Shown: positions 1 through 6,210 of the stretch, piece by piece
How positions within the stretch are numbered: position 1 is the first letter of the stretch
How the letters are laid out: the number at the start of each line of letters is the position of its first letter
Program-made: the position numbers and the translations under genes
The notes under the pieces: generated by a model
Told to the model about the DNA's origin: nothing
Database searches by the model: none
The model's input: only the letters and a program-made list of their open reading frames with translations
From: a virus
Lineage: Duplodnaviria > Heunggongvirae > Uroviricota > Caudoviricetes
Length of the DNA: 6,210 nucleotides
Virus record (IMG/VR): IMGVR_UViG_2740892432_000002
Span: 1 to 6,210 of that record
Direction: 5' to 3' (one strand)

Positions 1-8
1 AGAGACCC

Positions 9-30
9 GGCGGGGGAGAAATCCCCCGCC
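9..30 (+). other. Stable GC-rich hairpin (GGCGGGGGA / GAAA loop / TCCCCCGCC), no U-tract on either strand
   Basis: Perfect 9-bp inverted repeat with a GNRA-type GAAA tetraloop read directly from the sequence. Flanks are not T-rich on either strand, so it is not a canonical intrinsic terminator. Confidence 0.5.
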
Positions 31-69
31 ACCTCTGATGTGTCAGGCATCCTCAACGCACCCGTACTT

Positions 70-93
70 ACCCGCTTCGGCGGGTTTTTTGTT
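70..93 (+). terminator. Rho-independent terminator (ACCCGC / TTCG loop / GCGGGT followed by TTTTTTGTTGT)
   Basis: GC stem with a UUCG-type tetraloop immediately followed by a T6 run. It lies upstream of the first ORF, consistent with the end of an upstream transcription unit (tR-like terminator in a nin-type region). Confidence 0.65.
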
Positions 94-246
94 GTGGTGG
101 AGAAATTAGCTTTTTGTGTACTCTTTTAGCAGTAAGTCTTGAGGGACTGACTGTTGTAAATAGAATCGTGTTTGCTTAGTTAGCGCGCAGGGAGAAGAGG
201 GATGGACCCTTCAGGGGAACGCTATTAATCTGGAAAATTTCTATTT

Positions 247-507
247 ATGGATTTCAAGAAGTTGCGCAAAATTTTTAATAAAGATGGTCTCTATGCTGTG
301 CGCGTTGAAAATGGGGAAATTATTAGTTGTTACTGCATTCATTGCTCACGGGCTTTGCAACAGCCTAGTGGGGCTATGTTAATATATCTCTTGAATGGGC
401 ATGTGACGGACGGATTTATGTTGCGTGAAGATGAATTTGTCACATCATTACGGACATTAAAAGAAATTGGATTAAAAGCTGGCTTTTCTGCTTTTGAAGA
501 CGATTGA
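247..507 (+). CDS. Hypothetical small protein (86 aa), AT-rich codon usage
   Basis: ATG-initiated ORF from the six-frame track. Its stop TGA (505-507) overlaps the TTG at 504 of the next ORF, suggesting operon packing. Only a weak SD-like GGAAAA lies upstream and I recognise no family. Confidence 0.45.
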   Translation: MDFKKLRKIFNKDGLYAVRVENGEIISCYCIHCSRALQQPSGAMLIYLLNGHVTDGFMLREDEFVTSLRTLKEIGLKAGFSAFEDD

Positions 508-584
508 ACTCATCTACAATTCAGCGCAGGGTTGACCCCCTGCTGAGTAACACCGTGCCACCGGAGAAAGCCGATGGCAAGCCG

Positions 585-1184
585 ATGGCACATATACAAC
601 TGATCAAACATACCTCTTCTGGATTACTGCTCCCGGCAACACCGGAGAGTTGCGAATTCTTGCATCAAATAAAAATAGGTGAGTGGATACACGCTGATTT
701 TAAGCGCGTTCGTAACTACGCATTTCACAAGCGTTTTTTCAAACTCCTGCAACTCGGATTCGATTATTGGACTCCTGTCGGTGGGGCGATCACCTCTCGT
801 GAACGAAAACTTGTGTCCGGTTTCGTTGATTATCTGTGTGACTCGGTCGGCCGGGAACATACGCCAGCCCTGAGTGATGCCGCAGAACAATATCTGAATA
901 CCATTGCGATACGCAGAACCTGTGATACGGCATTGCTAAAGTCATTTGATGCTTTCCGTGAATGGGTAACTATTGAGGCCGGATTTTACACCGAGCATTT
1001 TTATCCGGACGGTAGCCGTGGACGCAGGGCAAGATCTATCGCGTTTGCAAATATGGACGATACCGAGTTTCAGCAGGTTTATAAATCCGTACTGAATGTG
1101 CTGTGGAACTGGATCCTGTTCCGTAAATTTTCCTCTCCGGAGGAAGTCGAAAATGTGGCCGCACAGTTACTGGAGTTTGCGTAA
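585..1184 (+). CDS. Lambdoid nin-region protein, DUF1367-like (about 199 aa from ATG 585; the ORF is open from TTG 504)
   Basis: Long + strand ORF directly upstream of a YbcO-like gene and a Q-like gene, a gene order I recall from lambdoid prophages. First in-frame ATG is at 585; the GGAG at 562-565 is rather far from it, so the start is uncertain (alternatives TTG 504, GTG 555). Stop TAA 1182-1184 overlaps the next ATG by 1 nt. Confidence 0.7.
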   Translation: MAHIQLIKHTSSGLLLPATPESCEFLHQIKIGEWIHADFKRVRNYAFHKRFFKLLQLGFDYWTPVGGAITSRERKLVSGFVDYLCDSVGREHTPALSDAAEQYLNTIAIRRTCDTALLKSFDAFREWVTIEAGFYTEHFYPDGSRGRRARSIAFANMDDTEFQQVYKSVLNVLWNWILFRKFSSPEEVENVAAQLLEFA

Positions 1185-1474
1185 TGGTGGATTTACGTAA
1201 AGCGGCGCGGGGGCAGATGTGCACCGTCAGAATTCCTGGCTACTGCAATCACAATCCCGAAACATCTGTGCTGGCGCATTATAGGCTGGCGGGGACGTGC
1301 GGAACAGCGACAAAACCACACGATATGCAGGCAGCGATTGCCTGTAGCTCATGCCACGATTTAATCGACGGGCGGGTAAAAACCAGCGATTACACCAAAG
1401 AAGAATTACGCCTGATGCATGCAGAAGGTGTTTTTCGCACACAAGAAATCTGGAGAAAGGAAGGTTATTTATGA
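1184..1474 (+). CDS. YbcO-like (DUF1364) Cys-rich putative nuclease or zinc-binding protein, 96 aa
   Basis: 96-aa ORF containing several Cys plus a CSSCHD motif; size and position match the YbcO family found just upstream of Q in lambdoid prophages. Start ATG overlaps the upstream stop (TAATG) and its stop overlaps the Q start (ATGA), indicating translational coupling. Confidence 0.75.
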   Translation: MVDLRKAARGQMCTVRIPGYCNHNPETSVLAHYRLAGTCGTATKPHDMQAAIACSSCHDLIDGRVKTSDYTKEELRLMHAEGVFRTQEIWRKEGYL

Positions 1475-2013
1475 TTTACCCAACAAATACAGGCAAAAGC
1501 GGGGAACACCTTCGTCTCACCACGCTGGAAAGTGTCTGGATTCAGGGAAAACTGCGCATGTGGGGGCGCTGGTCGTATATTGGCGGCGGTAAGACGGGAA
1601 ATATGTTTAACCAGTTGCTGGCATCCAAAAAATTGACGAAAACAGCCGTCAATGAAGCCCTGCGCAGGATGAAAAAAGCGGGAATAGAGAAACCTGAGCT
1701 GGAAGCGTTTTTGCGAGAGATGATCAATGGCAAGCAAAAGACCTGGCTGGCGCATTGTACTGATGCAGAGGCGTTATGTATTGATAGAGTCATAAGTGAG
1801 GTGCTGGCAGAGCATCCTGGATTGATTAGTGTCCTCCGGCAACGGTATGAAGGACGGGGGATGACTAAGCGCAAAATGGCTGAATTGCTAAATGATGCAC
1901 ATCCTGAGTGGTGTTTTAGCACATGCGAAAAGCGAATTGCTAATTGGTTGGCTGTTGCTGAGTATGCCCTATATATTCCCATGCGAGAATCATTTGCTCA
2001 AAAAATAGCTTGA
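1471..2013 (+). CDS. Q-like late-gene antitermination protein (180 aa)
   Basis: Last gene before a terminator hairpin and the lysis cassette. Start ATG 1471 has an SD (GGAGAAAGGAAGG) 6 nt upstream and overlaps the upstream stop (ATGA). C-terminal half carries a four-Cys pattern (C-x7-C ... C-x3-C) compatible with the zinc-binding domain of Q proteins. The six-frame track's longer ORF from 1351 overlaps the upstream gene and is treated as a read-through artefact. Confidence 0.7.
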   Translation: MIYPTNTGKSGEHLRLTTLESVWIQGKLRMWGRWSYIGGGKTGNMFNQLLASKKLTKTAVNEALRRMKKAGIEKPELEAFLREMINGKQKTWLAHCTDAEALCIDRVISEVLAEHPGLISVLRQRYEGRGMTKRKMAELLNDAHPEWCFSTCEKRIANWLAVAEYALYIPMRESFAQKIA

Positions 2014-2096
2014 TTTTTTACGCATAAACTGCTTCAATTCCGGTATGCTTCGCAAAGCTGTATCGCGAGGCGAACCAAGCGCATGAACTTTACCAG
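2014..2096 (+). promoter_or_regulatory. Putative late promoter (PR'-like) and Q-utilisation region; exact -35/-10 not resolved
   Basis: Interval between the Q stop and the tR'-like hairpin, where lambdoid phages place PR' and qut. Only weak candidates were found (TTGATT at 2010-2015 with TTCAAT at 2033-2038). Call is by position, not a strong motif. Confidence 0.3.
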
Positions 2097-2125
2097 AACC
2101 CGCCATTGAGCGGGTTTTGTTGTTT
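2097..2125 (+). terminator. tR'-like rho-independent terminator (AACCCGC / CATTGA loop / GCGGGTT followed by TTGTTGTTT)
   Basis: 7-bp GC-rich stem followed by a T-rich tract about 85 nt downstream of the Q stop, the expected position of the terminator that Q-modified RNA polymerase reads through. Confidence 0.65.
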
Positions 2126-2197
2126 CTGGTACTGGCGAACCTGATGTTTCATTTCTGGAGCGCGATTCCTGGCGGAATACCTAGAATCGAGACATTC

Positions 2198-2206
2198 TGG
2201 TAAAAT
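2198..2206 (+). promoter_or_regulatory. Candidate extended -10 promoter (TGg-TAAAAT) for the moron gene
   Basis: TGn immediately upstream of a near-consensus -10 hexamer TAAAAT (2201-2206), about 28 nt before ATG 2235, which has a strong SD (GGAGGTGAG at 2226-2234). No good -35, as is typical of extended -10 promoters. Confidence 0.4.
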
Positions 2207-2234
2207 TGTTTTCAGTACAGGATGTGGAGGTGAG

Positions 2235-2804
2235 ATGAGAGAACTACCTAAAGATTATTTTTTAGGAGTAGATGATGAGCTCGTCGATTATCTTGAAAAA
2301 CAAGGGGAAGAGACGATACGAGAGATTCATCTTTCTAACAAAACCAATGTTGAGAATGGATACAAACTTCTGAACATTCAGATTGTTGGAATTGGTTCAT
2401 CTTTTTTATTGCTGACACAGAAAACTAATTTCGATTTTCTCACCGCCGGAATTACCACATTTACATTACTATGGACATGGTGCGCCATTTACTTGGTATG
2501 TACTGGTTTATCTGTGAAGGTTAGGGGCCTGATCAATGCCCCTCCTGATCATCTATATCATGAAAAATATAAGGATATGGAGCCCTCGAGCTTTAAAATA
2601 TTCGCTGATGCAGGATATTTAGGACCTGATAAGTTATTGCCGCTTATACGAAGGTATCGCCTTGTTGACTTGAGTGATACAGCAAGAGAGTTACTGTTGG
2701 AAAATGAGAAAATCCGCACGAGTCTCGATAAAGCAAGGATGTATACCATCCTTGCTCCGGTAGCGGCGATGTTTATCTCGGCTGTTTTTTTATATGTTCA
2801 ATGA
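2235..2804 (+). CDS. Hypothetical membrane protein, 189 aa, three predicted TM helices; moron between Q/tR' and holin
   Basis: ATG with a strong SD 4 nt upstream. Hydrophobic segments at roughly residues 46-63, 70-92 and 171-189 (C-terminal YTILAPVAAMFISAVFLYV). Acidic N-terminal segment of about 45 aa. Visibly more AT-rich than the flanking phage genes. I recognise no family. Confidence 0.65.
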   Translation: MRELPKDYFLGVDDELVDYLEKQGEETIREIHLSNKTNVENGYKLLNIQIVGIGSSFLLLTQKTNFDFLTAGITTFTLLWTWCAIYLVCTGLSVKVRGLINAPPDHLYHEKYKDMEPSSFKIFADAGYLGPDKLLPLIRRYRLVDLSDTARELLLENEKIRTSLDKARMYTILAPVAAMFISAVFLYVQ

Positions 2805-2934
2805 CTGAGTCGGCAGAATCTCCAACAAAAACACGACGTGTAGCAAAGTCTGTAGTACTTTGTGTTGGAGTTGGTTTTGGTGCCACGGGTTGCTGAGGTT
2901 TATTTTCACCTTGTGGTTTGTTTTTTTCAGACAT
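2773..2934 (-). CDS. Small hypothetical protein, 53 aa (MSEKNKPQGENKPQQPVAPKPTPTQSTTDFATRRVFVGDSADSVIEHIKKQPR), convergent with the moron gene
   Basis: ATG at 2934-2932 (- strand) with SD AGAGGA about 7 nt upstream. A plausible sigma70 -10 (TATATA/TATACT) lies upstream on the - strand near 2990-2998. The six-frame ORF (2773-3165) extends further 5' but the first SD-preceded ATG gives 53 aa. Pro/Gln-rich low-complexity N-terminus; overlaps the 3' end of the 189-aa gene by about 30 nt. Could be spurious. Confidence 0.3.
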   Translation of the reverse strand: MSEKNKPQGENKPQQPVAPKPTPTQSTTDFATRRVFVGDSADSVIEHIKKQPR

Positions 2935-3028
2935 AAAAATCCTCTTTGTTTGAATTGTTACTTTTGGCGATTTAACGATATCAAACACGAGTATATACCG
3001 CCAGAAGCTTAATCTGGCACTCCATCTG

Positions 3029-3056
3029 GCCCCGGCATGTCCCGGGGCTTTTTCGT
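3029..3056 (+). terminator. Rho-independent terminator (GCCCCGG / CATGTC loop / CCGGGGC followed by TTTTTCGTTGTT)
   Basis: Perfect 7-bp GC stem followed by a T5 run on the + strand, about 95 nt upstream of the holin start. It is oriented to stop + strand transcription from the moron promoter before the lysis genes. The - strand flank is not T-rich, so it is unidirectional. Confidence 0.65.
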
Positions 3057-3151
3057 TGTTAGGCTCCGGAAAGATCCTCGACTTCTTGTTAGCAAGCCTG
3101 AGAGCCTGAATCTTACACTTAGCACCATCCGAACTCTCGGAGGTGAGGCTT

Positions 3152-3493
3152 ATGAAAATGCACAATGCCCCTCATTCCTGGCCTGACTTACTGGAACTCT
3201 TACAAAGTTGGTGGCGTGGAGATACGCCGCTGGGTGCAGTGGTTATGTCAATTATTATGGCTGGTTTGCGCATTGCCTATTTTGGCGGTGGCGGCGGCTG
3301 GAAACGAAAAACGCTTGAGATTCTGCTTTGTGGTGCTCTGACGCTGACCTTTGCATCCGCGCTTGAGTATGTCGGATGGCCTAAATCACTTTCTGTTGCC
3401 ATTGGTGGTGGGGTGGGGCTGATTGGTGTTGATGCTATTCGTGGTGCGGCAATGAGGGTCATCGGTAACAAGTTCGGTGCCCATAAGGAGTAA
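3152..3493 (+). CDS. Holin (three predicted TM helices, MKM dual-start motif); not lambda S-like in sequence
   Basis: Sits immediately upstream of the endolysin (stop TAA 3491-3493, R ATG 3497). SD GGAGG at 3139-3143 is 8 nt before ATG 3152, and a second Met follows at codon 3 (M-K-M), as in the lambda S107/S105 holin/antiholin arrangement. An in-frame GTG at 3143 would give MRLMKM. Three hydrophobic helices and a charged C-terminus (RGAAMRVIGNKFGAHKE). Confidence 0.8.
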   Translation: MKMHNAPHSWPDLLELLQSWWRGDTPLGAVVMSIIMAGLRIAYFGGGGGWKRKTLEILLCGALTLTFASALEYVGWPKSLSVAIGGGVGLIGVDAIRGAAMRVIGNKFGAHKE

Positions 3494-3496
3494 TTA

Positions 3497-3973
3497 ATGC
3501 AGACACTTAATTCCCAGCGTAAAGCTTTCCTTGATATGGTGGCATGGTCAGAAGGAACAGATAACGGACGGCAGAAAACCAGAAATCACGGTTATGATGT
3601 TATTGTCGGTGGCGAACTGTTCACTGATTACTCCGATCACCCCCGCAAACTTGTCACGCTAAATCCGAAACTCAAATCAACAGCCGCTGGACGTTACCAG
3701 CTTCTTTCACGCTGGTGGGATGCCTACCGCAAGCAACTTGGCCTGAAAGATTTTTCTCCAGAAAGTCAGGATGCTGTAGCGCTGCAGCAGATTAAAGAGC
3801 GTGGCGCTTTGCCGATGATTGATCGCGGTGATATCCGTCAGGCTATCGACCGTTGCAGCAATATATGGGCTTCACTGCCGGGCGCTGGTTATGGTCAGTT
3901 CGAGCATAAGGCTGACAGTCTGATTGCAAAATTCAAAGAAGCTGGCGGAACGGTCAGAGAGATTGAGGTATGA
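3497..3973 (+). CDS. R: Endolysin, lambda R-type lytic transglycosylase (158 aa)
   Basis: Translation is near-identical over most of its length to lambda R as I recall it ([55 protein letters not shown]...REI.V); only the first ~6 residues differ. Perfect SD AAGGAG 6 nt upstream. Stop overlaps the Rz start (ATGA at 3970-3973). Confidence 0.95.
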
Positions 3974-4434
3974 GCAGAGTAACCGCGATTATCTCCGCTC
4001 TGGTTATCTGCATCGTCGTCTGCCTGTCATGGGGTGTTAATCATTACCGTGATAACGCCATCGCCTACAAAGAACAGCGCGACAAAAATGCCAGAGAACT
4101 GAAGCTGGCGAACGCGGCAATTACTGACATGCAGATGCGTCAGCGTGATGTTGCTGCGCTCGATGCAAAATACACGAAGGAGTTAGCTGATGCGAAAGCT
4201 GAAAATGATGTTCTGCGTGATGATGTTGCCGCTGGTCGTCGTCGGTTGCACATCAAAGCAGTCTGTCAGTCAGTGCGTGAAGCCACCACCGCCTCCGGCG
4301 TGGATAATGCAGCCTCCCCCCGACTGGCAGACACCGCTGAACGGGATTATTTCACCCTCCGGGAACGACTGGTAATGATGCAGGCCCAACTTGAAGGTGC
4401 TCAGCAATACATAACCGAGCAGTGTTTAAAGTAA
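3970..4434 (+). CDS. Rz: Rz i-spanin (inner-membrane spanin subunit), 154 aa
   Basis: N-terminal TM helix ([16 protein letters not shown]) followed by a charged, coiled-coil-like periplasmic domain. Near-identical to lambda Rz from memory. Position after R and the embedded Rz1 confirm the call. Confidence 0.95.
4190..4375 (+). CDS. Rz1: Rz1 o-spanin lipoprotein (61 aa), fully embedded in the +1 frame of Rz
   Basis: Signal peptide with lipobox (LVVVGC), then a Pro-rich mature region ([18 protein letters not shown]). Matches lambda Rz1 and the Rac RzoR as I recall them. Classic embedded-gene architecture. Confidence 0.9.
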
Positions 4435-4514
4435 AATCTTAACTACAATATGATTCATTTTGATGATTGTTTCATAAGGAACAGTGAAGTAAGATCTAAG
4501 AGGAGTTAAATTTT

Positions 4515-4554
4515 ATACAGTATAATCATAATATTGCAGCAAGGTGGTTATAAT
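4515..4554 (+). promoter_or_regulatory. AT-rich putative promoter region for trkG (two consensus TATAAT hexamers at 4521-4526 and 4549-4554)
   Basis: Two perfect -10 hexamers in the very AT-rich intergenic region between Rz and trkG. No convincing -35 was found. Call is by motif only. Confidence 0.3.
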
Positions 4555-4571
4555 TGAAAGAATATTTAGAT

Positions 4572-6029
4572 ATGAATACATCTCATGTAAGAGTTGTTAC
4601 TCATATGTGTGGGTTCCTGGTTTGGCTCTATAGTCTTTCAATGTTGCCACCAATGGTTGTAGCATTGTTTTATAAAGAAAAAAGCCTGTTCGTTTTCTTA
4701 ATAACTTTCGTTATATTTTTTTGCATTGGTGGCGGAGCGTGGTATACAACTAAGAAATCTGGCATTCAATTACGTACCCGTGATGGGTTTATTATAATTG
4801 TAATGTTTTGGATTTTGTTTTCTGTTATTAGTGCATTCCCTTTATGGATTGACTCAGAACTTAATTTAACGTTCATTGATGCTCTGTTTGAAGGGGTTTC
4901 TGGAATAACAACAACAGGAGCAACTGTAATTGATGATGTTAGTTCATTACCTCGGGCATATTTGTACTATCGGTCACAGTTAAATTTTATAGGTGGTTTA
5001 GGAGTTATTGTTCTGGCGGTTGCTGTATTGCCATTATTGGGTATTGGTGGTGCAAAGCTTTATCAGTCAGAAATGCCGGGGCCATTTAAGGATGACAAAC
5101 TCACTCCCCGCCTGGCCGATACGTCACGGACACTGTGGATAACTTATTCTTTATTAGGTATTGCTTGTATTGTCTGTTATAGACTTGCAGGAATGCCTTT
5201 GTTTGATGCTATTTGTCACGGGATTTCCACAGTTTCGCTTGGTGGTTTCTCAACTCATAGCGAGAGTATCGGATATTTTAATAACTATTTGGTTGAGCTG
5301 GTGGCTGGTTCTTTTTCCCTGCTATCGGCTTTCAACTTCACTCTTTGGTATATTGTTATTAGCAGGAAAACGATAAAACCTTTAATCAGAGATATTGAAC
5401 TTCGTTTCTTTCTGTTAATAGCCTTAGGGGTGATCATTGTTACCTCTTTCCAGGTCTGGCATATAGGTATGTATGACTTGCATGGAAGTTTTATTCATTC
5501 GTTTTTTCTTGCCAGCTCCATGCTCACTGATAATGGTTTAGCTACGCAGGATTATGCAAGTTGGCCCACGCACACGATAGTGTTTTTGCTGTTGTCAAGT
5601 TTCTTTGGGGGATGTATAGGTTCAACTTGTGGTGGAATTAAGTCACTTCGATTTCTTATACTTTTCAAACAAAGCAAACACGAGATAAATCAGCTTTCTC
5701 ATCCCAGAGCGTTGTTGAGTGTAAATGTAGGAGGGAAGATAGTTACAGATCGTGTAATGAGGTCTGTATGGAGTTTCTTTTTTCTTTATACTCTCTTCAC
5801 GGTGTTTTTTATACTGGTGTTAAATGGTATGGGATATGATTTTCTTACATCATTTGCAACAGTGGCTGCATGTATTAATAATATGGGATTAGGTTTTGGG
5901 GCTACTGCATCGTCATTCGGAGTGCTTAATGACATTGCAAAATGTTTAATGTGCATAGCTATGATTCTTGGTCGCCTTGAAATTTATCCTGTTATTATAT
6001 TGTTTTCAGGTTTTTTTTGGCGCTCCTAA
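4572..6029 (+). CDS. trkG: TrkG/TrkH-family potassium uptake membrane protein (485 aa from ATG 4572)
   Basis: Long polytopic membrane protein with repeated Gly-rich selectivity-filter-like motifs (GITTTGATV, GGFSTH, GLATQDY, NNMGLGFG). N-terminus MNTSHVRVVTHM matches Rac-prophage TrkG as I recall it. Markedly AT-rich compared with the adjacent lysis genes. An in-frame TTG at 4554 has a better-placed SD (AAGGTGG at 4541-4547), so the true start may be 6 codons upstream. Confidence 0.93.
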   Translation: MNTSHVRVVTHMCGFLVWLYSLSMLPPMVVALFYKEKSLFVFLITFVIFFCIGGGAWYTTKKSGIQLRTRDGFIIIVMFWILFSVISAFPLWIDSELNLTFIDALFEGVSGITTTGATVIDDVSSLPRAYLYYRSQLNFIGGLGVIVLAVAVLPLLGIGGAKLYQSEMPGPFKDDKLTPRLADTSRTLWITYSLLGIACIVCYRLAGMPLFDAICHGISTVSLGGFSTHSESIGYFNNYLVELVAGSFSLLSAFNFTLWYIVISRKTIKPLIRDIELRFFLLIALGVIIVTSFQVWHIGMYDLHGSFIHSFFLASSMLTDNGLATQDYASWPTHTIVFLLLSSFFGGCIGSTCGGIKSLRFLILFKQSKHEINQLSHPRALLSVNVGGKIVTDRVMRSVWSFFFLYTLFTVFFILVLNGMGYDFLTSFATVAACINNMGLGFGATASSFGVLNDIAKCLMCIAMILGRLEIYPVIILFSGFFWRS

Positions 6030-6063
6030 TATATGGCTGATTTATAATTGTGAGTTTAATATT

Positions 6064-6204
6064 ATGTTGACTCACTCATTGATCCAATACCTAACTTTAC
6101 CAGCAACACCTCCGTCCCCAGTAGCACTGGCTGCTGGGGTGCGTTTTATTCATAAAGCAAGGCTGTATGAGCGAGAAATTAAAGATGATCTTACCCAGCA
6201 ATAG
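6064..6204 (+). CDS. Small hypothetical ORF (46 aa) downstream of trkG; uncertain
   Basis: ATG 6064 in frame with track ORF 5968-6204; the upstream part overlaps trkG and is rejected. Only a weak SD. Alternatively, an ATG at 6185 (MILPSNSG...) in another frame may start a gene that runs off the window end (possibly the Rac ynaK homologue; not verifiable here). Confidence 0.2.
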   Translation: MLTHSLIQYLTLPATPPSPVALAAGVRFIHKARLYEREIKDDLTQQ

Positions 6205-6210
6205 TGGACA

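Follow-up and report, generated by a model that had tools for sequence, protein, structure and literature searches.

Does a virus-derived stretch of DNA preserve the part of the Rac prophage that laboratory Escherichia coli K-12 has lost, and does that loss explain why a 189-amino-acid (189-aa) membrane protein encoded there has remained obscure? An earlier note on this DNA had proposed both. We analysed the whole stretch, hereafter the window (6,210 nucleotides; positions 1 to 6,210 of IMG/VR record IMGVR_UViG_2740892432_000002, Caudoviricetes), against K-12 and a set of complete E. coli genomes. Very probably, the window covers the nin end, late-regulation genes and lysis genes of a Rac-type prophage with moron cargo in the slot between Q and the holin gene, and K-12 Rac is the same element after a deletion; the proposed explanation of the gene's obscurity fares less well.

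Gene content of the window

All genes called between 504 and 4434 are full length relative to their family profiles, and the gene order is DUF1367/NinB-like, YbcO-like, Q with a terminator, a two-gene cassette, holin, endolysin, Rz/Rz1 and trkG (Table 1). The YbcO-like gene, Q, moron cassette, holin and endolysin listed in the earlier note are thus each present where it placed them. The DUF1367 gene probably starts at the ATG at 585, although its reading frame is open from a TTG at 504: Pfam profile positions 1-198 of 198 are covered by protein residues 28-225, and the RefSeq annotation of the best-matching genome, RM9513, begins the gene at the corresponding ATG. The match to the window also begins exactly at 585 in strain M1 and many other genomes, which indicates a mosaic boundary at this position.

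Table 1 Features of the window with the evidence for each.
Feature	Coordinates	Strand	Evidence
Rem-like small ORF, 86 aa	247..507	+	phrog_340, E 3e-20; upstream of late region
DUF1367 / NinB-Orf-like gene	585..1184	+	Pfam DUF1367, E 1.6e-96; phrog_319 NinB/Orf
YbcO-like (DUF1364) putative nuclease	1184..1474	+	Pfam YbcO, E 1.4e-45, profile 2-91/92
Late antiterminator Q, DUF1133 type	1471..2013	+	Pfam DUF1133, E 2.8e-109, 363 bits, 1-175/176
Candidate late promoter pR'	1948..1977	+	TTGGCT, 18-nt spacer, TATATT; 9/12 consensus positions
Intrinsic terminator, candidate tR'	2094..2128	+	10-bp stem, then T run
189-aa membrane protein, first cassette gene	2235..2804	+	phrog_11870 over full length
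Convergent 53-aa gene	2773..2934	-	phrog_14506; overlaps 3' end of 189-aa gene by 32 nt
Terminator-like hairpin, cassette/holin gap	3028..3058	+	8-bp stem, 7 G-C pairs, then TTTTTCGTTGT
Lambda-family class I holin	3152..3493	+	TIGR01594, 139 bits vs cut-off 55, 1-107/107
Lambda R-type endolysin, 158 aa	3497..3973	+	phrog_90 endolysin
Rz i-spanin, intact	3970..4434	+	Pfam Phage_lysis, E 3.7e-53
Rz1 o-spanin lipoprotein, within Rz in another frame	4190..4375	+	Pfam Rz1, E 2e-19
trkG potassium transporter, Rac marker gene	4572..6029	+	TIGR00933, 415 bits
IS3 element end	6186..6210	+	25/25 nt identical to IS3C start in K-12

The right end of the window comprises trkG, with a low GC content (0.33-0.43), and the edge of an IS3 element that interrupts a ynaK/ParB-like gene after about 20 nt. 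Genome matches to the window all end at 6186, and its IS3 junction is absent from all 5426 complete E. coli genomes searched, so the source genome lies outside this set. Given the IS3 in the ynaK-like gene of the window's own element, intactness applies to the present segment only.

Orthology to the Rac prophage

RM9513 matches the window at 99.7% over 1-6186, and there the segment lies at ttcA with Rac flanks rather than at a different site: its prophage sits between ttcA and uspF/ompN, with intR, xisR, ralR, recT, recE, kilR, sieB, ydaT and ydaV upstream of the segment and trkG, ydaY, tfaR, pinR and ynaM downstream. In that prophage the large terminase gene is interrupted by an internal stop and the tail region is shortened. 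The Rac backbone of RM9513 recurs in strain M1 and in GenBank record ON470590; ON470590 matches window 585-6186 at 97.4% and encodes an identical 189-aa protein. In both RM9513 and M1 the element is integrated at ttcA and has intR/xisR as its left end, and by extension from these relatives the window's own element, whose attachment site lies beyond the window, would also be integrated at ttcA.

K-12 Rac shares its integration site and both arms with these closest genomes; RM9513 and M1 are collinear with it from ttcA to ydaW and again from Rz onward, leaving one gap. The alignment of K-12 Rac to the window itself is confined to 3990-6186 (99.77% identity), beginning at Rz codon 8, spanning trkG and ending at the start of the ynaK-like gene, and everything in window 1-3989 is missing from K-12. 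Matches between the window and K-12 are at the level of identity, where chance is no issue. The claim of the earlier note that this is the late region of a Rac-type prophage, deleted in K-12, is therefore borne out.

Lambdoid late regions are highly mosaic, and with boundaries falling exactly at 585, at about 2072-2128 and at 3970, and an attachment site outside the window, the segment might be thought to derive from a non-Rac lambdoid prophage that gained Rz-trkG by recombination and has no orthology to Rac. We consider this highly improbable, as the contexts in RM9513, M1 and ON470590 all show the Rac integrase, recET, kilR and sieB, and trkG and the start of the ynaK-like gene are collinear with K-12 up to 6186.

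The deletion in K-12

Aligning the K-12 ydaW-trkG region, as the earlier note had proposed, places the right end of the deletion between window positions 3989 and 3990, within Rz. At the junction, ydaW (DUF1627) breaks off at about codon 150 and is fused out of frame to codon 7-8 of Rz, with a 2-nt microhomology (TA) read directly from the sequence; the missing DNA amounts to 9.2 kb relative to strain M1 and 11.1 kb relative to RM9513. A single illegitimate deletion at the TA microhomology would have turned a fuller Rac into K-12 Rac. K-12 retains a chimeric ydaW ORF, rzpR' (Rz minus only its first 20 nt, including the start codon), an intact Rz1 (rzoR) with no partner, and trkG. The K-12 record annotates ydaW, an rzpR pseudogene, rzoR and trkG in the corresponding region, in agreement with the remnants that the note had named, and the similarity it noted between the Rz1 and TrkG translations and the K-12 products holds at 98.4% (RzoR) and 99.8% (TrkG) amino-acid identity.

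No intact copy of these genes was found in the three lambdoid remnants of K-12. In K-12 Rac, DLP12 and Qin, blastn and tblastn detected nothing beyond paralogues for YbcO, Rz, Rz1 and Rem, with amino-acid identities to the window of 62% (YbcO of DLP12), 91% (Rz) and 59% (Rem of Qin); the Qin hokD-rem region matches window 1-582 at 75% nucleotide identity. The DUF1367 gene, DUF1133 Q, the 189-aa gene, the lambda-family holin and the lambda-R endolysin were absent from all three prophages.

We surveyed the 5426 complete E. coli genomes for deleted and intact versions, as the earlier note had also suggested. The K-12 junction was found in 338 with a 401-nt probe and in 335 with a 60-nt probe, and all 15 junction carriers sampled were K-12 or laboratory strains; the junction is restricted to the K-12 lineage. 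An intact R-Rz-trkG arrangement occurs in at least 258 of the same genomes, and 80% or more of the whole window in 202.

Late transcription and lysis genes

Apart from its DUF1133 match, Q scores 28 bits with Phage_antitermQ (cut-off 26) and also matches phrog_753 (Q-like). The site listed as pR' lies where Q ends, which makes it a candidate, and promoter-like sites in the region are no commoner than in shuffled sequence. The candidate tR' folds at -18.4 kcal/mol (z-score -3.4); window 2014-2128 accompanies DUF1133 Q genes in more than 1000 genomes, and similarity among the neighbourhoods of these genes ends just past this terminator. The hairpin between cassette and holin folds at -16.4 kcal/mol (z-score -2.7).

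The holin also matches Pfam Phage_holin_3_1 and has a Met-Lys-Met dual start (ATG AAA ATG at 3152, with GGAGGTGAGG just before), and the Pfam matches of Rz (Phage_lysis) and Rz1 both exceed their cut-offs. The arrangement follows the order and logic of the late region of lambda (Q, pR'/tR', S, R, Rz/Rz1, bor), here with candidate pR' and tR' sites. The two share the holin family, Rz1 inside Rz, 93.6% nucleotide identity across R-Rz (window 3515-4359 against J02459 45511-46355) and a cargo gene after Rz, which is trkG here and bor in lambda. They differ in that the window's Q, being of the DUF1133 type, is unlike lambda Q, and in the two-gene cassette between Q and holin, where lambda has none. 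Following the lambda paradigm, upon induction Q would let RNA polymerase pass the candidate tR', cross the cassette and reach the lambda-type lysis genes.

The cassette between Q and holin

The 189-aa protein has three hydrophobic segments by inspection, and its AlphaFold2 model (pLDDT 84) consists of three long helices. It had no match in Pfam, NCBIfam or PADLOC, and at 50% identity its family falls into about 100 clusters. The gene is preceded by a strong GGAGG ribosome-binding site and by a candidate extended -10 element (TGgTAAAAT, 2198-2206). An ORF scan detected a convergent ORF of 45-53 aa in 13 of 13 loci encoding a full-length homologue, in most of them with a Shine-Dalgarno-like sequence upstream. 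The motif R-x-x-VGDSA is common to the 10 loci of the enterobacterial type and is missing at the locus of one family member, P0129; the annotation of a Pasteurellaceae locus includes another convergent ORF, of 45 aa.

Judged from sequence and location, the 189-aa gene and its convergent partner appear to be an autonomous moron lodged between Q and the holin. Base composition differs from the flanks (GC 0.38-0.41 across 2100-3000 against 0.47-0.53), the slot is filled differently in M1, and the pair occupies several positions in unrelated prophages: in prophages of Morganella, Pantoea and Serratia it is flanked by Q genes of three different families and by differing holins, and in more distant prophages it lies at non-lysis positions, the distant family members being found in early regions, a tail-gene cluster and a Mu-like baseplate cluster. 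In Enterobacterales the 189-aa gene lies past Q and immediately before the holin gene, so that late-operon transcripts would include it. Given this position and the small size and three membrane helices of the protein, it could act as a lysis accessory, for example an antiholin or lysis-timing factor, rather than as lysogen cargo. We think this unlikely, since Q, holin and endolysin families vary by host while the cassette stays constant, distant members lie outside lysis regions, and the gene is missing from Rac prophages whose Q and Rz are the same; moreover, the cassette has a lower GC content than the lysis genes, and the terminator-like hairpin separates the 189-aa gene from the holin. 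Cargo of the lysogen that acts at the membrane, in exclusion or abortive infection and not in lysis, is the most likely function.

Pycsar PycTM and CBASS 2TM effectors are of similar size (160-190 aa) and likewise have a helical membrane architecture. P0129 gives a full-length match to the PADLOC PycTM model (E 1.5e-8) and a match to a CBASS 2TM effector model at E 4e-5, and another member, P0127, matches PycTM at E 0.01; ten other relatives had no PycTM match, and the closest relatives of P0129 matched neither model. The window protein itself matched neither, with no PADLOC match at E <= 1 and none in Pfam. In contrast to the known systems, the partner here is a small convergent ORF with no adjacent cyclase, and a cyclase (PycC) was absent from the window and from the gene lists of ten distinct homologous loci. 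The apparent resemblance of the 189-aa protein to these membrane effectors is weak. A bolder and rather doubtful reading is a self-contained, cyclase-free module, in which a protein distantly akin to Pycsar/CBASS pore-formers and a disordered 47-53-aa R-x-x-VGDSA partner would form a new abortive-infection/exclusion or toxin-antitoxin system.

Did the K-12 ancestor carry the cassette?

The earlier note had held that the 189-aa gene belongs to a segment missing from K-12, which would explain why it is uncharacterised. The first part stands; that the ancestor of K-12 possessed the gene does not follow. Rac prophages are mosaic both in the Q-to-holin slot and in their holin/endolysin pair: M1 shares DUF1367-YbcO-Q and Rz-trkG with the window and has different genes between them, its slot being occupied by TolA-like genes and essD/rrrD. 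Since the slot is mosaic and the cassette is present in only 222 genomes, compared with about 1518 that have the trkG region, the K-12 ancestor need not have carried the 189-aa gene.

We lean towards the view that K-12 lost a different mosaic variant, with other cargo in the slot and possibly essD/rrrD, so that the 189-aa gene was never in its lineage. Across ydaV-ydaW, M1 is nearer to K-12 (96.4%) than RM9513 is (79.6-90.3%), identity to K-12 reaches 100% over 203 nt left of the junction, and many Rac prophages join rrrD-type endolysins to the same Rz exactly at 3970; the contents of the M1 slot and the genome counts given above point the same way. The remaining comparisons discriminate less, as K-12 keeps nothing between ydaW and Rz codon 8, which fits either variant, and Rz-trkG is about equally near to both (99.7-99.8%). 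If the ancestor never had the gene, the K-12 deletion is no explanation of its obscurity.

Discussion

Fuller Rac prophages, like the ydaW/rzpR remnants of K-12, are already known: such prophages are common, published and routinely annotated, and ON470590 and its relatives are among them. LT-II-encoding Rac-like prophages were reportedly treated by Jobling in 2016. These fuller elements are integrated at ttcA and combine the Rac recombination and immunity arm with a complete late region; they differ in cargo, which includes LT-II genes in type II ETEC and TolA-like genes in M1. The existence of full-sized Rac-like prophages is stated in a passage of PMC5917428 that cites Jobling 2016, Sp10 and CP-933R of O157:H7 are Rac-like prophages at ttcA (PMC4632033), the Rac-like prophages of type II ETEC carry LT-II toxin genes 3' of the endolysin gene (PMC3252337), and strains differ in how large their Rac is and in what it contains (PMC5700373).

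Our main result is thus useful annotation, with no new biology. The K-12 Rac deletion is now mapped to the base, and it accounts for the chimeric ydaW, the start-less rzpR and the orphan rzoR of K-12; the region is retained by hundreds of natural isolates, and its loss is confined to the K-12 lineage. The cassette is the sole open lead, the rest being annotation, and K-12, which is without it, offers a clean host for testing phage protection or toxicity. If the self-contained module proved real, it would be a mobile unit shared by unrelated prophages from Enterobacterales, Pasteurellaceae and Burkholderiales.

Gene content of the window

ORFs listed in all six frames, together with profile searches, resolved the genes of the window as a compact series on one strand. 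Each assigned gene spans its family profile end to end, and the region is thus intact in the sense of the earlier note, whose late genes are all present at full length; gene content, order and intactness are established on this basis. For the DUF1367 gene, three lines of evidence favour the ATG over the upstream TTG as the start: the extent of the Pfam match, the start annotated in RefSeq and a mosaic boundary. The endolysin-Rz stretch shares 93.6% nucleotide identity with R-Rz of phage lambda, and the holin has a dual start (Met-Lys-Met behind a strong ribosome-binding site) like that of lambda S, which yields S107/S105.

Features of the window, with candidate and predicted elements marked as such
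Feature	Position	Strand	Remark
isrK-like match	10-90	+	Rfam, sub-threshold
Rem-like ORF	247-507		
DUF1367/NinB-like	585-1184		ATG 585; ORF open from TTG 504
YbcO-like nuclease	1184-1474		
Q antiterminator	1471-2013		DUF1133 type
Intrinsic terminator	2094-2128		candidate tR'
Extended -10 promoter	2198-2206		possible; consensus match only
189-aa ORF	2235-2804	+	no Pfam, NCBIfam or PADLOC match
Convergent small gene	2773-2934	-	
Hairpin	3028-3058		
Lambda-family holin	3152-3493		
Endolysin	3497-3973		
Rz	3970-4434		
Rz1	4190-4375		embedded in Rz
trkG	4572-6029		
Start of IS3 element	6186-6210		first 25 nt

The position after Rz, where lambda carries bor, is occupied here by trkG. GC content across 4435-6029 is 0.33-0.43, compared with about 0.50 in the lysis genes, which fits foreign cargo inserted after Rz. 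The only Rfam match in the window lies outside 504-4434 and is full-length (1-77/77) to isrK, an Hfq-binding sRNA of Salmonella Gifsy-1; its score of 33 bits is below the gathering score of 50 (E 2e-4), and it sits just downstream of the hokD end as placed in E. coli RM9513.

Orthology to the Rac prophage

Among 5426 complete E. coli genomes the closest relative is RM9513, with 99.7% identity over window positions 1-6186. There the segment lies in a prophage flanked by ttcA and uspF/ompN, with intR, xisR, ralR, recT, recE, kilR, sieB, ydaT and ydaV upstream and trkG, ydaY, tfaR, pinR and ynaM downstream; this site and both arms are those of Rac in the MG1655 annotation. The same backbone is found in strain M1 and in GenBank ON470590, a PHASTER-predicted prophage of a carbapenemase-producing isolate (bioRxiv 10.1101/2022.06.29.498070). 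The segment is orthologous to Rac, and the proposal that it represents an undeleted Rac relative holds. The attachment site lies outside the window, and these relatives suggest that its own integration site is likewise that of Rac. The opposing possibilities, that the region has flanks other than those of Rac or that K-12 carries the same genes intact, run against the Rac flanks of the relatives and against K-12 prophage remnants without these genes intact.

RM9513 is itself defective, with an internal stop in the large terminase gene (29138-30439 of the RM9513 extract, L002) and a tape-measure gene that runs straight into tfaR (L002 38793-41518), so that only the late-regulation and lysis segment, and not the whole prophage, can be called "intact". 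At its right end the window runs into an IS3 element that interrupts the ynaK/ParB-like gene after trkG about 20 nt from the start of that gene, and the window's own Rac element is therefore disrupted; this junction is absent from all 5426 complete E. coli genomes.

The deletion junction in K-12

Alignment of the window to MG1655 Rac is confined to 3990-6186, at 99.77%. From ttcA into ydaW, K-12 is collinear with both RM9513 and M1; at record position 1423200/1423201 it jumps to the 21st nucleotide of Rz. Read base by base, the deletion endpoints map to about codon 150 of ydaW (DUF1627) and to codon 7-8 of Rz, with a change of frame and a TA shared at the joint. It follows that the annotated 186-aa YdaW of K-12 (YP_009518776.1; ORF at 12753-13313 of the K-12 Rac extract, L001) is chimeric, with out-of-frame Rz DNA supplying its last 37 codons, that the loss in rzpR is limited to its first 20 nt and start codon, and that rzoR and trkG are whole. 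The K-12 remnants named in the earlier note are all present, and the likeness of the Rz1 and TrkG translations that it describes is borne out at 98.4% (rzoR) and 99.8% (trkG) amino-acid identity.

The interval absent from K-12 is 11,140 bp long in RM9513 and 9,190 bp long in M1, a difference in length that arises because the cargo between DUF977 and DUF1367 differs: RM9513 carries a dGTPase, an MBL-fold hydrolase and a DUF4145 protein, among others (L002 13799-19349), and M1 carries IteA/IteS (17156-20549 of its extract, L024). This interval, inside the K-12-deleted stretch, looks like a defence hotspot with varied anti-phage cargo. Relative to RM9513, K-12 has two further gaps, one from ynaK to ydaY and one in the tail region.

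Searching K-12 Rac, DLP12 and Qin with the window DNA and its proteins, at nucleotide and translated level, returned paralogues only, namely YbcO (62% amino-acid identity), Rz (91%), Rz1 and Rem; DUF1367, the DUF1133-type Q, the 189-aa gene, the lambda-family holin and the lambda-R endolysin were absent from all three. Window positions 1-582 match hokD-rem of Qin (14577-15120 of its extract, L004) at 75% nucleotide identity, with Rem at 59% amino-acid identity, and this hokD-end and Rem-like module is common to Rac-type and Qin-type prophages.

Distribution and mosaicism

Our survey collection consists of the 5426 complete E. coli genomes. Of these, 338 cover a 401-nt probe spanning the K-12 junction and 335 cover a 60-nt probe. 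All 15 carriers sampled are K-12 derivatives or laboratory strains (including MG1655, EMG2, NCM3722, XL1-Blue, MC1061, ER1709 and an O16:H48 mouse-gut isolate), and the deletion therefore looks confined to the K-12 lineage. The junction and its distribution are established. Against these deleted forms stand 258 genomes with an intact lambda-R-type endolysin-Rz-trkG stretch; the Q-to-holin interval of the window is found in 222, at least 80% of the whole window in 202, and the stretch just 3' of trkG in 1518.

Mosaic boundaries fall at 585, about 2072-2128 and 3970, that is, at or beside gene starts (the DUF1367 and Rz ATGs) and just past the terminator after Q, a placement that fits module exchange at gene borders. 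In other Rac prophages the same Rz follows an rrrD-type endolysin, with the join falling exactly on the Rz start codon (3970). Separately, the record PP818812.1, "Actinobacillus phage vB_Apl-pPE4", encodes at 2504-3944 proteins 93% (DUF1367), 100% (YbcO) and 88% (Q) identical to those of the window, unexpected for a Pasteurellaceae phage, which suggests an enterobacterial origin or a misattributed host.

Rac prophages differ from one another both in the Q-holin slot and in their holin/endolysin pair. Strain M1, which is closer to K-12 than RM9513 is across ydaV-ydaW, has TolA-like genes and essD/rrrD at this place, and K-12 retains nothing of the interval. The claim that the 189-aa gene belongs to a segment missing from K-12 thus stands as to its absence; that the K-12 lineage once possessed it cannot be asserted, given the variable slot, and this is the one step of an otherwise supported interpretation that we soften.

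A two-gene cassette between Q and the holin

Other prophages with a DUF1133 Q resemble the window as far as a point just past the candidate tR'; from there to about 3050 GC content drops to 0.38-0.41, versus 0.47-0.53 in the flanks. The 189-aa gene has a strong ribosome-binding site upstream. A confident AlphaFold2 model of its product (pLDDT 84) has three long helices, at 14-62, 68-92 and 134-188, and hydrophobic stretches cover residues of about 44-62, 69-94 and 169-188; the positive-inside rule would place the N-terminus inside, the C-terminus outside and both soluble parts in the cytoplasm. In PHROGs it matched a function-unknown family only, and a profile search against solved structures gave noise (best E-value 0.097). 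The family is small: when 1.84 billion representative proteins were searched exhaustively with a profile, about 100 clusters at 50% identity were recovered, their members nearly always 160-200 aa long and none of them fused to annotated domains; a search with the alignment of distant members added almost no further members among the matches listed. Invariant or near-invariant residues among 40 aligned close members include G52-I53-G54-S55-S56-F57, P104, L107-Y108 and R139-R140/R142.

At all 13 scanned loci with full-length homologues, a convergent ORF of 47-53 aa overlaps the 3' end of the larger gene, in most cases behind a Shine-Dalgarno-like sequence. Its product is Pro/Lys/Gln-rich, and enterobacterial-type versions share an R-x-x-VGDSA motif, absent at the locus of the distant family member P0129. 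Gene callers overlooked this ORF in several genomes; a similar 45-aa ORF is annotated at a Pasteurellaceae locus. In prophages of Morganella, Pantoea and Serratia the pair lies between three antiterminator families and differing holins. The larger gene of distant relatives lies beside a repressor-Bro region or among early genes, two contexts in which a small convergent ORF is also seen, and within a siphovirus tail cluster or a Mu-like baseplate cluster. These shifting positions indicate that the cassette behaves as an autonomous moron and argue against a dedicated lysis role.

A possible link to known effectors comes from P0129, which matches the 189-aa family profile over its full length (E 8e-22) and also the PADLOC models of the Pycsar effector PycTM (full length, E 1.5e-8) and the CBASS 2TM effector (4e-5); two other family members gave marginal matches. 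Neither the window protein nor the nearest relatives of P0129 matched these models, a search seeded with P0129 found nine proteins, none a cyclase-linked PycTM, and a cyclase was absent from all family contexts examined. We therefore regard the resemblance as a lead and not as family membership; the link to PycTM, which P0129 by itself had provided, was downgraded, and it seems improbable that the cassette is a cyclase-independent effector related to PycTM.

Discussion

The reading of this segment as an undeleted Rac late region is correct and already known: in the K-12 reference annotation Rac already appears as what a deletion left behind, with ydaW and rzpR reduced to remnants, and GenBank has identical copies of the late region. 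Rac size and gene content differ between strains (PMC5700373), the Rac-like prophages that O157:H7 carries at ttcA keep replication functions (PMC4632033), the passage of PMC5917428 citing Jobling 2016 reports full-sized Rac-like prophages with LT-II toxin genes, and those genes sit just 3' of the endolysin (PMC3252337). The base-level K-12 junction is a small annotation gain.

By the lambda paradigm, polymerase modified by Q would start near the end of Q and read through the terminator, the cassette and the hairpin into S-R-Rz/Rz1, where the dual start of the holin would set lysis timing and the spanins would complete envelope disruption. As to the cassette, its context suggests that it may act in the lysogen at the inner membrane, whether in exclusion, in abortive infection or as a toxin that the small gene counteracts.

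Follow-up and report, generated by a model that had tools for sequence, protein, structure and literature searches.

The DNA analysed here is a 6,210-nt stretch of phage sequence (the window), and the genes and control elements assigned in it all lie on the plus strand. The gene at 1471..2013 encodes a protein of 180 aa of the DUF1133 family, which we refer to as Q. It starts with an ATG at 1471, which overlaps the stop codon of the upstream YbcO gene (ATGA, 1471-1474), and ends with a TGA at 2011-2013. RefSeq labels it 'DUF1133 family protein', a name given to the majority of the 892 related clusters. Beyond Q and the intrinsic terminator that follows it (tR', 2094..2125) lies a gene for a predicted membrane protein of 189 aa (2235..2804; phrog_11870), for which no Pfam or NCBIfam match was found. 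This gene occupies an accessory slot downstream of tR' and upstream of the lysis genes, which in relatives holds eplBA (Rac-SA53) or stx2 (933W). A second intrinsic terminator (3028..3055), consisting of 8 pairs, 7 of them G-C, and a T-run, is located just 5' of the holin gene. The lysis cassette (3152..4434), the presumed target of antitermination, was identified by profiles and RefSeq names (holin, GH24 and lysis protein). It comprises a lambda-type holin (3152-3493; TIGR01594, PF05106), a lambda-R-like lysis enzyme (3497-3973) and Rz (3970-4434; PF03245) with an embedded Rz1 (4190-4375).

The Q module is present in about a third of the complete E. coli genomes: DNA matching a 760-bp query was found in 1765 of 5426, and 785 hold at least 80% of the query. 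A literature search for a description of the Rac-SA53/LT-II prophage yielded nothing useful.

The assignment of the gene to the Q-like antiterminators, made in the preliminary description from the letters of the DNA, is borne out by profile searches, which place the protein in no unrelated family. It matches PF06576 (DUF1133) over residues 1-175 of a 176-position profile with 362.7 bits (cut-off 23.1; E 2.8e-109), and it also passes the threshold of PF06530, the phage 21/933W Q family (28.0 bits, cut-off 26). The PHROG match is phrog_753, 'anti-termination protein Q-like'. The reciprocal match reported for phage 21 Q (Q21) against the DUF1133 profile has 22 bits against a cut-off of 23.1. A PDB search with the single sequence was only suggestive (E 0.15), and therefore a family profile was needed; the profile of 85 family members matched the Q21 chains 6jnx and 6p18 with E 2.6e-6. 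Direct comparison with hhalign aligned residues 14-179 to Q21 residues 6-152 (94.5%, E 7.7e-8, 134 columns). The motif LxLT..W..G.L..WG.W.Y.G near the N-terminus is common to Q21 and is the best-conserved block of the DUF1133 family. The NCBIfam search retrieved no model, and neither the lambda-type PF03589 nor the phage 82-type PF06323 was matched at E <= 0.01, in agreement with the earlier impression that the protein does not look like lambda Q.

The predicted structure points in the same direction. In a Foldseek search against the PDB, the best 12 matches, with a probability of 0.99-1.00 and a target TM of 0.56-0.64, were without exception Q21 chains, and the matches after these 12 had probabilities below 0.1. 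The E-values of the Q21 matches are about 1e-2, and they were obtained with a model of mean pLDDT 66. Residues 1-44 and 89-96 have values below 50, so that only the C-terminal body of the model is reliable. These sequence and fold comparisons make the protein a clear, though distant, homologue of phage 21 Q.

The terminator tR' consists of a 10-bp stem (2094-2103/2110-2119) with the loop CATTGA, followed by a T-rich tail up to 2125. It begins 80 nt after the Q stop codon, close to the interval of about 85 nt given before, and the terminator that had been proposed after Q is thereby recovered. The window contains 10 terminator-like sites, where 6.2 +/- 2.3 are expected; with 10 pairs, 6 of them G-C, the site at 2094-2119 is one of the strongest. 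Nearly all relatives have an intrinsic terminator at the corresponding place, with differing stem sequences. The RNA predicted to end at tR' is ~78 nt long. Its segment TCGCAAAGCTGTATCGCGAGGCGA (2050..2073) is almost invariant in close relatives, unlike the sequence past 2074, which varies freely, and the motif CGAAGCTG is also present in loci of Providencia and Edwardsiella phages. Folded alone, the leader RNA of the window has a z-score of -2.1. RNAalifold did not reveal a hairpin in the leader common to distant relatives, and for this reason RNA structure was dropped as the explanation of its conservation. A search of Rfam with 2045-2125 gave no match at E <= 1, including to isrK (RF01394). 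Elsewhere in the window, positions 10-90 resemble isrK weakly, with 33 bits where the gathering score is 50.

As had been noted before, no near-consensus sigma-70 promoter is present between the Q stop codon and the terminator; none scores at least 9/12. The candidate late promoter is formed by TTGATT (2010..2015), which does overlap the Q stop codon as described, and, after a spacer of 17 nt, by an extended -10 element (2030..2038) composed of TG (2030-2031), c and TTCAAT (2033-2038). It agrees with the consensus at 8/12 positions, and its -10 hexamer is without the normally critical A at position 2. In the window as a whole, 7 consensus promoter matches were counted against 12.0 +/- 3.4 expected. 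Because such matches are not enriched, the assignment of the late promoter rests on comparative evidence and not on its match to the consensus.

This comparative evidence comes from close and distant relatives. The relatives from a scan of IMG/VR all have at least 92% identity; they served as a conservation footprint and added no diversity. In 30 distinct close relatives, the -35 hexamer TTGATT is invariant, TTCAAT is near-invariant with a single change (to TTTAAT), and the 5-nt gap that follows it (2039-2043) is hypervariable. The gap is followed by the -10-like element TATGCT (2044..2049), in which the close relatives keep T, A, G, C and T and only the third base is free (T/C/A). A TGn precedes the -10 hexamer in most clades. 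In distant relatives and phage 21, TTGACT, TTGACA, TTGCAA or TTGAAA is found at an equal distance to the -10-like element, and TA(N)GCT is retained. The Providencia phage locus (41% identity) reads TTGACT-16-TATAGT, 7 nt, TATGCT, and the Edwardsiella phage locus (31% identity) TTGACA-16-TAGTAT, 7 nt, TACGCT, each followed by a terminator. The arrangement of a -35 hexamer overlapping the stop codon, a -10 hexamer 17 nt further on, a -10-like element and a nearby terminator recurs in relatives down to 31% identity. Of the two alternatives that the preliminary description left, a promoter that reaches into the 3' end of Q and leaves only a very short leader ahead of tR' is the one favoured, as this layout is also that of phage 21 and 933W is annotated likewise. 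The other, an atypical architecture, does not apply: the layout is typical for the phage 21-type Q family, with a -10 element of the extended type. Transcription is predicted to start at 2043-2046, and TATGCT is a candidate for a sigma-dependent pause element.

We consider it unlikely that TATGCT is itself the true -10 element, with a start near 2056, no pause element and no promoter role for TTCAAT. TATGCT does have the key bases (T, A and a final T), some of which TTCAAT lacks, and in several loci of the 192-aa subgroup TGn stands immediately 5' of TAGGCT or TAAGCT. However, the conserved -35 hexamers lie 28-29 bp upstream of it, which is too far, and in distant relatives clear pairs of -35 and -10 hexamers separated by 16 bp are found 5' of TA(N)GCT. 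Moreover, the phage 21 counterpart, TAAGCT, corresponds to +2..+7 of the mapped transcript and is a sigma-bound pause element, and the window contains no second -10-like element after TATGCT.

Phage 21 (PR'21; PDB 6P18, 6P19 and 6JNX; Pfam PF06530) served as the reference. Its locus contains the Q stop codon, 6 nt, TTGACA, the spacer TCAT-TGAGCA-AA-TGAGC, AACACT, 7 nt, TAAGCT and a terminator. With TAAGCT at +2..+7, this numbering fits the published C-21, C-13 and bubble from +3 (PMC6606751). The window and phage 21 share homology over nearly the full length of Q and the order and spacing of the elements: a -35 hexamer, two 6-bp sites, candidates in the window, with an 8-bp period in the spacer, a -10 hexamer, a gap of 5-7 nt, TA(N)GCT and a terminator, with about 80-90 nt between stop codon and terminator in both. 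When aligned on the -10-like element, TTACGC (2018-2023), AT and AAACTG (2026-2031) fall exactly on the two TGAGCA subsites of phage 21, and we infer that 2018..2031 is a candidate Q-binding element. By its sequence, the target cassette appears complete in the window, with a candidate spacer site, a -10-like element, a terminator and lysis genes; it matches PR'21 column by column and is conserved in relatives.

There are also clear differences. The Q protein of the window is only about 15% identical to Q21 and has ~29 extra residues between the N-terminal motif and the body, in the segment that in Q21 forms the ring at the exit channel. The long loop of the Q21-type helix-turn[loop]-helix, which enters the minor groove with R113, was not found in it; the alignments show a deletion of ~13 residues. 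Where Q21 contacts bases with RR, the protein of the window has EK, and the candidate DNA site is TTACGC/AAACTG instead of twice TGAGCA. The latter two hexamers form a direct repeat, whereas TTACGC and AAACTG share only A3 and C4 and form no clear one. Finally, the -35 hexamer overlaps the Q stop codon in the window and follows it by 6 nt in phage 21, and the -10 element of the window is of the extended type.

A further comparison is with the Gifsy-1 prophage of Salmonella, which carries AntQ and IsrK. According to the available part of the study describing them, IsrK, located downstream of the Q-like AntQ, is an sRNA ended by a terminator that is partially read through, overexpression of AntQ is toxic, and Rho relieves this toxicity; the effects reported in that part are global and do not include read-through at AntQ's own terminator (PMC4825925). 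In two of our loci, L005 and L008, the isrK model (RF01394) matches directly after DUF1133 genes of 184 aa with 75.6 and 67.1 bits, above the gathering score. The promoter of this sister subgroup, TTGACT-18-TATATT, shares bases with the stop codon, and there are 7 nt from the end of the promoter to position 1 of the isrK model. Gifsy-1 was not among the phage-collection matches; the link between AntQ and DUF1133 therefore rests on isrK adjoining DUF1133 genes, and this gene order leads us to infer that AntQ is a DUF1133 protein. The likeness to the window lies in the protein family, in the -35 hexamer that overlaps the stop codon and in a short terminated transcript followed by read-through into downstream genes, both predicted for the window. 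The subgroup differs from the window in its C-terminal recognition region (TCCSRVD), promoter spacer and leader, and in Gifsy-1 a P1-type C4/antirepressor module follows where the window has the membrane protein and the lysis genes.

Phage 933W has a PF06530 Q, which by sequence belongs to a different Pfam family than the Q of the window. Its annotated pR' overlaps the 3' end of Q, its first terminator lies about 48 nt past the stop codon with a nearly identical stem, AACCCGCC...GCGGGTTTTT, and accessory or toxin genes (stx2) separate the terminator from the lysis genes. Unlike the window, 933W has several terminators, tRNA genes and stx2 ahead of its lysis genes. The functional logic proposed for the window is also that of lambda Q and PR', which has a leader of 194 nt: Q binds within the promoter spacer, the transcript begins with a -10-like pause element, and a terminator ends a short RNA (6S RNA in lambda). 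The proteins show no sequence match.

Taken together, the gene at 1471-2013 probably encodes a phage 21-type late-gene antiterminator of the DUF1133 branch, with its own target site directly after it, and we put the probability of this reading at about 0.75. It is based on family membership, fold similarity, the match of the cis-elements to the columns of the phage 21 promoter, and conservation; the start site, pause, DNA binding and antitermination are proposed from the homology with Q21. Points that count against it are the 8/12 promoter, the missing direct repeat, the shortened loop, the addition in the ring segment and the low model confidence at residues 1-44.

On this basis, the host sigma-70 polymerase would start at ~2045, using TTGATT over the Q stop codon and the extended -10 element TGcTTCAAT. 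Sigma would re-bind TATGCT at 2044-2049, causing the polymerase to pause about 12-16 nt further. Without Q, transcription would terminate at 2094-2125 and an RNA of ~78 nt would be released. When Q is present, its C-terminal helix-turn-helix would bind the promoter spacer, with TTACGC-AT-AAACTG (2018-2031) as the candidate site; Q would then move to the paused polymerase and narrow the RNA-exit channel. The modified polymerase would pass the terminators at 2094-2125 and 3028-3055 and enter the holin, lysis-enzyme and Rz genes.

The same protein could instead be a DNA-binding activator or repressor of the adjacent promoter, resembling sigma region 4 and lacking processive antitermination activity, in which case 2094-2125 would simply end an early operon. 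The confident part of the model is the helix-turn-helix body only, and the 29-residue insertion remodels the ring region of Q21, both of which speak for such a regulator. Nevertheless, we regard it as quite unlikely: no part of the family is better conserved than the N-terminal motif common to Q21, simple activation would have no use for a conserved -10-like element early in the transcript, the relief of AntQ toxicity by Rho (PMC4825925) fits it poorly, and the gene order of promoter, terminator and lysis genes is that of a Q cassette.

A different late promoter, TTGGCT-18-TATATT inside the Q gene (1948-1977), would give a leader of ~140 nt and make the elements after the stop codon incidental. 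Near the 3' end of Q, it alone reaches 9/12 of the sigma-70 consensus, but its hexamers vary at synonymous sites in close relatives (two positions of TTGGCT and 5/6 of TATATT), it is not present in the 184- and 192-aa subgroups or in distant phages, and the window shows no excess of consensus matches. We rejected this very unlikely promoter because it is not conserved.

The cysteines of the Q protein, C96, C103, C148 and C152, are arranged as C-x6-C ... C-x3-C and not as C-x7-C ... C-x3-C, as was first stated, and they are not valid grounds for assigning the protein to Q. Among 24 distinct relatives, C96 and C152 alone are invariant, C103 being replaced by L, K, I, V or M and C148 by G, T or S; in two more distant family members, C152 is Y or H. 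The four-cysteine pattern is therefore a trait of the subgroup of the window, not a family motif or a family-wide zinc site. That the cysteines form a zinc-binding site like the zinc finger of lambda Q is highly improbable and was rejected on cysteine conservation: the protein does carry both pairs, but most relatives have aliphatic or small residues at C103 and C148, C96 and C152 align to C58 and C126 of the zinc-free Q21, the lambda Q family is unmatched, and of the two mentions of zinc in the Q21 preprint, at least one is to the polymerase zinc-binding domain.

For the phage 21-type antiterminator, the alignments also suggest how the target site could be specified, as the first hexamer of the site and the recognition-helix residues vary together across clades. 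The TCRR clade, which has the RR of Q21, has TGAGCA or TGAGCC (TGAACC in one locus, L010), located 22 bp from the -10-like element as in phage 21. The hexamer is TTGCGC in the TCE[TSN]R clade, TTACGC in the TCEK clade, to which the window belongs, and TTACCG in the T[YH]Q[DN] clade. The residues at the positions of Q21 R127/R128 appear to set this hexamer by a simple, rewritable code, with RR reading TGAGCA, E[TSN] TTGCGC, EK TTACGC and Q[DN] TTACCG. This covariation is seen across about five clades only and, because the site lies less than 100 bp from the helix codons, co-inheritance alone explains part of it.

Judged by its sequence, the locus belongs to a Rac-like E. coli prophage and is its ordinary late-gene switch: real, common and unsurprising. 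The DUF1133 branch of the phage 21 Q family is little studied. Its features may include an enlarged exit-channel segment (~29 residues), a truncated DNA-binding loop and a two-part site, which may combine a variable specificity hexamer with a conserved hexamer, AAA(C/G)TG, overlapping the extended -10 element. The ~78-nt terminated leader is unusually conserved in its first 25-30 nt and could act in trans as a small RNA, in the manner of IsrK or StxS. That DUF1133 proteins represent a variant of the Q21 mechanism with a distinct structure, with both a hexamer code and a leader acting in trans, is a tentative and, taken jointly, rather doubtful proposal. The apparent match between recognition helix and spacer hexamer gives this Q family a specificity code that can be tested. 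The Q gene sits 5' of toxin or accessory slots, such as those with EplBA and LT-II in Rac-SA53. Reading DUF1133 proteins as Q21-type antiterminators would allow these genes to be annotated properly and, with promoter, pause and terminator recognisable as a cassette in the sequence, would predict which downstream genes are switched on at prophage induction.

The 6.2-kb window covers the late-regulatory region and lysis genes of a Rac-like lambdoid E. coli prophage. On the plus strand, a DUF1367 gene is followed by a YbcO-type nuclease gene (1184-1474), the ORF under study (1471-2013; TGA 2011-2013), whose ATG at 1471 overlaps the YbcO stop codon, a gene for a 189-aa predicted membrane protein (2235-2804; phrog_11870, no Pfam or NCBIfam match), genes for a lambda-type holin, a lambda-R-like lysis enzyme and Rz/Rz1, and trkG (4572-6029). 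A 53-aa ORF on the minus strand (phrog_14506, about 2776-2935) overlaps the end of the 189-aa gene. The window was placed at the Rac locus because trkG follows Rz/Rz1 and is itself followed by ynaK in matching genomes such as LD27-1; many E. coli chromosomes carry identical DNA adjoining ynaK. Strain LD27-1 carries an IS150 insertion just downstream of the region of the 189-aa gene. The slot between the terminator tR' and the holin gene, which holds the 189-aa gene here, contains eplBA in Rac-SA53 and stx2 in 933W.

RefSeq names the ORF product "DUF1133 family protein", and in GenBank several phage records, among them Rac-SA53 and vB_EcoS-666R9, name it "antitermination protein Q". The protein matches PF06576 (DUF1133) end to end (E 2.8e-109) and PF06530, the phage 21/933W Q family, with 28 bits (cut-off 26), which upholds its assignment to the Q proteins; PHROGs assigns it as "anti-termination protein Q-like". 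As the preliminary description had suspected, it does not resemble lambda Q: the Pfam profile search gave no match to the lambda Q (PF03589) or 82 Q (PF06323) families. When the PDB was searched with a profile of 85 family members, only chains of Q21, the Q protein of phage 21, were matched (E 2.6e-6). Alignment with the Q21 sequence by hhalign gave 94.5% probability over 134 columns (residues 14-179 versus Q21 6-152), and in the reverse comparison Q21 scores 22 bits on DUF1133. Confidence in the AlphaFold model (mean pLDDT 66) is limited to residues about 100-175; in a Foldseek search of the PDB, Q21 chains nevertheless took all twelve top places, with no credible match after them.

Both proteins share the N-terminal motif W..G.L..WG.W.Y.G. 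According to the hhalign alignment, the ORF protein differs from Q21 in having ~29 extra residues between this motif and the body, in a region described in the Q21 preprint as forming the exit-channel ring, and in lacking ~13 residues in the helix-turn-helix loop, which in Q21 contacts the minor groove. At the base-contacting positions R127/R128 of Q21 (RR), it has EK. A four-cysteine pattern had also been proposed, of which C-x3-C (C148, C152) is present and the supposed C-x7-C is actually C-x6-C (C96, C103). Only C96 and C152 are invariant among 24 distinct relatives, and C152 is replaced by Y or H in two distant phage homologues. Because only these two are conserved, because they align with C58 and C126 of Q21, and because a passage of the Q21 preprint assigns zinc to the polymerase's zinc-binding domain and not to Q21, we consider the "four-Cys motif" a subgroup coincidence.

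A strong terminator-like hairpin (stem 2094-2103/2110-2119, T-rich tail to 2125, plus strand) lies 80 nt past the stop codon, close to the ~85 nt first estimated, and TTGATT (2010-2015) overlaps that stop codon; these coordinates and that of the ORF proved right. As had also been reported, no near-consensus promoter was found between stop codon and terminator; none there scored 9/12 or more. A 9/12 match inside the gene (1948-1977) was rejected, since its variation is that of synonymous sites and it does not recur elsewhere. Promoter-like matches were fewer than the shuffled expectation, so that consensus scanning alone proves nothing, and the DNA following the gene was therefore compared across loci. 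The suggestion that the late promoter has an atypical architecture was not borne out: phage 21 likewise has a stop-to-terminator interval of only ~90 nt, and 933W has an annotated pR' overlapping the end of Q, with a terminator ~48 nt past the stop codon, so a short interval is normal for Q proteins of the Q21 type.

The comparison set comprised 25 species-level genome loci, 80 IMG/VR loci, two distant phages and phage 21, whose locus was recovered through its published binding-site sequence. Anchoring the loci on a -10-like hexamer, TA(N)GCT, revealed one shared layout, outside which fell the isrK-type subgroup (L005, L008), the Pantoea locus L011, 933W, an indel variant (L038) and locus L002, which has TAAGAT in place of TA(N)GCT. 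In the window, a TTGATT -35 and a 17-nt spacer (tt-TTACGC-at-AAACTG-c) precede a TTCAAT -10, a 5-nt gap and TATGCT, followed by a conserved leader and the terminator. In phage 21, a TTGACA -35, the spacer tcat-TGAGCA-aa-TGAGC, an AACACT -10, a 7-nt gap and TAAGCT are followed by the terminator. Our numbering of phage 21 reproduces three published positions (C -21, C -13 and bubble opening at +3; PMC6606751), which identifies its TAAGCT (+2 to +7) as the known sigma-dependent pause element. That relatives and phage 21 have the same layout favours TTGATT as the -35 of a putative promoter set in the 3' end of Q, as initially considered.

Among 30 distinct close relatives, the -35 is invariant and the -10 has a single change, to TTTAAT. 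The 5-nt gap before TATGCT is hypervariable, and TATGCT itself varies only at its third base (T/C/A), the pattern to be expected of a -10-like element. Position 2 of the -10 does not have the usual A, but the TG preceding it (2030-2031), retained in most clades, makes it an extended -10. That TA(N)GCT is the promoter's own -10 was ruled out by near-consensus promoters upstream of it in the Providencia (TTGACT-16-TATAGT, 7 nt, TATGCT) and Edwardsiella (TTGACA-16-TAGTAT, 7 nt, TACGCT) phages.

Within the candidate binding site, the hexamer aligned with Q21 subsite 1 differs between clades in step with the recognition helix. TCRR, as in Q21, accompanies TGAGCA or TGAGCC (TGAACC in locus L010), TCE[TSN]R accompanies TTGCGC, TCEK, as in the window, TTACGC, and T[YH]Q[DN] TTACCG. 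In the TCRR group, the distance between TGAGCA and the -10-like element is 22 bp, identical to that in phage 21. The covariation is partly accounted for by physical linkage, but linkage leaves unexplained that Q21 and DUF1133 proteins, only ~15% identical, agree on both RR and TGAGCA. Most clades have a similar second candidate hexamer, AAA(C/G)TG, which does not clearly repeat the first. Locus L012 (Escherichia sp. ESNIH1, 3030-3120) is a recombinant that combines the Q C-terminus and TGAGCC spacer of the 192-aa subgroup with a window-type leader, TATGCTTCGCAAAGCTGTATCGC; this mixed cassette places an exchange point at the promoter.

The leader (2050-2073, TCGCAAAGCTGTATCGCGAGGCGA) is almost invariant among close relatives, with variable flanks, and its core CGAAGCTG also occurs in the distant Providencia and Edwardsiella phage loci. 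No RNA hairpin or fold shared across relatives was found for it. Its conservation may reflect part of a pause or escape signal, or a small-RNA role.

In E. coli L005 and Salmonella L008, of the 184-aa DUF1133 subgroup, a promoter (TTGACT-18-TATATT) again overlaps the stop codon. Between its end and position 1 of the Rfam isrK model are 7 nt, and the score of the isrK match exceeds the gathering score. Passages of PMC4825925 describe IsrK as a Gifsy-1 sRNA encoded just downstream of the Q-like gene antQ, with a promoter that gives rise to a read-through transcript as well as a terminated sRNA, and antQ overexpression as toxic, a toxicity relieved by Rho. Through this link, AntQ would be the one partly characterised member of the DUF1133 family, and its locus documents a short, terminated RNA arising from such a promoter position. 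An Rfam search showed that the window's own leader is not isrK. In L005 and L008 (3075-3276), a c4-a1b1 match overlaps true isrK and a C4 antisense RNA match comes after isrK, so the late leader of this subgroup doubles as a P1-type antirepressor immunity module. An isrK-like RNA shape (hairpin GGCGGGGGAGAAATCCCCCGCC, terminator ACCCGCTTCGGCGGGTTTTTT) is also present upstream of nin-like genes at 10-90 (plus strand), scoring 33.2 bits (E 2e-4) against RF01394, below the gathering score of 50; within the window, no Q gene precedes it. L005 has a second weak isrK-like match, likewise upstream of its Q gene.

The protein belongs to the DUF1133 family and its cis elements match those of phage 21; we judge it probable, at roughly 75%, that the locus represents a standard Q21-type Q cassette. 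Transcription would start at about 2045, pause in a sigma-dependent manner soon after TATGCT and end at 2094-2125, giving an RNA of ~78 nt. When present, Q would load from the spacer site, and polymerase would read through 2094-2125 and 3028-3055 into the lysis genes. The strong intrinsic terminator at 3028-3055 (plus strand) immediately precedes the holin gene, so at least two terminators stand in the way of a Q-modified polymerase. Read-through from the late promoter could extend as far as trkG. This kind of system is already known; the DUF1133 branch is tagged "Q-like" in one survey of Stx phages (PMC8136144), in PHROGs and in some GenBank records. The locus would be a new, very common member, and its value is modest, lying mainly in annotation and in offering a route to the specificity rules of the Q21-type Q family.

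Follow-up and report, generated by a model that had tools for sequence, protein, structure and literature searches.

Morons, in the sense of Juhala and Hendrix, are stretches of DNA that are extra with respect to relatives, deviate in base composition, carry their own promoter and terminator, and are expressed from the repressed prophage (PMC3594210). The founding example, HK97 gene 15, encodes a lysogen-expressed inner-membrane exclusion protein that is small, YebO-like and without a partner gene (PMC3594210), and the region adjacent to the repressor is also a recognised moron site (PMC7067206). Prophage-expressed, membrane-associated products with genes in accessory slots are also provided by lambda rexAB and P22 sieA/sieB. 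A further location for cargo in lambdoid prophages, between PR'/tR' and the holin gene, is occupied by nmpC in DLP12 and by cspB/cspF in Qin. In Stx phages this Q-S junction carries stx with tRNAs, and nanS-p, and location there makes expression possible both from a cargo's own promoter and by Q read-through (PMC6266700, PMC7547250).

The window considered here, the whole 6,210-nucleotide stretch of DNA analysed, comes from a Rac-like lambdoid prophage of E. coli, of which it is the late region, and, as judged by comparison with its relatives, positions 2130-3054 in it are a mobile add-on cassette of two genes, A and B, between Q and the lysis genes (Table 1). The resemblance to HK97 gene 15 extends to being an add-on with its own terminator and (here predicted) its own promoter, to deviant GC and to specifying an inner-membrane protein. 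It ends with the two convergent genes, the usual site at the Q-S junction and the lack of detected sequence similarity: a tblastn search of 50,697 phage records with A gave five records, all of them cassette carriers, and no similarity to gp15. With other Q-S cargo the cassette shares its position, and differs in its unrelated products, its own downstream terminator and its antisense partner gene. There is no homology to rexAB, sieA or sieB (a Pfam scan of A gives no family, SieB included), and distant copies of the cassette are found beside cI, as is rexAB, and beside SieB. A different type of parallel is with hok/sok-type type I toxin-antitoxin pairs, where a membrane-acting product faces a short transcript, convergent or antisense, with a stable hairpin at its end. 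However, Hok-type peptides are much smaller than A, and the antisense transcript here codes for a conserved protein on which purifying selection acts.

Table 1. Positions of the cassette's features and of its immediate neighbours in the window
Feature	Position	Strand	Basis or remark
Q-type late antiterminator gene, DUF1133 family	1471..2013	+	Left neighbour, outside the cassette
Candidate late promoter PR'	2010..2049	+	Inferred, sequence reading only
tR'-like intrinsic terminator	Stem 2094-2119, T-rich tail to ~2129	+	10-bp stem, 6 GC pairs; ends a short PR' leader; marks the insert's left edge
P_A, extended -10-type element TGgTAAAAT	2198..2206	+	Sequence and phylogenetic footprint; predicted start ~2213
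Shine-Dalgarno GGAGG, gene A	2226..2230	+	Read from sequence; 4 nt 5' of the ATG at 2235
Gene A, 189-aa inner-membrane protein, PHROG 11870	2235..2804	+	Uncharacterised family
Conserved hairpin within the 3' end of gene A	2730..2758	- (gene B strand)	Covariation, 12 pairs
Gene B, 53-aa Pro/Gln/Lys-rich protein, PHROG 14506	2773..2934 (2934->2773)	-	Convergent, 32-nt overlap with A
Shine-Dalgarno AAGAGGA, gene B	2940..2946	-	Read from sequence; precedes the ATG of B; purine-rich block conserved in alignment
P_B, extended -10-type element TGaTATCGT (2983->2975)	Block 2957..2985	-	Footprint; predicted start near 2968
Second conserved hairpin GCCAGA-N7-TCTGGC	3000..3018	Not assigned	Between P_B and the terminator
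Cassette-closing intrinsic terminator	Stem 3028-3049 plus TTTTT, to 3054	+	8-bp stem, 7 GC pairs
Lambda-family holin S	3152..3493	+	Pfam Phage_holin_3_1 E=1.9e-27; right neighbour, outside the cassette

A sequence-only reading had proposed a self-contained moron in this interval, with a tR'-like terminator upstream, an extended -10 promoter, a strong Shine-Dalgarno sequence, a gene for a 189-aa membrane protein, a convergent small ORF and a + strand terminator of its own. All of these parts were recovered at the sites then given or no more than about 3 nt away (Table 1), and the architecture is well supported on comparison. The same reading had set out what would speak against it, among other things that the interval be universal in related prophages or that its composition be that of its flanks, and on checking neither proved to be so. 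The flank 2020-2129 (Q end and terminator) is common to 1446 of 5426 E. coli genomes and the cassette is in only 223, the present allele being in 4% of complete E. coli genomes. With two cassette-free sisters whose Q flank is ~90% identical (L003 and L004) homology stops at 2129 and 2128, so that genome presence/absence and the break at 2128/2129 identify the interval as extra DNA with respect to close relatives. Sister prophages fill the slot with tRNA-Thr/Gly or TolA-C-terminal genes, and sisters that have its Q and Rz/trkG in common are without the cassette; on the other side, homology to a Rac variant lacking both Q and cassette begins at 3126. The AT-richness that had been noticed relative to the flanking phage genes is significant, with 40.1% GC in 2130-3027 vs 49.2% (chi-square p = 2.6e-6) and a minimum of 47.3% over all 898-nt flank windows, and the deviation is also seen in the GC3 of gene A (0.36 vs 0.45-0.52 in Q, S, R and Rz). 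These features, together with the terminator at fixed distance, the conserved promoter-like element and the occurrence in other accessory slots, support the moron reading, and on such comparative grounds the cassette is a genuine moron of an uncharacterised family. Another AT-rich cargo gene of the Rac late region, trkG (38% GC), lies directly after Rz in the window; unlike the cassette it is a single gene, for a known K+ transporter subunit, without an antisense partner, and as second such cargo it shows that Rac-type prophages collect morons around the lysis cassette.

The product of the Q gene matches Pfam DUF1133 (E=2.8e-109), only weakly Phage_antitermQ, and PHROG 753 'anti-termination protein Q-like'. 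Overlapping its end, the candidate PR' consists of TTGATT (2010-2015), a 17-nt spacer and TTCAAT (2033-2038), and the -10-like TATGCT at 2044-2049, 3' of it, could be a pause element. Block 2014-2075 is kept in sister prophages with other cargo, and also in one locus (L028) that has an additional gene between Q and the block.

Across Enterobacterales the cassette has more than 50 distinct variants. Of 59 informative viral loci, 50 have it between Q and the lysis genes, which could reflect a link to lysis, and it is directly upstream of holin/endolysin genes in all the Enterobacterales genome contexts first examined. Its neighbours are Q proteins of several unrelated families, holins of several families and unrelated endolysin types. 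Other slots are also used. One subgroup is in the tail operon after tail tube, G and T, the position that gene 15 occupies in HK97; a distant copy adjoins the CI repressor and has a convergent ORF of 48 aa, and a further copy is among early genes, with a 47-aa ORF. In phage pPE4 a TerB-like tellurite resistance gene follows the cassette. Loci related to that of the window have a hok-family type I toxin gene in the same prophage region.

Conservation of the module was counted over 96 loci with 51 distinct A proteins. Upstream of A the sole conserved block in the alignment is the P_A motif, found as (A/T)GGTAA(A/G)AT 28-37 nt 5' of the A start in about 33 of the 51 distinct variants and absent from about a third. 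Pantoea, Morganella and Symbiopectobacterium are without it and have a terminator 30-35 nt before the A start. Given several lineages lacking the motif, three of them with that terminator, Q read-through expression is part of the picture, and such copies may be expressed only in that way. An interpretation of P_A as the true late promoter and of 3028-3054 as the true tR' was rejected, since sisters with ~90% identical Q are without the motif and share only 2014-2129. The block containing P_B is the most conserved non-coding stretch of the cassette, with T.TG.TAT.GTT...TCG as its invariant columns in 12 lineages; about 38 of 47 variants have TG.TAT..T at 27-48 nt 5' of the B start, and a 16-mer from the block occurs once per cassette at 14 loci. 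Sigma-E, sigma-32 and sigma-54 readings of it were rejected by eye, as was a TTGATA-18-TAACAA sigma-70 reading, whose -10 is without the key conserved positions. About 29 of 51 variants have a + strand terminator 217-250 nt downstream of the A stop; in several others the distance is +284 to +419.

A consensus promoter scan of the window called neither P_A, P_B nor the candidate PR'. No -35 is recognisable for P_A or P_B, which accounts for P_A not having been called. GGTAARAT is present twice in the window against 0.5 expected, and terminator-like sites also twice against 1.3. Such single-window signals are insignificant alone, and their statistical weight comes from conservation at fixed positions in diverged copies.

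Gene A has hydrophobic helices at 45-62, 68-92 and 168-188 in an AF2 model (pLDDT 84), of which hydropathy makes two clear and one marginal. The predicted layout is of an acidic N-terminal cytoplasmic helix, a transmembrane hairpin (45-62/68-92), a basic cytoplasmic region that contains the motif RRYRL, and a C-terminal transmembrane segment (168-188). There are 104 homologues across Enterobacterales, and 102 cluster representatives by profile search, and the 189-aa length is shared by 47 of the 49 intact variants. Truncated fragments are common among the homologues, and in Leclercia A is frameshifted with B intact, all of which fits a costly or toxic A.

The small convergent ORF was undervalued in the sequence-only reading: from the comparisons it is a nearly obligatory coding partner with a predicted promoter of its own and a 3' hairpin. 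It is intact in 46-47 of 49 variants with intact A, with two (L020 and L106) having A without B. Its product has no hydrophobic segment, and has a conserved C-terminal motif, D-F-x-x-x-R-h-h-V-G-D-S-A-D/E, plus a basic tail. By its substitution pattern gene B is protein-coding and under purifying selection, with pN/pS of 0.40 for the part not overlapping A and a third-position excess in pairwise differences (872/651/1436 by codon position). In the PGAP annotation the gene starts further upstream, at a GTG, which gives a product of 71 aa.

The hairpin at 2730-2758 has 94% of cells paired, vs ~50% when slid, and five pairs with compensatory changes on both sides, values reached by 0 of 500 shuffles. 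Pairing is better on the - strand (147 of 156 cells, 28 of them G.U) than on the + strand (121 of 156), and the hairpin is putatively the 3' end of the B transcript, as terminator or stabiliser. Some of the compensations are nonsynonymous in A (Ala..Ala -> Val..Thr), and compensations that alter the amino acids of an overlapping gene amount to RNA structure constraining protein evolution. For the second hairpin, other lineages have, as read from the alignment, the changed stems GCCAGT..ACTGGC and GCCGC..GCGGC. Searches of the cassette with Rfam and for tRNAs gave no match.

What A and B do is not indicated by family. Neither has a Pfam, NCBIfam or PADLOC match, known toxin-antitoxin families included, and their PHROGs carry 'unknown function' only. 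Structure search with A gives nothing beyond generic helical bundles, sequence searches of the PDB with A and its profile gave only noise, and B has only close relatives, all hypothetical. A literature search had nothing under the RefSeq accession and found no paper on the A/B family (papers on HepS and Tai proved unrelated). The A family does, however, reach a Burkholderia/metagenome clade (hhalign probability 99.6%), and a few distant family members weakly match PADLOC PycTM (best 1.5e-8; P0181 5.5e-4) and a CBASS 2TM effector model (4e-5), and one of these adjoins SieB and HicAB. A resembles such effectors in size (~160-190 aa), N-terminal helix, transmembrane hairpin and C-terminal helices. 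It differs in that the window protein and 60 close relatives give no PADLOC or Pfam hit, PycTM and 2TM models included, in having a Pro-rich partner and in having no adjacent cyclase or nucleotide-sensing gene; no nucleotide cyclase or other sensor gene was present in the cassette neighbourhoods examined. Further PADLOC scanning of 40 distant members gave only P0181 (5.5e-4), P0183 (0.036) and, for the 2TM effector, P0193 (2e-3), the member behind the 1.5e-8 match not being among these hits, and a profile search from the distant clade retrieved 41 proteins, none with Pfam annotation. For these reasons the relation to PycTM/2TM effectors is kept as a hint.

The working proposal, to which slightly better than even confidence is attached, is that 2130-3054 is a portable two-gene moron in which A is an inner-membrane effector of superinfection exclusion or abortive infection and B its regulator or antidote. 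The lysogen is the most likely setting for the action of both proteins, with other phages as their probable target. In the lysogen, polymerase starting at P_A would generate an mRNA of ~840 nt stopping at 3054, which would keep the lysis genes silent. The B transcript would extend from ~2968 to ~2725, with complementarity over its full length to the 3' part of the A mRNA, and it is proposed that, through convergent transcription and antisense pairing, A and B restrain each other. After induction, Q-modified polymerase from PR' would pass both terminators, raising A and colliding head-on with transcription of B. The two variants with A and no B argue against B being an indispensable antidote. 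A more specific version, which may be entertained tentatively and at less than even confidence, is that A-B is an unrecognised two-component prophage defence system, in which an inner-membrane effector distantly like PycTM/2TM effectors is combined with a small proline-rich partner, housed in the classical moron slots of temperate Enterobacterales phages and with relatives in Burkholderia-type phages.

Other readings have to be set against the moron proposal. An addiction module stabilising the prophage, with A as membrane toxin, B or its RNA as antidote and no anti-phage role, is suggested by the convergent overlapping genes, with the whole B transcript complementary to A mRNA, by the structured 3' hairpin on the B strand, by damage to A where B is intact and by the nearby hok-family gene in related loci; it is considered unlikely, given A without B in L020 and L106 and the lack of a match of either protein to a known toxin-antitoxin family, and toxin-antitoxin and abortive-infection roles are in any case not mutually exclusive. 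Lysogenic conversion unrelated to phages, where an envelope change, stress tolerance or colicin/toxin resistance benefits the host, would suit the moron architecture and membrane location, and similar cargo is nearby (trkG, the TolA-C-terminal-domain genes, the TerB-like gene of pPE4). However, the sequences indicate no transporter or enzyme, a tight antisense-coupled pair is more typical of a harmful effector held in check, and distant relatives adjoin SieB/HicAB, so that this too is judged improbable.

The prevalent position directly before holin and endolysin genes, the three lineages with only a terminator ahead of A and no P_A motif, and A being a membrane protein would all be expected were A and B the phage's own late or lysis accessory genes, transcribed mainly from PR' by Q-modified polymerase, with A tuning holin timing (for example by depolarisation or as an antiholin-like partner) and head-on late transcription silencing B. 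Against this stand the copies in the tail operon, beside cI and among early genes, the sisters that have the same Q and Rz/trkG and do without the cassette, and its terminator-bracketed, GC-deviant nature; further, A has no Pfam holin match, a canonical lambda-family holin follows in the window, and the holin and endolysin types that accompany the cassette are unrelated. This reading is rated as quite improbable. It is hardly credible that an AT-rich spacer shows these ORFs and signals by chance. In the single window the numbers of terminator and promoter-like matches do not exceed chance expectation, but comparison refutes the idea, with >100 homologues of A of constant length and 46-88% identity, the confident AF2 model of A, purifying selection on B and the conserved non-coding elements.

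Comparison across the family identifies as new a conserved two-gene module, with an extended -10-type element predicted for each gene and a covarying hairpin, that is present in several phage slots. What was a 'hypothetical membrane protein' becomes a defined object of ~0.95 kb with clear boundaries, two genes, two predicted promoters and two structured RNA elements. Morons are where temperate phages keep host-changing genes, including toxins and anti-phage systems. If the defence-system reading is true, the wiring of the system would consist of convergent promoters, a 32-nt overlap and a hairpin inside the effector's coding sequence, and the site in the late-operon leader would also switch it when Q fires, with A going up and B down.

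The window, 6.2 kb long, covers the part of a Rac-like lambdoid E. coli prophage that holds its late regulatory and lysis genes. Copies identical or nearly so are found in 223 of 5426 complete E. coli genomes and in induced E. coli phages (ON470614 and relatives). The two-gene insert between the Q gene and the holin of the window (the cassette, with convergent genes A and B) had been taken in a sequence-only reading for a self-contained moron, and this interpretation is supported. Present as proposed are the upstream terminator with its T-rich tail, the TGgTAAAAT motif, a strong Shine-Dalgarno sequence (GGAGG, 4 nt ahead of the gene A ATG), the 189-aa and convergent ORFs, and a downstream terminator followed by TTTTT. 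The AT-richer composition is also borne out, GC being 40.1% in 2130-3027 and 49.2% in the phage genes on either side (chi-square p = 2.6e-6), where the minimum over any window of that length is 47.3%. Inside the window alone, promoter and terminator matches show no excess over chance, so the case depends on comparison with other copies.

Features of the window, in order of position
Feature	Position	Strand	Remark
86-aa ORF	247-507		PHROG 340, no function assigned; first in gene order
DUF1367 gene	ends 1184
YbcO/DUF1364	1184-1474
Q-type antiterminator, DUF1133 family	1471-2013		left of the cassette
Candidate late promoter	2010-2038		TTGATT-17-TTCAAT, then -10-like TATGCT; element spans 2010-2049; overlaps Q stop codon
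Upstream terminator	2094-2119
TGgTAAAAT motif	2198-2206	+	upstream of gene A
Gene A	2235-2804	+	189 aa
12-bp hairpin	2730-2758	-	within gene A 3' end, 15-43 nt beyond gene B stop
Gene B	2773-2934	-	53 aa
Most conserved non-coding block of cassette	2957-2985		upstream of gene B; invariant columns T.TG.TAT.GTT...TCG
TGaTATCGT, predicted promoter	2983 to 2975	-
Second hairpin, candidate	3000-3018		compensatory variation among lineages
Downstream terminator	3028-3049	+
Lambda-family holin	3152-3493		right of the cassette
Endolysin	3497-3973
Rz / Rz1	3970-4434 and 4190-4375
trkG	4572-6029		last in gene order

A match to the isrK-like Hfq-binding sRNA (Rfam RF01394; full model, 33.2 bits, E = 2e-4, the gathering score of 50 not being reached) lies at 10-90 (+), with a terminator at its end and upstream of the ORFs leading to the DUF1133 Q gene; Salmonella Gifsy-1 IsrK is located upstream of an operon controlling the antiterminator AntQ. 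The 86-aa ORF, with 38% GC, is AT-rich relative to its neighbours and may be a further accessory gene. Directly after Rz, trkG (38% GC) and the AT-rich spacer upstream of it (31-38% GC; together 4435-6029) are a second cargo unit, so that AT-rich insertions are on both sides of the lysis cassette. In one genome matching the region at 100% (L002), the prophage copy is decaying, since its DUF1367 gene is split by IS1A (L002 1289-2665) and, beyond trkG, an IS3 element borders a truncated ParB-like gene.

Mapping of the boundaries by BLAST against related prophages finds the interval to be polymorphic and not universal in them. When complete E. coli genomes were searched by megablast with 2020-3160, the initial stretch of approximately 50-110 nt, beginning immediately past the Q stop and reaching the terminator at most, proved common to 1446 genomes, of which only 223 run on through the interval. 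Sister prophages are ~90-93% identical in DUF1367-YbcO-Q and have the same Rz-trkG, with homology ending at 2128/2129, directly behind the terminator tail; their slot holds either tRNA-Thr and tRNA-Gly, in some cases accompanied by a small ORF, or TolA-C-terminal-domain genes (L003 3322-3475, L004 3348-3501 and L006 4206-5012 in Rac-like sisters with the same Q flank, which have an EssD/RrrD-type lysis pair in place of lambda-type S/R). In a deleted Rac variant homology returns at 3126, shortly before the holin.

The block 2014-2075 is conserved in the sister prophages with other cargo, and also in phage pPE4 (L028), where another gene parts it from Q and its conservation is independent of the Q 3' end. 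This, with the homology break just after the terminator tail, upholds the assignment of 2094-2129 as tR', the leader terminator of the late promoter. We infer that 2010-2038 is the late promoter region; its TATGCT could be a sigma-dependent pause site, and the predicted RNA from there to the terminator would be ~80 nt. TGgTAAAAT as the late promoter itself was ruled out, the motif being absent in sister prophages with nearly identical Q. The L028 record (PP818812.1, 'Actinobacillus phage vB_Apl-pPE4') aligns at 91% to 1.3 kb of the DUF1367-YbcO-Q part of the window; it also contains a hok gene and, ahead of a TerB-like gene, a cassette allele that is divergent (53% aa identity). Its stated host seems doubtful because the record has the appearance of a lambdoid phage of enterobacteria.

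For the gene A product, AF2 gives a confident model (pLDDT 84) made of three long helices, with hydrophobic parts at residues 45-62, 68-92 and 168-188; in hydropathy analysis with a 19-residue window two hydrophobic segments are clear and the first is marginal. Its 104 homologues in a 90%-clustered database are all from Enterobacterales (46-88% identity, nearly all exactly 189 aa), and a profile search over 1.8 billion representatives yielded 102 clusters, including a Burkholderia/metagenome clade with full-length homology (hhalign probability 99.6%, E = 1.9e-23). Neither gene A nor gene B has a match in Pfam, NCBIfam, PADLOC or PDB sequences, and fold searches returned generic helical bundles only. 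The sole sequence-derived functional hint, a weak one, is that a few distant family members weakly match the PADLOC PycTM (best 1.5e-8) and CBASS 2TM effector (4e-5) models, these effectors being small, membrane-disrupting and associated with abortive infection. Since the window protein matches neither model and no cyclase is nearby, it does not belong to these systems.

Gene B starts with ATG at 2934, preceded by AAGAGGA, and its Pro/Gln/Lys-rich product has a conserved C-terminal motif, D-F-x-x-x-R-h-h-V-G-D-S-A-D/E, then a basic tail. Of 49 cassette variants with intact gene A, 46-47 have a counterpart ORF, even where gene A is only 28-30% identical, and in most lineages the two genes overlap by 20 or 32 nt. 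Outside the overlap, a pN/pS of 0.40 and differences at codon positions 1/2/3 of 872/651/1436 mean that gene B is translated and under purifying selection. By these comparative criteria gene B is a real gene, no by-product, and the interval a conserved two-gene module.

In the otherwise diverged sequence upstream of gene A, the sole conserved block is ATT-n-(A/G)GGTAA(A/G)AT, 28-37 nt from the start codon in ~33 of 51 distinct variants; it is compatible with a promoter of the extended -10 type that lacks a -35. TGaTATCGT is read as a second such promoter, predicted for gene B, with an element of this type in ~38 of 47 variants. A + strand intrinsic terminator is found 217-250 nt past the gene A stop in ~29/51 variants, somewhat farther in several others, and another upstream within ~260 nt of the gene A start in ~45/51 (mostly 55-152 nt among the lineages examined first). 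In a Morganella locus (L017 4890-4970) promoter-like element and terminator are in reversed order, a similar motif (TTCAGGGTAAGTT) with TTGACT ahead of it being upstream of a terminator that abuts gene A.

The 12-bp hairpin has 94% of cells paired against ~50% with the partner slid, and compensatory double changes in five pairs, the observed values being reached in 0 of 500 shuffles. As pairing is better on the - strand (147/156 cells, 28 of them G.U) than on the + strand (only 121/156), it belongs to the gene B transcript, of which it may be a putative terminator or stabiliser; in most lineages its tail is without a U-rich run. The compensations are partly nonsynonymous in gene A (Ala..Ala to Val..Thr; in alignment A4, Ala-Arg..Ile-Leu-Ala versus Val-Arg..Ile-Leu-Thr), and the C-terminal transmembrane helix of gene A appears to owe part of its sequence to RNA structure on the other strand. 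We know of no earlier description of a two-gene antisense-coupled design with a hairpin constraining overlapping coding sequence, and a literature search for it found no paper.

The cassette is between Q and lysis genes in Citrobacter, Serratia, Pantoea, Morganella, Yersinia, Salmonella, Trabulsiella and Leclercia prophages, with Q genes of several unrelated families (DUF1133, PF03589, PF06530 and one further type) and differing holins and endolysins. Among 80 IMG/VR loci, the 59 with at least 1.5 kb on each side were counted for context, by reference set: 50 have Q upstream and lysis genes downstream, and the other nine, one subgroup, have neither. The two of these checked with Pfam (L088, L105) have it among tail genes, in L105 in the order tail tube protein, chaperones G and T, cassette, antirepressor genes. 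The slot after G/T, common to the L105 copy and HK97 gene 15, is the site of the founding case of the term 'moron', whose product is an inner-membrane exclusion protein expressed in the lysogen (PMC3594210). A more distant copy adjoins the CI repressor, a recognised moron site (PMC7067206); of other distant copies, one is among early genes and one beside SieB and HicAB. Given such varied contexts, the cassette is an autonomous unit landing in accessory slots, with strong preference for the late-operon leader.

That preference would fit a dedicated role in lysis timing, but copies in a tail operon, beside cI and in an early region, and sister prophages lacking the cassette, make this quite improbable. 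A pure addiction (toxin-antitoxin) role is unlikely, and the same holds for a conversion function unrelated to phage, such as envelope or stress tolerance. Predicted convergent promoters, from which the entire gene B transcript would be complementary to gene A mRNA, terminator insulation, the truncated gene A fragments common among homologues, and the Leclercia adecarboxylata NCTC13032 locus (L034 4001-4572), where gene A is frameshifted into 96 + 89 aa with gene B intact, fit a potentially harmful inner-membrane effector restrained by its partner; the L034 frameshift may be a sequencing error, several neighbouring genes also looking frameshifted.

Because of these features a lysogen-expressed exclusion or abortive-infection module is favoured. 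Counting against it are the lack of the gene A promoter motif in about a third of variants, a terminator 30-35 nt ahead of the gene A start in three lineages, and the absence of gene B in two variants. The element type is textbook, the gene family uncharacterised, and the proposal directly testable. In lytic growth, as the cassette is downstream of the inferred PR', Q-modified polymerase from there would strongly transcribe gene A and collide with gene B transcription.

Follow-up and report, generated by a model that had tools for sequence, protein, structure and literature searches.

Here, we describe two convergent genes, X and Y, together with the candidate regulatory elements that accompany them, in a window of 6,210 nucleotides (the whole stretch of DNA that was analyzed) from a virus of the Caudoviricetes. 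The pair lies between a Q-like antiterminator gene and a set of lysis genes, and the window holds the following features.

1471-2013: Q-like antiterminator gene, the upstream context
2094..2119, plus strand: terminator-like hairpin, 80 nt past the Q-like gene, in a tR'-like position (terminator scan)
2198..2206, plus strand: candidate promoter P_X, extended -10 TGGTAAAAT, with the hexamer TAAAAT at 2201-2206
2235..2804, plus strand: gene X, 189-aa protein with three predicted transmembrane (TM) helices (WP_001208722.1; PHROG 11870)
2730..2758, minus strand: predicted stem-loop in the Y transcript, 11 bp, stems 2748-2758 and 2730-2740
2773..2934, minus strand: gene Y, 53-aa hydrophilic protein, convergent with X and overlapping the X 3' end by 32 nt
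2956..2987, no strand assigned: conserved 32-nt element, plus-strand consensus GGTTACTTTTGGCGATTTAACGATATCAGATG
3000..3018, no strand assigned: palindrome or hairpin GCCAGA-N7-TCTGGC, between the candidate P_Y and the terminator
3028..3053, plus strand: predicted intrinsic terminator, GGCCCCGG-CATGTC-CCGGGGCT followed by TTTTT (terminator scan)
3152..3493, plus strand: holin S, lambda family (PF05106, E = 2e-27; RefSeq 'phage holin, lambda family')
3497-3973: GH24 lysozyme, after holin S
3970-4434 and 4190-4375: Rz/Rz1, after the lysozyme
4572-6029: trkG, cargo in the same window

The open reading frame of X had been delimited exactly in the first-pass annotation (2235-2804, plus strand, 189 aa), with a correctly quoted translation. 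A strong Shine-Dalgarno sequence, GGAGG, lies at 2226-2230, and the last 32 nt of the frame are shared with the convergent gene Y. The acidic N terminus and the three hydrophobic segments that had been proposed for X were borne out by hydropathy, charge counts and an AlphaFold2 model. When membrane insertion was checked by hydropathy (Kyte-Doolittle, window 19), three hydrophobic segments were found: TM2, with a peak of 1.65 at residues 76-94; TM3, with a peak of 2.01 at residues 170-188; and a marginal TM1, for which residues 42-60 reach 1.6 in the family average only. In the AlphaFold2 model (mean pLDDT 81.8), helix 14-62 extends from the cytoplasm into TM1, helix 68-91 is TM2, and the C-terminal part consists of short helices followed by helix 134-188, which likewise extends from the cytoplasm into TM3. 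The N terminus contains 6 Lys/Arg and 11 Asp/Glu residues, and the loop 93-168 contains 14 Lys/Arg; because of this charge distribution and the positive-inside rule, X is predicted to be oriented N-in, C-out. Its cytoplasmic part, formed from residues about 14-45 and about 93-168, is predicted from the model to be helical. In an alignment of 46 sequences, 21 columns are invariant (F9, E21, E25, S34, N38, E40, L45, L46, G52, F57, L60, F76, W80, L92, P104, L107, Y108, G127, R140, L164 and P175).

The earlier statement that X belongs to no recognizable family was upheld by Pfam, NCBIfam, PADLOC, PDB-sequence and Foldseek searches. X matched no Pfam family at E ≤ 0.1 and no NCBIfam family, and neither X nor Y had a PADLOC match at E ≤ 1 (PADLOC-DB 2.0.0, in which systems described after 2023 are not included). 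Across Pfam, NCBIfam, PADLOC and PHROGs, the sole profile match of X is PHROG 11870, which is of unknown function. By sequence, the best PDB match has E = 0.16, and Foldseek returned nothing at E ≤ 0.001 against PDB and BFVD; in profile and structure searches, X resembled no known family of transporters, enzymes or envelope proteins. When 71 distant family members were scanned against Pfam, the matches were scattered (E > 0.002) and included no holin family, the match of a single member to PycTM (PF18967; E = 0.016) being at noise level. Among 1.84 billion representatives, a profile search for X found only 98 matches, all with the same architecture and none bridging to a known family. X is a full-length, length-conserved family (104 homologue clusters, most of them 188-194 aa, with coverage of 97-100%) that is rare and found mainly in prophages of Enterobacterales. 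The alternative that X is a pseudogene fragment was ruled out on this conservation of length across most of the 104 clusters. Literature searches found no publication naming the X/Y accessions or PHROG identifiers, and no Rfam family was found within 2000-3200.

Gene Y encodes a protein rich in Pro, Gln and Lys (MSEKNKPQGENKPQ...DFATRRVFVGDSADSVIEHIKKQPR) and is preceded by the Shine-Dalgarno sequence GAGGA at 2940-2944. The RefSeq version of Y has 71 aa and begins with GTG at 2988 (WP_152948782.1; PHROG 14506), a start that appears to be too far upstream. The overlap between the two genes is conserved among loci at 15-35 nt. Searches by tblastn detect Y at a constant offset from X, on the other strand, in about 75 of 90 loci, and inspection of open reading frames places it in essentially all intact loci; the pairing persists down to ∼24% identity in X, in a homologue beside cI (L101), and two very distant X homologues (L098 and L099) have no convincing Y. 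Differences among Y sequences at codon positions 1, 2 and 3 number 19174, 15078 and 27599, respectively, and indels are in frame, a pattern by which Y is under coding selection. Moreover, Y has been called independently in public records from many genera as a 47- to 53-aa hypothetical protein. The alternative that Y is a chance antisense reading frame was rejected on the coding pattern and this independent annotation. Y is less conserved than X and carries a short conserved motif near its C terminus. AlphaFold2 (pTM 0.20) gives residues 1-38 without secondary structure and a helix at 39-50, and on this model Y is mostly disordered; its C terminus is basic. In one natural locus (L027), Y is frameshifted and X is intact; unless this reflects a sequencing error or the RNA suffices, it argues against the Y protein as an essential antidote. 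The first-pass annotation was silent on Y and on the regulatory elements of the cassette.

A sigma-70 consensus scan gave no full promoter for X or Y, and no -35 element is recognizable for the candidates P_X and P_Y; the -10-like motifs of both genes emerged from comparative alignments only. For X, TA[AG][AG]AT is found 34-41 nt upstream of the start (24 nt in one locus) in 32 of 40 unique loci, compared to 2.7 expected from shuffles, and the transcription start for P_X is predicted near 2213. For Y, TGnTA[TC]nGT is found 46-57 nt upstream of the ATG in 30 of 37 unique loci, compared to 0.28 expected. Many columns of the 32-nt element at 2956-2987 show little or no variation among 16 loci in which X is only 50-90% identical. 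On its minus strand, it contains the candidate extended -10 of P_Y (TGATATCGT, 2983-2975) and the predicted Y 5' UTR.

The stem-loop at 2730-2758 begins 15 nt past the Y stop codon and lies within X codons about 166-175. In the comparative alignment, 96% of cells are paired and four pairs show compensatory changes, and none of 500 shuffles scored as high. The two strands are asymmetric in that 83 A.C mismatches on the plus strand are G.U pairs on the minus strand, while, conversely, 13 G.U pairs on the plus strand are mismatches on the minus strand. Judged by these substitutions, the stem-loop is selected on the strand of the Y transcript. Of 28 diverse loci, 19 have a stem of 11-17 bp here, and the U-tract that follows is weak; the structure is a candidate terminator or 3' stabilizer of Y, and it may terminate transcription. 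The palindrome at 3000-3018 covaries among loci (GCCAGT/ACTGGC, GCCGCC/GGCGGC) and might either form a hairpin in the 3' UTR of the X RNA or serve to bind a protein. The stem at 3028-3053 is conserved in position, has compensatory changes in 6 of 7 pairs over 16 loci and is followed by a T-run; by these features, the predicted terminator closes the X transcription unit and bounds the cassette on the right. Should the candidate promoters and terminators function as such, a Y mRNA of about 240 nt would result, complementary over its full length to the last ∼25 codons and the 3' UTR of the X mRNA. The hairpin at 2094-2119 lies outside the mobile cassette because there is no between-locus conservation upstream of the -10 element. 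This architecture of the X/Y cassette is well supported by the comparative sequence evidence. Together, the partner gene Y and the regulatory elements redefine the functional unit; whatever the function, the unit for study is the X/Y pair rather than the 189-aa reading frame alone.

Among 107 loci, the cassette is found between antiterminator and lysis genes in 89, in the tail module before the tape-measure gene in 13 and beside cI in 2. It is flanked by antiterminators of four unrelated families and by holins of at least five, and 15 of the 107 loci, in tail modules or beside cI, have no lysis gene within 5 kb. The GC content is 38-41% in the cassette and 45-52% in the phage flanks. As sequence comparisons go, these observations support X/Y as a self-contained, horizontally mobile two-gene cassette, i.e., a moron of temperate Enterobacterales phages, with its own predicted terminator (3028-3053), variable insertion (three sites, unrelated flanking families) and atypical composition (low GC). 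The X family is nearly confined to prophages and varies in position. The general idea of the earlier annotation that X is an accessory prophage gene holds, and the superinfection exclusion or abortive infection that it proposed is still a plausible function. X is co-oriented with late operons, and Y opposes late transcription in 102 loci. In L101, Y is co-oriented with cI and lies directly downstream of it. L099 is an intact X relative without a partner, in a chromosomal context among glycosyltransferase and GtrA genes.

The prototype of the lambdoid morons is HK97 gene 15, located between the tail-chaperone and tape-measure genes, and its product is reportedly a superinfection-exclusion membrane protein. 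Like lambdoid morons, X/Y is an autonomous unit with a promoter-like element, an intrinsic terminator and a GC content below that of the flanks, and it interrupts the conserved gene order of some phages but is missing from their relatives. The slot just before the tape-measure gene, where HK97 has gene 15, is among the sites that it occupies, and X is predicted to be, as gp15 is, an inner-membrane protein; however, X has no sequence or fold relation to gp15, and X/Y adds a convergent overlapping gene. The cassette of L101 lies downstream of cI, in the position of lambda rexAB. X/Y also resembles RexA/RexB and P22 SieB/Esc/sas in combining a membrane component with a second component, and antisense RNA control, which is proposed here for X, applies to P22 sieB. 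By contrast, the genes of these systems are co-directional while X and Y are convergent, RexB has four TM helices and RexA 279 aa, and X has no Pfam similarity at E ≤ 0.1 in a library that includes families for RexA, RexB and SieB.

Tha/Ith of Staphylococcus aureus phage 80alpha (PMC11087260) and Tai/Ati of phi80 (PMC11364771) are prophage defense/anti-defense pairs described as 'noncontiguous operons'. X/Y similarly pairs a larger gene with a small opposite gene that is nested in a phage operon and has its own promoter (for Y, a candidate), with overlapping transcripts and expression states that tend to exclude each other (both predicted for X/Y). However, X is an unrelated three-TM protein, whereas Tha is a HEPN RNase (PMC11087260) and Tai is soluble (PMC11364771). 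X/Y further differs in that its small gene opposes late transcription and follows the orientation of cI, and in that the pair is mobile as a unit among three phage positions. With the type I toxin-antitoxin systems txpA/RatA, bsrG/SR4 and yonT/SR6 of Bacillus subtilis prophages and hok/sok of E. coli, X/Y shares the prophage location and a membrane-protein mRNA whose 3' end is predicted to be complementary to a short, structured, convergent RNA. However, toxins in those systems are small (<60 aa) and their antitoxin RNAs are non-coding, whereas X has 189 aa with a large conserved cytoplasmic domain and Y is conserved and protein-coding.

We tentatively favor, with somewhat less than even confidence, a model whereby X/Y is a moron for phage exclusion or abortive infection, with Y restraining X as an antisense RNA, as a peptide or as both. 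In this model, X would be the effector in the inner membrane, and Y would keep down the synthesis of X, its activity or both. As an antisense RNA, Y would act by transcriptional interference or duplex cleavage, and the Y peptide would probably dock, in addition, on the acidic domain that X exposes to the cytoplasm. The balance between X and Y would shift upon read-through of X by late transcription or, alternatively, when host transcription is shut off by an infecting phage, and the functional outcome would be that competing phages are excluded or met by an abortive response. The searches, including PADLOC, gave no homology tying X or Y to defense, toxicity or other activity. Its size and the many polar residues conserved in its cytoplasmic part set X apart from a simple pore-forming toxin. 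What also speaks against the model is that X, which is co-oriented with late operons, would risk triggering the holin early if it depolarized the membrane when over-expressed late. It is possible, but in our judgment doubtful, that X/Y represents an undescribed life-cycle-coupled immunity or toxin module in which type I and type II antitoxin logic are combined in a portable moron. Such a module would consist of a three-TM effector with a cytoplasmic sensor domain under two-level control by one convergent gene, the mRNA of which would be a structured antisense RNA against the 3' end of the effector and the product of which would be a conserved disordered peptide binding the effector.

The first-pass annotation considered the adjacent holin to be non-lambda and X to be a possible accessory lysis regulator, i.e., an antiholin-like protein affecting lysis timing together with this holin and the endolysin. 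The holin turned out to belong to the lambda family by both its Pfam match and its RefSeq name, making an antiholin-like role of X unlikely. That the cassette lies immediately upstream of the lysis cassette in 89 of 107 loci, that a late promoter could co-transcribe X and the lysis cassette, and that X is a small multi-TM protein would all fit such a regulator. Yet the survey of the 107 loci answered in the negative whether the cassette is always next to a holin, and the lysis genes are absent within 5 kb in the 13 tail-module loci and the 2 loci beside cI. Moreover, the partner holins belong to unrelated families (PF05106, PF04971/PF16080, PF16083, PF05449 and PF16931), the Klebsiella cassette and holin are separated by another gene, the cassette has its own terminator and X has no Pfam holin or antiholin match. 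We, therefore, regard a role in lysis as very improbable and do not see a dedicated regulator of the neighboring holin in the cassette, whose position between Q and S should not count as evidence for a lysis role. The pair is probably a module for excluding phages or one of a toxin-like kind instead of an aid to the lysis genes beside it.

The roles of the two genes could also be reversed, following the logic of Tai/Ati, such that Y is the active factor in the lysogen, with a peptide that blocks a step of an incoming phage or alters the host, while X from the late operon neutralizes or sequesters Y at the membrane and the long X 3' UTR silences Y in lytic growth. We consider this unlikely because the 50 aa of Y are of low complexity, largely disordered and less conserved than X, and because X has its own conserved -10 element and terminator, which would be needless for a purely late gene, even though Y opposes late transcription in 102 loci and follows cI in the same orientation in L101, as expected for expression in the lysogen, and phi80 tai is an antisense defense gene with its antidote in a Q-driven operon (PMC11364771). 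A low probability also attaches to a toxin-antitoxin-type addiction or stabilization module, in which X would be a membrane toxin and Y an RNA and/or peptide antidote, with no role in defense. Convergent 3'-overlapping pairs are a type I layout on prophages (e.g., yonT/SR6 on SPbeta), X/Y conserves both its overlap and the predicted structure at the 3' end of the antisense transcript, and the cassette is confined to mobile elements; however, X is about three times as large as known type I toxins, the antisense RNA encodes a conserved protein, the X relative of L099 is intact without a partner in its chromosomal context and Y is frameshifted in L027. Morons often encode host-fitness factors, and X might instead be a lysogenic-conversion or host-physiology gene (e.g., in membrane stress, transport or the envelope) with Y merely tuning the dose of X. 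While the trkG cargo in the same window and the glycosyltransferase and GtrA genes around the distant homologue in L099 are consistent with this scenario, it appears improbable given that X has no similarity to transporter, enzyme or envelope families, that the family is almost restricted to prophages and that so elaborate an antisense control points to a product that could do harm.

If X/Y is an exclusion or abortive-infection module, as in the model that we favor, then the prophage defense repertoire of E. coli, Klebsiella, Citrobacter, Serratia, Yersinia and relatives would gain a new protein family, one that none of the searched profile and structure libraries assigns to a family of known function. 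It would also provide a compact case of a protein-coding antisense RNA regulating a membrane effector, with an RNA structure written within the coding sequence of the opposite gene. The whole region is found in 223 of 5426 complete E. coli genomes.

The window comes from a Rac-like lambdoid prophage of Escherichia coli and spans its late-regulatory and lysis region. A stretch 100% identical to window 2000-3200 is present in strain PRO_A-1462-6M-A_ESBL, and 223 of 5426 complete E. coli genomes match at least 80% of this 1.2 kb. Between the Q-like antiterminator gene and the holin gene lie the convergent genes X and Y, which together with their own -10-like elements, a palindrome and a terminator form the cassette analyzed here. 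The features of the region are as follows:

upstream of Q: DUF1367 gene, then YbcO-like gene
1471-2013: Q, DUF1133/Q-like antiterminator gene
2094-2119, +: terminator-like hairpin, 80 nt downstream of Q, at the position of lambda tR'
2198-2206, +: candidate extended -10 of X, TGGTAAAAT (nearly invariant family form, GGTAAAAT)
2235-2804, +: X, 189 aa
2730-2758, -: 11-bp stem-loop within the X ORF, 15 nt beyond the stop codon of Y
2773-2934, -: Y, 53 aa, between X and the holin gene; ATG at 2934 with a GAGGA site ahead
2983-2975, -: candidate -10-like element of Y, TGATATCGT, ~49 nt 5' of the Y start
3000-3018: palindrome GCCAGA-N7-TCTGGC, beyond the Y -10-like element on the + strand
3028-3053, +: intrinsic terminator
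3152-3493: S, lambda-family holin gene, then GH24 lysozyme, Rz/Rz1 and trkG
4350-6210: block of 33-43% GC containing trkG (Trk potassium transporter, PF02386), a typical cargo gene of Rac-type prophages

Because the hairpin at 2094-2119 is placed like tR', the late promoter and Q-utilisation site probably lie within 2014-2093; this predicted region is not conserved together with the cassette.

The ORF at 2235-2804, preceded by a GGAGG ribosome-binding site, gives the 189 residues quoted in the first-pass annotation, and the three transmembrane helices proposed there stand. Hydropathy agrees with a confident AlphaFold2 model (mean pLDDT 81.8), in which a cytoplasmic helix (residues 14-45) continues into TM1, a tight hairpin leads to TM2 (68-91), and a cytoplasmic region precedes a long helix (134-188) with TM3 as its final ~20 residues. 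TM1 has the lowest hydrophobicity of the segments; only when averaged over the family does it attain the usual threshold. The charge distribution and the positive-inside rule suggest that the N-terminus and region 93-168 are cytoplasmic and that almost nothing of X is exposed to the periplasm. The annotation had recognised no family, and X indeed has no match in Pfam, NCBIfam or PADLOC; its sole database match is PHROG 11870, of unknown function, and comparison with solved and predicted structures returned generic long-helix bundles or nothing. X is not a pseudogene fragment: of its 104 homologue clusters, most have 188-194 aa and align with X over the full length. When 1.84 billion representative proteins were searched exhaustively with a profile, only 98 relatives emerged, each 160-200 aa long and of the same architecture. 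X belongs to a genuine family, which is compact and rare. One and the same match to X (52.9% identity, 202 bits) occurs in the 47.5-kb "Actinobacillus pleuropneumoniae" phage vB_Apl-pPE4 (PP818812.1, 16613-17173) and in a 47.7-kb non-mobilizable E. coli "plasmid" (CP100067.1, 8686-9246); the two may be one element, i.e., a phage-plasmid or a case of a questionable host label.

Y was absent from that annotation and was found by mapping the window proteins onto 90 loci encoding X relatives, followed by ORF inspection. In almost all 90 loci, a short minus-strand ORF lies at a fixed offset just 3' of X, unlike the flanking Q, holin and endolysin genes, which are often unrelated. It encodes a conserved protein of ~50 aa that starts M-S-x-x-N-K-P, continues with a Pro/Gln/Lys-rich stretch and then D-F-S/T-x-x-R-x-x-V-G-D/N-S-A-E/D, and ends in a basic tail. 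Public records hold it as a hypothetical protein of 47-53 aa in Yersinia, Providencia, Pantoea, Serratia, Klebsiella and Escherichia. AlphaFold2 gives residues 1-38 no secondary structure and places a short helix at 39-50 (pTM 0.20). Y evolves under coding selection, as judged from 48 distinct genes: differences at codon positions 1/2/3 number 19174/15078/27599, highest at the third, codons often differ synonymously, and length variation keeps the frame. The RefSeq model (WP_152948782.1) starts at GTG 2988 and has 71 aa (2773-2988, minus strand), with an N-terminal extension spanning the candidate promoter and a 5' UTR element that are conserved as non-coding. Because conservation, the Shine-Dalgarno sequence and the homologues all favour ATG 2934, the 53-aa start is supported instead.

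The 3' ends of X and Y overlap by 15-35 nt in every locus listed, and the pairing persists across wide divergence. At L101, where an X homologue of ~24% identity stands beside a cI repressor gene, Y has 56 aa, overlaps by 20 nt and lies directly downstream of cI in the same orientation as cI. Near two very distant X homologues (162 aa each, at 6001-6489 in both L098 and L099), a convincing Y was not found; one is in a prophage, directly before HNH and terminase genes, and the other on a short metagenomic contig with glycosyltransferase, GtrA and BNR genes.

Candidate signals were derived from alignments of the non-coding parts across loci. GGTAAAAT sits ~38 nt 5' of the X start in 32 of 40 distinct loci (2.7 expected), and TGATATCGT is found in 30 of 37 (0.28 expected), within a 32-nt block that has many invariant positions even though the X proteins are only 50-90% identical between loci. 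The palindrome, which covaries between loci and has ACCGCCAGA in common with a lambda operator half-site, could either bind a dimeric regulator as an operator upstream of the Y promoter or fold as RNA into a hairpin in the 3' UTR of X. In the terminator, 6 of 7 stem pairs show compensatory changes. If these signals are real, the X transcript from its own promoter would be ~840 nt long, ending before the holin gene, and its final ~240 nt would be antisense to the entire Y transcript. In the stem-loop at 2730-2758, read as minus-strand RNA, paired cells make up 96%, four pairs have compensatory changes, and no shuffle attains the observed values. Plus-strand A.C mismatches, each a G.U pair when read on the other strand, number 83 versus 13 for the reverse; therefore, the stem-loop is selected in the Y transcript, where it may serve as a terminator or stabilise the 3' end, and it places a constraint on X around residues 166-175. 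The elements themselves are supported by sequence comparison between loci, and from them we infer active promoters, the ends of the transcripts and any contact between the RNAs.

The cassette lies between late antiterminator and lysis genes in 89 of 107 loci, in the tail module between tail genes and the tape-measure gene in 13, and beside cI in 2 (the remaining 3 are without assigned position). The flanking antiterminators come from four unrelated families (DUF1133, PF06530, PF03589 and Ogr/Delta) and the accompanying holins to at least five. X has the orientation of the flanking late genes, and the cassette has 38-41% GC versus 45-52% in the phage genes on either side. In the Klebsiella loci L103-L106, a 281-aa NMT1_3 gene (PF16868; 2916-3761), oriented as X and the lysis genes, separates the cassette from the holin as further cargo in the Q-S slot. 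Judged by sequence, the cassette has the anatomy of a moron, as reportedly defined for HK97 and HK022 by Juhala et al. in 2000. Its tail-module site is the same slot as that of HK97 gp15, reportedly described as an exclusion gene by Cumby et al. in 2012 (cited in PMC11364771).

The first-pass annotation had placed X beside a non-lambda holin and had offered an antiholin-like lysis regulator as one option for it. The adjoining holin is of the lambda family, and a dedicated role in lysis timing is hard to reconcile with varied holin partners, with the tail and cI contexts and with a terminator that insulates the lysis genes from the cassette. Thus, despite the frequent proximity to lysis genes, we regard an accessory regulator of the adjacent holin as highly improbable. 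By analogy, exclusion or abortive infection, the other option raised in that annotation, would be the most natural function for X as a membrane protein of a prophage moron.

We suggest, with somewhat less than even confidence in the mechanism as a whole, that X is an inner-membrane effector restrained by Y through both RNA and peptide. The conserved cytoplasmic surface of X, including the N-terminal DYFLxxDDxLVxFLEKQGEE, juxtamembrane SNxxNxENGYKLL, PxxLY and RRYRL motifs, would receive a signal or partner, and packing or oligomerisation would be mediated by small-residue motifs of the TM helices, GIGSS among them. Convergent transcription of Y and complementary RNA would lower X synthesis, while the Y peptide would probably dock on X via its conserved C-terminal motif and basic tail. 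In the uninduced lysogen, both candidate promoters would hold X at a low, buffered level, and late read-through from pR' or host-transcription shut-off by an invading phage would alter the X/Y ratio. A further reading, in which the cassette supplies an antidote at two levels (RNA and peptide) against a new membrane effector of phage defence, is more doubtful. Against the effector reading, X greatly exceeds type I toxins in size and its cytoplasmic domain is rich, a strongly depolarising X expressed from the late operon would be liable to set off the holin too early, and L027 (IMGVR_UViG_2671180676_000008) pairs a frameshifted Y with an intact, 100% identical X. In L027, Y lacks one nucleotide some 100-130 nt 3' of the X stop codon and shifts frame after MSEK; this is either a homopolymer sequencing error or a tolerated loss of Y protein. 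We consider it unlikely that the roles are reversed, with Y a lysogen-expressed factor and X its late neutraliser, and give the same low weight to a pure addiction module and to X as a host-physiology conversion gene whose dose is set by Y.

In Tha/Ith of S. aureus phages (PMC11087260) and Tai/Ati of phi80 (PMC11364771), a larger gene is overlapped by a small antisense gene with its own promoter, a layout shown to couple immunity function to the phage life cycle. The Tha/Ith effector is inhibited by the antisense-encoded small protein, with antisense transcription contributing less (PMC11087260), and in Tai/Ati, the defence gene, which points the other way, is expressed less when Q drives late transcription (PMC11364771). 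Among prophage type I toxin-antitoxin loci, membrane toxins under convergent, 3'-overlapping antisense RNAs are the rule (for example, yonT/SR6). The cassette behaves like a moron and is similar in layout to both the noncontiguous-operon immunity pairs and type I loci, but belongs to none of these protein families; profile and fold tests gave negative results, and two features that define type I systems, a small toxin and a non-coding antitoxin, are absent. The X and Y protein families are both uncharacterised and unrelated to anything catalogued. Prophage accessory cassettes of unknown function are common as a category; it is unusual, however, for an antisense partner that encodes a protein, an RNA structure within the opposite ORF and portability among three phage sites to occur together.

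At window 10-90 (plus strand), upstream of an 86-aa gene (247-507) that matches PHROG 340, a two-hairpin element with a T-run end matches the Rfam model of isrK, a prophage sRNA that binds Hfq, below threshold (33.2 bits versus a gathering score of 50, E = 2e-4). The same prophage in PRO_A-1462-6M-A_ESBL (L001, 1-11200) carries an anti-phage dGTPase gene, hokD and a DUF4145 gene in its early region, together with IS1/IS3 insertions, one of which splits the DUF1367 gene that is intact in the window.

What the first reader, a model, noticed from the sequence alone, without database searches (positions are those of the whole stretch)
2773..3056. Convergent small ORF overlapping the moron 3' end, upstream of a + strand terminator
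A 53-aa ORF on the - strand has a good SD and a plausible -10 and converges on the 189-aa gene, overlapping it by about 30 nt. Transcripts from the moron promoter that run to the terminator at 3029-3056 would be fully antisense to this small gene and its promoter. That topology could give mutual antisense or transcriptional-interference regulation, or encode a small partner protein (antitoxin/immunity-like). The product is hydrophilic and Pro/Gln-rich at its N-terminus, unlike a typical type I toxin.
Basis: inference. Interest (0 to 1): 0.5.

Follow-up and report, generated by a model that had tools for sequence, protein, structure and literature searches.

The report
Conserved small partner gene of prophage moron
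The 53-codon reading frame on the opposite strand is a real, selected gene that always travels with the neighbouring 189-residue membrane-protein gene in prophages of enteric bacteria and Pasteurellaceae, forming an uncharacterised two-gene cassette whose function, probably protection against other phages, is still unknown.

Summary
A 53-aa ORF (2773-2934, - strand; ATG with AGAGGA 5 nt upstream) converges on the 189-aa gene (2235-2804) with a 32-nt overlap, and a + strand terminator lies at 3028-3049.

It is a real coding gene. In 35 diverse loci, where the big protein falls to about 35-50% identity, a 41-64 aa convergent ORF with ATG and SD is always present. The other five frames are open in 0-8 of 35. 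dN/dS is 0.05-0.27, matching the big gene.

The pairing is reciprocal. Starting from small-protein homologues (61 clusters), the convergent neighbour was the 177-211 aa membrane protein in all nine places read.

The small protein is predicted disordered, with a conserved ...F-x3-R-x2-VGDSA(D/E) motif and a basic tail. Neither protein matches Pfam, NCBIfam or PADLOC.

The cassette behaves as a mobile moron. It has an upstream terminator, a conserved -10 (TAAAAT), a downstream terminator and low GC. The small gene is usually the only opposite-strand gene in a co-directional phage operon, as in phi80 tai/ati.

PGAP's 71-aa GTG start is probably wrong. Its extension translates a 28-nt DNA block (about 29 nt in the cross-locus consensus) shared with unrelated - strand cargo, including a PD-T4-10-like defence system.

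Function is inferred, not shown: a membrane effector with a small labile partner.

The parts
2773..2934 (-). Small partner gene, 53 aa, true start ATG at 2934. Disordered Pro/Gln/Lys-rich N-terminal half, conserved motif DFATRRVFVGDSAD, basic C-terminal tail.
   Evidence: The frame is open with ATG and SD in 35/35 loci, dN/dS is 0.05-0.27, and 61 homologue clusters of 41-64 aa were found.
2940..2945 (-). Shine-Dalgarno AGAGGA of the small gene, 5 nt before the ATG.
   Evidence: An SD-like GGAG/AGGA/GAGG lies at the same place in all 35 loci.
2235..2804 (+). 189-aa inner-membrane protein gene (phrog_11870). Acidic N-terminal cytoplasmic helix, TM1 with VGIGSSFLLL, TM2, basic cytoplasmic segment with RRYRL, C-terminal TM3.
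   Evidence: More than 100 clusters, nearly all about 189 aa. AF2 pLDDT is 83 with three long helices. No Pfam, NCBIfam or PADLOC match.
2773..2804 (.). 32-nt convergent 3' overlap of the two coding regions.
   Evidence: The overlap is 0-35 nt (mode 20) across 35 loci.
2198..2206 (+). Candidate promoter of the 189-aa gene: extended -10 TGGTAAAAT. The TAAAAT/TAAGAT hexamer is conserved about 30-35 nt before the start codon.
   Evidence: present in about 26 of 30 diverse loci (my reading of the listed upstream sequences, not a scripted count), usually 40-60 nt after a terminator. It was not called by the two-hexamer scan.
2094..2119 (+). Intrinsic terminator between the Q-like gene and the cassette. 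It bounds the moron upstream and may be the tR' of a Q-proximal late promoter.
   Evidence: It resembles the first terminator after pR'/qut annotated in phage 933W. The assignment as tR' is inference.
2957..2984 (.). 28-nt conserved block, about 29 nt in the cross-locus consensus (+ strand GTTACTTTTGGCGATTTAACGATATCAA). It sits 22 nt upstream of the small gene's ATG. It is probably the - strand promoter/operator for cargo at this hotspot.
   Evidence: It is nearly invariant in 59 unique contexts. All block loci examined have a - strand cargo ORF next to it, and in the 59 contexts laid out the start codon lies about 21-29 nt away. The dyad GTTA/TAAC shows compensatory changes. It occurs with three different Q families.
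3000..3018 (+). Hairpin GCCAGA-N7-TCTGGC between the block and the terminator. The structure is kept with different sequences in other loci.
   Evidence: by reading the alignment. RNAalifold did not call it.
3028..3054 (+). Intrinsic terminator (8-bp stem, 7 GC pairs, T run) that ends + strand transcripts before the holin gene.
   Evidence: A + strand terminator at the equivalent place is seen in nearly all loci.
1471..2013 (+). Q-like late antiterminator (DUF1133 with a weak Phage_antitermQ match). This is context.
3152..3493 (+). Lambda-family holin, the first gene of the lysis cassette (endolysin 3497-3973, Rz 3970-4434, Rz1 4190-4375). This is context.

Best explanation
The 53-aa ORF is a bona fide protein-coding gene. 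Together with the 189-aa gene it forms an obligate two-gene moron cassette that moves between prophages of Enterobacterales and Pasteurellaceae. Shown: both genes are under purifying selection, are always found together, and always converge with their 3' ends touching or overlapping. The big protein is a three-TM inner-membrane protein whose soluble parts face the cytoplasm. The small protein is a cytoplasmic, intrinsically disordered peptide with one conserved short motif (F-x3-R-x2-VGDSA-D/E) and a basic tail. Inferred: the small protein binds and controls the membrane protein, as a labile antidote or regulator. The cassette most likely serves the lysogen as a phage-exclusion or abortive-infection device. 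Expression is coupled by layout. The big gene has its own conserved -10 and is co-directional with the surrounding phage operon. The small gene is the lone opposite-strand gene, so transcripts of the big gene that run to the terminator at 3028-3049, and any antiterminated late transcripts, are antisense to the small gene and collide with its transcription. Rising rightward transcription after induction, or loss of host transcription on infection, would therefore tip the ratio towards the free membrane protein.
For: Gene reality: the frame is open with ATG and SD in 35/35 diverse loci against 0-8/35 for other frames. dN/dS is 0.05-0.27 in 13 unsaturated pairs over the non-overlapping part, the same range as the big gene. 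Called variants carry in-frame PT-repeat indels. There are 61 homologue clusters of 41-64 aa. Partnership: the small ORF lies downstream of every full-length big-gene homologue in genome and viral contigs, including Pasteurellaceae-type loci. It is absent where the big gene is truncated (L009, L010). Starting from three distant small proteins, all nine places read have the 177-211 aa Pfam-less protein as convergent neighbour. The pair occurs in at least three unrelated genomic contexts, so it moves as a unit. Moron features: terminator 2094-2119, conserved TAAAAT, terminator 3028-3049, and GC 0.36-0.39 at 2201-2600 (up to 0.45 further into the cassette) against 0.43-0.56 in the flanks. An independent - strand promoter exists at least in Pasteurellaceae loci (TTGTCA-17-TATAAT). 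Layout: the nearest upstream ORF is co-directional with the big gene in 32/35 loci, and the nearest downstream ORF in 25/33. Precedent: in phi80 the opposite-strand gene taiEcA interrupts the Q-dependent operon next to its binding partner atiEcA, and Q lowers TaiEcA (PMC11364771). Disorder: AF2 pLDDT 62.6, pTM 0.17. Hotspot character: the same upstream block drives other cargo, including a PD-T4-10-like system.
Against: No experiment or expression data of any kind was available. No homology links either protein to a toxin, antitoxin, holin, Sie protein or defence system, so the function is argued from layout only. The E. coli small gene has no convincing sigma-70 promoter. Copies with a frameshifted or altered small ORF next to an intact big gene exist (L027; P0007, P0014). 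If these are real rather than sequencing errors in the A7 run, they argue against an essential antidote. Under the phi80 precedent the polarity would be the reverse, with the opposite-strand gene as the defence. The position of the late promoter, and hence whether late transcripts cross the cassette, is inferred and not shown.
Confidence: 0.5

Rival explanations
1. Reverse polarity, as in phi80 Tai/Ati and S. aureus Tha. The opposite-strand small protein is the lysogen-expressed immune or sensor factor. The co-directional 189-aa membrane protein is made mainly with the phage's own late or structural operon, to neutralise or sequester it and so avoid autoimmunity.
For: The layout is identical to the noncontiguous operon described for phi80, where the opposite-strand gene is the constitutively expressed defence and the co-directional neighbour is the Q-dependent counter-defence that binds it. 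Orientation statistics fit. The small gene sits first behind the block that elsewhere precedes a PD-T4-10-like defence system.
Against: A 41-64 aa disordered peptide is an unlikely stand-alone effector. The big gene has its own conserved -10 just after a terminator, which suggests expression in the lysogen too. Membrane proteins of this size are the usual effectors in exclusion or Abi systems (general knowledge).
Confidence: 0.2
2. The frame is not translated. What is conserved is an antisense RNA, or the 3' UTR and terminator region of the big gene, and the ORF is incidental.
For: The geometry favours antisense effects. The E. coli promoter is weak. Some assemblies carry frameshifted copies.
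Against: Substitutions are strongly biased to synonymous sites in this frame only (dN/dS 0.05-0.27). The frame is open in 35/35 loci, and ATG and SD are kept. The protein motif is kept while the DNA diverges to saturation between Enterobacterales and Pasteurellaceae.
Confidence: 0.03
3. The pair is an accessory of the lysis programme, such as a holin or antiholin modulator or a lysis-timing device, rather than a lysogen-benefit module.
For: In the window and most loci it sits directly upstream of the holin, downstream of Q. One partner is a small multi-TM membrane protein. Rightward late transcription would raise the membrane protein and lower the small one.
Against: The same pair sits before the tape-measure gene in E. 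coli prophages and in HP1/Mu-like Pasteurella prophages far from lysis genes. It has no match to holin families. It has its own promoter and flanking terminators, and closely related phages lack it and carry other cargo there.
Confidence: 0.1
4. The two genes are co-inherited only because they share one mobile cassette. They act independently, for example one on the envelope and one on a host target, with no direct interaction.
For: No interaction evidence exists. The small protein's motif could be a short linear motif for a host protein.
Against: Neither gene was found without the other in about 45 diverse loci read from both sides. Orientation and 3' overlap were kept throughout. Both genes decay together in L009 and L010.
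Confidence: 0.12

Closest known systems
phi80 taiEcA/atiEcA 'noncontiguous operon' (Tai defence and its counter-defence; PMC11364771), and the S. aureus Tha system cited there
   Same: It is a prophage two-gene unit in which one gene lies on the opposite strand inside a co-directional, Q-dependent phage operon next to its partner. The partners bind each other, and late transcription lowers the opposite-strand product. The layout matches the window and 32/35 loci.
   Different: No Tai-like annotation turned up among the hits, but Tai and Ati sequences were never compared directly. tblastn of the 189-aa protein finds only 5 phage records, none of them phi80. Here the genes converge and overlap at their 3' ends, one partner is a 3-TM membrane protein and the other a disordered peptide. 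The co-directional gene also has its own promoter.
Classical phage morons such as HK97 gp15 (PMC3594210)
   Same: It is an independent transcription unit with a promoter and terminators, inserted between conserved phage genes, with low GC and patchy distribution. It encodes an inner-membrane protein. Some copies occupy the same kind of site just before the tape-measure gene.
   Different: This is a two-gene convergent unit, not a single gene. The 189-aa protein has no tblastn hit in HK97 or any other classical phage record in the 'phages' collection, which returned only 5 records in all. Exclusion activity is untested.
P22/lambda sieB with esc and the antisense sas RNA (from general knowledge, not read here)
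   Same: A prophage membrane exclusion protein of about 190 aa whose activity is countered by a small phage-encoded product, with control by antisense transcription inside the locus.
   Different: There is no Pfam SieB match. Esc is an in-frame internal product of sieB, not a separate convergent gene. sas is a non-coding RNA.
Type I and type II toxin-antitoxin modules (hok/sok, relBE and similar)
   Same: A two-gene addiction-like unit on mobile DNA. Overlapping opposite-strand transcription resembles type I, and a small disordered labile protein partner resembles type II antitoxins.
   Different: The small product is a hydrophilic protein, not a hydrophobic toxin or an RNA. The genes are convergent, not an operon. 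No TA domain is detected.
Convergently arranged restriction-modification gene pairs (general knowledge)
   Same: A potentially harmful gene and its protective gene face each other, so that convergent transcription helps to set their ratio.
   Different: There are no nuclease or methylase domains, and the proteins are unrelated.

Membership tests
Protein-coding gene (versus chance ORF or non-coding antisense RNA) | The reading frame is kept open with start codon and SD in diverged homologues, and substitutions are biased to synonymous sites. | tested here: met
   35/35 loci are open with ATG and SD, against 0-8/35 for other frames. dN/dS is 0.05-0.27.
Phage moron | An autonomous unit with its own promoter and flanking terminators, inserted between conserved phage genes, with patchy distribution and deviant composition. 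| tested here: met
   Terminators at 2094-2119 and 3028-3049. Conserved -10 TAAAAT. GC 0.36-0.39 at 2201-2600 (up to 0.45 further into the cassette) against 0.43-0.56 in the flanks. Related phages carry other cargo at the same site. The pair is found in three different contexts. Promoter activity itself was not tested.
Noncontiguous operon (Saenz-Lahoya type, as in phi80 tai/ati) | A gene on the opposite strand is embedded in an operon, so that the operon transcript overlaps it in antisense. | tested here: inconclusive
   The gene order and orientation fit (32/35 upstream and 25/33 downstream neighbours are co-directional). The overlapping transcript is not testable from sequence.
Type I toxin-antitoxin | A small hydrophobic membrane toxin peptide plus a non-coding antisense RNA. 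| tested here: not met
   The small product is hydrophilic with no TM segment, and the opposite-strand partner is a 189-aa protein gene.
Type II toxin-antitoxin | A co-transcribed operon of a DNA-binding antitoxin and a soluble toxin with a recognisable TA domain. | tested here: not met
   The genes are convergent. There are no Pfam, NCBIfam or PADLOC TA domains.
SieB superinfection exclusion family | Sequence match to the SieB family model. | tested here: not met
   No Pfam hit at E <= 1 for the window protein or for 38 family members.
SLATT 2-TM effector domains | Match to the SLATT profiles. | tested here: not met
Known anti-phage defence systems (PADLOC v2) | Match to any component model. 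| tested here: not met
   No hit for either protein at E <= 1.
Holins and antiholins | Match to a holin family, with obligatory position in a lysis cassette. | tested here: not met
   No Pfam holin match. The pair also occurs away from lysis genes.

The most novel reading that the evidence does not exclude
The cassette is a new, widespread prophage immunity or abortive-infection system. A previously unrecognised family of three-TM membrane effectors is held in check, or triggered, by a 41-64 aa intrinsically disordered protein acting through a single short motif (VGDSA-D/E). The convergent, overlapping, opposite-strand layout would be the built-in switch that links its state to phage late transcription or to host transcription shut-off.
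Probability: 0.3. Interest if true: 0.65.

Novelty: new variant of a known kind. Interest (0 to 1): 0.45.

Why it matters
The small gene is annotated with a probably wrong start in RefSeq and is missed entirely in several phage records. The membrane protein has no family assignment. Yet the pair is present in about 5% of complete E. coli genomes (257 of 5426) and in many Klebsiella, Yersinia, Serratia, Citrobacter and Pasteurellaceae prophages. If it proves to be an exclusion or abortive-infection module, it adds a compact system with an unusual effector-plus-disordered-peptide design. It would also give a second enterobacterial example of the noncontiguous-operon logic for coupling prophage immunity to the lytic switch. 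The shared 28-nt block marks a cargo hotspot between Q and the lysis genes that could be mined for further systems.

Tried and rejected
1. Domain and family searches (Pfam, NCBIfam, PADLOC, PHROGs) on both proteins, on 38 family members and on 10 remote relatives gave only function-less PHROGs.

3. Rfam and tRNA scans found nothing in the cassette.

4. I tested whether the conserved block is the late promoter with a 21Q-type Q-binding element.
- For: it has 8-bp direct repeats TTGGCGAT/TTAACGAT like QBEu/QBEd of phage 21, and a terminator follows within about 60 nt.
- Against: the block occurs with three different Q families (DUF1133, PF06530, PF03589). It has poor hexamers, and every block locus examined has a - strand cargo gene next to it, with starts about 21-29 nt away in the 59 contexts. 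The Q-proximal region in EKP1-type loci is the one homologous to 933W's annotated pR'-qut-tR'.
- Outcome: kept only as a minor alternative.

5. A boxA-like reading of GCGATTTAACGA (9 of 12 to the rrn boxA as I recall it) was an idea only and was not pursued.

6. RNAalifold on the block-to-terminator region recovered the terminator and a weak GTTA/TAAC stem but not hairpin 1.

7. Relation to HK97 gp15 was rejected: no tblastn hit.

8. A literature search for the sequences, accessions and PHROG ids found nothing.

9. Single-protein scans of viral contigs with remote relatives P0145 and P0161 found nothing.

Full report
**Setting**

The window is the late region of a Rac-like lambdoid prophage of E. 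coli.
- The gene order is DUF1367, DUF1364, a DUF1133 Q-like antiterminator (1471-2013), and a terminator (2094-2119).
- Next come the 189-aa gene (2235-2804, +), the small ORF (2773-2934, -), a terminator (3028-3049), and then holin, endolysin, Rz/Rz1 and trkG.
- The 1061-bp stretch around the finding is present in 257 of 5426 complete E. coli genomes, mostly at 99% identity or more.
- PGAP annotates both genes as hypothetical proteins. It starts the small one at GTG 2988, giving 71 aa (WP_152948782.1). Several phage records do not annotate it at all.

**Observation**

- The 53-aa frame has an ATG at 2934 and an AGAGGA 5 nt upstream.
- It overlaps the 189-aa gene by 32 nt, and a good + strand terminator lies at 3028-3049.
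- The promoter is the weak point. The consensus scan finds none on either strand.
- The best - strand reading is TTGATA-18-TAACAA.

**Is it a gene?**

Relatives of the 189-aa protein came from one genome per species, from IMG/VR and from the large protein collections.
- In every locus with a full-length relative there is an ORF of 41-64 aa on the opposite strand immediately downstream. This holds for E. coli, Leclercia, Trabulsiella, Serratia, Yersinia, many uncultivated viral contigs and AT-rich Pasteurellaceae-type contigs.
- That ORF converges on the big gene and overlaps it by 0-35 nt.
- It is missing only where the big gene is truncated (L009, L010). It is interrupted only in one copy with a 1-nt change in an A7 run (L027) and one with an N in the sequence (L015).
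- In 35 diverse loci the frame is open with ATG and an SD in all 35. The other five frames are open in 0-8.
- Over the part that does not overlap the big gene, Nei-Gojobori dN/dS is 0.05-0.27 in all 13 unsaturated comparisons. The big gene gives 0.05-0.17.
- The called protein variants differ by in-frame PT-repeat indels.
- The protein pattern is MS(E/Q)xNKP, a Pro/Gln/Lys-rich tract, (D/E)F-x3-R-x2-VGDSA(D/E), and a basic tail. It survives between Enterobacterales and Pasteurellaceae although the DNA is saturated.
- This excludes a chance ORF and a purely non-coding antisense element.
- The ATG at 2934 is the conserved start. PGAP's upstream extension is just the translation of a conserved DNA block, and the frame is closed there in other loci.

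**Is it a partner of the 189-aa gene?**

The association is reciprocal.
- A profile of 26 small proteins finds 61 clusters, all 41-64 aa hypothetical proteins of Enterobacterales and Pasteurellaceae.
- For three distant members (Pasteurella multocida, Klebsiella, E. coli) all nine places read have a convergent 177-211 aa Pfam-less gene as neighbour.
- The pair occurs between Q antiterminators of three families and the holin. It also occurs just before the tape-measure gene of other E. coli prophages, and in HP1/Mu-like Pasteurella prophages.
- So it is a self-contained mobile unit.
- It has the marks of a moron. A terminator lies upstream.
- It also has a conserved -10 (TAAAAT/TAAGAT, with TGG before it in the window at 2198-2206) about 30-35 nt before the big gene's start. 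I counted it by eye in about 26 of 30 loci.
- A + strand terminator follows the small gene, and GC is lower than in the flanks.

**The two proteins**

The 189-aa family has more than 100 clusters and remote relatives of 160-200 aa.
- It has an acidic N-terminal helix running into TM1 (VGIGSSFLLL), then TM2, a basic cytoplasmic segment (P-x2-LY, RRYRL), and a long C-terminal helix ending in TM3.
- AF2 gives pLDDT 83.
- The charge distribution puts both soluble parts in the cytoplasm. This is inference from the positive-inside rule.
- The small protein has no hydrophobic segment and is predicted disordered, with pLDDT 62.6, pTM 0.17 and one short helix at 40-49.

**Expression signals and the conserved block**

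A 28-nt block lies 22 nt upstream of the small gene's ATG. It is about 29 nt in the cross-locus consensus.
- On the + strand at 2957-2984 it reads GTTACTTTTGGCGATTTAACGATATCAA. It is more conserved than the coding sequences.
- An exact 20-mer from it finds 73 viral contigs. Of these, 47 have the gene pair.
- The other 26, together with the phage deposited as Elizabethkingia phage EKP1, carry unrelated - strand genes next to the block. Across the 59 unique contexts laid out, the - strand start codon lies about 21-29 nt from the block.
- These cargo genes include a 67-aa zinc-ribbon protein followed by a PD-T4-10-like two-gene defence system, proteins of 92, 148, 165, 170 and 176 aa, and in EKP1 a 48-aa Pro-rich protein plus a weakly SLATT_4-like 2-TM protein.
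- On the + strand the block is followed by a hairpin and a terminator, or by tRNA genes, and then the lysis genes.
- I first suspected the block was the late promoter with a 21Q-type Q-binding element. It contains 8-bp direct repeats like those annotated in phage 21.
- But it occurs with Q proteins of three unrelated families. Every block locus examined also has a - strand gene next to it.
- In EKP1-type loci the Q-proximal region is the one homologous to the annotated pR'-qut-tR' of 933W.
- The simplest reading is that the block is the promoter/operator region for lysogen-expressed, opposite-strand cargo at a Q-to-lysis hotspot, and the small gene uses it here.
- Its dyad GTTA/TAAC shows compensatory changes in three sequences, which suggests a bound regulator. 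This is inference.
- Four loci have the pair without the block.
- In Pasteurellaceae loci the small gene has a canonical TTGTCA-17-TATAAT promoter flanked by direct repeats. An independent - strand promoter is therefore a general feature of the pair.

**Mechanism**

Shown:
- The pair is two selected genes, always together and always convergent, each with its own translation signals.
- One product is membrane-embedded, and the other is small, soluble and disordered.
- The small gene is usually the only opposite-strand gene in a co-directional phage operon. The nearest upstream ORF is co-directional in 32/35 loci and the nearest downstream ORF in 25/33.

Inferred:
- Transcripts of the big gene that run to 3028-3049, and antiterminated late transcripts if the late promoter is Q-proximal, are antisense to the whole small gene and collide with its transcription.
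- This is the 'noncontiguous operon' layout shown experimentally for phi80 taiEcA/atiEcA.
- There the opposite-strand gene is expressed in the lysogen, its binding partner lies in the Q-dependent operon, and Q lowers the opposite-strand product (PMC11364771).

My preferred model:
- The membrane protein is the effector of an exclusion or abortive-infection function.
- The disordered small protein is its labile cytoplasmic regulator or antidote.
- The layout shifts the ratio when rightward transcription rises or host transcription stops.

The main rival keeps the same architecture but reverses the roles, as in phi80. A lysis-accessory role is less likely because the pair also sits far from lysis genes. 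None of these functions has been tested.

**Comparison and novelty**

The kind of thing is known: a prophage moron, a two-gene conflict module with opposite-strand coupling. Both protein families are unassigned, and the combination of a 3-TM protein and a disordered peptide in convergent overlap has no described counterpart that I could find. I therefore class it as a new variant of a known kind with moderate interest.

Noticed in passing
window 2957-2984; also L092 2501-2547 and L093-L164: A 28-nt near-invariant block (about 29 nt in the cross-locus consensus) marks a cargo hotspot between Q and the lysis genes of many lambdoid prophages. All 73 contigs carrying it have a - strand gene next to it, and in the 59 unique contexts the start lies about 21-29 nt away. 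The cargo is diverse and includes a PD-T4-10-like defence pair behind a 67-aa zinc-ribbon gene. The block has a dyad GTTA/TAAC with compensatory changes and 8-bp direct repeats.
   Followed up: partly
window 2935-2988: RefSeq/PGAP starts the small gene at GTG 2988 (71 aa, WP_152948782.1), and phrog_14506 is built on that form. The extra 18 codons are the translation of the conserved DNA block and are not open in other loci, so the start is most likely ATG 2934.
   Followed up: yes
window 2921-2927: A run of seven A (on the - strand) lies in codons 3-5 of the small gene. One IMG/VR copy (L027) has six and is frameshifted while the big gene is intact. This could be a sequencing error or a slippage-prone switch.
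   Followed up: no
window 10-90: An isrK-like RNA (Rfam RF01394, 33.2 bits, below the gathering score of 50, E = 2e-4, full-length match) lies upstream of the nin-like genes. IsrK is the Hfq-binding RNA of Salmonella Gifsy-1.
   Followed up: no
window 3096-3110: The direct repeat GCCTGAGAGCCTGAA (8-bp period) lies between the second terminator and the holin start. A similar motif occurs at the same place in EKP1, L150 and L094-type loci. Its spacing recalls the two-subsite Q-binding element of phage 21, so a holin-proximal Q site or promoter is possible.
   Followed up: no
L092 1884-2478 (phage deposited as Elizabethkingia phage EKP1): Behind the same block sit a 48-aa Pro-rich protein containing RQVTGDSMP, which resembles the R-x2-(V/T)GDSA motif, and a 146-aa 2-TM protein with a weak SLATT_4 match (E = 8e-6, below cut-off). 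This may be an analogous small-protein-plus-membrane-protein unit in operon orientation.
   Followed up: partly
L170-L175, about 30-90 nt upstream of the small gene: In Pasteurellaceae-type loci the small gene has a canonical TTGTCA-17-TATAAT promoter. It is bracketed by direct repeats CCACAACG(C/T)ATAA, which look like operator sites.
   Followed up: no
window 4572-6029 and the whole window: trkG lies directly after an intact S-R-Rz/Rz1 lysis cassette. The window therefore looks like an intact version of the late region of the Rac prophage, which from memory is degraded in E. coli K-12.
   Followed up: no
L183-L185, L065, L177-L179: A KilA-N or Bro-N domain gene often lies next to the gene pair in the non-Q contexts.
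   Followed up: no

Follow-up and report, generated by a model that had tools for sequence, protein, structure and literature searches.

The lysis region of the 6,210-nt stretch of viral DNA analysed here (the window; positions 1 to 6,210 of IMG/VR record IMGVR_UViG_2740892432_000002) raises the question of how its holin gene came to stand in front of endolysin and spanin genes that closely resemble those of phage lambda. A sequence-only reading of the window had proposed that a non-lambda holin was joined to a lambda-type R-Rz-Rz1 block by recombination at the start of R, and that the holin gene carried three possible initiation codons. In the reading favored here, to which we assign a probability of roughly 0.88, positions 3139-4434 comprise a complete, canonical holin-endolysin-spanin cassette of a Rac-type lambdoid Escherichia coli prophage, in which a holin of the lambda S family acts like lambda S, and which is mosaic with respect to lambda. 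The cassette is canonical and had been annotated before, and its mosaic border is neither novel nor specific to this prophage. It is a textbook case of modules swapped among lambdoid phages, in which a gene overlap defines the breakpoint; it has little import beyond correct annotation and does not challenge current understanding.

The first gene of the cassette, S, lies downstream of a Q-like gene and directly before the endolysin gene, ending 3 nt ahead of the R start. Its long form, a protein of 113 aa that starts M-K-M, is encoded at 3152..3493 on the plus strand. The claim that this holin bears no resemblance to lambda S did not withstand comparison with curated family models. Specifically, S matched Pfam family PF05106 (Phage_holin_3_1, lysis protein S) across profile positions 2-99 of 99 with an E-value of 2e-27 and 95.9 bits, where the curated cut-off is 23.8 bits and lambda S itself scores 105 bits, and it matched the NCBIfam equivalog model TIGR01594 ('phage holin, lambda family') across positions 1-107 of 107 with 139.3 bits against a curated cut-off of 55.05 bits. 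The score thresholds of both families, and with them that for membership in the lambda S family, were passed, and S was also placed in PHROG 126 (holin/anti-holin). Pairwise BLASTP aligned residues 1-111 of S with residues 1-102 of lambda S at 25% identity over 111 residues (E-value of 3e-6), and a global alignment of the two proteins yielded 27% identity.

Closer relatives were readily found. The long form was 100% identical to the 'holin/antiholin component S' of three induced phages (vB_EcoS-666R9, -673R7 and -473R12), 87-89% identical to S of SfV, SfII, SfIV and mEp460, 80% identical to its counterpart in Salmonella phage SW-37, and 54-56% identical to those of Yersinia YeP1 and ST64B. Judged by these profile and pairwise matches, the holin is a divergent but bona fide lambda-S-family protein, probably of class I, and belongs to the SfV/SfII/mEp460 subtype. 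Such an assignment was already known, in that S had been annotated as a lambda-family holin by NCBI PGAP and in GenBank, and the RefSeq protein WP_000781775.1 bears the name 'phage holin, lambda family'. In the literature we found nothing on a Rac prophage holin accompanied by trkG, nor on accession ON470614.

The Kyte-Doolittle hydropathy profile of S displayed three hydrophobic segments (at about residues 23-46, 53-74 and 77-104), and the charge pattern, in which loop 1 carries KRK and the C-terminus is basic, was positive-inside like that of lambda S. This profile is consistent with a predicted topology in which the protein crosses the membrane three times, its N-terminus facing outward and its C-terminus the cytoplasm. 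Ahead of the first transmembrane domain (TMD1), S has about 15 residues more than lambda S, and the topological switch of TMD1 may therefore differ from that of lambda S. A G5W motif between the first two transmembrane segments had been pointed out, and the stretch YFGGGGGWKRK is indeed present; as a special feature, however, the motif was rejected, since the five-glycine loop aligns with the NGGAF loop between TMD1 and TMD2 of lambda S and is variable in length, its equivalent in close relatives being GGGW (Yersinia) or GSSW (ST64B). A pinholin/SAR-endolysin system of the phage 21 type was rejected as well, given the three hydrophobic segments and the PF05106 match of S and the polar N-terminus of R, which is of the soluble lambda type.

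The endolysin gene R (3497-3973, plus strand) is preceded by a ribosome-binding site AAGGAG at 3484-3489, within the last codons of S, and encodes a lambda-type lytic transglycosylase of 158 aa. As the sequence-only reading had stated, R, Rz and Rz1 are near-identical to their lambda counterparts. In R, 150/158 residues (94.9%) are identical to lambda R. That only the first six or so residues of R differ from lambda was half correct, in that four of the eight differences fall at residues 2, 3, 4 and 6, but the others lie at residues 15, 63, 89 and 157. The segment AWSEGTDNG, whose Glu we take to be the catalytic residue of R, is the same as in lambda R. Against the structures of lambda lysozyme, R matched PDB entry 1AM7 with an E-value of 5.6e-102 (1AM7 and 3D3D together spanning 1e-100 to 1e-102), and it was placed in PHROG 90 (endolysin). 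No match to R was obtained in Pfam or NCBIfam, and a Pfam model is missing for lambda R too; because the PDB and PHROG matches are decisive, this reflects a gap in the libraries rather than counter-evidence.

The two remaining genes of the cassette form a two-component embedded spanin. Rz (3970-4434, plus strand; PF03245 with an E-value of 4e-53) encodes the inner-membrane subunit of 154 aa, 141/153 residues (92.2%) of which are identical to lambda Rz, and Rz1 (4190-4375, plus strand; PF06085 with an E-value of 2e-19) lies entirely inside Rz in the +1 frame and encodes the outer-membrane lipoprotein subunit of 61 aa, identical to lambda Rz1 at 55/60 residues (91.7%) and retaining the lipobox VVGC and a further Cys. 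The C-termini of Rz and Rz1 are the parts in mutual contact in the spanin complex. Both are altered by a break in identity to lambda at 4359/4360, through which the last 25 or so codons of Rz diverge from lambda and Rz1 ends in SPSGNDW versus SPSERG.

Similarity to lambda extended over window positions 3515-4424 with BLASTN and 3515-4359 with megablast. Nucleotide identity was 43% in S (3211-3493) and 38% in the S/R junction on the plus strand (3494-3514; the TTA spacer and R codons 1-6), and then rose to 90.1% in R (3515-3969), 96.8% in Rz (3970-4189) and 98.8% in Rz/Rz1 (4190-4359), before dropping to 60% at 4360-4434. The step from about 40% to 90% at 3515 is a sharp breakpoint, far beyond chance. 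A recombination junction at the holin/endolysin border had been proposed, and where R begins there is indeed a break with respect to lambda, which can be placed precisely at 3515, but it is not a fresh junction.

This breakpoint corresponds to lambda position 45511, which is R codon 7 and the first codon beyond the 17-nt S/R overlap of lambda (where S spans 45186-45509 and R starts at 45493). R codons 1-6 lie inside this lambda overlap, so that the N-terminus of R travels with the holin: it reads MVEINN next to lambda S and MQ(T/V)LNS next to an SfV-type S, and the junction sequence goes with the S module when set against lambda. The window shares with lambda the gene order S-R-Rz-Rz1, the S family, the M-K-M start, the three hydrophobic segments and basic C-terminus of S, and Rz1 in the +1 frame. 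It differs from lambda in the 25-27% identity of S, in the longer N-terminal segment and five-glycine loop of S, and in its gene spacing, with no S/R overlap in the window (TAA-TTA-ATG). The lambda-type block at 3515-4359 is itself not uniform, with 90.1% identity in R versus 96.8-98.8% in Rz/Rz1, a difference that suggests separate exchange histories for R and Rz/Rz1.

Whether the border is particular to this prophage can be judged from its relatives. Against SfV, SfII, mEp460 and 683R1, a single continuous alignment ran across S and R, with nucleotide identities of 88-92% in S (3211-3493), 81-90% in the junction (3494-3514) and 84-90% in R. The group of SfV, SfII, SfIV and mEp460, together with the induced phages 666R9, 673R7 and 473R12, shares with the window the S-R order, the non-overlapping spacing, the R N-terminus MQ(T/V)LNS and a lambda-type R. 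In SfV, SfII and 683R1 a break in identity occurs at the R/Rz border instead, and their Rz/Rz1 genes are unrelated to those of the window. With a probe of 691 nt centred on the S/R border, the S-R unit was found contiguous in 1203 of the 5426 complete E. coli genomes (22%). Roughly 1300 further genomes had matches to less than 80% of the probe; among the matches listed, those to R only began at 3496 or at 3515-3518. From the even divergence of the same S-R unit in the SfV-group phages and its presence in 22% of E. coli genomes it follows that the pairing is old and widespread.

Partners have been exchanged on both sides of the border. Elsewhere, an SfV-type S precedes a GH108 enzyme (Klebsiella), a GH24 lysozyme (Rouxiella), a GH19 enzyme (YeP1 and ST64B), a CHAP-domain enzyme (BS0013) or an unassigned 136-aa protein (Raoultella). 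The ten related loci surveyed for this purpose demonstrate the diversity of endolysin partners and are too few for statistics. In a prophage of O157:H7 strain 86-24, a lambda-type R with the N-terminus MQNLNP follows a LydA-type holin (PF16083, 101 aa) with a 14-nt overlap, which makes the LydA type a third holin partner for lambda-type R. Going by these arrangements, exchange has occurred repeatedly at the holin/endolysin border, in line with expectation for lambdoid phages, and the mosaic nature of these genomes has also been described (PMC8136144).

Two other accounts of the border have to be weighed against this one. The first proposal, that a holin unrelated to lambda S recently recombined onto lambda R-Rz-Rz1 in this very prophage and thereby created a novel junction, draws on the sharp fall in lambda identity from 90% to about 40% at 3515 and on the mere 25-27% identity of S to lambda S. 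It is nevertheless very improbable, as the two curated models (PF05106 and TIGR01594) place the holin in the lambda S family, and the same arrangement, present in 22% of complete E. coli genomes, recurs in SfV, SfII, SfIV, mEp460 and 683R1 with even divergence over the boundary. That S and R are inherited together, with even divergence, in a known phage group is what the sequence-only reading had itself named as a refutation of its mosaic proposal. Conversely, one could suppose that no recombination took place and that S simply evolved much faster than R within a single vertically inherited cassette. S and lambda S are indeed homologous, and holins generally diverge more than endolysins. However, a rise in identity from 38% to 90% over only a few bases, precisely at the edge of the gene overlap, is hard to reconcile with a difference in rate, and so are the LydA-type holin in front of a lambda-type R in O157:H7 and the GH108, GH24, GH19, CHAP and other endolysins behind an SfV-type S in other genera; the additional breaks at R/Rz (with SfV, SfII and 683R1) and at 4359/4360 (with lambda) further mark the region as a patchwork, and we regard this explanation, too, as highly unlikely. 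In the favored reading of an old lambda-family S-R unit, the S module including R codons 1-6 would derive from a different S lineage than that of lambda, the breakpoint would lie exactly where the lambda S frame ceases to overlap R, and the two further changes in identity, from R (90%) to Rz (97-99%) and at 4359/4360, would stem from additional exchanges.

The start region of S was the second feature to which attention had been drawn. Positions 3139-3160 read GGAGGTGAGGCTT ATG AAA ATG, in which the Shine-Dalgarno region GGAGGTGAGG (3139..3148, plus strand) serves both ATG 3152 and ATG 3158 and includes GTG 3143, and in which ATG AAA ATG occupies 3152-3160. GTG 3143, ATG 3152 and ATG 3158 are all in frame with no stop between them. 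In GenBank ON470614 and RefSeq WP_000781775.1, S is annotated as beginning at ATG 3152. The GAGGTG sequence is kept 5' of S in SfV, SfII, mEp460, SW-37, 683R1, YeP1 and the Klebsiella and Raoultella loci. In YeP1 its GTG stands in another frame, and in SfII an in-frame stop comes between it and the start, from which we conclude that GAGGTG is conserved as a ribosome-binding site and not as a codon. GTG 3143 was rejected as an initiator on these grounds, and its location inside the Shine-Dalgarno region leaves two plausible starts in an M-K-M arrangement, as for S107 and S105 of lambda. In lambda, S105 is the holin and S107, with its Met1-Lys2 extension, the antiholin, and their ratio is set by the sdi structure (PMC3359269). 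The 113-aa long form of the window would be the antiholin and counterpart of S107, and the 111-aa short form from Met3 (3158..3493, plus strand) the presumed active holin and counterpart of S105.

An M-K-M or M-R-M start was present in the window and in 683R1, SW-37, ST64B, YeP1 (MRM) and the Klebsiella, Raoultella, Yersinia and BS0013 loci, and hence in relatives from Salmonella, Yersinia, Klebsiella, Raoultella and one unclassified bacterium, and the S start of Rouxiella reads M-T-M, which is without a positive charge. A single Met was found at the S start of SfV, mEp460 and SfII, and the SfIV genome paper reports SfI, SfII, SfIV and SfV to be without the dual-start motif (PMC3851460). As SfII, SfIV and SfV have a single start, an antiholin isoform appears to be dispensable in this holin subtype.

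Upstream of the start codons, a hairpin of 5 bp (UCCGA-ACUC-UCGGA; 3128..3141, plus strand) has a 3' arm that runs into the ribosome-binding site, making it a possible counterpart of the sdi stem-loop of lambda. In a hairpin search with shuffled controls on 14 homologous start regions, its folding energy of -5.7 kcal/mol was equalled by 83/500 shuffles, versus 0/500 for the strong lambda hairpin, 14/500 for ST64B and 21/500 for YeP1. Folding of the RNA from 3105-3215 likewise gave a z-score of -0.27, no better than shuffles. The hairpin at 3128-3141 is indistinguishable from chance and is not claimed as sdi-like, and the window differs from lambda in having no significant counterpart of that hairpin.

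These observations bear on how many products S yields. Use of GTG 3143 in addition to the two ATG codons would give a third isoform of 116 aa, beginning MRLMKM and carrying two extra positive charges. In support of such a triple-start holin, the codon is in frame without an intervening stop in the window, and its equivalent is in frame in SfV, mEp460 and 683R1 as well. However, with the GTG inside GGAGGTGAGG and GGAG abutting it, no ribosome-binding site stands at a workable distance; moreover, the GTG of GAGGTG is out of frame in YeP1 and followed by an in-frame stop in SfII, and all annotations start at ATG 3152. We give this possibility very little weight, and the three initiators of the sequence-only reading reduce to the canonical two. 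The opposite simplification, that either ATG 3152 or ATG 3158 is the only functional start, that no antiholin is made, and that the holin alone sets the timing of lysis, as it presumably does in SfII, SfIV and SfV, is a more serious contender, since near relatives work with one Met and the window contains no significant sdi-like structure. It is still unlikely, given that M-K/R-M persists in Salmonella, Yersinia, Klebsiella and Raoultella, where protein identity is 54-80%, and that it is the same as the experimentally defined lambda motif. The M-K-M dual-start logic recognised by the sequence-only reading is borne out by the ATG AAA ATG at 3152-3160 behind GGAGGTGAGG, and we infer that the two-start logic of S is plausibly functional, with both codons used.

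According to this two-start reading, the cassette would be expressed in the late operon downstream of the Q-like antiterminator, and the single S gene would give rise to two products, most likely in the manner of lambda S. The Met3 form (111 aa) would build up in the inner membrane and trigger hole formation, and the Met1 form (113 aa), with the one extra positive charge of Lys2, would act as antiholin and delay triggering. The holes would let out the soluble lambda-type transglycosylase R, after which Rz and Rz1 would disrupt the outer membrane.

The 5' end of S has a distribution of its own. Over the first 60 or so nucleotides of S (3152-3210, about 20 codons), identity was 62-66% to SfV, SfII and mEp460 and 98% to 683R1, whereas the remainder of S was 88-92% identical to all four. 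SfII, SfIV and SfV have a single Met, unlike the M-K-M of the window, and their first 20 or so codons represent a different allele. The M-K-M 5' end was found in 385 of the 5426 E. coli genomes, versus the 1203 with the S-R unit. This might tentatively indicate that the first 20 or so codons, which take in the start region along with the N-terminal tail on the periplasmic side, are a separately exchangeable allele that exists in dual-start and single-start forms; we consider this conceivable but doubtful. If the alleles truly differ in antiholin production, they would offer a natural pair for probing the role of the antiholin in lysis timing and fitness. That one holin subtype occurs naturally in dual-start and single-start forms is the only lead from this locus, and a mildly useful one.

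Further upstream, a terminator-like GC-rich hairpin with a T run lies at 3028..3057 on the plus strand, about 95-100 nt before S. Its hairpin (3028-3049) has an 8-bp stem with 7 GC pairs and is followed by TTTTCGTTGT, and a terminator is annotated at the corresponding position of SfV. A second terminator-like hairpin on the plus strand was seen at 2094-2119, about 80 nt after the Q-like gene (1471-2013; DUF1133/Phage_antitermQ match). Both hairpins are candidate terminators overridden by Q antitermination, and the one at 3028-3057 is presumably read through by Q-modified RNA polymerase. Between Q and S sits a low-GC insert (37-41%) that carries a 189-aa ORF of low GC content on the plus strand (2235-2804; PHROG 11870, function unknown) and a convergent, slightly overlapping ORF of about 71 aa on the minus strand (about 2773-2988; PHROG 14506, function unknown; annotated by PGAP). 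Neither of these two ORFs had a match in Pfam or NCBIfam.

The prophage itself could be placed through its closest matches. The entire window aligned at 99.7% identity with the chromosome of E. coli RM9513. In that prophage, kilR, sieB, ydaT and ydaV lie to one side of the matching stretch, and ydaY and the genes for terminase, head and tail to the other; this kilR...ydaY context makes it a Rac-type prophage. The cassette with its flanks (2900-4500) was 99.7-99.8% identical to four induced phages, including vB_EcoS-666R9. The cryptic Rac prophage of E. coli K-12 (ydaW-rzpR-rzoR-trkG; MG1655 1418000-1426000 was compared) was 99.8% identical over window positions 3990-6186, spanning rzpR, rzoR, trkG and the start of ynaK, whereas everything to the left of 3990 is gone: Q and the 189-aa ORF, S and R, and also the initial 20 nt of Rz. 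Since K-12 Rac matches only from 3990 onward, these genes and the beginning of Rz have been lost in K-12. The window is the undeleted, ancestral-type arrangement of the K-12 Rac lysis region and shows K-12 Rac as it was before loss of the Q-S-R segment. The K-12 match starts inside the annotated 'ydaW' CDS, so that the 3' portion of ydaW comes from Rz.

Some minor observations were made along the way. An SfII-type S (87%) and a lambda-type R (97%) were found together on DATGTY010000133.1, a 3.6-kb contig in a metagenome-assembled genome labelled Chitinophagaceae, which is most likely a misbinned enterobacterial prophage fragment. Within the late operon of the window, between the lysis cassette and the ParB-like/terminase genes, lies trkG (4554-6029; 32-41% GC), a low-GC cargo gene for a TrkH-family K+ transporter that occupies the same place in K-12 Rac. 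Finally, the last 24 bases of the window (6187-6210) differ from the E. coli matches listed and from K-12, all of which stop at 6186.

Follow-up and report, generated by a model that had tools for sequence, protein, structure and literature searches.

The segment at positions 4435–6029 of the 6210-bp window, by which we mean the whole stretch of DNA analysed, is trkG, carried as cargo (a 'moron') by the lambdoid Rac prophage, and the gene most likely begins at a TTG codon. We consider it likely that this codon, TTG 4554, is the main start site and that the native protein has 491 residues. The question of a TTG start is not new, having been reported in 2016, and 491-residue entries already stand in the databases; similarly, the foreign origin, low GC content, H-NS repression and Na+-dependent K+ uptake of trkG are already published. 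What is added here is the conservation of the TTG start and its Shine-Dalgarno (SD) sequence across genera, which, as a comparison of orthologous DNA, argues for correcting the length of the protein from 485 to 491 residues.

Gene organisation of the late region

Open reading frames together with Pfam and NCBIfam profile searches identify the window as the late region of a lambdoid prophage. In its 5' part, genes for a DUF1367 protein and a nuclease-like protein of the YbcO/DUF1364 type precede one for a Q-like DUF1133 antiterminator, which is followed, before the holin, by an AT-rich open reading frame that matches no family. Its 3' part comprises the holin, a 158-residue endolysin, Rz with an embedded Rz1, trkG and the 5' end of ynaK, with the following features:

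3152..3493, + strand: lambda-family holin (Pfam Phage_holin_3_1, E=2e-27; PGAP 'phage holin, lambda family' in strain RM9513)
3497..3973, + strand: endolysin, 158 aa (glycoside hydrolase family 24 annotation in matching genomes)
3970..4434, + strand: Rz i-spanin (Pfam Phage_lysis, E=4e-53)
4190–4375, + strand: Rz1 o-spanin, inside Rz (Pfam Rz1, E=2e-19)
4392..6033, + strand: block shared with the Escherichia albertii copy, 84% nucleotide identity (blastn of the window against that copy)
4435..4553, + strand: AT-rich putative regulatory spacer, 26.9% GC (composition; E. albertii comparison)
4554..6029, + strand: trkG coding sequence from TTG, 491 aa plus stop, TrkH-family membrane subunit for (Na+-dependent) K+ uptake (PF02386)
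6116..6139, + strand: terminator-like hairpin in the trkG–ynaK gap (consensus scan)
6167..6210, + strand: 5' end of ynaK, ParB/Srx N-terminal domain protein (annotation in matching genomes)

The holin has an M-K-M N-terminus, with ATG codons at 3152 and 3158 and an in-frame GTG at 3143. The endolysin (3497..3973) had no Pfam or NCBIfam match at E≤1e-3, and Rfam and tRNA scans of the whole window gave no matches. The 10-bp stem of the hairpin at 6116–6139, at most a candidate terminator of trkG, has seven GC pairs, and its T tract is weak; the hairpin is placed beyond the E. albertii-shared block, in which homology ends at 6033. Terminase genes follow ynaK in intact relatives.

At the nucleotide level the segment 4435–6029 has 100% matches annotated as trkG, and 1550 of the 5426 complete E. 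coli genomes carry it. In one such match the gene order is ttcA-intR-xisR-ralR-recT...Rz-trkG-ynaK-ydaY-tfaR-pinR, and it is this synteny of marker genes at the ttcA attachment site that places the segment in the Rac prophage. Strain RM9513, a more intact relative that is 99.7% identical over the window, carries hokD, the Q-like gene, holin, lysozyme, Rz, trkG, the ParB/Srx gene and terminase genes. No complete genome is 100% identical over the full length of the window, the best match being 99.7%.

The TrkG protein

The first-pass annotation had placed a full-length TrkG/TrkH-type gene directly after Rz/Rz1, and both parts of that description are borne out. Rz ends at 4434, behind the holin and endolysin genes, and the open reading frame of 1476 bp, with its stop codon ending at 6029, encodes a product that matches PF02386 with E=1e-144 and 483 bits (cutoff 27) over profile positions 3–500 of 502. 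The same product scores 415 bits against TIGR00933 (cutoff 331), as a full-length member of the TrkH/TrkG family should, and its residues 13–491 match residues 4–485 of the Vibrio parahaemolyticus TrkH structures 3PJZ and 4J9U with E=7e-121, relating it to a known structure across all four pore repeats. Because its score of 450 bits against the TrkH equivalog NF008020 falls below the cutoff of 866, the protein is the TrkG paralogue and not TrkH itself.

The functionally studied residues of TrkG, Asp121, Glu231, Tyr301, Thr325, Asp327, Ser330 and Trp331, are all present. For the near-identical protein of E. coli K-12, TrkA-dependent K+ uptake has been shown experimentally (PMC9898762), and the same work shows that K+ uptake depends on Na+, that the protein is permeable to Na+ and that Asp327 has a role (Tanudjaja et al. 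2023, PMC9898762). TrkG of this prophage would thus be expected to act with the host TrkA in Na+-dependent K+ uptake, which is the published part of the mechanism.

Composition and origin of trkG

The GC content of the lysis cassette is 50.8%, compared with 37.8% for trkG (GC3 32.1%) and 26.9% for the spacer between Rz and trkG. The best change point lies at ∼4406 (chi-square p=9e-12), so that the sharp difference in composition between trkG and the lysis genes claimed in the first-pass annotation, and the deviation it offered as a check, are both clearly present. Flanked by Rz on one side and by the ParB-like and terminase genes on the other, and with a GC content unlike that of the lysis cassette, trkG has the position of a moron. 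The further claim that this is horizontally acquired prophage cargo, like trkG of Rac, agrees with the synteny at ttcA and with the published low GC content and H-NS repression; the Rac-borne trkG has been described as foreign, with 38% GC compared with 53% (Tanudjaja et al., PMC9898762).

Where did such a gene come from? Orthologues of the trkG clade in other genera are found among ordinary chromosomal genes, and their GC content tracks that of the host, at 42–57%. The closest chromosomal relative, that of E. fergusonii, has 42% GC between flanks of 44%, and a GC content of 38% is seen only in the prophage-borne Escherichia copies. Since the orthologues are chromosomal with host-like GC and the prophage copies stand at 38%, the pattern fits an enterobacterial chromosomal gene captured by a lambdoid phage.

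The copy in E. albertii offers a view of the age of this arrangement. The block shared between the two species takes in the final 43 nt of Rz, runs on through the AT-rich spacer and trkG, and stops 4 nt beyond the stop codon. Upstream of trkG in E. albertii the open reading frames are unrelated to the endolysin and Rz, and only the last 43 nt of Rz are left. The fact that the shared block includes the end of Rz implies that both copies descend from a trkG that was already located behind Rz. The two genes are 84% identical in nucleotide and 92% in amino acid sequence, with a dS of 0.92, and are by these figures old alleles. Their dN/dS is 0.05, and on this pairwise comparison trkG is under strong purifying selection. 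A prophage can thus carry, and keep, a housekeeping-type ion transporter that has its own conserved control region and is under strong purifying selection.

The start codon of trkG

The region around the start contains two elements in addition to the TTG codon:

4541..4547, + strand: Shine-Dalgarno sequence AAGGTGG, 6 nt before TTG 4554 (predicted duplex with the 16S 3' end, -7.7 kcal/mol)
4572..4574, + strand: ATG, the RefSeq/PGAP start giving 485 aa (PGAP CDS start; without SD)

The TTG codon (4554–4556) is in frame with the annotated ATG, and the codon just before it is an in-frame TAA, so that no longer open frame exists upstream. The predicted SD:anti-SD duplex has an energy of -7.7 kcal/mol upstream of the TTG and only -0.9 kcal/mol upstream of the ATG, which agrees with the first-pass annotation in that ATG 4572 has no SD sequence whereas AAGGTGG stands at an ideal spacing, 6 nt, from TTG 4554. 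This functional spacing, the strength of the duplex and the stop codon just before the TTG are what would be expected of a genuine UUG start. Public collections hold both forms of the protein, the 485-residue form annotated by RefSeq/PGAP from the ATG (367 contigs with this allele) and a 491-residue form (78 contigs, for example BEB86118.1).

The ribosome profiling proposed as a check in the first-pass annotation has in effect been published already, and finds initiating ribosomes mostly at the TTG 18 nt upstream of the ATG (PMC4909307). In the tetracycline-inhibited ribosome profiling (TetRP) of Nakahigashi et al. (2016), trkG appears in row 92 of Table S2 (+ strand, 1421788, shift -18, TTG, class '1. 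new site'), with values at the TTG of 75.3, 59.0 and 35.7; the annotated ATG gave 0, 11.8 and 0, and the ratio was 78 on average (PMC4909307). The one direct functional test of the start comes from lacZ fusions of trkG in the same study, in which the highest activity came from the construct with both start codons mutated (PMC4909307). No TrkG N-terminal peptide was found in the N-terminomics and translation initiation site data sets searched, in which trkG is not listed.

Comparison with orthologues points in the same direction as the ribosome profiling. The set examined comprised 11 DNA sequences from the closest clade, those of the window, of E. albertii and of nine fetched orthologues, covering eight named genera. 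The codon aligned to 4554 is TTG in ten of these and GTG in the eleventh, so that a TTG or GTG codon is conserved at this position throughout, and all 11 have an SD-like motif (GGTGG, GGAGG, GGGGTG, GGGAG, GGAG, GAGG or GGGA) beginning 10–13 nt upstream. Codon 7, on the other hand, is ATG in the three Escherichia species alone, E. coli, E. albertii and E. fergusonii; outside Escherichia it is CTG, ATT, CTC, TTA, TTG, GCA or CAT, and the residue aligned to E. coli Met7 in these relatives is Ile, Leu, His, Val or Ala. In a protein search the closest relatives outside Escherichia (65–77% identity) are, with one exception, 491 residues long and cover the whole of the TTG-extended query, predicted proteins of this length being found in Pectobacterium, Pantoea, Enterobacter, Rahnella and Cronobacter among others. 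The exception is a Citrobacter entry annotated with 485 residues from a CTG. In Citrobacter sp. Awk 4 codon 7 is CTG, at which the database protein begins, and TTG-AAA-ACC-TAT-TAT-TCC stands in frame just upstream of it, behind GGGGTG, so that the TTG is the only canonical start there. On the opposing side, the five residues that follow the TTG evolve fast (KEYLD, EERLD, IGHSS, KTYYS and others), so that they provide no separate coding signal.

Could the ATG nevertheless be the true and essentially only start, giving 485 residues, with the ribosome density at the TTG representing non-productive 30S/70S binding to a strong SD sequence or an artefact of tetracycline? It is the start that RefSeq/PGAP annotates, the TTG found no confirmation in the lacZ fusion, and AT-rich, unstructured leaders can support initiation that is independent of an SD sequence. 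Moreover, in a more distant clade of Buttiauxella, Serratia, Xenorhabdus and Morganella (61–69% identity) the proteins have 486 residues and a start that aligns with the E. coli ATG; it is ATG in Buttiauxella and GTG in Morganella, in the latter with GGTGG 7 nt upstream. These starts imply that a shorter N-terminus is also natural in the wider family. We nevertheless regard initiation at the ATG alone as very unlikely, since the predicted duplex upstream of this codon (-0.9 kcal/mol) amounts to no SD, the TetRP values are 0/11.8/0 at the ATG and about 75/59/36 at the TTG, and the eight closest-clade orthologues that have no ATG at codon 7 still keep TTG or GTG, with an SD sequence, at codon 1. 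Both N-terminal lengths are thus seen, in these alignments, to occur in the wider family, and the lineage of Rac trkG appears to use the longer one.

A further alternative is that in Escherichia both codons are used, TTG 4554 and ATG 4572 giving 491- and 485-residue proteoforms in comparable amounts. An ATG signal was seen in one of the three TetRP samples (11.8, compared with 59 at the TTG), Met at codon 7 has been kept in three Escherichia species across a dS of 0.92, and many genes with two start sites were found in the 2016 study of Nakahigashi et al. (PMC4909307). That study, however, classed trkG as a 'new site' and not as dual; the ATG signal was absent from two of the three samples, the average TTG/ATG ratio was 78, and the ATG has no SD sequence, all of which make comparable use of the two codons improbable.

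It is the conservation of the start among orthologues, together with the TetRP data, that makes TTG 4554 the probable main start, and the suggestion of the first-pass annotation that the native protein is six residues longer finds its support in these same two sources. Translation would initiate at TTG 4554, served by the AAGGTGG six bases upstream, to give 491 residues, and ATG 4572 would encode an internal, Escherichia-specific Met7 and serve at most as a minor second start.

Three other potential sources of evidence were considered and set aside. A translational-switch hairpin, in which the SD sequence pairs with 4579–4583 and encloses both starts, has a stability like that of shuffled sequences (z -0.3 to -0.6), and conservation of this SD-sequestering hairpin stops at E. 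coli and E. albertii. An allele on the 94.5-kb plasmids of strain Z142, in which ATG 4572 is changed to ATA while the TTG and SD are kept, was rejected as a natural test; with 17 amino acid changes at ∼2% nucleotide divergence and a 3' frameshift it is annotated by PGAP as a pseudogene, and because it is decaying it cannot serve as start evidence. Finally, the 140 nt that precede the ATG were compared among E. coli loci: 78 are identical, five prophage loci each differ by a single base, and a Shigella flexneri pseudogene has three changes; this region is virtually invariant and hence uninformative.

The upstream spacer and the promoter

The first-pass annotation had drawn attention to a promoter-like AT-rich region containing two perfect TATAAT hexamers. 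Both hexamers exist as described:

4521..4526, + strand: first TATAAT, most likely the -10 element (sequence; conserved in E. albertii)
4549..4554, + strand: second TATAAT, made up of the SD-to-start spacer, the in-frame TAA and the first T of the TTG

The second, however, is better regarded as part of the ribosome-binding site than as a promoter element. When the AT-rich spacer is shuffled by mononucleotides, 3% of the shuffles carry two TATAAT hexamers on the + strand, and across the whole window the hexamer is not enriched (seven observed compared with 4.6 expected). A consensus promoter scan called neither of the two and found no acceptable -35 partner for either.

Evidence that trkG has its own promoter comes from published work. 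H-NS and StpA repress the gene without silencing it, and promoter activity is measurable with a lux reporter (PMC9898762). Genomic SELEX with RpoD holoenzyme gave a 'constitutive promoter' peak at trkG; few such peaks turned up in the prophages covered by that study (PMC5811629). Together, the SELEX and lux data indicate that trkG has its own promoter. Within the spacer, positions 4471–4553 are 87% identical to E. albertii, while the gene differs between the two species at 53% of its synonymous sites; such identity, at a dS of 0.92 that puts these sites close to saturation, suggests constraint on the region that holds the first TATAAT and the SD sequence. The first TATAAT (4521–4526) is most likely the -10 element, from which transcription would start near 4533 to give a leader of ∼20 nt containing the SD sequence; supplements of published transcription start site studies yielded no start for trkG. 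Any transcripts starting downstream of 4554 could not use the TTG.

For the second TATAAT the best reading is that of an A/T-rich spacer between SD and start codon, and not that of a -10 element, since it overlaps the TTG and since the arrangement GG(A/T)GG-(T)TATAA-TTG is kept in the chromosomal E. fergusonii orthologue. The (T)TATAA-TTG part is found in E. albertii as well as in chromosomal E. fergusonii, where the full form is GGAGG-TATAA-TTG, and the chromosomal gene of E. fergusonii shows homology to the Rac copy no further upstream than 4549, the site of (T)TATAA-TTG itself. Were the second TATAAT instead a working -10, transcription would start near 4561 and the message would lack the SD sequence and the TTG, so that translation would begin at ATG 4572 behind a leader of 11 nt. 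Only longer transcripts, such as those initiated at the first TATAAT or read through from the late operon, would then yield the TTG form. In favour of this are the conservation of the perfect hexamer in both E. albertii and E. fergusonii and the in vitro binding of RpoD holoenzyme to the promoter region of trkG (PMC5811629). The second hexamer has neither a -35 element nor an extended -10 (TGn), however; a role as SD-to-start spacer explains its conservation equally well, with the E. fergusonii homology beginning exactly at 4549; and the TetRP data, by placing most initiating ribosomes at the TTG, indicate that most translated mRNA includes that codon. A -10 function for this hexamer we therefore judge to be highly improbable.

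In the lysogen, trkG would be transcribed from its own AT-rich region by sigma-70 RNA polymerase under partial H-NS repression, as published. On induction it may also be read through from the late operon, since a consensus scan of the spacer between Rz and trkG found no terminator-like site.

Why should the closest clade have kept so weak a codon behind so good an SD sequence? A speculative answer, which we think unlikely, is that a UUG start with a good SD has been selected across the clade to throttle a K+ transporter that leaks Na+, and that Escherichia alone gained a Met7 permitting a second, SD-independent initiation; two proteoforms would then result, perhaps from different transcripts, one from the gene's own promoter and the other from late-operon read-through. 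The observation that gives rise to this idea is that the start is kept as TTG in ten of the 11 sequences, over eight named genera, despite 25–35% protein divergence.

The practical consequence of the TTG start is a correction of the annotation from 485 to 491 residues, the reference TrkG probably lacking six N-terminal residues. The residue numbering used in mutational work, for example for Asp327, would shift by six. A start curated in a model organism has spread through thousands of genomes, and annotation pipelines call the orthologous TTG correctly in other genera.

Comparison with known systems

The protein encoded in the window is essentially identical to TrkG of E. coli K-12 (b1363), with two substitutions relative to the cluster representative. 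Reportedly, it is this K-12 protein, b1363 of the Rac prophage, that was studied by Schlosser et al. in 1991 and 1995. The nucleotide identity to K-12 strains is 99.8%, with the same Rac context, low GC content and upstream region. The K-12 Rac prophage has, however, largely lost the holin/endolysin/Rz/Rz1 cassette and the Q-like gene upstream of it, which are intact here.

TrkH, encoded by a core gene of E. coli, belongs to the same Pfam family, is ∼41% identical to TrkG and, in the structures 3PJZ and 4J9U, provides a fold-level sequence match over residues 13–491. TrkH and TrkG share the partner TrkA (PMC9898762). Unlike TrkH, TrkG is Na+-dependent, Na+-permeable and H-NS-repressed, with 38% GC compared with 53% (PMC9898762).

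Chromosomal genes of the TrkG clade in Enterobacterales resemble the window gene in their 491-residue length, in the position of the TTG or GTG and in the SD sequence. Their products are 79% (E. fergusonii), 77% (Citrobacter), 75% (Pectobacterium) and 65–73% (Pantoea, Enterobacter, Rahnella and Cronobacter) identical to it. They differ in not being located in prophages and in having a GC content of 42–57%, compared with 38% in the prophage copy.

Finally, trkG resembles the morons of lambdoid phages, such as lambda bor, in being an extra gene of deviating composition inserted after Rz/Rz1 and before the packaging genes. It would also resemble them in being expressed in the lysogen from its own promoter, which the published SELEX and lux data indicate. 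The nature of the cargo is different, however, for trkG encodes a large ion transporter with 12 helices, whereas morons of the lambda bor type encode a small lipoprotein or virulence factor.

Start codons of the Citrobacter and Buttiauxella orthologues

The public protein for the trkG orthologue of Citrobacter sp. Awk 4 has 485 residues (MNTSQ...), its start having been set at a CTG codon (positions 3943-3963 of L105, the Citrobacter locus). An in-frame TTG with a Shine-Dalgarno (SD) sequence lies 18 nt upstream of the annotated CTG, so the E. coli annotation looks to have served as the model for a wrongly placed start. In Buttiauxella, a member of the more distant 486-residue clade (loci L005 and L006, at about 3950-4000), a TGA-TTG precedes the ATG by 5 codons in B. 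izardii and by 13 in B. massiliensis, in both cases without an SD; B. massiliensis has a 24-nt in-frame insertion, which carries a 7-bp inverted repeat. Over a short stretch the Buttiauxella sequence TAC-CTA-AAT-ATG resembles the TAT-TTA-GAT-ATG of E. coli.

Plasmid and E. albertii loci

Complete E. coli genomes carry trkG at 1557 places, 15 of which are on plasmids. On the 94.5-kb plasmid of E. coli Z142-4 (NZ_CP159692.1), a fragment comprising the 3' end of Rz, trkG and ynaK (58-2252 of locus L102) adjoins an IS3 remnant and fimbrial genes, and is present on three related plasmids. In this trkG the codon corresponding to ATG 4572 is ATA; the copy also has 17 changed amino acids and is frameshifted in its 3' part. 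The trkG of E. albertii NBRC 107761 (L004, 3819-7600) lies within a prophage remnant that adjoins copD/yebY-like chromosomal genes. Only 43 nt of Rz are left upstream of it, while the downstream side has an ORF for an NleF-like effector and one for a metallophosphatase.

Other features of the window

The best whole-window match, strain RM9513 (99.7%), stops aligning at 6186, and the last 24 bases (6187-6210, within ynaK) are unlike the RM9513 genome. Upstream of the lysis genes the following features are found.

70-85, plus strand: strong terminator-like hairpin after hokD
2094-2119, plus strand: strong terminator-like hairpin just downstream of the Q-like gene
2235-2804, plus strand: AT-rich ORF of 189 residues (38.9% GC), after the Q-like gene and before the holin gene
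2773-2934, minus strand: small convergent ORF overlapping the 3' end of the 189-residue ORF
3028-3049, plus strand: strong terminator-like hairpin before the holin gene

The 189-residue ORF, which has hydrophobic stretches and no match in Pfam or NCBIfam, may be a second cargo gene. The convergent ORF has a strong SD (AAGAGGA). In RM9513 both ORFs carry the PGAP label "hypothetical protein". The hairpin at 2094-2119 occupies the position expected of a tR'-type terminator.

Among the lysis genes, the endolysin (3497-3973, 158 residues) is assigned to glycoside hydrolase family 24 by the annotation of matching genomes, and has no match at E<=1e-3 in Pfam or NCBIfam. The holin begins M-K-M (ATG 3152, AAA, ATG 3158; window 3143-3160), with an in-frame GTG lacking an SD three codons upstream of ATG 3152, at 3143. 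This M-K-M is the same dual-start motif as that of lambda S107/S105.
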